This document shows, one piece after another, positions 1 through 43,616 of a stretch of DNA of 43,616 nt; positions within the stretch are counted from its first letter, which is position 1, and each line of letters begins with the position of its first letter. The stretch lies in NCBI GenBank assembly GCA_000934665.2, contig JYFJ02003319.1:1-43616 (forward strand), given 5' to 3'. The notes below the pieces were generated by a model that had not been told where the DNA came from, did no database searches, and worked only from the letters and a program-made list of their open reading frames with translations. Origin of the DNA: Catajapyx aquilonaris (lineage: Eukaryota). The translations under genes were made by a program, and so were the position numbers.

Positions 1-942
1 CAGATAATCTTAATGGAAACTTTTTATCACATCCTGTGTATAACCCCACCACTCCATTTTTTGGGGGTGTCCCAATATTTTCAGATCAGAGCAAGTAGTA
101 GTCCATTGCAGCAAAATAATGATAATAGTTGAGTCATTCCATGTCAAGACAGACAAGTTGGTGGCTCGACCATCTCATAATTTGATAAAAATCATTGAAG
201 TGTTGCCAAAAATAAAGTTAAGAGCCTCCCAGGTGAAAATCCCACGGAGATATGGCAACGTCTTTCAGCAACAATGGAGCCGGAAGGACCATTTATTTCA
301 GGTGAAGTTATTGTTGTACCCTCATGTTCATATTAAATCAAATGAACTGGCGCTGGCGTGAGATGAAGAACATTTTGATGGCAACGGGTTAGCCTAGAAT
401 TCCTAGATTGTAAAATTAAAATGCTAAAAAAATAGCATTATTGTGCAAAACGGACACATTTCATATGATCCAATACAATGCCATTGTTAAACACATGCTA
501 AGCGTGTGGAATTAATATGGTAGGTGCAGCCTGCACTTAAATCAAATGCAAATTCGTCTCTATGTTTTTGAGCGATATAGTAGGTACATTTCTAAAGTTA
601 TCCTGGGCAAACAATCATATGGAACGAGGTAAGGGGGGGGGGGGTGTGGTGGGGTTTGAGGGTGAAGGGGGTCAAAAATTATTCTGAAAAAAACATGGCT
701 GTGCAGTCTTTTCCTGGGCCAACTCTATCTGAATTCCTCTTTTTAGTGTTTTATTTTACACATCCAATCAGAATATCTGCGTCGACTACGCTATAACCGA
801 AGCAGGTAATCTATCACAGATATTGACAAACTTTGGCATATTGTAACTTATAAGGCCTGTTTTCAGTATGGTATGCACACTTTACAAACAAACTTCCTAA
901 AATATATGCTGTTGTACCCCTATCTTTACCAGCACCCCAACA

Positions 943-975
943 TACCCGAGAAACGCTGGGTAACCTGCTGCTAGT
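943..975 (+). mobile_element. Helitron-like 3' terminus
   Basis: Hairpin taccc..ag-aaacg-ct..gggta followed about 8 nt later by CTAG|T (971-975). Confidence 0.35.
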
Positions 976-1151
976 TCTACAATGAATGCCATCTTACCAC
1001 ACGAGAGAGTGAGTGCATCCAACCTTCACGATGTGTCCCCTCAGACTGTTGACATAAGCAAAACCTATTGTTGCTCCTTGGCTACACTGGTAGCTACGCT
1101 ACCAAGAAAAATGAACATTCAGTTAGACAATTGACTGCCGATTGATATTTA

Positions 1152-1240
1152 CAGGGTCATCGAAAAAGAATGTCCTAATTTTGAAACCCTATATCTCGAA
1201 AACTTGTAGACATATCTAAATAATTTAAGTTTTAAAATGC
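1152..1240 (+). mobile_element. Tc1/mariner-like terminal fragment
   Basis: TA|CAGGGTCATCGAAAAAGAAT... resembles a Tc1-family TIR; no partner TIR found. Confidence 0.35.
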
Positions 1241-1368
1241 TAAGAAATGTCTAAGGTTTTGGTCTTGCCACCAGGAGTTGTGGTTTATCGCTCGGAAAAT
1301 GTAAATACGGTAATCGGTGCCATGCCTAACCCGCTCAGTCACGTCTGGCGTTACCGTTTAAATCTTAT

Positions 1369-1443
1369 CCCGTGTGTGCTGGATATGCCGGATCTTTACA
1401 CGAATAATTCGTGTAAAGATCCGGCATATCCAGCACACACGGG
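1369..1443. repeat. Perfect palindrome (37-bp arms, 1-nt spacer)
   Basis: cccgtgtgtgctggatatgccggatctttacacgaat-a-attcgtgtaaagatccggcatatccagcacacacggg; the arms are exact reverse complements. Confidence 0.97.
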
Positions 1444-1550
1444 TGTAATTATTACACCATACACGTATCTCCACAAAAAATCTAATCGGAGTAGGATCTG
1501 GGCTTTCGGGGGTTCTACGCAATGGGAAGACTCTTCTCATGGTGTTGCAG

Positions 1551-1881
1551 AGGTCGGGACAGTGCTTCAAGGCTGTTATTTACACGCATTCAAACGCATA
1601 TCAAGAGTTGAATTTTAAATTGTTTTATGAGGCACTCAAATATCCCAGGGGTGTGAGCAATTTTAATGTCTATCACATTAAAGACGGGATAACAAAAGAA
1701 ATCATCGAGTTCGAATCGGAGTGCATGATAAACCGAGTTGGAATCGACCAGTTTAAGCGGCCGATAAATGGCGAGACACGATTTAGGCTCATCTCGCATT
1801 GTTATTTTTGCGACAAGGGAAACTATTCCGTCACCATCAGAAACAACGTCACATCCGTGAAAGAAGCATTTCCTGAACTGG
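1551..1881 (+). CDS. Orphan coding-like exon, possibly the N-terminal region of a divergent ionotropic receptor (may be a pseudogene)
   Basis: Acceptor tgttgcag, 110 open codons, donor G|gtaggc. The end SHCYFCDKG...V...N...EAFPEL resembles the CxxC..G...LFP segment before the S1 lobe of divergent arthropod IRs (recognised by eye only). Confidence 0.35.
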
Positions 1882-3401
1882 GTAGGCTACTGTGAACTTC
1901 ATAGTCGGTTGGTAAAGGCCCAGCACACAGTCGGATGATTACACGACGCATTAATAATTTATTCCACCAATTTTTGTTTTAGAGAATGAACATGGCATAT
2001 GTTGGCGTAATACCCCGTTTCCCCCGCCACAAGCAATGTGTGACCATTTACTACGCATATAGGCCTACCGTGATATAGGCTAAGGGAGCACAATCCATCC
2101 TATTTTCTTCATAATGATTACTTCTGTTCCCCAGAAGGTGAAATTGTGCGTATGCATAAGCAAAATCATGCATGCTGCTAAATATTCCGATAACTCAATG
2201 CCGATAGTTAGCCGTAAAAAATACGGTAGGCCTGCTAATGCACTTGCAGTGTGCAGTGCCAATTTGCTAAAAACGAAGACGTTGTTGTCTCGTGGAGAGG
2301 GAACAACAGCATTGCAAAATAAATATTTTAAAAGGCAGCTAACGTAACAAGTTTTTCCCTTGCATTGCAACGAACTAGAGGGAGCCTCATTTCCACCTGT
2401 GGAATGATAAGTTCTCCATTTCAGTCACAGATGGCAAAGCTGCCTGTAGCATAAGCCATAACCCCATAAGCTCCCGCAACTGTTATTATGACTAGTAAAT
2501 TCTGTAAGTCCGGAATTATGCAAAATATTCAATAGCCTGCTTTCTCAGGTGGTATTATGTCCTTATAAATAGCATACACCTTAAAAGTAATGATAAAGAT
2601 AATTTGAGCAAACAAATAGAACTACACGTGTCTTGAAGATCATTGATAATATTCTCATGACTCTTCTTGCTCTTCAAGTCTTCCCTTTCCCACGGAAGTG
2701 AGGTTCCGTGTTTGAATAAATTATTCCCTTGCCTAAAGGGTGTAACTGCAAACCTGTCACAATTGAGTAAATTGGTATATAAAATATTAGGACGTCAATT
2801 TTTCCATCGCATTAAATACCACTTGTGTCGAGCTACAGAAATTGTGCTCAATGAACAGAACAGCCTGAACATGTATCCAAAAAATTTCTATTTCTGTGTC
2901 CCTGTATACGCGTATGGTAATACACCCTTTAAAGGCGAGGTGGTTTCATCTAATTTGTGATTATATAGCACAGCCGGTATACAACAATTCGATATTTCGA
3001 CATACGATTTTTTAATGTTCCCGTGTACGCCAATATTTACCCGATCCACATTAAAAAAATTATACATTAGCAAATCCTTCACATATAGGTTATGATGAAA
3101 TTGCCATTGTGTGTGTGCATTGATATGTGTTCACAGGTTAAAAAACAGTGCTGGTACCTCTAGCTCTTAGAATATTAATTCGCTAGGCTTTACGTGGCTC
3201 TCAAGGGTGGTTTCCAAACGCAGTTATCCTTGAATGTACTGTAAGTATGAAATTCGTAATGTTTTTCGTGTGCACTTTTTGCTTTTTATATAAGAGTCAT
3301 TTCATATTCAAGAAAGATCTTGAGGTACTATAGTCAATGTAGATTTGTTCATTTCAATGCTTACAATCAAGGACATTTCTTGAGTGAATGAATAAACGAG
3401 G

Positions 3402-3432
<31 letters not shown>

Positions 3433-4307
3433 TATTATTATTATTATAGTTGTCGTCATTAATTATTAACTAATTAATTGTCTATATTAATTTAATTTAG
3501 AATATTACATCACATATTTTGTGGATTACTACGTACTATTATTGTTTGGTAAATAAATCGTGTGTCTATCTTCATCATCCCTTATTTGACGTCATGAATT
3601 ACGTTCACACGCGTCACGTGATTAATCTCGAGAACAGGAATTTCAAGTTTAATTATCTCACGGCGTATCAGGTTTACTTCTCTGAAAAATCGACCTCGTG
3701 CGCTGCATCTTCTCACGCATCCCAAAATGCTGGATTTAATCTTGAGCAGGTAGTAAATGGCAAATCCATCAGAATCGAAAGTGCAGATAATACTAAAGTT
3801 ATGCTATATCTGCTGCAGTTCTGTGGTTTTGATATTGCGGTTTCGAATAAAGGCCACAGCCTCCTGTTATGATAGTAGCTGACTAGTTGATAAGGAAAAA
3901 CCCCAGTAAAGATGTCATGTGGAACTTGCAGAGCGTGAACTTTGTAGGCTTGAGGCATGTTTTGAGAAAATGTAGCCTCCCGTCCCTCTAGGCGCTAACC
4001 CATATTGACAAATAAAAAGGGTTAATTTGTTGAGTCTTGCAACGAGTCGATCGGTCATAAACAACATTTTATAGCAAGAGCGGTAGTAACCATATTACGA
4101 GCACTGAATATGTCCAATTAGCGGATATGCAATGTATATGGCAACTTTCATATCTGACACTTAAAATTCATAACCATCTGAGTCAAGTCTTGGTCTAAAT
4201 TGAGTCAAGTAGAGTACGATGTAATTGTTGATGAGTATAATTGATTGTCGATGGTATAAAGTCAGATTTCTGCGGAACAGTCACAGTCCCTACTAAACTG
4301 TTTGAAA

Positions 4308-4310
<3 letters not shown>

Positions 4311-4374
<64 letters not shown>

Positions 4375-4646
4375 TCATACCCCGTTATCAGCCATCGGCT
4401 CTTTAGGGGGGAAGTTTGTTTTGCCTGGAACTCTTTGCTTTCATTTTACTGTGCTCTTTGGGATAGGATAGGGACGGAAGGAAGCGGCTGTGGCCTATTA
4501 ATTACGGAAACAACTCCGGAATTTTCCTGGAAGGACCGTGGGAAACCACAGAAAACCGCGGTCAGAGTTGCCGGCCCCGGGATTCGAACCCAGGACCTCC
4601 CGATTAGCAGTCGGACGCCTTATCCACTATGCCAACCTGCTTCGGT
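4311..4646 (-). mobile_element. Full-length tRNA-derived SINE with Deu/Nin-like core and (TTA)n tail
   Basis: Minus strand: A box TGGCATAGTGG, B box GGTTCGAATCC, core ...GTGGTTTCCC...CCAGG...AGGCCACAGCCGCTTCCTTCC. Perfect 17-bp TSD TAAACTGTTTGAAAATA at 4294-4310 and 4647-4663. Confidence 0.92.
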
Positions 4647-7600
4647 TAAACTGTTTGAAAATAAGGCATCCCATTAATATTAAAACTTTTTTTAAATATC
4701 ACATTTCAAATCTGGCATTCCACTGTGACCTGATGGTTTAAGTCTTTAAGTACCAGTATCCATGAGTAGTATGGCCTATTGGTCAGAATAGTTATACCAG
4801 CTACCATAATTATATTGTACTGCAACTCCTGTCTCTTTCTATACCTATAATATGTATGTGTGACATCAGCACTCATTATGATGTTGGCGTCGGAATTACA
4901 TAGTTGAAAGTACAAATGGGTTCACTTGCCTCCAAAAAAAAGTTTGGATCTCTGTGACTCATGCACTGGCGACTGGCCGTACCTTTAATTGCAAGTCGAG
5001 GTGATCATCTTTTTGCAACCTTTGTGGACGAGAAAGATATTGCGACACATATGTCTCTTGGCCTGGAGTGAATGGACTGGAGAAGATATGTCGTGTGTAC
5101 GCGTCGGTTCGTATGTATATAATTACGCCAGAACACTACCAAACTTTTAATGAGAGATACATAATAATCTCAAGAAACACACTGCTTTGGGAATCATGCA
5201 TCATGGAATCTACGTTCTTAATAAATAATTTGCATTTTATAAACCTGTTTCGTGAGAAAAAAATGTCACAGTGTGCCACAAATAAACAAACTAGTGAACA
5301 GAGAAAGTAATATTGCAGGTAATTTTTAGCATGGAACCCATTGATCAAGGCATATGCCGGTTATCTTCACTGTTCATAGAATCAGTTGACAGCAGTTAGC
5401 ACACACCGATCATGTGCAATCTTATTAGTATGCATATTGACGTAAACATCGATGTGCGCGATTGGAATAAAAATAACGAGGGGAATTATTTTTCATATCT
5501 CAAGGTGCTCCTCTTTTTTCAAATTCCATGCATTTTATCCCAAATTGCAAAAGCCTGAATAACTTTTTACCTACATACCAGCACATATTTCTTTAAGACT
5601 ATTTCTATATTATTTTCCCATCAAACCAGCATGAGGTATGAAATAGTTGTGTAACTCCCTACGTACAGAGAAGGGGAAAAATTATTTACATTTCTTATTC
5701 TTACGAAACAGCAGCGGCTGCCAGCCAGAGAATTAAGCTTCATGAATTATACGAATTTTCTTGGGTCACAAAACCATTATAGTCTGCCGAAAGAAGGCTG
5801 ACTCAGTCCCGAAGAGGTGAAGGACTCCATACTATACGACCCTCATTGTCTTTATGCCTGAACATTGATCCTCTCCTCAGAAGCTACATAGCAATGAGAC
5901 TCTTTCCCAAGTCTCGAGGACACCATGCAAAAAGTAGAGAGAGAAAAGACACAAATAATGCATAGGATTCCCGCATTTTTGGTGACCTTCTCTTAAACAG
6001 ATCCCTGACCCATTACTGGTACAAAACACCCATCCGGACAGTGGCACACGATGTTATTTTGCTACGTAGAACAGTAATGCAAAAAAAATATTATAAAGGA
6101 TGAAAAGCATAGTATTTTAAATCGCTTTCATGCTGATGGGCAGATGTGACCTTGCCGGCGAGAGGCCTTTCGTGACTACGAGAGTAAAATTGACCCGTCC
6201 CTGCTGTGGTCACCTTTTCGTGAGATGAACAAGCAGTGTGCAGAATTTAATTACGGCCTTTCCGGCCCCTGTAGGTTGGCCGTAACTTCCAAGTGACTAA
6301 TATTCGTCGGGATGATTATTCAGATGTGAGTAATGTGAGCAAAAAATAAATTGTGCTTTGCTGAAAGGAGCGAGAATTATTACCTAATTCCCTCTATCAT
6401 TTTTCGCTTGGCCGCACTCACCTATGGTCATCATTTTTGTTTATTAGTATCACATATTTGCACTTAATTTTGTTTGGATGATTTTTTTCTTTACCTAGGA
6501 ATCTACTCCTCATTTACTGACAACTGAGAGGCGCTGAGAGGCTTGTATTATTATTTTGTTAAAAATAGCAAATGCGATTTCATTGATATTTGTGTAAATG
6601 ACAAATTGAAATGCAGCCCTCAAATAGTACTTCCGAAACGTAATGAAGGTCAAGAAGTATTCATATTTCCATAGTTTAGAATATATTCGTTGAACACGAT
6701 TATGTTACAGTATCACTTCCATACTGACATATATACAACAGTGAGGAAAGCTATTTGTATACTGACACATATGACAATATTACGGCGAAACACTCTTTTG
6801 TGTTACCTTCTCAGAGTATCATGGAAACAATAGCTATACATTACGTTCATAAATCTCTTCCACATCTGATGACTGACAGCTTCTTTCCGACACCCGACAA
6901 CATTGTGTGTACAGTACTGTACCAGTTTGGCGGCAATCGGGTTATAAATCTAACAGTATCAACGTAGAGAGACACTATGAATTATGGCTGCAACATGTGA
7001 AACTGTGTAAAATAATAGCCTACTAATATGTGAGTCATTCATTTGCAGAATAAGACTTTTAATAAATATTCTACATATTAATTAATTTGTGCAGGTGTGG
7101 TGAATAAGAGGCTTATCGTGCCACTTGTTGCACCCCTTAGTGAAGTGAGAAAATAAGATATGATAGAGAATAAATCAAAGAATTTCTTCACTTCACTGCA
7201 TGCGGTAAGCGCAAGTAATATTACAGGCAGCGTATGAAGCAAACTGTACAGTATAAGCCACTATAAATAGTGCCAGTGAGCTATGATGCAATGCAAATAG
7301 GCAGCTGCGGGAGGGAATTACAATTCATGCAACGTGTAACCTGCAAAATGGTGTACATCAAGTGACCTCGCGCTATGACCCGTGAGGTGAATCGCCAATA
7401 GGTCATTTAGACAGGACGCCAAGAATGAAGGATATATCGGCTTAGGACACCGCACGCTGGAAGGTCTACTGGTACGGAGAGTGGGTGTCCTTAAAAGCAA
7501 TATTCTGGGAAGCGGGAAACATTACATACGTACCAAGATCGTTGACTGGTAATGGGTACCGTTCCATTACAGACATATCTGCATATACCCAACGCAGTCG

Positions 7601-8303
7601 TGACATATACCACCTACGAAGGTCACGATTGAGGGAGTCAGTACCCTTTCGGCTGATTCAAATCTTCACTAGCAGAATCTTGAATTGCAATCAAGGGAAT
7701 ATGCTTCAGGAATTGTAATCAAGGAAATATGCTAATGAACGTAGTTTACCTCGACGCTGCTAATGGGCATCAGTCGGTTATTAGAAGGCTGTAGTACAGT
7801 ACGGAAGTGCAGATGTGGCTCTTTTCAAGAGCATTAAGTTTGAGGACTTTTTTTCAGTGGCATTGTGGTGAACCGGTTGGTTCCTTAGAAGGATGATAGT
7901 TTATTAGCAGCATTACTTGGAATGATCTTGACGCCATAGATGATGTTGTAAAGCGTTGGCTTTCCCACAATTCTATTGCTGTGATGGGGGATTTCTGTCA
8001 ATATTAGACACTGTATAGCCAAGGTCATTCAGGTCATCACCTGAGTGTATATGATGTATGGAACCCACTTCGTAGATAGTTCTTGTAGTGGAGTCGACAC
8101 AAAAGAAACTGGTTCTACAAGTTGCAATATTTAAATATTATATATAGATAATGATGGTTGAAATATACTGGAAAGGTGAAGCATCATGAGTAGTATACAC
8201 AATACAGGATGGCATATAATTTATGCTTGAATCTAATTTACACATAGCTACGTACTACCAGGTACTACCGATGCAAGTGTGACAAAACAATAATTATGCA
8301 TAC

Positions 8304-10570
8304 ATTTCATAATTTCAGAAATCATCGTCAAGTATAGGTCATTCCGCCAAAATGGAAAATATGTTGCGACTGACTGATAGAACTTGCAGCATACGAAGAC
8401 CTGCATTTCAGAACGATCAAAGTCACAATCGAATTACTGTATTTCAAATTATGGCGGTTTGAAGTTTACTCGACACATACGTAATCCACTGTTTTAAACG
8501 TAACAACTAACACTAGAAGACTGTTCTTGCTTCAGCAAAAAACTGACTTGACCATCAGAAAGTGCACGCTTCAAGGACTGCATTACACAATGCCTAACTC
8601 AATTTCCATCTGTTCATTCTGCATTTCAGGTTCAGTGCAGGTCGCTTACTGGCCATCGGATGACATTTTGCGCCTCTACCTTTTCGTTCTCTTCTAATTC
8701 CTGGAACCAATTTCTGTCTATTTCCGCACTCATCGCCAATTGTCACAGGATGGCTAAATCTGGCATGCAATAAGATCAGTATCATCATCGAATAAATTAA
8801 TGTCAAGAAGATCTATTCTGGTGTATCGTTGGTATAGGGGAAGTGGGAAGGCCCAAAAAGACTTCGAGAAAACTAAATGAGTGTCCTTCTCAGTCATTCT
8901 TGGAAGTCACGAGTGAAGACCAGCATAACTGCTGTCGAGGCCAAGCTTGTTTGCTAAGATATAGGTGTAGGGGGTATTAGTTGCTTAAATTTAGGGTGTG
9001 ATTTTTTGTTCATTGTGTTGTATTTTGAAGTTTATGTGCGTGTGTTATAAACAAGTAGGGCTACCTCATACACGTGGTTGAGAAGTGTTTTCCATCCTGA
9101 TCACTAATTACACCCCTGCTCTATAGTGAAATGCGACGAAATGCGTTTGTTGTTGCTATGGTGCTGCTTGTTGTCTTGTAGACGTTGTTTACATTAGAAA
9201 ATGGGTAGCATAATATTTTCATATAACATCACTCACACTGTAGACGATGTAGTAATGGTAACTGTTTTATTTTGGATTGACACGATTAAATAAAGCTTAC
9301 TCTAGCTACAGCAGAATATCCCACGTCCTGGGAATATTGCCAACACATCTCATCAGTCTCTCAGAAATTTCACGTGTAATGGGTGTGTATAATCAAGATT
9401 GTTACATATTTTAAAGCAGGTCTCCTCAAGGTCTATCTGCGAGGTAACTGAAGCATGATATGCGCTACTTCTCCTCCTGAAATCTGACCTCATCTCCAGG
9501 TTAAAATGTTCATCAGAAAAATTAAACTTAAAATCGCGAAAAATTTCATAATTTCAGAAATCATAGTCAAGTATAGGTCACTTTTTCATCCGATGTAGCC
9601 TAAACAACTTCCAACAGAAATTATCGTGGAACATCGTAAAATCCATCCTTGATATTATGAGCCGAAGGCATGATGGCCCAATTAAAATGCTAATCCACAA
9701 TTTGGGCCAAACAAACACCCTGTTTTTGGTTAAACTCTCTTCCTTCCTGCTGTCAGCGCAATAATTTTCCGTGCCAACATACATTGAAGAGTAACTCTTC
9801 CACATTCCCTAACATGTTATGCAACGAATTTTGAGACTATTGCAACCTTGATTCTCCGCCTGACGCGGAAAACTACTGCAAAAACTTGACATTTTGTAGG
9901 TTAACATATGAAATTAACATTTTACATAAACCTGCCATATATACTGAGCATGTTTGATGTGGTCGGTGTGACGCACTTGGGAGCCCTCGTGTCACACATA
10001 TACGGTGTAAGAGATGTACAGGAGTATGTGTGATGTATGTGAGGAACAATTTTGTGTTAACACAAGACGAATGACTGTCATAAAAATAATGAAAATCAAG
10101 GACGAGCGTGATGGATCCGTAAATGCCACTTCTATGAGGAGTTACACAATCCCAAAGTGAAATGAATAATCGTGCAAAAAACATGAGTCAGTTTATCCTG
10201 AATAGGAGTTTAGGCTATTCATTGTTTTGAACGCACAATGCGATGTATTGCGAGTCCTTTTACTGACTGTAATTGTCTAGATTTTTCTGGCAATTGCCTC
10301 CAATTCTCCCCCCTTCCCCCGACCTCATAACACCTTGGAACAGCCTGTTTCCTGGGAAGGAATGTAAATCTGTGTTCTAAGAATTTGTACCGCCATGCCG
10401 CCATTCTATTGTGTAGCATTTTCATTGGGCCGAAGTATTTTGTTAGCACATAGTTTCTTCCATTGCTGTCTCGCGACAGGTTTTCATTTTTGATCAGCCA
10501 TAACAGAGATACCACTAATTCTCCCTGCAATTCTAGCTCAAGGTTGAAATACGTGAATAGTTCTTTCATA
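8304..10570 (-). mobile_element. Cluster of degenerate Tc1-like (DUF4817-type) transposase fragments
   Basis: Minus-strand remnants: VGTEN...E.L...RVFVW......LIGP (9578-9805), FSDEHFNL (~9497-9520) and an HTH-like VLTKYF...KF...P segment (10219-10569); many stops and frameshifts. Confidence 0.5.
8804..8945 (+). mobile_element. RTE-like LINE 3' fragment (degenerate)
   Basis: KKIY.G...VGRPKKT...SWK resembles the GRP..TW...W C-terminus of RTE ORFs. Confidence 0.35.
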
Positions 10571-11984
10571 ATGCGTAATATTTAACACCAATCATGTAGC
10601 ATTTCACATAAGCCTTTTTAAGATACTGTATAGCAAATGAAACAATGACACTTTTAATAAACCTGACTTCCTATTTGCGGTCATTTCAGAAACGTCATAT
10701 ATTTTTTGTTATATGATTTAATAGTAGGCCTTTTAGCATATACATCTTGTGAGCAAAATTCCATCAAGTGATTATACAACGCACCAAATAATATAATATC
10801 AGAGTCCACAAAAACAATATTAGACGTACTTCCTCCAAGCAACCTGTTCGCTCCAAGGTTGATTGAAGTCTCGATTTATGGGCGAGTACGTAACAGTTGG
10901 CGTTCTCTCATTTCACTCTGCAGGAGTTAACATTTCCCATTCTCCGTGCACACGATAATCAGTAAGGTTATTTAAACAGTTGAAGTCCTCCCGTTTTATA
11001 TGAATAATACATTTTCATTATCTGTGTCTGATTGTTTTAAAAAATTCCGGCGTTGCAAATGTCCTCAAAAGTAACTCAAGATAATCTCTGCTCATGTTTG
11101 CAACATTTACAATGCTAGTTAAATTTATTGCATCCGTTACGTGGAATTTGCCTTGGGGTATGTGAAGCGCCTAAAATAAATTTTTCAAAATTCATATTTT
11201 TCATGCTGTCGATAACAAATTGATGGCCACCTGACATCCTGGGCGCATGTTTTTCTTATAAAAAACCTGATTTATATACATATTCTCACGACGGTTACGT
11301 CACAAAATGTTGCATCAGAGTCTCGCGTTTTGTCTAAAATCACGCAGCTGCATTTTTTTAAGTTTGTCAGATGCAGAAAAGCACGTGAGGCGCAAAAAAT
11401 TTCATAATACAAAATTTAAAAAAATAAGTAAAATAAATTTTCTGTTACTAATTCTCAAGACTGCGGCCTTCGCATCGTGCATGTCTCTCGATTTAATTTC
11501 CCACAATTATCAGTGTGGAAAAATTTCGTATGGAAATTAATGCACTCGTGAACATGTGTTTATGCTCAATTGCAATTACAAATCAGATCGAAAGGCTCTT
11601 AAATTTAAAAAAAAATTACCAATATAACATGACATATCTGGATCAGGCTTCTCCTCAGAGCAATCGTGTGTGAGAAAATAAATGTTCATAACTGTGATTG
11701 ACCAGAAGGAAAGAAGAAAGAGTGTCGAGGTCATTCCCTGCAAAAGTAAATGAGTAGAATTCCAGATTGAGAGCAATATGGCCTTGTATGTGTCGTGTCG
11801 TGTAACAGGTTATAATGCCAACTTTCAAATTATACTTATTGCAGCTGATGAGTACATTATCACTAGTAATGTGCAGTATTATGCTTTCTGCTGATTTGTA
11901 CTCACACATTTACTGAAATAATACTTGCAATATTACTACCGATATTAGTACTGTAATCTATTTCATATGAGGATATCCCGTTAC

Positions 11985-12330
11985 ACAGGGTGTTTCATTA
12001 TGATTTAGACCAAATTATTGGTGAACTCGTGAGTATACCAGAGGATCACCATGTGGATCATTTTCTCTCAGCAGATATTCACCAATCAATGAATCAATTA
12101 TAGTGTATCTTATGAAGCGAATTATGGAGCAATCGATTGCTACACCAAATGAAAAAACAATTTAAATTAAAATTGCTAGTTAACAGCTGTATTTGACAAA
12201 AAGGTAAAATCGAACAGCGTGATGCATACCTGCCAGGATATTTTACACCTTGCGTTTAAAGTCGTGGCTGCGGAGACCAAATTAATGACACCTCTACATA
12301 AAGTGATCATCTGGTCCACGAGAGTTCACT
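11985..12330. mobile_element. Degenerate Tc1/mariner-type MITE (family shared with 19786, 29992, 37730)
   Basis: Starts CAGGGTGTTTCA; inverted subterminal segments at 12020-12050 and 12303-12330; gcatacctgccaggatatttta is shared with ~30275 and ggctgcggagaccaaatt with ~37965. Confidence 0.55.
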
Positions 12331-12336
12331 CTAGAT

Positions 12337-12530
12337 CAGTGGTTCCCAAACTTTTTCAGGTCGCGACCCCCTTTTATGATAGTCAAGGAACGTGCGATCC
12401 CGAGTATTAGTAGAAGATTAATGTAGTGTAAACATAAGTTAAAACATTTAAAAACCTTCGTGATAAAATTTCCCATGAAATTTATTGCAAGTAAAAATTA
12501 CTGCGACCAACGCGCGACCCACCGCACCTG
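12337..12530 (+). mobile_element. hAT-Charlie-type MITE, 5' part
   Basis: CAGTGGTTCCCAAACTTTTT...GCGACCCC preceded by CTCTAGAT, which fits the NTCTAGAN target preference. No right TIR found. Confidence 0.65.
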
Positions 12531-13921
12531 TTCGAGTGGTCGAACATTCCAACAAAAGGGTACGAAATTCACTGAATATTTACAACATTATCCGACCCCC
12601 TCATCTGAATCATTATGAAACGCTCTGGACAACCTAATGAGCACATTTTGTACGCGCAGGATATCATTGGGTTATCAAAAATATCGAGGATGTATGAAAA
12701 TGTGAGGGTCTTAGCAATCTCTTAGCTTACGTGTAAATAATGGCCGGTAATGTTATTACACAACCATACAATACAAATAACTCATACAGGCTATACTGCT
12801 ATCAAAAAAATGTCCGTTTGATGGCTTAAGGATGTAATTAATCGATCATCTTACTCCAGAATGTTTTTATATTTTTAATTCAACATACCATAATTATGAG
12901 TTAGCCGTTGCATTTAAAAAATATTTAACAAAGACAAAGCATTGTTACACGGTACAAGCTGAGTACTGTAACTTCGATTATGAAATTTGACGTGTCAAAA
13001 TTGTCCGTAACCCTTACATACGGTGCAGTATATGCGTGATAAAATATAATTTCTAACCTCTCTTTTTCTAAATATCAGGAAAGTGTATAAGGAAAAAGGG
13101 GAGTAATAAGCGCGTTTCGTGAAAATGTTACGCTGCTAGATATATTACTGTCCAGCACATTTACTTTTAAAAAAGGAGCATTACGTACAGGCCTAGCTAA
13201 CACACACGTCATATTATCTTACCTCCTGCATCTGGCTGCAAGTCACGCAGAAAAACGTCTGAACATAACAAAAGGACTAAAGCACTGATTTTTTTCAAAA
13301 GTCATATTATGCAAAATAAAATGTACGCGCCTTTCGTGCATATTTTCAGGAGCAATTGCATCATTTTTCAAACTGAATGGCAAATTAGATAGGTATAGGA
13401 AAACAGAGCGCCCTTCAACATGTCCTGAATTGAGAATACAGGTATAGCCCCTCCCCCCCCCCACCTCACAAACACTTGCCCGGACTTTTATGAAGAAGAA
13501 AAAAGTGGTTTATCCACACGCACGTCACTTACGTGTGTTTCAAGGGCGGGAGTCTGATTGGAGATAGCTAAAGGAGGATGAAAGTGAATTGCAAATTCTG
13601 ATTGCAGATGGAAAGATAGCAGGGAGGAGGTCTTTTGCAGAAGGTGTGAAATAGCTCGAAATGCAATTTGCTTAGTCATGGGTAACATTCCTATGAGGAG
13701 AGAGCCGTGCAGTATGTTCAGTTAACAGTGGTGCTGTTAAAAACAATGGTATATTCAATGACTATTTATTTATGCTCAGAAAAATAGCCCACCATTGATT
13801 TTCTACGAAGATGACTATTATTCTCAATGTGATGTAATCGAGGTTCATGTATTAATTATCCCACACGCATCATATAACTTACAATAGCCACTGTATAATA
13901 TGCATAATACAGTATGTATCA

Positions 13922-13997
<76 letters not shown>
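13922..13997. repeat. (ATT)n microsatellite
   Basis: Direct observation. Confidence 0.98.
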
Positions 13998-13999
<2 letters not shown>

Positions 14000-15094
14000 A
14001 GATATATGGCTGATTCTGAAAAAAAAAATCATTGGCTGGTAATTCTCATTTTCCAGTCGCAGAACAAATTAATGTAAGGTTACAGGTTACCATTAAAAAC
14101 TCTTATTACGTTGCGTAATTCTACAGAGGTGCAACATCATTACGCGGTAGGAGAAGTTGAGGCGAGGATTTCAAAAAGAGATTGCGCAATGAAGCAAAGA
14201 AATAACGGACTATAACTCGCTGTTGTTATTATTTTTTTGTGATTGCCTGCAAATGAAGAGACCTTGTGGCTTCTGGACAGATAGCAGGAACAAAGCTCGT
14301 CGCAAAACTTACCACAGACATGCTAATAGGATCGTATTAAATGACAGTTACCCAATACATTACTGCGCATTACAAGGCAGATGATGTTGGCAAGGCGTAG
14401 GGATAAAAATTAGTAATTCAATGTGACAACCTCCACTAGATGGCGAGATGGACATGGTGATGAGGCTCTCGGATTTGTGTCAGTCGTGTGCTGGCCTCGG
14501 CTGAGGCTAGACCAATAAACAGGTTGTTGGCAACTTGTGTATTATTGGACCCCGACTACGACCCTGAGGTGACCTCGCGGAGTCAGGAGTGATGACCTAG
14601 TGCTTCAGTGTGGATGGCCTCACAATTACAAAAAAAAAATCATATATATAAGACGTCAATATTTTTTACCCGACACGATATGAGCACATCCCTAATTACA
14701 TTATTATACATTACCATATAATCAGTTTCACAATCTTCAATAACTTCTCCACAAGGTAACGGCATGCATCCTATAGCCCACGGATGCAGCCTTCACCACA
14801 CAACACAGTAATAGCCTACTACTTATCACTTCATGTTTGTTTTTCCTGACCATTACTTGATTTAATATCCTCACGAGTCACGAGTCTTCTTTATGTACTG
14901 TACTTGAATATGCAGAGTGTAGGAAAAGGTGAGCATTTCTGCTTCTCTAAGACGAAGTTGCTCTTGTTACGTCTCCATTATGGAGATAATTCCTTGCCAT
15001 GCAATATGTTGTTTTACCACCCACAAAAATACGCCTTTATTAAATATTTGAAAGTCGATGATGGAGTTTTGAAAAGTTGAGGTAACGGGATAAT

Positions 15095-15203
15095 CCGCCG
15101 AAACTCTTTCCACACATGAGAAAATCCTCTGTCAGATCCAGGGATTGAATTCAGGGCCTGAGAACCTATGGTGATGCCTAACCTAAACCCCTACGCCACA
15201 TCC
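15095..15203 (-). mobile_element. Degenerate tRNA-derived SINE head
   Basis: Minus strand: A-like box TGGCGTAGGGG, B-like box GAATTCAATCC, and GAGGATTTTCTC shared with the 17500 element. Confidence 0.4.
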
Positions 15204-16683
15204 CTAAGATATGAAATATCCTGTTGGTTATGCTACCTTCCAACCGCCCACGGCAGCCATACGGGTAAGTACTGTACTTTCCCGACCGTTCGCATGGACA
15301 TAACAGATCCGAAATTGACTTGTGACTCTACTCTACTGTACGTCGGTAATTAAGAGTGATTTTGCCTACAGCTTGGAAAGAAACTTATAGGTACGAGGGC
15401 TCAGTTCGTACCAACATTAATCATTGGTTTTGGGTTATCGTTCAAACTTTTTAAAGTGAAAGTACTCCACCCTTCGTCTGGGAAATAATTAACGAAGTTA
15501 CGCAAGGAGTATGGAATTTTCGATAAAGATATTCCGAAATATCTGAAAAGTAACATAATAATGTATGATCAAATTCCCAGGTATGAAGGCTCTTTTAAAA
15601 CTAATATGCCATGGAAAGTACTGTAATACATATTCCATCTGTCATATCCTACCCCTAAATTCTAAAAAAGTAGGTGTGCTCGACCTTCAAACATTTAACC
15701 TCAGGCCAGAAATGATGCTTGTTCCACCGTTTTGCACAACAAGGTGTTGGTTACAAATTTTTCAAACAAAATACGCTATTATTCGCAACTGAGACGGGAA
15801 ATTTGTTAAATTTATCACTCAGGGTCAGGTGTCAAATTTGGGTCCTGCATTGTCTTATTTTTTCTATAAATGTGACCCGTCCTTGGTTCCGATTTTAAGT
15901 GTGAAATGGGTGGATTCCCATTTCTGTCCAACCACAGAAAAAAAGGAGACCCTCCCCTAATAACAGTAATGTCACGCACTATCACGTGTGTGATGCGAGA
16001 CATTACCATGCGTGTAACGGTACCGAAGGATTTTTTGTCTACTATTTATTTACAATGGTAGGCGAACGCCAAAAATTGCAACACGGAGAGCAAGAATAAC
16101 TTGAACAAAAGGCATTTAGACACGCTTATCTGATACGAACGGCCTTTAAAATCAGCTGCTCGAAAAAGCATTTTCATGACTTCTTGAGCAATAAAAGACG
16201 GTGCGTGCAGTACACGGTTGTTGTTGTTGCTGGTCAGTCATGTTTGTCAAGTTTGTGAATGGGAATATGTTCCGACACGACGTGTCATATTCTGTTTTCG
16301 ATGTAGTTTATTGACCTGCGAACCGGAAAGTGTATTTGGGTCTTGCAAAACTGCCACTATACAGTACAGTACACCTTTTGGTTCTATCACTTCCTCTTTT
16401 TTTACACATAGATAATGAATTAAATCAGTCACGATCCGACCTTGCGATGGTCACTCTTTTAAAGGCTACTGCTATTACGTAAAATAACCTTGGATTCACT
16501 CGCACGCAAATTGTCAAATAATGCCTATTTAATTTAAACATGTATTAAGAGCCTATTAGGTGCGAACGTGTTATTTATTATAACATTCAATTCCTGTTCA
16601 GTCAGCGTGACGAACAGGTTACGTATTACAAAGGAAAGATGTCTAGTACCGTTGTCCGCATATTGCGTTTTTGTGTTTGTGGT

Positions 16684-16698
16684 ATTATTATTATTATT

Positions 16699-16763
<65 letters not shown>

Positions 16764-17229
16764 TATTATTATTATTATTATTATCATCATTATTATTATT
16801 ATCATCATCATTATTATTATTATCATCATTATTATTATTATCATCATTATCATTATCATTTTATTTTATTTTATTTTTTATTTTATTTTATTTTTGCATT
16901 ACCCCATTGGGATTTATAATATCCTTTAGGGGGGTGGATTACCACCATCAGAAATTGGAGCCATATAAGAAGCTCTTAATTAATTACTCCAGGGTAGGTA
17001 GGAGGGGATGTGCAAAGTGCAAGTGCAATGCCTCTAATGGTCATTTTGTGAGCTCCCCCGGGTGGCTTAGTCTGTCGGAAATTGCCACTCGAAATGAAGC
17101 CAGAGATGGCCCAACTCTGCACGGATAAAGGTGGGAACCCCGGGTGGGGATCGAACCCGTGACCTTAATATCTGAGCGTTACCGCTGCGCCACTTCACCT
17201 CCCCGTTATAATCATCATCATCATCATCA

Positions 17230-17290
<61 letters not shown>
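16684..17290. repeat. Compound (ATT)n/(ATC)n microsatellite interrupted by a SINE
   Basis: Tracts at 16684-16860 and 17207-17290. Confidence 0.95.
16858..17204 (-). mobile_element. tRNA-derived SINE, second family, with (AAAAT)n tail
   Basis: Minus strand: A box TGGCGCAGCGG, B box GGTTCGATCCC; the body is unrelated to the 4311 SINE; A-rich tail. Confidence 0.85.
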
Positions 17291-17292
<2 letters not shown>

Positions 17293-17499
17293 CTCTGAGA
17301 ATCTCTGGCGTTTAATTGCCACTTTGGTGCATCCCACAGTTTGTGCATGCAATATGCAGATATGTAATCACCTGCACTATTTGGTGCGAGTTAGAAGGTA
17401 AGGTAGATCATCTACGGGATTACCTTCTAACCATTTTAAGTTAAAATAGTGTATTCAATGACTTATTGCTATTGTGAGGGTTCTCTACTTGTACAGTAC

Positions 17500-17720
17500 G
17501 TGACATATAGTGGTTAAGTCTACAGCAGTATCATCTCTGGGGTCCCGAGTTCGATCCACGGGTTGAGCGGAGCAGGGTACTGTCCATGATGGTCTCTCTC
17601 CGTGCTTGCGAGGATTTTCTCGGAGGTTCTCTAGGTCTGCGCCCTTCCCTCACTCTAAAAAATAAGACACCAACACTATAGGACAAAAAATAAGCGCCGT
17701 GTGTTTAAACGGCATTTAAT
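17500..17720 (+). mobile_element. Degenerate tRNA-derived SINE, third type
   Basis: TAGTGGTTAAG (A-box part), GAGTTCGATCC B box, and a GTGCTTGCGAGGATTTTCTCGGAGGTTCTC core-like tract. Confidence 0.55.
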
Positions 17721-19785
17721 ATAGGAGATTGGGTGTCGTTGCTGTTGAAAACACGTCATGGGTAATAATAATAACCATATATTCAAATTACACTACATAT
17801 TGCATACAGGTAGAATACTACTGAGCCTGGTAGCACACACTGTCACTGTGAGATGACATGTGAGACGAACTTACGTCTACTCCTGGGAAGGTCACTGGTC
17901 ATGATCTCATCCTCTTGACAACACGTGGAAATTGAGGAAGTTGTAACAATCAAGACATACGTACGTATAAACATCCGTATTTTCGCCAAATTGGAATTTC
18001 CCTCTCCCCCCATTCCTGCCCCCTTCCTTCTATCCCCTTCCCCCACTTTTCCCCCAACCTTTTCTCCAGATTGACTCGACCAAAAAACAAGGACACTTAG
18101 TTCGGGTCAGCGACTACTCCAGCCATTCACCAAAATTAGGAGAACAATAGAGGCCGATTGTTGTGGAAATATAAGAAGGGATCCAAGGATGCCGAGGCAT
18201 GTCCAAAATGATGTAGGCCACTAGAGCAATACTTTGCCACGATTCTTGATTTCCAACGCATTTTCGAAAGAAAAAAAAAAAAGCGGAAAAGAAATAAGTT
18301 ACGAGAGCAACCTCGGTACAATGGGTTCGGTGCTGTTACATGTATCTCGGTGTTAAATAAGTCCCGGTTCGTGACAGGTGAACTTGGACTACTGACCCAA
18401 TTCCAAAAAAAACGTTAAGTCTTGAGGGACTTCGTTCTTTTTTCCCTTTTGGATTATACGAGCTTCCTTGTTCACCTGTTTCACCTTCTTTTTTTTCACT
18501 GTTTCCCATCGCAGAGTGTTTCCGTGATTTGGTGACGGAATTCAGCGTGAGAATTCGCCCTGGAAGAGATTCACTTCGTGTGAACCCCTTTTCCTACTCA
18601 TGAACATGATGGTAGTACTTTCCACATAGACCGATTTTTATCATACTTGCTCAGGCCAACCAGGTCTGAGAAAGGGGGACTTAAGTAAATCACCTTTATG
18701 TAACTGTTTCCTCTTTCAAAGCACGTTAATTTGTGTCCTCTTGACTACTTTCAATTTCATCTTGAGGTTGTGTTTGTCACTTTTGTAAGGTTACTTATTT
18801 AAATATACTTATTTTGTTTAATTAAGTATGAAAGTAGATGACGCCAAAGATGAGCTTGCCTTAATTGCTGAATATGAGTCGAATGTATTTTTAAATGGAA
18901 GTGCCATGTGTGATTGCAACACATTTAATTTCATAATTATGTAAGAGTTTTTACAACAGAATTCACACAAAAATTATCATGATTGTCAATTTTGTTCACT
19001 TTTAGCATGTTAATGTACAGAGAGTACTTTTTGCATGCCCAACACTGCTGACAGGTATCATAAAATTGTATTGTCATTTCCGCAAAGTGTCTTCTCTCTT
19101 GCATAATCAGAACATCCTATCAGAGGCTTTTGTTTGTTTATTGGCTCATATAGTTGCTCAAGTTAGAACATATTAGATTTTAATGCTACGATTTTTTTTT
19201 GTTCTGCACCGTACATTTAAAAATGTGGAGATAATTTTAATTGAAGTTTTTAGTACAGTACATGATTCGAACATTTACAATCCAAGTAAATTTTTTGGAA
19301 ATTGAGGGTCACGCAAATCAGTTGGAAGGCAAAGATAGCATCGGTGGCCTCTCATGCAATCAGTATGCTGTCTTGCCCAATACCAAAGTTTTATTCTTAA
19401 AAGTGGTTTTTTTTAACCACCTCCAGCAATGGGCCTTGAATTATTAACACAGCAACCACCACATGACTAACACTTTCATGAGGATAGTAAAAGACTGACC
19501 TTGCTCTTGGGAAAATGCTCTTAATCATCTTTCCAACAAAGAAGATGGCCAGTGACGTCATGGACGAATACTTGGCATGCAATTTAAGATGTGGTTGAAA
19601 AAACATGATAACAAGTTATACCAACAATCGAATTAGTGGTGAATAAATTGGCCCCTTGGTACTAAATGGAGGCTTATGTTTTTGACCCTTGCAGTTAACT
19701 AGTGGTTAAGTGACACTATATTTGGTACAAAAATGCTCCTCACCAGTGATTAATTTTCCTCTGTAGAGGAAAATTAAAGTCCTAT

Positions 19786-19930
19786 ACAGGGTATTTCACA
19801 ATGTTTATACACTAGGTGACTTACTCAATGTCAGAAGGTCAGTATATTATGTTGTCGAGGTAACATTTGATCTCCGCAGTCTCGTTACTGAGATAATGGG
19901 CTTGAAAACAAGGTATATGCGTGATCTTGC
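19786..19930 (+). mobile_element. Tc1/mariner-type MITE, left arm
   Basis: TA|CAGGGTATTTCAC start and atctccgcagtctcgttactgagataatgggc, the reverse complement of 37945-37980. Confidence 0.55.
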
Positions 19931-21759
19931 CTATTAAATAATTAAATAAACTTAAGTATGACCATGCAATTTTATTGGGACTGCACAATCTCATTAGTAG
20001 AGATGGAAGTGTCGTAGGATTTATCCGCGAAAAAAGAATTTGCATCGTGTACTCTATGATTAGTGACAATTATATCAAAAAAAGAGACCTTGGAACCAAA
20101 TGACATCCTCTGGTTCCCAGTAGTTCATTTTAGACGTTTGTCTGAATCATTATCAAACAACCTACAGTATATAGTGTAAAGTCTAGAACAGGTTTTCCGC
20201 AGCATCTTTTCATGTGCGTTTCAATGCAAAAGATTTTTATATTACGCAACGACAGTAGTGAAAATAAATAATAATTTCGATTCATATAACAGCCTGAACC
20301 AACTCTGCTACTTGCATGTTATGTCGCACAACATATTCAAGGTGACTTTACTATATACATATGCTACAGACTAATCACTAATGTCTTTTATTCTGTAAAC
20401 ACGGCTCTATTAAAATATTACTAACTTTTCGGGTGCATTCATCAATCAAGGTTATCAATAGTAGTAAATCAATGGATTATAATTTTACTTACTATTTAAC
20501 TGATGGAGGAAGCTTGATATGAACCAAAATATCTACGTGAGTTTCCCTTTACATAGTGAAGTAAGTCCTTTCCATTGCCGGATCAAGAAAGTACTTTTAG
20601 GGGGAAAATATTTTAATAATAAAACAAAACAAAAAAAAACTGCTTACTGACTTCATGCAGTTCCAGTCACCAATTTTTATGTTCTTATACAAGTACACCT
20701 TATGCAGCGGGCATCAAATAATTAGGTTTCCGAAGTGGTTAGCGATTTTTGACAGTAAGCCGCTTATCATTAGGCAGGACACTTCCATCCCTATCCCGCT
20801 ATCACCATATTTTTTGTGACTCTCCTCTGACATGAGTTGACTAGCCCCGGTCCAGCTCCAGTGGAGCATCGCATTTTTTATGGATTCTGAATAAAAATGA
20901 GGTGGCATAAAAGGTTTATTAACTATAGAAGTACGACATATTGGAGGTTATTTTAAAATCATAATTGGGCAGTTGGAGGCTATACAGATAAGGCAGTAAG
21001 GGGGCAGGGTTTCTAAACCCCGGAGCTTTTTCGCCTTCTGAGGGCTCCACATTCCATTAACGCAAATATATTCTACACTACAGAAACATGTGATTTAATA
21101 TTCGTAGCAGGACTGGGCTAGGCGGATCCCATGGGCGGAACCAGCACTCTTTTTTCTTTAGGTGTCTGGGTATGAGCAAGCAAACTAATAACCTGATATA
21201 GCAACCCCTGATATAAACGTGGCTAATTGTTTCATTCTAACTGGGCAAACCGCCATAAAGACAAAAATATGAAACTCAGATATGTTGAAGATATATGTCA
21301 GCTAAATCGCTTTTTTCTGCTTAAAAACGATAACGTCGGCCTTGCAGCTGTGTATATAGAATATGAAGGGCGGCTAATGAAAGCCGCATTTTATAGTCTT
21401 AATTAATAGAAAATAAAAATATGATCTTAATAATTGCGTTGTTTCCAGTAGGCTATTTACATTCTGACACTTGCATTTCATTTTGGTTTTTTATCATTGC
21501 TCTCCTTTATGGCGACTTGCTCCAACGATTTAAGTCTAGCCCGTTGACTGTAAAGCGAGATGCAAAAATATTTCGTCGCCACCATCCCAGCCTTGATTAC
21601 ACCTCGGGGCTTCCCCAGCATCCCTGGTCCAGACACCCGTCCTTCATTGCTCAATCAGCATTCATCCTCCCCAAAGGACACCACAAATTTTTTTTTAAAT
21701 GAAAAAGTGAGGCAGTCTGGCCCACCGAATTCATCTGAAAAATTCCCATCCGAATTCAT

Positions 21760-22129
21760 CCCTGAATGGACCCACGTGTCTGCTGCCCCTAACCGTCCAC
21801 CAGAAGCGCTGGCGCCAACGAGTAGGCGTGGCCTGTTAGGAAGAAGCAGGCTACCGGTTGGCAGCCCTGGCTCGTGACGCGCGCTGATTCTCCTGCGAGC
21901 AGGCGATACCTACCTGCCTTCTATACTACTTACTGGCCGCACAGCAATCCAGAGGAGAGAGTCTCTCTGTATTGGTGTCTCAGTGCATACCATGGGTACA
22001 CACTGACTCTGTGCTCTGTATACACCGCGATGAAGTCCACGTTGTAATAGAAGGGGACACTAGTGGAGATATACGTTTCTTGTTTTCGATTGAATTATTT
22101 TTCGGAGGAGCAGCATCAGTCCTTTCAAG
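21760..22129 (+). promoter_or_regulatory. Putative SR-B core promoter and 5' UTR
   Basis: Locally CpG-rich, with E-box CACGTG (~21773), TGACG (~21875), a GAGAG tract (~21955) and an arthropod Inr-like TCAGT at 21980-21984, 150 nt before the ATG. Confidence 0.45.
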
Positions 22130-22154
22130 ATGACCAAGAGGACCTGCTGTGTTG
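22130..22154 (+). CDS. SR-B coding exon 1 (MTKRTCCV+G, phase 1)
   Basis: ATG in the context caagATG, followed by a strong G|gtgagt donor. Phase 1 fits exon 2 and gives MTKRTCCVVLLILTG..., a short basic/Cys cytoplasmic N-terminus like that of CD36. Confidence 0.75.
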
Positions 22155-23189
22155 GTGAGTTTTGTACCGAGAAGGGGGGGGGGGGGGTTCAAACCGTGCC
22201 ACTTTCGCCTCTTTGGCCCACAAAAGAAGGAAAGGGGGAATTCTTTTTTCGATCACCTGGGGCTCACCTGTGCCGGTCGGTTCCATACAAAATATTTGGG
22301 ACAATTGTTATATCATGAGAAGGGCTAAATGGTCCGTGGTATTGGTTTTTCGGAGCGGTGGTGGTTGTGGCGAACACTTGTTGCATCACGGTCCTTTTTG
22401 TATCGTTCAGCCATGGTTTATTGCAGTCAGCGGCGCGAGCTGCAATAATGGTCCAATCTCTTTAACAGCATGGCCAGGCTCCGAATTCAATGAATGTACT
22501 AGCATAGCTGTAACCTGAAGCTAATTGTTTCATATTGAACTTTTAAAGCACAATAATTTTATTATCATTGCATATATACGTATAAATAACAACAATGCTG
22601 TCCAAACTGTTAACCATATTGAACGTCGCGCAGTTAAAAATGGCCATGTAAATGTGAAATATCAGCCTGTTTTGTGATCTGAATGACATGGTGTCAGCTG
22701 GAGTGGTTCAAGTGCATTCTATCAGTTTGAGAAAAAAATACTGTCTATGAAGACTGTAGATAAGGAGCATGAATAATCCATATGGGAACATTGTTATACC
22801 GATGTTGTTTTTAGCTTGAACTGCAGGACAATGGTTTCTGAGAATTACACCGATCATTGAACGGCACACACATATGCTATCACACAAGCTGGCATATAAT
22901 AAAACGATAATTCGTACAGCATCCTCACATCTAAACAATCGTATACAACAGCCTAATAAAATTAGTATCAAAACAAAAAAAATACTTCCAGGAATATCCA
23001 TGTATCCATCTGCTCAAATCTGGAAAAATTAGCCACGTGGCACCCCCCAAAATTACAGATTGTATTTTGAGCAACCTGTTCGGGAATCGATCCGAAAAGT
23101 TTCGTCACCTGTAGGTATCTCTCTCTGCGCATGTTTCATAACAAGCACCCCTCCCCTGCCTCCCTCCCTAAAGAGTGAAAGCACCCGGG

Positions 23190-23254
<65 letters not shown>

Positions 23255-26200
23255 CTCTCATTTACTTTAGTGAAGGCTGTGCCAGGCGTTCTTCCTCATA
23301 GGATTTTGCCAAGCTCTGTTCTCAAAGGGATGGGGAGGAGGAGGGGGAGTTGGGGAGTGGTTGTTGAGAGGGTCAAAACCCGTAAAGTCCTCGGTTCACC
23401 AGATAACGGGATTCTATCGGAAGGGGACTATATATAGGGTGGAAAATGTCTGAGTTGAGGTCGAAAATATTTCTTCAAACGGACAAGGTCGTTAGGGGGG
23501 AAAAAATATATTTGAAGCGCGACGTTTTGGCTCATACTGTACATGCGCGGCATAATTCAATCAGAAATTTTGTAACAATGAGGATTGTGCAATAGGATGA
23601 AAATTTAATATTGTGACAAATATGCGGGAAGGACGACTGTTGCTGAATAATAGTAGATAGGTCAAATGAATCATATCTTATACTAGCAGATGGCGGATTC
23701 AAGGATAGTTTGCCTTCATTGTTGATAATTTCAATGCATTATTCACTGAATCATCCTGTCGTGTAATATGACACGCACGTTTGGATAATCTGACACATTT
23801 TTAATGAATATAACAATATGCTAAGAAATGATTAAATATGTGGAGAAGAGCTCAACAATGGAGCCTTGTATAGTTTTTATGGTCGATTCGTTTGTTTCTC
23901 AGTCGCGATATATAGCCGAAAAGTGCGATGATGCAGGGCTGCCAACCCACTGGCGTTACCACACAAGCGCACCCAAAACGACGGGGACCATTTCCGCGTT
24001 ACACAAGTGGCTTGAACACTCTTTGTCAATAGCAGTACAGTCATGATCAGGATCCAGTATCCAACTAGTGCAATGGGTTTTCTCGGACGGCAACTTTTTC
24101 TCTCGCACTTTTTCTTCTTGCAGCCGTCTGCTGTTTTCACGGCTTGCCAACTTGCTGGCAATAAACTTTCACGCATCTTCAGAAACCGAGCATGTTTTTT
24201 TAAATAAAAAAATAATTAAAATACTTTCAAATTACACACTTTTTGACGAGAGTGTGCGGATATTTTTCTGGAGATACCGGTTGCAAATCCGGTTATAAAT
24301 GTCATCCCCTCCTTATATCTCCTCAACCTTCCTTTTCCTGAAGTGGTGTCTCAACCTGGTAGGAAATGGTTGGCTTTTCCGTAATATATTTTCTAGTCGA
24401 GGATATTTTGTTCTAGAATGGAGAAAAAAAATAATAATGGGTGGATTAGTCACTAAGTGATGTGATCACAAGATACGCAACCGGAAAAATTGTCGCGCAA
24501 ATAATAATAGAGGAAGAAATCTGTCGGCGATAAAATTTCAAGGTCAGTCCAAATTTAGATATGGAAGACAATACCAATACGGTGGCAATAAAACGTGAGA
24601 GCAATATGTGTCTGAATTAAATTATTCTCACTGTGAAAGGAAAAAAAAATACGTCTTTGTAAGAAAAGTCACTGGTTGGCATTGGGAATCATTTGCTCGT
24701 TAAATTGTAATGAGAAAAATTTGAATACGTTAATGATGGCTTAAATGTCTTGGACAGCCGACGTTAAACCTTGACTAATAATGCATAATAGCGAGTTTAT
24801 GGCTGTACAAGTAATATCAAGGTTAATGAAATTGCCGAGCACCATTTCTGGTTGCCTGAGCCAGGTGAGAAAAATATCTATTGGGATCGCATGAAAGGTC
24901 ATTTTTCCAGGGAACTATTCAAAATGCATCGCATACCAAGCCTGATATAATCCCACTGATAATAATAATAGTAAACAAATTGAATTTACGATTACATCTC
25001 TTATCTACGTAATTTGTGAATACAAGATATACTTAGACAATTACACAGGGTCGTGCGCTATCCTGTATAGTCTCAGTCCAAGAGGAAAAGGTATATGAAT
25101 TGTTTGCCCCAACTACCAGTTGAAAGTTGGAAGCAAATTGTTTAGAGTAAACAAACCCTGCAACTGCTACCCCCGATCCTCCTTGACCCGAGGGCATGGA
25201 TACACCGTAATTTATGTTATAATGTATTTTTCTAATGCACATTATTTTGTTCTCCTTAGAATGGTTTACAACAATTTCAGCGTACCGTTTATCTTTTATT
25301 CTTGTCTGTGAAAGTGTTAAGTATAGATTGCAGGTTCCATTTGTCTTTTATATATATATATAAACAGTGCGTAACGTATAGTTGTCAGTAACACTCTAGC
25401 CTACGGCATGGCATTATGCACTTTCAGGTGACATTCCTGCGGGAAGTTAGGAACAATGACTAAGTACTTAAGCCTTTATGCCTCGGGTTATCGTCACTAT
25501 CTTGCGGAATGAGCTACTCTCGCAGCAAAAACAATAAAAACGCTTAGACGAAATGTAAAACTGGTGATATATTTTGGTACAGCATGTACTGTACTACCGG
25601 TTTTTTTTTGCCACAACTATGTGGTCACCTAGAGCCAGAAATAAACCGGAGACAAATGTTTGTTTCAAGTCATCGTGACATTTCACGATCCGTGTCTACA
25701 AGTCGTAATGACATTTCTGGTTGGCAATTGTTGTGGCACATATATACATTCAAATATGAATAATCCCTAACAGATCAAAATCCGGACAATCTCATCTTCG
25801 CTGTAGTATACGTCCAGTGTTCTTAACCCAGTAGACTACTTAAATCCTCCTTTTTGCGTAACCTTCCTGTTTAGAGCGTGGTCGAAACTCGGTACTTTCA
25901 CTTTTGAGGCGCACCAACACTTGGCTAAAGGCTAGGCACCATATTAATAATGAAGCAGAAAGAGAGAGAAAAGGCGGGTACTTTAAAAAGGACAGTTTTC
26001 ATAGGGATGTAAACGACCCGATCGCCTTGGAAAGGATCTAAAGAGACATGACCTACAGTGTACTAACTTGCCTTGATCTACTAAAATTATTCTTTCCCTG
26101 CCGTAAGCCTGTACGCTGTCCTATTTAGGGTCTCATCTCAAGTAGATGGATATTCCGAGTTTTTTGGCTATTTATTTACATATGGAAAAAAGTGAAAGCG

Positions 26201-29200
26201 ATAGGGCGATTGCCAACCAACCTTGTTCACCGTCGGACACGTGATTGCAAAGCAGACTTTAAAAGCCTCCCTGGAGATCATTGTTCAGTGTGCATGTGAC
26301 GTAATTGAAGAATCTTTTGTTGTCAATACGGCCTACATATATGTGCCGTCAGGTTCAATCATGACAGATTGTCATGCATGCGGTCGTTGTTCATTCCAAG
26401 ACAACGGGCTGTTTTATTTCAAGGAACTTTACTTGCATCATGTTCACTGCCTATTTGTAAGTGAAAAAAATGATTTTTTAAATGACAAATTCTCGACATT
26501 GTATGTTACACCAATGTTCATTACCGCATTGGAAATTGCTAGATTATTGGGCATAACTGCTGATAGTTGGAGATGATGAATCATATGGCACATTTCTTCT
26601 GGCACCATTTGGAAAAGAAAGGGTAACGGGGTTATGAGTGACACAGTTTGCCTGTCCACTAGCTCATAGAAAACAATAGGGATCTGGAGGTCACAGCATC
26701 CAGAAGCTTTCCAGAAGCACAGAATTATCTCCACACCCTCACTACATTCGTCATTGAGGCCTCAATGTGTTTGTACAAAGGACATTTCAAAGTACGATTC
26801 TCCTCGCTTATGTGGCCGAGGTTGGGGATACATTGACCTCCAGTCGGTCGCTAGTAACCCCAAAGAGCCTATTCAAGTGTCCAGTCTGCCCCATAAAATG
26901 CTAAAACTCGCCATCGGAAGCCAAGGCTACTCTACTGTGCATGACTGTAATAATAGCTATCAACCAACAGTAAACAAGTTTGGGGAAGTGCTATTTATTA
27001 GTAAAATAGCTACAGACCTTGATACGCAGTCTAAAATTATAGAGTCCAAAATAATTTATCTGACTACTATGTTTATTAATCTTTGTCCATCTAAGGTACG
27101 CGTGACATTGGCATTTTTTCTCCGTGTCTATCTTAGCACCTGAGTTGAAACAAAGAGAGCAAGGTCCTTCACGCTTCGAGAGCAAGAGTAATTCCGCAGA
27201 CGCATCGTCTGTGACCTGCACAAAAAATACATGGCAAAAAAACAACCGTTTTGCGAGACGTGTGTTACTGTGCCTTACGGTAAACCAAAAAGCCTTGCAA
27301 AAAAAAAAATGTGGGTCGATTTTATCTTCATTTTTTTTTTTTTGAAAACTCTCCACTGCACTTCTTCCCACATGAAATCTGGAACTTCTCTTCGGTAACA
27401 TACTGTTTAGTAAGTGGGAAACCACTTTTTGAAAGCATTATGTAAGGGTTTTAGTAACGTGGTTTAGTAAGGCAATCAAGCGTCCAGACCAATGTTGTTC
27501 CCTGCTAACATGCGTGTTATTGCGATTATTAGTTATGTAGTATTTACATTGTTGGTTTATCGGTTACTAAAGCTGTCACACTATTTTATATTGCGCATAT
27601 ATTTTTTTTTGGCGAACTTGCCCAATGTCAGCGAAAAATCGTTCTACAGGAAGATTCATTTGTGAGCTATTTACATGTATGCAAAGAGCCTTGCTTGTGC
27701 ATATAATTAGGCAATATAATTACGAAACCGTGCAATTACTGTACACTACTAACAGTTAATTCAGTTACGTAACTTTTCCACCTAACACTAATTGCTTCCT
27801 TCTGCCCTTACGCACAATCTGTACGTGTATATTTCAGAACACAATAGTTACCGGCAGTTCACGATTAATGATTCCCTTGGCCTATGATGTCCTGACCTTC
27901 GACAGAAAGACAATGGAATCTTGCGAGGAAGCGAACGTGATTAGAACAGACAACAATCCCTGGCTAGAAACAAAAAATATGCGGATGGAAGCGAAATTGG
28001 TAAACATCTTGAGTTGTGTGCAGATAACAAGGCAAACTACTCCACCCCACTCTCTCAAAAATCTTCTTCCTTTTTTTGACCCTCGAGCAAAAATCAGTGG
28101 CTTTTTTTTTTACGTTTCAATAATTTCTCGGTACAGGCATGAGAACTACGGGGTTTTTTTTTGCGGCGCAATGTATGAGAATTTTTGCAGTAGACATGTC
28201 AGAGAAAATGCCGGTCAAAAGTGGGTCCTGGCACGATAGGAGCTGTCTTGAGTGGTCAGAGGTCATCTGGCATGGAGGACAAATCGTGCTGATGCAATCT
28301 CCTTAAAGGGAGTAACTCAAAAACAGATATTTCGGCTGGTATGTGTCGTACAACAGAGAGATGGGTGCAGTTTTATTTGTGTAACAGGGTTTTTCACTTG
28401 CACTTGACCTCAATGTTACATTATAATGCACTCTATGTGAACAGTCACCCAAACTACGTGATAGATGATTTAAAATGTATTTTTAAACGGCGGTTTTATG
28501 CTGAGTAAACGTTCACTTATTAGTTTGTTTTCTGCTCATTAATTAGGCATAGGCTTATTAATACAAGAATGACAATACTTGACATTTTAGTAGCCTATAT
28601 ATGACAGGGAATTATCGAACCGTTTCTTTCCGCTATAAAAGCAATTATTTCTAGCGATAGGCACAATTCGTAAGCAAAACTTACTAAACACACCTGCAAG
28701 GTCATTTTTCTGGCGGCAATGACAGTCCGTGCAGGAATTCAAGTACTTTATACTGAAGGTAATGGGAGGTTCTTGCTGCGTGGGCCTTTCCTGTTCACAT
28801 ATAATATTTTTCATTATTGCTGCCAGGTAGTACAACACTTCCGATTCCTATCACAAAGAAAATAAATAATCAGTAGCATGTGAGAAATCAAAGCTAAGCA
28901 AAAATATGGTCGAGTCATTTTTAAACTTATTATACTCGTCTGGATTTATGAATACAGGCCTCATTGTACTATCAAAATTTAATTTAAAAACTGCGATTCC
29001 GTATAATATACTTCATGGAGGCTTCCATGCTAGTATTACACCGCATTAACGATTACAGATGAAAAATAGACAACTGGGACTCATGCAACTCCTGTTCTCT
29101 ATTCCACAAAATTTTTCACGGTCACCATAAAAACCAAGACATAACTTATCCTTGTATTTTGAACCCGTCCTTCCAACTATACTGTACATATGTACGTGTT

Positions 29201-32200
29201 TTATTTTTCCGGTAAATAAATTATCTGTAGTTATCAATAGCTATAATGATATAATGCCCCTGTCGCTTATCCTTTTAACATGAAACGACGTTACCAATTC
29301 CACTGCTGGTACGTAAAAAGAGTAGGCTACAGTGCATATACACGGAATTCGACAATGGTGATGACGTACACCCAGCAGTACACATGCATGGGACCGGATT
29401 CGTCCTATCTGTAGACATTTTCCTTCTAATACTACAATGGTATATCAAGTGTACAAATTTTTTCATCTGTTGAAGGCACACAGTAATTGCGGCCATGTCT
29501 ATTGATGCGGCGTCTGTGTGACCGTCCGTGCACACCCATTGCATGTGACGAAAATGGTCGCCACCGCCCTTCCTCCTTCCCGTTTGTCCTCTTCCTTTCT
29601 AGACCATTGAGGCTCACACACGTGAATGATCGCTATCTCCGCTCCTACCTCGGTATACCTATTCATCTCGGCGATGTAACGTCATTCTGGATTCTCCCAT
29701 GTGATTGTTGATGATATTGGGGTTGGCAATGCTGCGTCCCGTGGAAACCTACCAATATGGCGACTTTGTAGAAAGAGTACAATTACAATAGAAATAGAGA
29801 GTCCGACGAGCATCTCTAGTGTCAACGCACCTGTACCCGTAGTAAATGGCACTGCATACACATGGCGCCATAATACAGGATAGTCCAATTGAAACTTGCA
29901 ATGCAGAACGATAAGTCACAGTGGCATTATGTTGAGATGATTCAAAATTCAAAATTATGGTGTCACCATTTTAAAAACATATCCCTATATACAGGGTTCG
30001 GAAATTTAATCTACCTTCGCTTTGGGGGATGGTATAAGCGTTCTAGGTGATCATTTTAAGTATGGGTATCGTGGGTCTCCGAAGCACAGTTACCGAGATA
30101 ATTAGCATTAAATAAAAAGGGCACTATACCAGCTTCTATGTTTCGGATACAGTCTACGACACTTCCATCGACTAGGCCACAGTCTGCTACGCCTAATGGG
30201 ATTGCGTTTTAAATTTAAATTGCATGATAACACCTTAAATTTAAATGAAAAATGTAGGGTCGCATGGAGGGACGCATACCTGCCAGGATATTTTATACTT
30301 TGTGTTTGAAGCACATTATCTAGGTAACTATGCTTTGGAGACGCACGATACCTATTGATCGCCTAGAACCCTTCTACCATCCCCCAAAGCGAAGGTAGAT
30401 TAAATTTCCGAACCTGTATATGGGACTTTAATTTCTTTATCAAAAAACTTACCAAGCAGAATGTACTCGTCAAGGTCTACATTACACAATACATAACGAT
30501 ATTTCGACCCAAATGTGAGTGATCGTCTTGAATTTGAGGTCACTATTTTAATTTACATTCAGATCTCACTGTGTGTGCGCAGGTCTTACGCCGTTGTTTA
30601 TGTTACCACCCCGACAAAGTAAGCATGCCGTGCAGCCGACCTTGAGTATGGTTGTCCGAAATGTCAGAACCGCAACTGGTCCGTGAAAAAGAGCTGAGCC
30701 CGTGAGATTGACAAGGGTGTGCAAAAAGGAGAAAGTCCGCATGTGGCAACAATCAAAAAGGGGGTGGGGGATTCCTGAGAGAGCTGCTGGAAGAACTGGT
30801 CTGGGCAGATTTTTGAGGAAGGTTAGTAGTCACTTGGCAAAGCAAGCACCTGCTTACTTACACCTGCTCGATGTGGTGCCTTATGCTGGACTTATTTGTT
30901 GTACGGTACCGTATTGCACCATGCAATTACCCTACAGACCCACTACTGCCAAGGGAGGAGAGTAGAATTAGGAGGGGGGGGGGGAAGACGGAAGACACTT
31001 CTACATCAGCGTGGGAATATTTCCTTTCTGGACACTACTTTCATTTCCTCGCCTAAAACTCTTTTGTAGGCTACAGGTGGATTGGTGATATTTTTGCATT
31101 ATACAGCGATTTAAATGGACCGTTTAAAACTTGTAATACATTATTCGGTACATCGTACGTATTTTCGGGTAAATGCAATACAGTTTATTTTAAGCCAGAA
31201 TAGGAAATAGAGTACCGGTTTTGGGGATGTCAATAAGTTCGAATATACATAGTGCCGTCCCAGGATAAACCAAGTATGGCACCACTTGGTTCATCTCTTA
31301 CAACTTCTGAAACTCGGATTAATATTATTGCGCCCTTGAATTTGTTCATTAGCTCCAGGTTACATTGATTTCCTTTTACGAAACTAACTACAAAATAATA
31401 TGCCACTATTTTGTCGTAGCTGCCAATTTTTAAATTTTTATTTTGAAGGTGGTTCAATATTGTGTTCTAGAGTCGATTTTTTTCCAGTTGCATATTTTCT
31501 TATAAGGGATTTTCAAACTTGGGGACATTTATTTATCCATATCGACTTTTATTGGCTCGATGGTTGCCATTTGCAATTTTAAAATCGTCCTCGAACTTAT
31601 ACTTGAAATAGTAGGCTATTAATATTTTTAACTCTCTTTGTCTGTATATTATGGGAGGTCAGTTACGAGCATCTTACTTCTACTTTTCCTCTATATCTGG
31701 CTTTATCTTCTTAGGATGGCATTGTAAAAAGTCACAATGTCTTACGCGTTTCCTCTCTTCCGCCCACAAGCCGACTTATTGTAGTGTAAAGTGATATTAC
31801 AGCATCCTCCTATTCTTCTCGTGTGGACAAATGTCATTTATTTCCCCAGCCTACGTCACGACAATCCTTAAAAAATAGAACTCTGGTTTCTCTATCATTA
31901 TAATGTCTTCTGGATAACCCAGAAGGTCAAAGAACCTGTTCCCTTTATCTACTTTTTTTGAAACTTGACAAACCTTGTACTTACAGCACGGTCGCCATGT
32001 GAATTCATGACAACCTCTTCTTGGGTGACCTTTACAGTCATTGTAAATAATTGCCCATCGGTAAAAGGACTAATAATTATGTCCGTTCCCTCAACCGTGA
32101 ACAGCGTAGTTTGGATCATGTTGTTTGACAGCTGTCCATAGTATACTTTAAATATATTCAGTATGACAAAGTGGGCGATAGTGTAAAATGACACAATTTT

Positions 32201-35200
32201 TCACGACCTGGATTCGTCCTAATAAACCATTCAAATGATATCCGCTGAATGACATGGTGTTGGGAGGTTATCTCTAACCACCCGCTACTGCGATGATTTG
32301 CAAGTGTTCATACCAGTGTGAATAACTGCAGCTATAGGCGTCAATTAGCGATGGGAATTGAGGTTTGGGATGATTATCAAGTGGTAGGAAATTGAAACAT
32401 ATGTTGACTGCTGGGAAAGGATGAAGGAACAGGTCAAGCAAGAAAGCCCTTCGCGTGTGACTCACCCAAGGAATTATTCCTCATTATAAGCGATCCCCAT
32501 GGACGGAACGGACTAGTAATTTTAATTCCGGTTTTTCGCAGGGTTTTTTTTTTTTTTAAATGTAGCTGTATTATTAATCAATTACTCCTCTTTGTTTATT
32601 GTATACAAATAGTTGCTAACTGAATTACATCACAACGCTGAGAACGTTTACTGTAATGAGTGTTATGAATTGATTACACAGCGATATTCACACATGAGTC
32701 CGCGAAATGTTTGGTGATTTATTATTACTCAATATCTTTCAATCTACTTATATATTGTTAGGAGTGGGGATATCTTAAGTTGCTGTGAATCCTGCCTCCC
32801 GCATTTAGCCTAACATAAACATATTTTTGGGGATTAAAATGCCTCTTGTAAGACTAGCAAAGTGGTTGGAATCCTATCCTAATATTTTTGCTCATGACTG
32901 TGCACGTGTAACTCAGAATGAGAGCCCTCAGAGTGAGGGCAGATGTCATGCCTCATAACTTCTAGAAGTACTGATAACGGTGTTATAAATATAATTTATT
33001 ATATACAGCTATTTACTAAATTCGCCGCTTAATGCATTAATTTTGAGTTTCGAGCGTAACGCCACACAATCTGTCACGCAAACATCAACTTACCCCATCC
33101 TCCACCAGCATGGTCTAATTTATGGACAGTCCCTAGGTGCCAAAATGTGTCAAAGGGTATTGCAAGGTTCGAGATGAAAAGATGGGTTTCCCTGACAAAT
33201 TGGTTGAAAGCCGCTAAATATATTGTAGGACAGTGACAAATATATTGTGACCTAAAATTGTGCAGGTTGCATTTACTTCGGCGTTATGTAGGTTAAGACC
33301 GTATTGAAGCAGGATTTCTTCACTATCTAGATACGATTTCAGTCACGTGTTGTCCTCTGGCGAAACAAAACAAGATATCATGCTATGAGAAAAGCAGTGA
33401 CACCCCATTCCCCCTCAACGGAAATCAAGTTCCTTCTTATCAAAACCTTCACTGCTTCAGGTAATCCGCAATAAAACTAATTTGCATATGCACACCCGCC
33501 TGCATGCTACAGAAATTAACTCTAATATCACAATGCAGAAATCTTAGTTGGAAAAAAAATAATCTGGTGTCACGCTAGTGTTTCAGTGTGTATTATTTTT
33601 ATCAGGATACTATTGCTCCACACTCTAACGTATCTAGTCTACCTTGCAGACTACATAAATAAATATGCGAGTTACGCGGAAATCAAGGCTCTGATCCAGA
33701 AAAGAAAATCATGACCTCAAAATTGCTGGAAAACGCCTTGAATCCGCATTTGTATGGGAAGTATCAGAATCATGAGTCACGCCATCTTGGCAGATATTAT
33801 GATGATCCTCTTCAGCAGTGGATCAAGTCCCCCTCCAGGCTGAGACCTGGCCAAACCGTCCCCACGCACTCGGTTTTTGATAAGGACCTTGCTTCACTTA
33901 TATAGGGGTGAACGATTCTCGCAGAATGCCAAGGTGGGCCTGTGGCCCGCGGGCCGAAAACACACGCCCTTACCTTGTAGTTCCTGTTCGTGGCCTTCCT
34001 TCACCACTCATTTTTTTTAACGCCATGGGTTCTTCTTAAGGTGACCGCCAAAAAAAACCGGTCTAGAAAGGGTCGAATGTGGTCCGAATCTGAGGGTTGC
34101 AAGGTTGCAATTACCATTTGATCGGTTTTTGAACTCTACTTTTTCGTTGCAGTTTTGCTGATCCTGACTGGGGTGATCCTCCTGGTTGGGGGAGTTCTGG
34201 TGGTTTTATTCTTCCAAGGTTTAGTAGACTCCATGATATATGCTGTAAGTTATTTATTCATTATGCGTCAAATTTGCCAAAAAAAATTGTCATCATGGGG
34301 TTACTGACTTGTGTGCTTTCCTTTTCTGTTTCATTTCAGAGACTTCCATTGTCAGACGGCTCGGATGTGTACAAGTTATGGAAAGATCCTCCTATTAATC
34401 CGTTACTAAAGGTGTATTTCTTTAACGTTACAAACTACAAAGAGTTCCTAGAGCTGGGTGAAAAGGCCAAACTTAAGGAAACCGGACCTTATGTGTACAG
34501 GTAATTGCATTTGCGTAGATTCACAATTCAAAACATTCGCACTAATATGACAGACTGTTGCTTAAGGTTTCAATTTATATCAGTCATAAATAATAGCAAC
34601 ACATTTGATGCGGTAACATCAGATGTGTTGCGAGCTTTTTAAATTATCATGTTAACATTTTGCGATTAAACTTACGCGATCGCAAACTGTTTAAATGTAT
34701 ACGCACTATGTCGTATATTGTACAGAAAATCACTACCGAAGCAATCTAGTGGCATTGTGGGTCTAGAAGATTTGAATTTAATGATACGCAGATTTATAAT
34801 GTATTACTGCCCAATAATTTTTCAGAGAAACATGGAAAAAAGTGAATGTATCGTTCAATGAAAACGGGACAGTGACATTCAGGAGCATGAGGACGTTCCA
34901 TTTCGATCGTTCACTGTCCGTAAGCGATGAGAACGATATCATTGTTGTGCCAAATGTTCCCATGATGGTAAGATCATTTATCACTAACGTGTCACTGTTT
35001 ACATGACAAAAATTACTCGAGACTGACGACATTTGTGTGTGTTTTAATCCACTAAATCTTGTGTGTTCTCTGTGTGACTAACCCTGTTTGTGAAGCAAAC
35101 GATGATTATGTGTTTGTGTTTTTTTTAACCTTTCATTGCAGAGATTCGTTTACTGGATGCAGTATTCCAGGAAGCTCGTCATTCACAATATTATGCATCT

Positions 35201-38200
35201 TTTGGAGACAATGAACGTACATCCACTTTTAGTACAAAAACTCAGGGGAATACTGTGGTTGCATGACCAGTTCAATGTATGAGCAATGCACACTTACACT
35301 TCTGTAAAACACTTCTCATCTCTTGGTGTTGACCCGATTTTCTTCTATCTACGCATGTTAAATAAAAGAAAGTTTGTAAGTGCGCACGTGATTTCAAAAT
35401 AATAATGTCTGTACTAACTCGTAATCTCGACTATGACTTGTATGCGACTCTTGACATTTTCCATCCATTCGCGAGACCTCACAACGCACTTGCAACACTG
35501 ACTTGATATGACGTGAATATGTTTTAGGGGACATTCTTTGATAGAACAGTTTTACTGATTTTTGCGTTCCAAATACGACATGGTAACTGCTTACAAGTGA
35601 ACTTCCACATCCCAGAGCCTTATGGCACAATTCACTCTTGGTAAGAATACCATGCTGTACTTGGACTGTAGCAATCACCGAAACTTCTCTTGTAGTACTT
35701 TTGGGACTGACAGATTATTGTACATTGGTAGTGCCATTGTTATGTGCTTTATTACCAAGCTTTGCAAGAACTCATGTCTAATTTATTCGTGTGAATATTT
35801 CAGACAGCAGTATTTCAAATGCAACATTCCAGTAGGCTTATTAGGAGAGCCATCTCCACATTTTTGGACATCATCAAAATGCAGCCTTTTGTGAATAAAA
35901 CAGTGAAGGAATTGGCTTGGGGTTATGAGGATCCACTCATAAAGTTAGCCAAGCAAGTCATGCCGGGAAATAAAAAGTTTCCGTTTGATAAATTTGGATT
36001 CTTTGTTGGGGTGAGTTATTGTATGAAGTATACTACAAAATAATGTAATCTACACTCATAGATGATCGATTATTATTCATTATATTCACTGGAATAATAT
36101 TGCTTTTTTTACCATAGAAAAACCACACTCCGAGTGTTCCCATGACAGCATGGACTGGGAAGGATGATCTGACAAAATTTTTGAAGATTGACAACTACGA
36201 TGGCAATAGCAAAATCTCCTACTGGAAGACTGACTACTGCAACATGATCAACGGCAGTGACGGAACTGGTTTCCCGCCAAAAATGAACAACAAAACAGTT
36301 CTACATATCTTCCAAGGGTTAGTTTTCCATATAAGATACAAAAATATACTCAAGCTGCTTTAAGAAGGTTTTTCACTGTGTTAAGAAAATCTGGGTGATA
36401 GAAAACAATTTACATTCAATAACTTTGTATTTCTTTCTATGCAGGGAATTCTGCCGCTCGCTACCTCTCGTGTTTGACAAAGAAGTTGAAGTTAGCGGAA
36501 TTCCTGCATATCGGTTCATGCCTCCAGAGAACTTGTTTGACAATCCAGAAGAAAACCCAGAAAATGAGTGTTTCTGCATTGGAGGACCTCCGTGTGCTCG
36601 ATCTGGTCTCTTCAACATCAGCGTGTGTACCTTCGGTAAGTCCATGTTACCTGTAGCACTCTCGAAAAAATAGAACGTCAGCATTTTACTGTAGTAGGAC
36701 ATAGTTCACGTAATTTTCCGATGAAATGTTATTTATAACACCATATTATTGAATAATATTTTATAGACCCAACAACCATTATACTAGTAGTAGCCTATAT
36801 CGTGACTTTACCTGACGATTTGGCGGCATGTAGAGATACTTCCAGCCCACACGATCTCTCTTCACATTTTCTACAATACACTGCTCATGTCACTTTCATC
36901 CCACAGGTGCACCAGTATTGCTGTCCTGGCCTCACTTTTACAACGGTGACCCAAGCTTGTTGACTCAAGTCGAAGGTGTGAAACCAGACCGAGAGAAGCA
37001 TAAGTTTTACATGGATGTCCAACCGGTAAAATTTCTGTCCCAAAGGGTAATAAACTTAAACGCTCTTTTGCTCATTAAAATGCCTTCTTTTCAGAAAATG
37101 GGTCTTCCTCTGGGTGCCAAAGCCAGGGTGCAGCTCAACGTGGCCATGGTCAAAGTCGAGGATGTGGCTCAAGTGTCCAACTTCCAGAATGTCATATTCC
37201 CCATCCTATGGTTTGAAGACGTGAGTATATTGTACAAGTACTTTACTATTTCTCTTAATAATGCAAGGTGTTTTATATCCCTTAAACAATCTTCTATGGT
37301 AAATTCCTGGGCACTACAGGATCACTCTATGTAGAAGTGTCATTTGGTCTCTTAACATCGTTCCTAGATCAGCCCAGGGCCCCACTGCAAATTACACGCC
37401 CAGCCCCCCCCCCCCCCCCNCCCCCCCCCCCCAATCCAACTCCATTATATTGATAAGGAATCATAATATTGTATGACGAATCATTCTGCGCACAGGGTGT
37501 CATAATTCCAAACAAGACCCACGAAATGCATCTTTGGCAAACTCTTAATTCTGAAAGGTCATTCGAATGATTATTTCCATGTCCAATTTCATGACCCGCG
37601 CATTTTCAATGCTAATTCTGTAGTAGCAAAACAAAACGGACTGTCTTGGCCCATGCTGCTCATTAAGTAGGCCTACACAGTATTTTTTATGAGTTTCACT
37701 TTGGAAAATGATCGTTCTGAATTTGCAACTGTGAATAGGTATAGAGTCAAAAACATGTGGGCTTCCATACAGCAGTCTCGTTACTGAGATAATTATCATT
37801 ATACTCATCCTATAATATTACGACAGCTTACGTCACGCCATGATATCACGATTTGAAATAAAACCCCATGGCACGTATTTTTAAAAGACAAGGACATGCA
37901 AATGGACGTATACCTCACAGGATATTCGATACCCTGTGTTTGCAGCCCATTATTTCAGTAACGAGGCTGCGGAGACCAAATTACACCTTTGCATCTGTGT
38001 CTCCCTAAGAGTTTGCCATATAATGAGTTAGCCAGAAATGTTATAAAACACCATGTAGAGTGTCACAAGGATAGGAGGAAGGAATGTGAGGCTGATGATG
38101 ATGATTGCGATTAAGATTTGAGGGACTAAAGATGACTAATAGTGTGCAGAGAATTCTTGAAGAATGATAAGTACAGTTCAAATAACTTGCATATTGTGAC

Positions 38201-38494
38201 AATTCACAGGGAATTGAAGACCTTGGCGATGATCTTCTGGGCATGGTGAAACTGGCAGTACTGACACCACAGGTCATGCAATCAGCCATGACATACGTCT
38301 CCTTTGTCGTCGGAAGCATCATCCTGATATGCGTTGCCATCTACTTGGTCCGACGTAACATGAGCAGCAAGAGTGGAAAGATCATGGATGGAGGACGATA
38401 CGAGATGAGGAAACCCAATACTGTCTTCTCTCCAGGTTTACAGGGATCAGGGGATACCAAGCCCAAGTCCAACTCAACCAATGGAACCTCGTAA
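22130..38494 (+). CDS. Class B scavenger receptor (CD36/SCARB1/SNMP/croquemort family), 10 coding exons, 515 aa: join(22130..22154,34153..34244,34340..34500,34826..34967,35804..36010,36118..36317,36445..36635,36907..37025,37095..37220,38210..38494)
   Basis: All introns are GT-AG, phases are consistent and the CDS is 1548 nt. CD36-family motifs: W..PP...VYFFNVTN..EF, ETGPYVYRE, F..NGTVTF, VPNVP, V.EL.WGYEDP, CNMINGSDGT.FPP, FCRSLPL, N.CFC, SG.FNISVC.FGAPV.LSWPHFY.GDP, P..EKH, Q.N, FP.LWF. N- and C-terminal transmembrane segments are present. Exon 1 is inferred from phase and context. The orthologue was not determined. Confidence 0.93.
23193..23251. repeat. (TC)n microsatellite in SR-B intron 1
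   Basis: Direct observation. Confidence 0.98.
26440..27300 (+). mobile_element. Highly degenerate piggyBac-like transposase relic
   Basis: Ordered remnants EIARLLGI, FVIEASMCLYKG (cf. VDE.M..FKG), WG, LFISKIATDL (cf. FFTS..LA..L) and W......VLL across frameshifts; by-eye similarity. Confidence 0.35.
29300..29900 (-). mobile_element. Degenerate Tc1-like transposase relic
   Basis: Minus strand: GRFP....P, RPF...RR.....YC, STDEKICT (cf. FTDEA.FT) and TNP remnants in the expected order. Confidence 0.3.
29992..30416. mobile_element. Intact Tc1/mariner-type MITE, 425 bp, long (~110 bp) imperfect TIRs, TA TSD
   Basis: TA|CAGGGTTCGGAAATTTAATCTACCTTCGCTTTGGGGGATGGTA... and its reverse complement ending ...CCGAACCTG|TA. 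Confidence 0.9.
30600..30618 (+). CDS. Candidate alternative first coding exon (MLPPRQ+A, phase 1)
   Basis: ATG followed by an AAA|gtaagc donor in the phase that exon 2 requires. Very short, so chance cannot be excluded. Confidence 0.25.
34153..34244 (+). CDS. SR-B exon 2, N-terminal transmembrane helix (LLILTGVILLVGGVLVVLFFQGLVDSMIYA)
   Basis: Acceptor ttttcgttgcag, donor gtaagt; hydrophobic Gly-rich helix in frame with exon 3. Confidence 0.9.
34340..34500 (+). CDS. SR-B exon 3 (RLPLSDGS...ETGPYVY)
   Basis: Acceptor tttcag, donor AG|gtaatt; WKDPP, VYFFNVTN and GPYVY motifs. Confidence 0.96.
34826..34967 (+). CDS. SR-B exon 4 (ETWKKVNVSFNENGTVTF...VVPNVPMM)
   Basis: Acceptor tttcag, donor gtaaga; NGTVTF and VPNVP motifs. 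Not in the ORF track; translated by hand. Confidence 0.95.
35142..35276 (+). CDS. Candidate alternative exon 5a, a diverged tandem duplicate of SR-B exon 5 (RFVYWMQYSRKLVIHNIMHLLETMNVHPLLVQKLRGILWLHDQFN)
   Basis: Acceptor tttcattgcag in phase 0; ungapped alignment to exon 5. Possible donor gtatga at 35277; a second in-frame donor gtaagt at 35376 lies beyond one TGA (35280-35282). Confidence 0.65.
35804..36010 (+). CDS. SR-B exon 5 (TAVFQMQHSS...WGYEDP...FGFFVG)
   Basis: Acceptor tttcag, donor gtgagt; PFV.KTVKELAWGYEDP and KFGFF motifs. Confidence 0.95.
36118..36317 (+). CDS. SR-B exon 6 (KNHT...CNMINGSDGTGFPP...HIFQ)
   Basis: Acceptor ttttaccatag, donor gttagt; CD36 signature motif. Confidence 0.95.
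36445..36635 (+). CDS. SR-B exon 7 (EFCRSLPL...NECFC...SGLFNISVCTF)
   Basis: Acceptor tgcag, donor gtaagt; conserved cysteine cluster. Confidence 0.96.
36907..37025 (+). CDS. SR-B exon 8 (GAPVLLSWPHFYNGDP...DVQP)
   Basis: Acceptor cacag, donor gtaaaa; S.PHF motif. Confidence 0.95.
37095..37220 (+). CDS. SR-B exon 9 (KMGLPLGAKARVQLN...FPILWFED)
   Basis: Acceptor ttttcag, donor gtgagt. Confidence 0.95.
37730..38055. mobile_element. Degenerate MITE of the same family in SR-B intron 9
   Basis: Inverted gcagtctcgttactgagataat (~37772) and attatttcagtaacgaggctgc (~37949); right end AAACACCATG|TA. Confidence 0.55.
38210..38494 (+). CDS. SR-B exon 10, C-terminal transmembrane helix and cytoplasmic tail
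   Basis: Acceptor cacag in phase 0; hydrophobic YVSFVVGSIILICVAIYLV followed by RR; stop TAA ending at 38494. Confidence 0.9.
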   Translation, partial: GIEDLGDDLLGMVKLAVLTPQVMQSAMTYVSFVVGSIILICVAIYLVRRNMSSKSGKIMDGGRYEMRKPNTVFSPGLQGSGDTKPKSNSTNGTS

Positions 38495-40830
38495 TTACAT
38501 AAATTCGACAAGGAAACTGAACACAGAAAGTGAAATCAGATCAATATTTTTGGGGCCATATTTTTTTTTCCAAGTGACGAACATGCATCATGCAGAAAAA
38601 AATCATTAAGGGGGGTTTAGAGAGTTTTGTGTCATATGGATGTCACTGTTGACAAAATGCTCAATCTTAGAAGAGATCATGCGCACGCAGGAAGTGTGCA
38701 TAAAAAGGTTTTGGTGAAAAGCTTGCTATTTTTTCAATAGCCAGCTGAACACTTTTGCAGTGCAGATTACATATGTGAAGAAAATAATCAGGTATGATGC
38801 AGAGGTGAGTGATGTACAGAAAATGCCTACGCATATGAAGAATGAATGTTACTTTTTAGAATAGTCACCTTTGTGTGTAAATATGCAACATCACTCCCGA
38901 GGAAGTGCAGTATTTTGTTTACATATTAGCATTGGAAAAAAATTTGAAATCTAATATGCCAGTGGTCAGTGATAATGATATATTATTTCTTACTGGAATT
39001 TTTTGACATAGAATCATTGTCATAAGTGAAAACGTAAGTGAGACTTTTTAACATTTCAGTAAGAAGATTTATAACACTTTTCCGCCTTGACTTAAAGGTG
39101 CCAATGCAAAGTAGCGACATATGTAGTTTTTATTCCAGACTTCAGGGTCGGACTGACTTCCTCCTCCCAGTCTTCTGTACCAAATCATATAATGAAGTTT
39201 AATTTTTTATTTTAGTGGAACTTGAGATTATGCGTGCATTGCATTGTAAGGAACAAAATATAACATTTCTGACTTTTTAGGTGGAGGAGGGGTGGGGGGG
39301 AAAGGGCATGAGTGTTTGGCGCCACATAAAGGGTTCTGATGGCACAAGCGTCCTATCCTCCCTTAGTCCGACCCTATACCAGTTGTGCATATAATCGTTA
39401 CTTTTCTTATTATGTGCTGTCATTGACAGGTTCTCGGAATCTCAATTTAAAATGTAATTTCAATTCAATTGTTATGTACTTAAGTAAATTGTCTGAAATA
39501 AAACAATTTTATAAGGCCGATGTTCCCGACTCATTTCATCTTTCGAATCACAAACTCTTCCTTGTACCTACTTCTTTGAGAAGTATTTTTTGTCAACAGG
39601 CCAACAGCGATGTCATGCTAAATATAAATATGATACAAGTACACAGTGGTCCGATAAAGAAGCAATACTACTTAGAAAAAGTCACGTCAGATGTCACCGA
39701 CTGTGACAATGAAGGCATTGCCTGTGTTAGTGCATTGTTACTTGTTAGCTATTGTTGCCTTCAATAACCACCCCTGCTACAGTACATCACGGTTTTTCGC
39801 CAACTGCTTACGAGGCGATGCCTAAACTCTCAAGAGGAACGGATTTGCTTTTCACAGTTGGAAAGCTGTGGGGATTCCAGTCCATTTTCAGAAAAGAATG
39901 TTAGAAAAGGGATCAGGATTATTCCGGTATACCTGGGTACCCATCAAGTTCCCTGATTGTATTAAAAAAATAGCTCATCACAGTGCACACACTGAGAACC
40001 TAATAATTCATATAACTTACAGCAGATATTACCAGGGATGAGAGATTCGACATTAAATGACCACTGCAATGGTGTACCACAGCATTAGCCCATTGCCAAA
40101 CAGTGAAATAAAACACGACCACAAATTTGGACAACAGTAATTTGCTATCTGTATTCTGCTCTATGAAAATCAGAATTTGTACTGCAAAATAAATTATGAT
40201 AATTGGCTTGTAATTGGCCCCGGTAAGATATTGAAAGGTTGCAGGAATATCCGTTTAATTGTGGACAGCGGCATTGGTATAGAATGTGGTCCTATTTTTA
40301 GCGTTGCACATGATTCACCAAGTTCACAGAGTTTGAAGAGGTCATTTATACGACGAGAGCTGTAGAGTACGATAATGCTTCTTTTCATACTAGACTCGTA
40401 CCTCTTTGCAGTATTGTACTGTATGAGTAGCTACATCGCGCTACATCTTCTTACCGAGATTTCTACATACTTGGTATAAACTAAATCTGCTGTGGGACAG
40501 TTGCATAGTGCTATAGTTACACAACACATTACACTAAGGATTTTTCCTAGCTTTCTTTAATATGAGGGCATAATACCCTGATGGTAAAACATGCAGACAA
40601 CATCATGTGAGAGTCTTCTGTGTCTTCTACATTGATGAGATGTGTTGGACATTTGCTAGAATTCAGTAATTAACGTTCAAAGCCCTATATAAGCATAATA
40701 TAATTATGCTCATCTGATGTGCATATTTGCAGTTTTTAAAAATTCTGCGCTTATTAATATAATTTTTGCGATCTGTCTCCTCATCACTATCACGCCAAAC
40801 GCTAAGCAGCTCTCTGACCTCACACTTTAA

Positions 40831-41088
40831 CCCTTAACTACGTAGGTGGAGCCTGAGAGGTTCCAACATGATGTAACCTTTTAATTAAAAATTTTTCCCT
40901 GTCGGAATATGCTGACAGCGCGTGATTTTGACGTTTTCGGAAGCCTAATGATCTGAACTGCACTTTATGTATGTGAAAAGTCCAATATAACAATTTAGTT
41001 TATAAGCAGAAATTTAAATATACCGTTGGAGCCTCTCAGGCTCCACCTACGTAGTTAAAGGTGTTTCGCCCACCTACGTAGTTAAGGG
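40831..41088. mobile_element. piggyBac-type MITE, 258 bp, TTAA TSD
   Basis: TTAA|CCCTTAACTACGTAGGTGG ... CCACCTACGTAGTTAAGGG|TTAA; a 37-bp TIR matches 41025-41061 with 2 mismatches. Confidence 0.9.
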
Positions 41089-42084
41089 TTAATCCGTGCA
41101 ACCTTTCATGCTTACGAACATGATTCGGATTACGAGGTTAGGGTGTAAAAATACACCCAAATTCTTCCACCAGTTCAAACGACAACACCCGAAATCTCTC
41201 CGCCTGATAATCAACTGACACTGATGAAAAATCTTCTAACCACCTTCTCCCTTGAATTGTCTCTGCAGGAGTACGTATAGTAGTAACAGCGATTAATGTT
41301 TTTGGAACGTGATGTAACAAGTATTAGAAGGGCTGTGTAAAGTTTGCTGTGCGATGTTGCACGTGTTCACTACCTTGCGATAACTGCTGTTTTCGAGCTA
41401 ATTCGAGGCATTTTAGCGTGGGTCAGAAGCCAAGGAAAAATTCGGATGCAAAATTCGGATATGAATGGCTGGTAAGTCTCGCTACGAACGATTCCCGCGA
41501 GCTTGCGAACACACCTTTGCCTTTACTAGTCCAGGTTTTTGGCCCACTTGATTCGGGATGACCCCTATATTTCGAGGACTTTGGTTGTTTGACTGCCCCG
41601 AGGTCTAAAGCAAAAGGAATGAAAGGTCATCATGATTTACGAGTGACCTATATAAGGAATGCGGAAATAGTGATGAATTCCCACACATGGACAGAAAAGT
41701 GTATCTGTGTTACATAGTGTTATCATTCATTTTATGTAAGTTTGATGTAATGACTCAATGCAAAATGAAATTAATATACTGTGGTAATTATGTTATATCT
41801 GCATTACAGTGACGGGTAGAAGGTTCCCTCGTGATTAAAGATAATAATGAGAAAATCTGACAACAATATGAGAACACATGATCCATTCATTTATGACATA
41901 ACTTGATGTATGACCTGAATGTATCATACAGACTGGTTGCAAATCAGGAAATTGCAAGTGCCTTTAAAATATTTTTGCAAAAGCGCATATTATAGACACT
42001 GTGTTAAAATTATTTGTATATCACACTGAATAGATCTTTGAATTTTCAACTAGTAAATTCAACATATAAACTTACATAAGGTAC

Positions 42085-42188
42085 ACCGGGGTAAGTGGAA
42101 ATGTGGGGTAAGTGGAACCCACGGATATTGCAGAGATATGACTGCTTGGATTGTGTCCCCACCTACTGGATTTACATTGCACTATTGC
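42085..42188 (+). mobile_element. pogo-like DNA transposon left end, interrupted by the LTR element
   Basis: ACCGGGGTAAGTGGAA with a tandem GGGGTAAGTGGAA subterminal repeat. Confidence 0.4.
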
Positions 42189-43616
42189 TGTCACGTAGTG
42201 GTAATGTTACAAGTGGATTTGGCAATCCATATCTTGATGAGCCACACGAGTATTAGTCTTGCCACATTGGGCAAAAACATGCTGACTTTGCTTGTGCAAT
42301 AGGAGGGGTTCCTCATATTGTCAGGCACAGCCCAGTATATAAGAGTAACTTCTGCACAGGATAAGAGAGTTCCTGGGCGCGAGCTAGGGCTCACGATTGG
42401 GAATGTAGCTGCTCAGATTTAACCCGTGAGGCTGGCATTGGCCAGGCCTTTGCTGAGACAACGTAATTGTTAATTGGCATTAACTTGTGAACTTTGGAAA
42501 CAACCATAACTTAGAGAACAGTGTATTGTAACTATTTGAGAACCAGTGTAAATATACATCACATTAAATTCATTTTTAATACAGCCTTACCCTCAATTAT
42601 TTGAACCTACACGACAGTTAACGTTGGTTGAAAAGCCAACGCCCACATATGGCGCAGCCTGAGATATAAAATTTTTGGGGGGCTGATTGCAGTGATTTGG
42701 AACCAATCGGGGGTCAAAACTTGTGTCCAGGGACGGGTAAAAAGTTCGCGAAGCAACCAGGTAGCTCTGGGAACCGTGCAGGATCCCGCCCAGAAGTCTT
42801 CACTTCACATCGAGTACCACCTGTCAGGAAGAAGCAGACACAAGAAGAGGACAACCCAGGTTCGTATAAAAGTTTTAATCAATTGTTTTGTTTTGTTGTT
42901 TTCATTTTAGAAAATTTTGCGAGCGCTACACAAATTAAGGGAGTTAAAAGTGGAAGAGTCAGGTGCATTCTGTCCGAAGGAGACGAGGAAGTGCTTGAGC
43001 AAACACTTCGGATTGCACTGTGGAGAAGAGAAAATATCGAGCACAATGACAACAATTGGCGTCAAGCCAAGAGGTCGGTGCTCTGCTCAAGGAACGTGCA
43101 CGCAGAGGATTAGTCGCGCACTTGAAAGAAACAGCTGGACGTTAAACCGTGAAGGTGAGTATGAGTGGCATGCTGATAAATAATGAAGCATTGTTTGTTG
43201 ACAGAAAAGGCATCACAGCTACGATGGAAAAACCAAGCAGGCAGAAGCAAGTAACAACGTAGCGTGAGTGTGGAAGATTCCCCAAATTTTTGGATTTGAT
43301 TTGCCAGTAGAGAAAGTAACGAAAGGCGGCAGAATTAACGTAAACATTTTTGAGAAAGGCATCGTAACAAGTATAACGAAATTTAAGTGGTAAAAAGTAA
43401 TGGAGCGTGATTGCTCACTGAGATATTGTTGGAGGGAACCAGCAGTGCACCTGGTCCTCGTCCGCAGGGTATCAGTGACTAATCCCGGACATTAATTCAG
43501 TTGACAATAGAAATGAGCGAGCCGCATAGTAAGCAAAAAGAAACTCTGTAAGACGAACAGTCGGAAAATAATCCATAACGGAAGTTGGAAGGAGAATTAG
43601 CCAGTTGACGTGAATT
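42189..43616 (+). mobile_element. Gypsy-type LTR retrotransposon 5' end: LTR (~42189-42647), PBS (42650-42658) and frameshifted gag start
   Basis: TG...CA termini, TATATAAG (~42336), ATTAAA (~42563), and TGGCGCAGC 2 nt after CA (complement of a tRNA-Ser-like 3' end). A SAP-like LRELKVEE/RCILSE...VLEQ.LR.AL lies at ~42927-43020. The LTR 5' boundary is uncertain. Confidence 0.6.

Follow-up and report, generated by a model that had tools for sequence, protein, structure and literature searches.

The host gene and its apex-coding exon

The window (the whole stretch of DNA analyzed here, 43,616 nt of contig JYFJ02003319.1 from Catajapyx aquilonaris) contains on its forward strand a gene that, judging from its domain matches, is a member of the CD36 / scavenger receptor class B (SR-B) family. 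The Pfam family PF01130 (CD36) matches exon 4 (E 9.5e-13), exon 5 (E 7.6e-13) and exon 6 (E 2.8e-16) at consecutive profile positions (84–133, 137–202 and 204–270, respectively), and exon 7 shares 61% identity with two Gryllus proteins named SR-B/peste. Hydrophobic stretches in exon 2 (VLLILTGVILLVGGVLVVLFF) and exon 10 (YVSFVVGSIILICVAIYLV) are candidates for the two transmembrane helices expected to flank the ectodomain. The transcript data consist of one run in the form of assembled contigs (which drop rare variants), with the tissue not given; we treat this run as RNA-derived because splicing is seen in its contigs. Its record 1 (2672 nt, depth 207) carries eight GT..AG joints and confirms the exon structure of the gene.

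Exon 4 (34826..34967, + strand) ends with ...VVPNVPMM in phase 0 at the donor ATG|GTAAGA, and is delimited by the joints 34497>34823 (cut +3) and 34966>35803 (cut +1). The latter joint leads into the transcript-used copy of exon 5 (35804..36010, + strand), hereafter 5b, which comprises 69 codons and is in phase 0 at both its 5′ and 3′ ends. The joint 36009>36117 connects it to the phase-0 acceptor of exon 6 (36118..36317, + strand, starting with KNHT...), which is followed by the joint 36316>36444. Ligand binding of CD36-family proteins is placed in the apical region of the molecule in the excerpts available of PMC5052687, PMC7419504 and PMC10715195. Among PDB sequences, residues 9–49 of 5b match CD36 150–190 and residues 12–54 match LIMP-2 127–169, in agreement with the first-pass annotation, which had assigned exon 5 to the ligand-binding apex. 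Exon 5 thereby covers almost exactly the apical ligand-binding helices of CD36, SR-BI and LIMP-2. An AlphaFold2 model of the cricket homolog (Gryllus P0002), made without an alignment, had a mean pLDDT of 40.9 and was not used to map the exon. A Pfam search with 12 long open reading frames of the window, including a 106-codon minus-strand frame between 5a (see below) and 5b, returned no families.

A diverged copy of exon 5 in intron 4

Intron 4 holds a segment, designated 5a (35142..35279, + strand), that resembles codons 1–46 of exon 5, which encode the α4–α5 stretch of the apex together with the first residues of the conserved WGY hinge. The elements on which this resemblance was originally based are all present: a phase-0 acceptor (...tttcattgcag) with its last base at 35141, a 46-residue frame (RFVYW...DQFNV) at 35142–35279 followed by TGA at 35280–35282, and a gapless alignment to 5b with 9 of 46 residues identical. 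The residual DNA similarity is real as well, with 20 nt at 80% identity at a spacing of 662 (family D1), and over the full 138 nt the two segments agree at 65 positions. A single BLASTP comparison of 5a with 5b gives 9/40 identities and 23/40 positives (E 5e-06). In register, the pair has a BLOSUM62 score of 43 (shuffle mean -40.8, sd 14.0, z 6.0), and the shuffle test named in the first-pass annotation reached this score in none of 100,000 shuffles, making the alignment significant. The register also holds for every third of the alignment taken alone (z 4.3, 3.35 and 2.7), and nucleotide identities at the three codon positions number 23, 27 and 15 of 46.

Could this resemblance be due to chance, with 5a being an ordinary piece of intron? 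An open 46-codon frame is in itself common, occurring in 9.2% of non-exon windows, and a default-seeding tblastn of the ten exon peptides against the window did not report the 5a–5b pair at E<=1. Against this stand the empty shuffle test and a six-frame scan of 86,958 46-residue windows, in which a score of at least 43 was found only for exon 5 itself (234) and 5a (43), with the next window at a distant 15. Likewise, among forward-strand 138-nt windows at least 65 identities occur only in exon 5 and 5a (next best 59). The first base of 5a directly follows the AG of an acceptor homologous to the 5b acceptor, and 5a shares both strand and phase 0 with 5b. A chance origin is already effectively refuted, and we give it next to no credence. 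A retrocopy or a paralog fragment was rejected, as the homology begins exactly at the exon boundary with nothing exon-4-like upstream. On these alignments, 5a is best described as a true copy of exon 5 that arose by tandem duplication. In the tblastn with the ten exon peptides, intron 4 showed no other exon relics.

Splice sites and the closed reading frame

Immediately upstream of 5a, the polypyrimidine tract with its CAG acceptor (35113..35141, + strand) contains 14 pyrimidines among the 18 positions at -20..-3. The nine confirmed acceptors have 10–16 pyrimidines over the same positions, so that by this count the 5a acceptor is equally strong. At the other end, the candidate in-frame donor AAT|GTATGA (35277..35282, + strand) is the only stop-free in-frame donor that retains the whole 45-codon segment, and its last three letters are the TGA stop of the 5a frame. 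It has a T at +4, where all nine confirmed donors have an A, and a T at -1, where seven of the nine have a G. Judged against these nine donors, the proposed site appears weak. The first-pass annotation had predicted that its use would give an in-frame isoform 24 residues shorter, and this arithmetic stands: splicing at 35277 yields a 45-codon exon (35142–35276) that is in frame and 24 codons shorter than exon 5, because exon 5 has 69 codons and phase 0 at both ends. A consensus-like donor, TTT|GTAAGT (35376..35381, + strand), lies further downstream and would close a 234-nt phase-0 exon containing the TGA. Competing RNA structure flanking 5b was not found beyond chance, with 111 of 200 shuffles equally stable; a docking/selector reading of the inverted repeats around 5b was rejected on the same count, the repeats being no stronger than those of shuffles.

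The frame of 5a stops at codon 47, inside the 69-codon homologous span. The tail between this stop and the consensus donor (35283..35375, + strand) has no detectable homology to exon 5 codons 47–69 and contains AATAAA at 35361–35366. When 35280–35381 was compared with these codons, the local alignment was equaled by 207 of 2000 shuffles at the nucleotide level and by 2052 of 3000 at the protein level. The most conserved third of exon 5 (11 of 23 residues in codons 47–69 of 5b are identical to the cricket protein) is thereby without a counterpart in 5a. A frame open over the full span and of a length similar to exon 5 was not found (45 versus 69 codons), and relative to its parent exon 5a carries disabling lesions: it has an in-frame stop, its 3′ third is missing, and of the 22 conserved residues 20 have been lost.

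Transcript evidence at 5a

Only one contig, record 1, is spliced; in it, 34966/7 is followed directly by 35803/4 (exon 4 to 5b), and 5a is skipped. The only contig touching 5a is record 3 (34997–35247, depth 5), which is colinear with the genome and runs unspliced through 35141/35142; other intronic contigs are of similar depth (2.3–3.3). No contig lies between 35248 and 35535. Among the contigs of this one run, no joint uses 35142 or 35276. Accordingly, the junctions by which 5a use had been expected to show itself (34967>35142, and 35276>36118 or >35804) were not seen in this run, in which the contig joins 34967>35804. Use of 5a in another tissue or stage is conceivable, since only one run, as contigs, was examined.

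Divergence and traces of constraint

Within 5a, 9 of 46 residues are identical to 5b, and 22 of the corresponding 46 are identical between 5b and Gryllus P0002. By this measure 5a is far more diverged from its neighbor than 5b is from the protein of another species. The identities that remain in 5a are not concentrated at conserved sites: of the 22 positions at which 5b and Gryllus P0002 agree 5a retains 2, and of the 24 at which they differ it retains 7 (Fisher p 0.14). At the hinge, the WGYEDP of 5b has become WLHDQF.

The first-pass annotation had taken the open frame, in the face of such divergence, as a sign of selection. This argument finds no support, as open 46-codon frames occur in 9.2% of 81,362 non-exon windows and the frame is still open in 9–14% of runs when neutral decay is simulated from 5b. 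At 51–59% nucleotide identity, simulated neutral decay gives BLOSUM scores of 24–50 (43 was observed) and an open frame in 12–14% of runs. Other features of the segment hint at some constraint. The alignment runs over 46 codons without a gap. The neutral ratio of indels to substitutions is roughly 0.05–0.15, and several indels would therefore be expected in neutral DNA at 0.6–0.8 substitutions per site. Furthermore, 5a keeps 16 of 19 hydrophobic positions, and identity at the second codon position is 16/19 at hydrophobic positions versus 11/27 elsewhere (Fisher p 0.0056). In the neutral simulations, at least 16 of 19 hydrophobic positions were retained with P 0.10, 0.03 and 0.004 at 61%, 52% and 45% nucleotide identity, respectively. 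The gapless register and the hydrophobic pattern hint at past coding constraint on 5a. Viewed as a substitution pattern, the score and open frame fit neutral decay, next to a hydrophobic retention at P 0.004–0.10 and a gapless alignment.

Database searches returned little for 5a. It matched no Pfam family at E<=10, while the same 46 residues of 5b match CD36 at E 3.6e-06, and it had no matches among PDB sequences at E<=10. A phmmer search among 1.84 billion representatives found no 5a-like protein, although this search is insensitive because roughly 50 bits are required. Its sole match to 5a, P0001, is a 1698-residue perfect-repeat protein with no matched stretches and was set aside as an artefact. 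Protein word searches among longer proteins were empty for both 5a and 5b, and the empty result for 5a is uninformative because that for 5b was empty too. The ESM Atlas gave no usable match to 5a. A metagenome locus (L001), the sole match to 5b, was rejected as a bacterial ATP synthase gamma gene matching by chance on NLIKLAKQVM.

Interpretation of 5a

We consider 5a to be, with fair probability, a relic left by tandem duplication of exon 5. Such a duplication would have taken in the acceptor and no less than the first two-thirds of the exon, and the copy would have come to lie 662 nt upstream of the original, within the present intron 4. The copy may have served as coding sequence during part of its evolution and then decayed; past coding use is suggested by the gapless register together with the retained hydrophobic pattern. 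It would no longer contribute any functional protein isoform, and if its strong acceptor were ever used, the likeliest partner would be the consensus donor at 35376, resulting in a stop-containing, unproductive transcript. Because it is diverged, is either truncated or altered past recognition after codon 46, and is skipped by the one available transcript, 5a looks like a leftover, not a proven alternative exon.

The original proposal of 5a/5b isoforms with a swapped apex is not borne out, given the contig joining 34967>35804, the closure of the frame at codon 47 of 69 and the weak donor. A working alternative coding exon that is rare or confined to an unsampled tissue seems unlikely to us. 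Such an exon might alternate with 5b as a mutually exclusive partner (4-5a-6), giving a protein 24 residues shorter, or act as a cassette (4-5a-5b-6), giving one 45 residues longer with a second α4–α5-like segment in the apex. Phase 0 at both ends, the strong acceptor, the gapless register over 46 codons with its 23, 27 and 15 identities by codon position, and a hydrophobic pattern (16/19) kept beyond most neutral simulations all agree with such an exon, as does the SR-B apex around α4–α5 being labile, ligand-sensing and expanded independently in several lineages (in the excerpts of PMC10715195). However, in the one run neither 35142 nor 35276 takes part in a joint, one contig passes through the acceptor unspliced, and the in-frame donor is weak. 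The 4-5a-6 form would also lack codons 47–69 (11/23 identical to cricket), with the FG.F segment as well as the conserved hinge. In 5a itself, 20 of the 22 conserved residues are gone with no Pfam match left, and no 5a-like protein was recovered from the 1.84 billion representatives in that insensitive search. A live 5a, restricted to some tissue or stage and replacing or doubling the α4–α5 ligand-sensing helices of an invertebrate SR-B receptor, is unlikely. An unproductive exon, which we regard as quite improbable, could take the form of a poison exon (35142–35375, with the GTAAGT donor and the TGA inside) that lowers receptor output via nonsense-mediated decay, or of an alternative terminal exon, with the stop at 35280 and the AATAAA at 35361, that yields a truncated protein. 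The strong acceptor, followed 234 nt later by a consensus donor in phase 0 and with a TGA in between, would suit the former, and the AATAAA ~80 nt past the stop the latter; yet the spliced contig joins straight across, no contig lies between 35248 and 35535, and by our estimate chance alone should produce an AATAAA in roughly every kilobase of this composition.

Relation to known duplicated exons

To place the probable relic among known cases, we compared it with the intronic duplicated exons of Ivanov & Pervouchine 2022 (PMC9013439) and of Letunic et al. 2002 as cited there. In the excerpts of PMC9013439, unannotated tandem-duplicated exons in introns are found in ~10% of animal genes, with only some of them expressed. 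Like these, 5a lies in the intron next to the exon it copies, shares strand and phase with that exon, and is detected by similarity only. Unlike the cases in those excerpts, 5a is much more diverged (9/46), is truncated by a stop at codon 47 and sits in a CD36-family host. Our literature search found no intronic exon duplicate of this kind, and no working alternative exon 5, described for the CD36 family. Mutually exclusive pairs such as SCN-alpha 5a/5b and ATE1 7a/7b are, in the available accounts, likewise same-phase homologous neighbors that could interchange and thereby alter a functional surface. Known pairs have near-equal lengths, intact frames, conserved splice sites, transcripts and often competing RNA structures. 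The 5a/5b pair differs, with 45 versus 69 codons, a closed frame, a weak donor, no junction seen and no structure beyond chance. Lineage-specific SR-B apex expansions (PMC10715195, in excerpt) affect the same α4–α5 ligand-sensing region between conserved motifs, although they are fixed in the constitutive protein, unlike 5a, which lies outside the mature transcript seen.

If 5a were a working alternative exon 5, one receptor gene would have two ligand heads, exon duplication and alternative splicing would diversify the CD36 apex within a single gene, and the locus would provide a snapshot of how lineage-specific apex expansions across eukaryotes arise. A relic would be an ordinary outcome, as intronic duplicated exons are common (PMC9013439, in excerpt). 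Its value would be modest, as a dated footprint of the duplication of an apex-coding exon in this lineage. The two 5a junctions also form a well-defined RNA-seq target in this animal.

The receptor gene and its apex-encoding exon

A single CD36/scavenger receptor class B gene, read from the plus strand, lies in the window. In the single public run covering the stretch, a 2,672-nt contig lies on this gene with eight GT..AG joints, which, with cut shifts applied, give exon 2 (34153–34244), exon 3 (34340–34500), exon 4 (34826–34967), exon 5 (35804–36010), exon 6 (36118–36317), exon 7 (36445–36635), exon 8 (36907–37025), exon 9 (37095–37220) and exon 10 (from 38210), all on the plus strand. The loose 5′ end of the contig maps to 22124–22153, where an ATG (22130) opens the frame and a donor (GTGAGT at 22155) follows, placing the first coding exon at 22124–22154 (+), so that the numbering of exon 4, intron 4 and exon 5 in the first-pass annotation is right. 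Intron 1 (22155–34152) spans ~12 kb and occupies much of the window. Exons 4, 5 and 6 match Pfam CD36 (PF01130; E 9.5e-13, 7.6e-13 and 2.8e-16) at consecutive profile positions, and the exon 7 peptide shares 61% identity with two Gryllus proteins labelled at source as scavenger receptor class B / peste.

Residues 9–49 of 5b (exon 5 itself, the copy used in the transcript) align to CD36 150–190, and residues 12–54 to LIMP-2 127–169; these alignments are weak (E 0.012–0.041), though consistent with Pfam. According to PMC5052687, PfEMP1, oxidised LDL and fatty acids bind CD36 at a membrane-distal platform of helices, on which residues 146–164, F153 and K164 lie. The SR-B1 apex comprises residues 137–214, helices α4–α7 (a section of PMC7419504), of which α4–α5 form the labile part that has been expanded repeatedly in SR-B proteins (PMC10715195). 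The premise that exon 5 encodes the apical ligand-binding region thus stands, but its putative alternative, 5a, spans only the α4–α5 part, and a hypothetical 4-5a-6 product (5a in place of 5b) would be without the rest of the apex module.

A diverged copy of exon 5 in intron 4

All the sequence features from which alternative 5a/5b isoforms with different ligand heads had been proposed are present: an acceptor ending at 35141, a 46-codon open frame (35142–35279, +; 5a) closed by a TGA at 35280–35282, and a GTATGA beginning at 35277. A gap-free alignment of 5a with exon 5 codons 1–46 contains nine identical residues and scores 43 under BLOSUM62, a value reached by 0 of 100,000 shuffles (mean −40.8, sd 14.0); among 86,958 46-residue windows in six frames, only exon 5 and 5a score at least 43, and the next best scores 15. 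Chance resemblance is therefore extremely improbable. In BLASTP the two peptides match at E 5e-06. At the DNA level 65 of 138 letters agree (26% expected by composition; best other forward-strand window, 59), and a repeat search recovers a 20-nt core at 80% identity and a spacing of 662. The homology starts exactly at the AG, whose phase matches that of the exon 5 acceptor, with no exon-4-like sequence upstream, and a retrocopy fragment is rejected. By these comparisons 5a is a tandem duplicate of exon 5, as first supposed.

The register holds in all three thirds of the 46-codon alignment, with weakening signal (z 4.3, 3.35 and 2.7), and the frame closes after codon 46. The 100 nt beyond show no similarity to exon 5 codons 47–69 as nucleotides (207/2000 shuffles as good) or protein (2052/3000). 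These codons, KLAKQVMPGNKKFPFDKFGFFVG in 5b, are well conserved, being identical to a Gryllus SR-B homologue (the cricket protein) at 11 of 23 positions, and come after a WGYEDP block, which may fit the highly conserved hinge (short strand plus α6) that part of PMC10715195 describes as holding the three-helix bundle.

Splice signals and transcripts

With 14 of 18 pyrimidines and CAG, the 5a acceptor is, on sequence, as good as the nine confirmed acceptors of the gene (10–16/18). The only stop-free in-frame donor keeping the entire 45-codon segment, AAT/GTATGA, has T at +4 (A in 9/9 confirmed donors) and T at −1 (G in 7/9). A consensus donor, TTT/GTAAGT at 35376 (+), would close a 234-nt phase-0 exon containing the TGA; should the acceptor ever be used, an unproductive product would be the more likely outcome. 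An AATAAA (35361–35366), ~80 nt past the TGA, would permit an alternative terminal exon, a reading for which no support was found. The spliced contig skips the 35361 region, and no contig maps there.

At depth 207, the spliced contig passes from 34966/7 to 35803/4, skipping 5a. The transcript data are one run, taken as RNA-derived from its spliced contigs and available as contigs, which drop rare forms; among them there is no joint at 35142, 35276 or 35375. All five contigs that map to the window are at least 99% alike to it without differing letters, so the run comes from the same species. The only contig touching 5a (34997–35247, depth 5) matches the genome continuously across the proposed acceptor and ends short of the TGA; intronic contigs elsewhere in the gene have a similar depth (2.3–3.3). 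It starts exactly 30 nt past exon 4 and stops exactly 30 nt before GTATGA, offsets for which variant sites or interrupted coverage might account, given 31-letter words.

Constraint and interpretation

The cricket protein shares 22 of 46 residues with 5b and 4 with 5a. At the 22 positions where 5b and cricket agree, 5a retains the 5b residue twice (P28 and W39), and at the 24 where they differ it does so seven times; the 5a/5b identities mark recent common descent, not preservation of family-critical sites. Searches with 5a found no Pfam family and no PDB sequence at E≤10. By contrast, 5b matches Pfam CD36 with its corresponding 46 residues (E 3.6e-06) and finds LIMP-2 and CD36 in PDB.

The open frame had been read as a sign of selection, but it is no evidence of this: 9.2% of 81,362 non-exon windows are open over 46 codons, and neutral decay simulated from 5b under an AT-biased substitution model leaves the frame open in 14% of runs at 59% nucleotide identity (BLOSUM 50 ± 21) and in 12% at 51% (24 ± 19). 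The observed score of 43 is unremarkable under such decay. Selection on the 5b lineage is by itself expected to produce the observed identities by codon position (23, 27 and 15 of 46), irrespective of how 5a evolves. Neutral DNA at such divergence usually carries several indels, given typical indel-to-substitution ratios, and 5a aligns without a gap over 138 nt. It also keeps 16 of 19 hydrophobic positions, with second-position identity of 16/19 at these sites and 11/27 elsewhere (Fisher p 0.0056); under simulated neutral decay, 16 or more are kept with P 0.10, 0.03 and 0.004 at 61%, 52% and 45% identity. The missing gaps and the hydrophobic pattern together are a moderate hint that 5a was translated during part of its past.

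We therefore regard 5a as probably a relic of tandem exon duplication, perhaps once coding. Rare use of 5a as a working exon, either alternative or cassette (4-5a-5b-6), would draw on the good acceptor and the hydrophobic pattern, but seems unlikely: the transcript skips 5a, the TGA closes its frame and conserved residues are lost, leaving the functional reading of two isoforms without support. An unproductive regulated exon, for which the acceptor pairs with the consensus donor at 35376 around the TGA, is less probable still, the spliced contig joining exon 4 directly to 5b. The copy is of modest interest unless junction reads or orthologous conservation emerge. It resembles the tandemly duplicated intronic exons treated in part of PMC9013439, a common kind of exon copy, mostly unannotated and only partly expressed; among the matches listed in a literature search of limited coverage, none reports one in a CD36-family gene.

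Other features of the window

In intron 1, a weak exon-4-like stretch at 26391–26480 (+), picked up by one of ten exon queries in tblastn (E 0.016, 35% over 31 residues), may be a further exon relic or a chance match, and the enclosing open frame (26205–26576) matches no Pfam family. Nor does a minus-strand 106-codon open frame between 5a and 5b (35394–35714). Long trinucleotide microsatellites at 4306–4677 and 16538–17128 produce spurious open frames of poly-N, poly-S/L and poly-I. A poly-C run in intron 9 (37404–37432) contains a single N at 37420, probably assembly uncertainty within the homopolymer.
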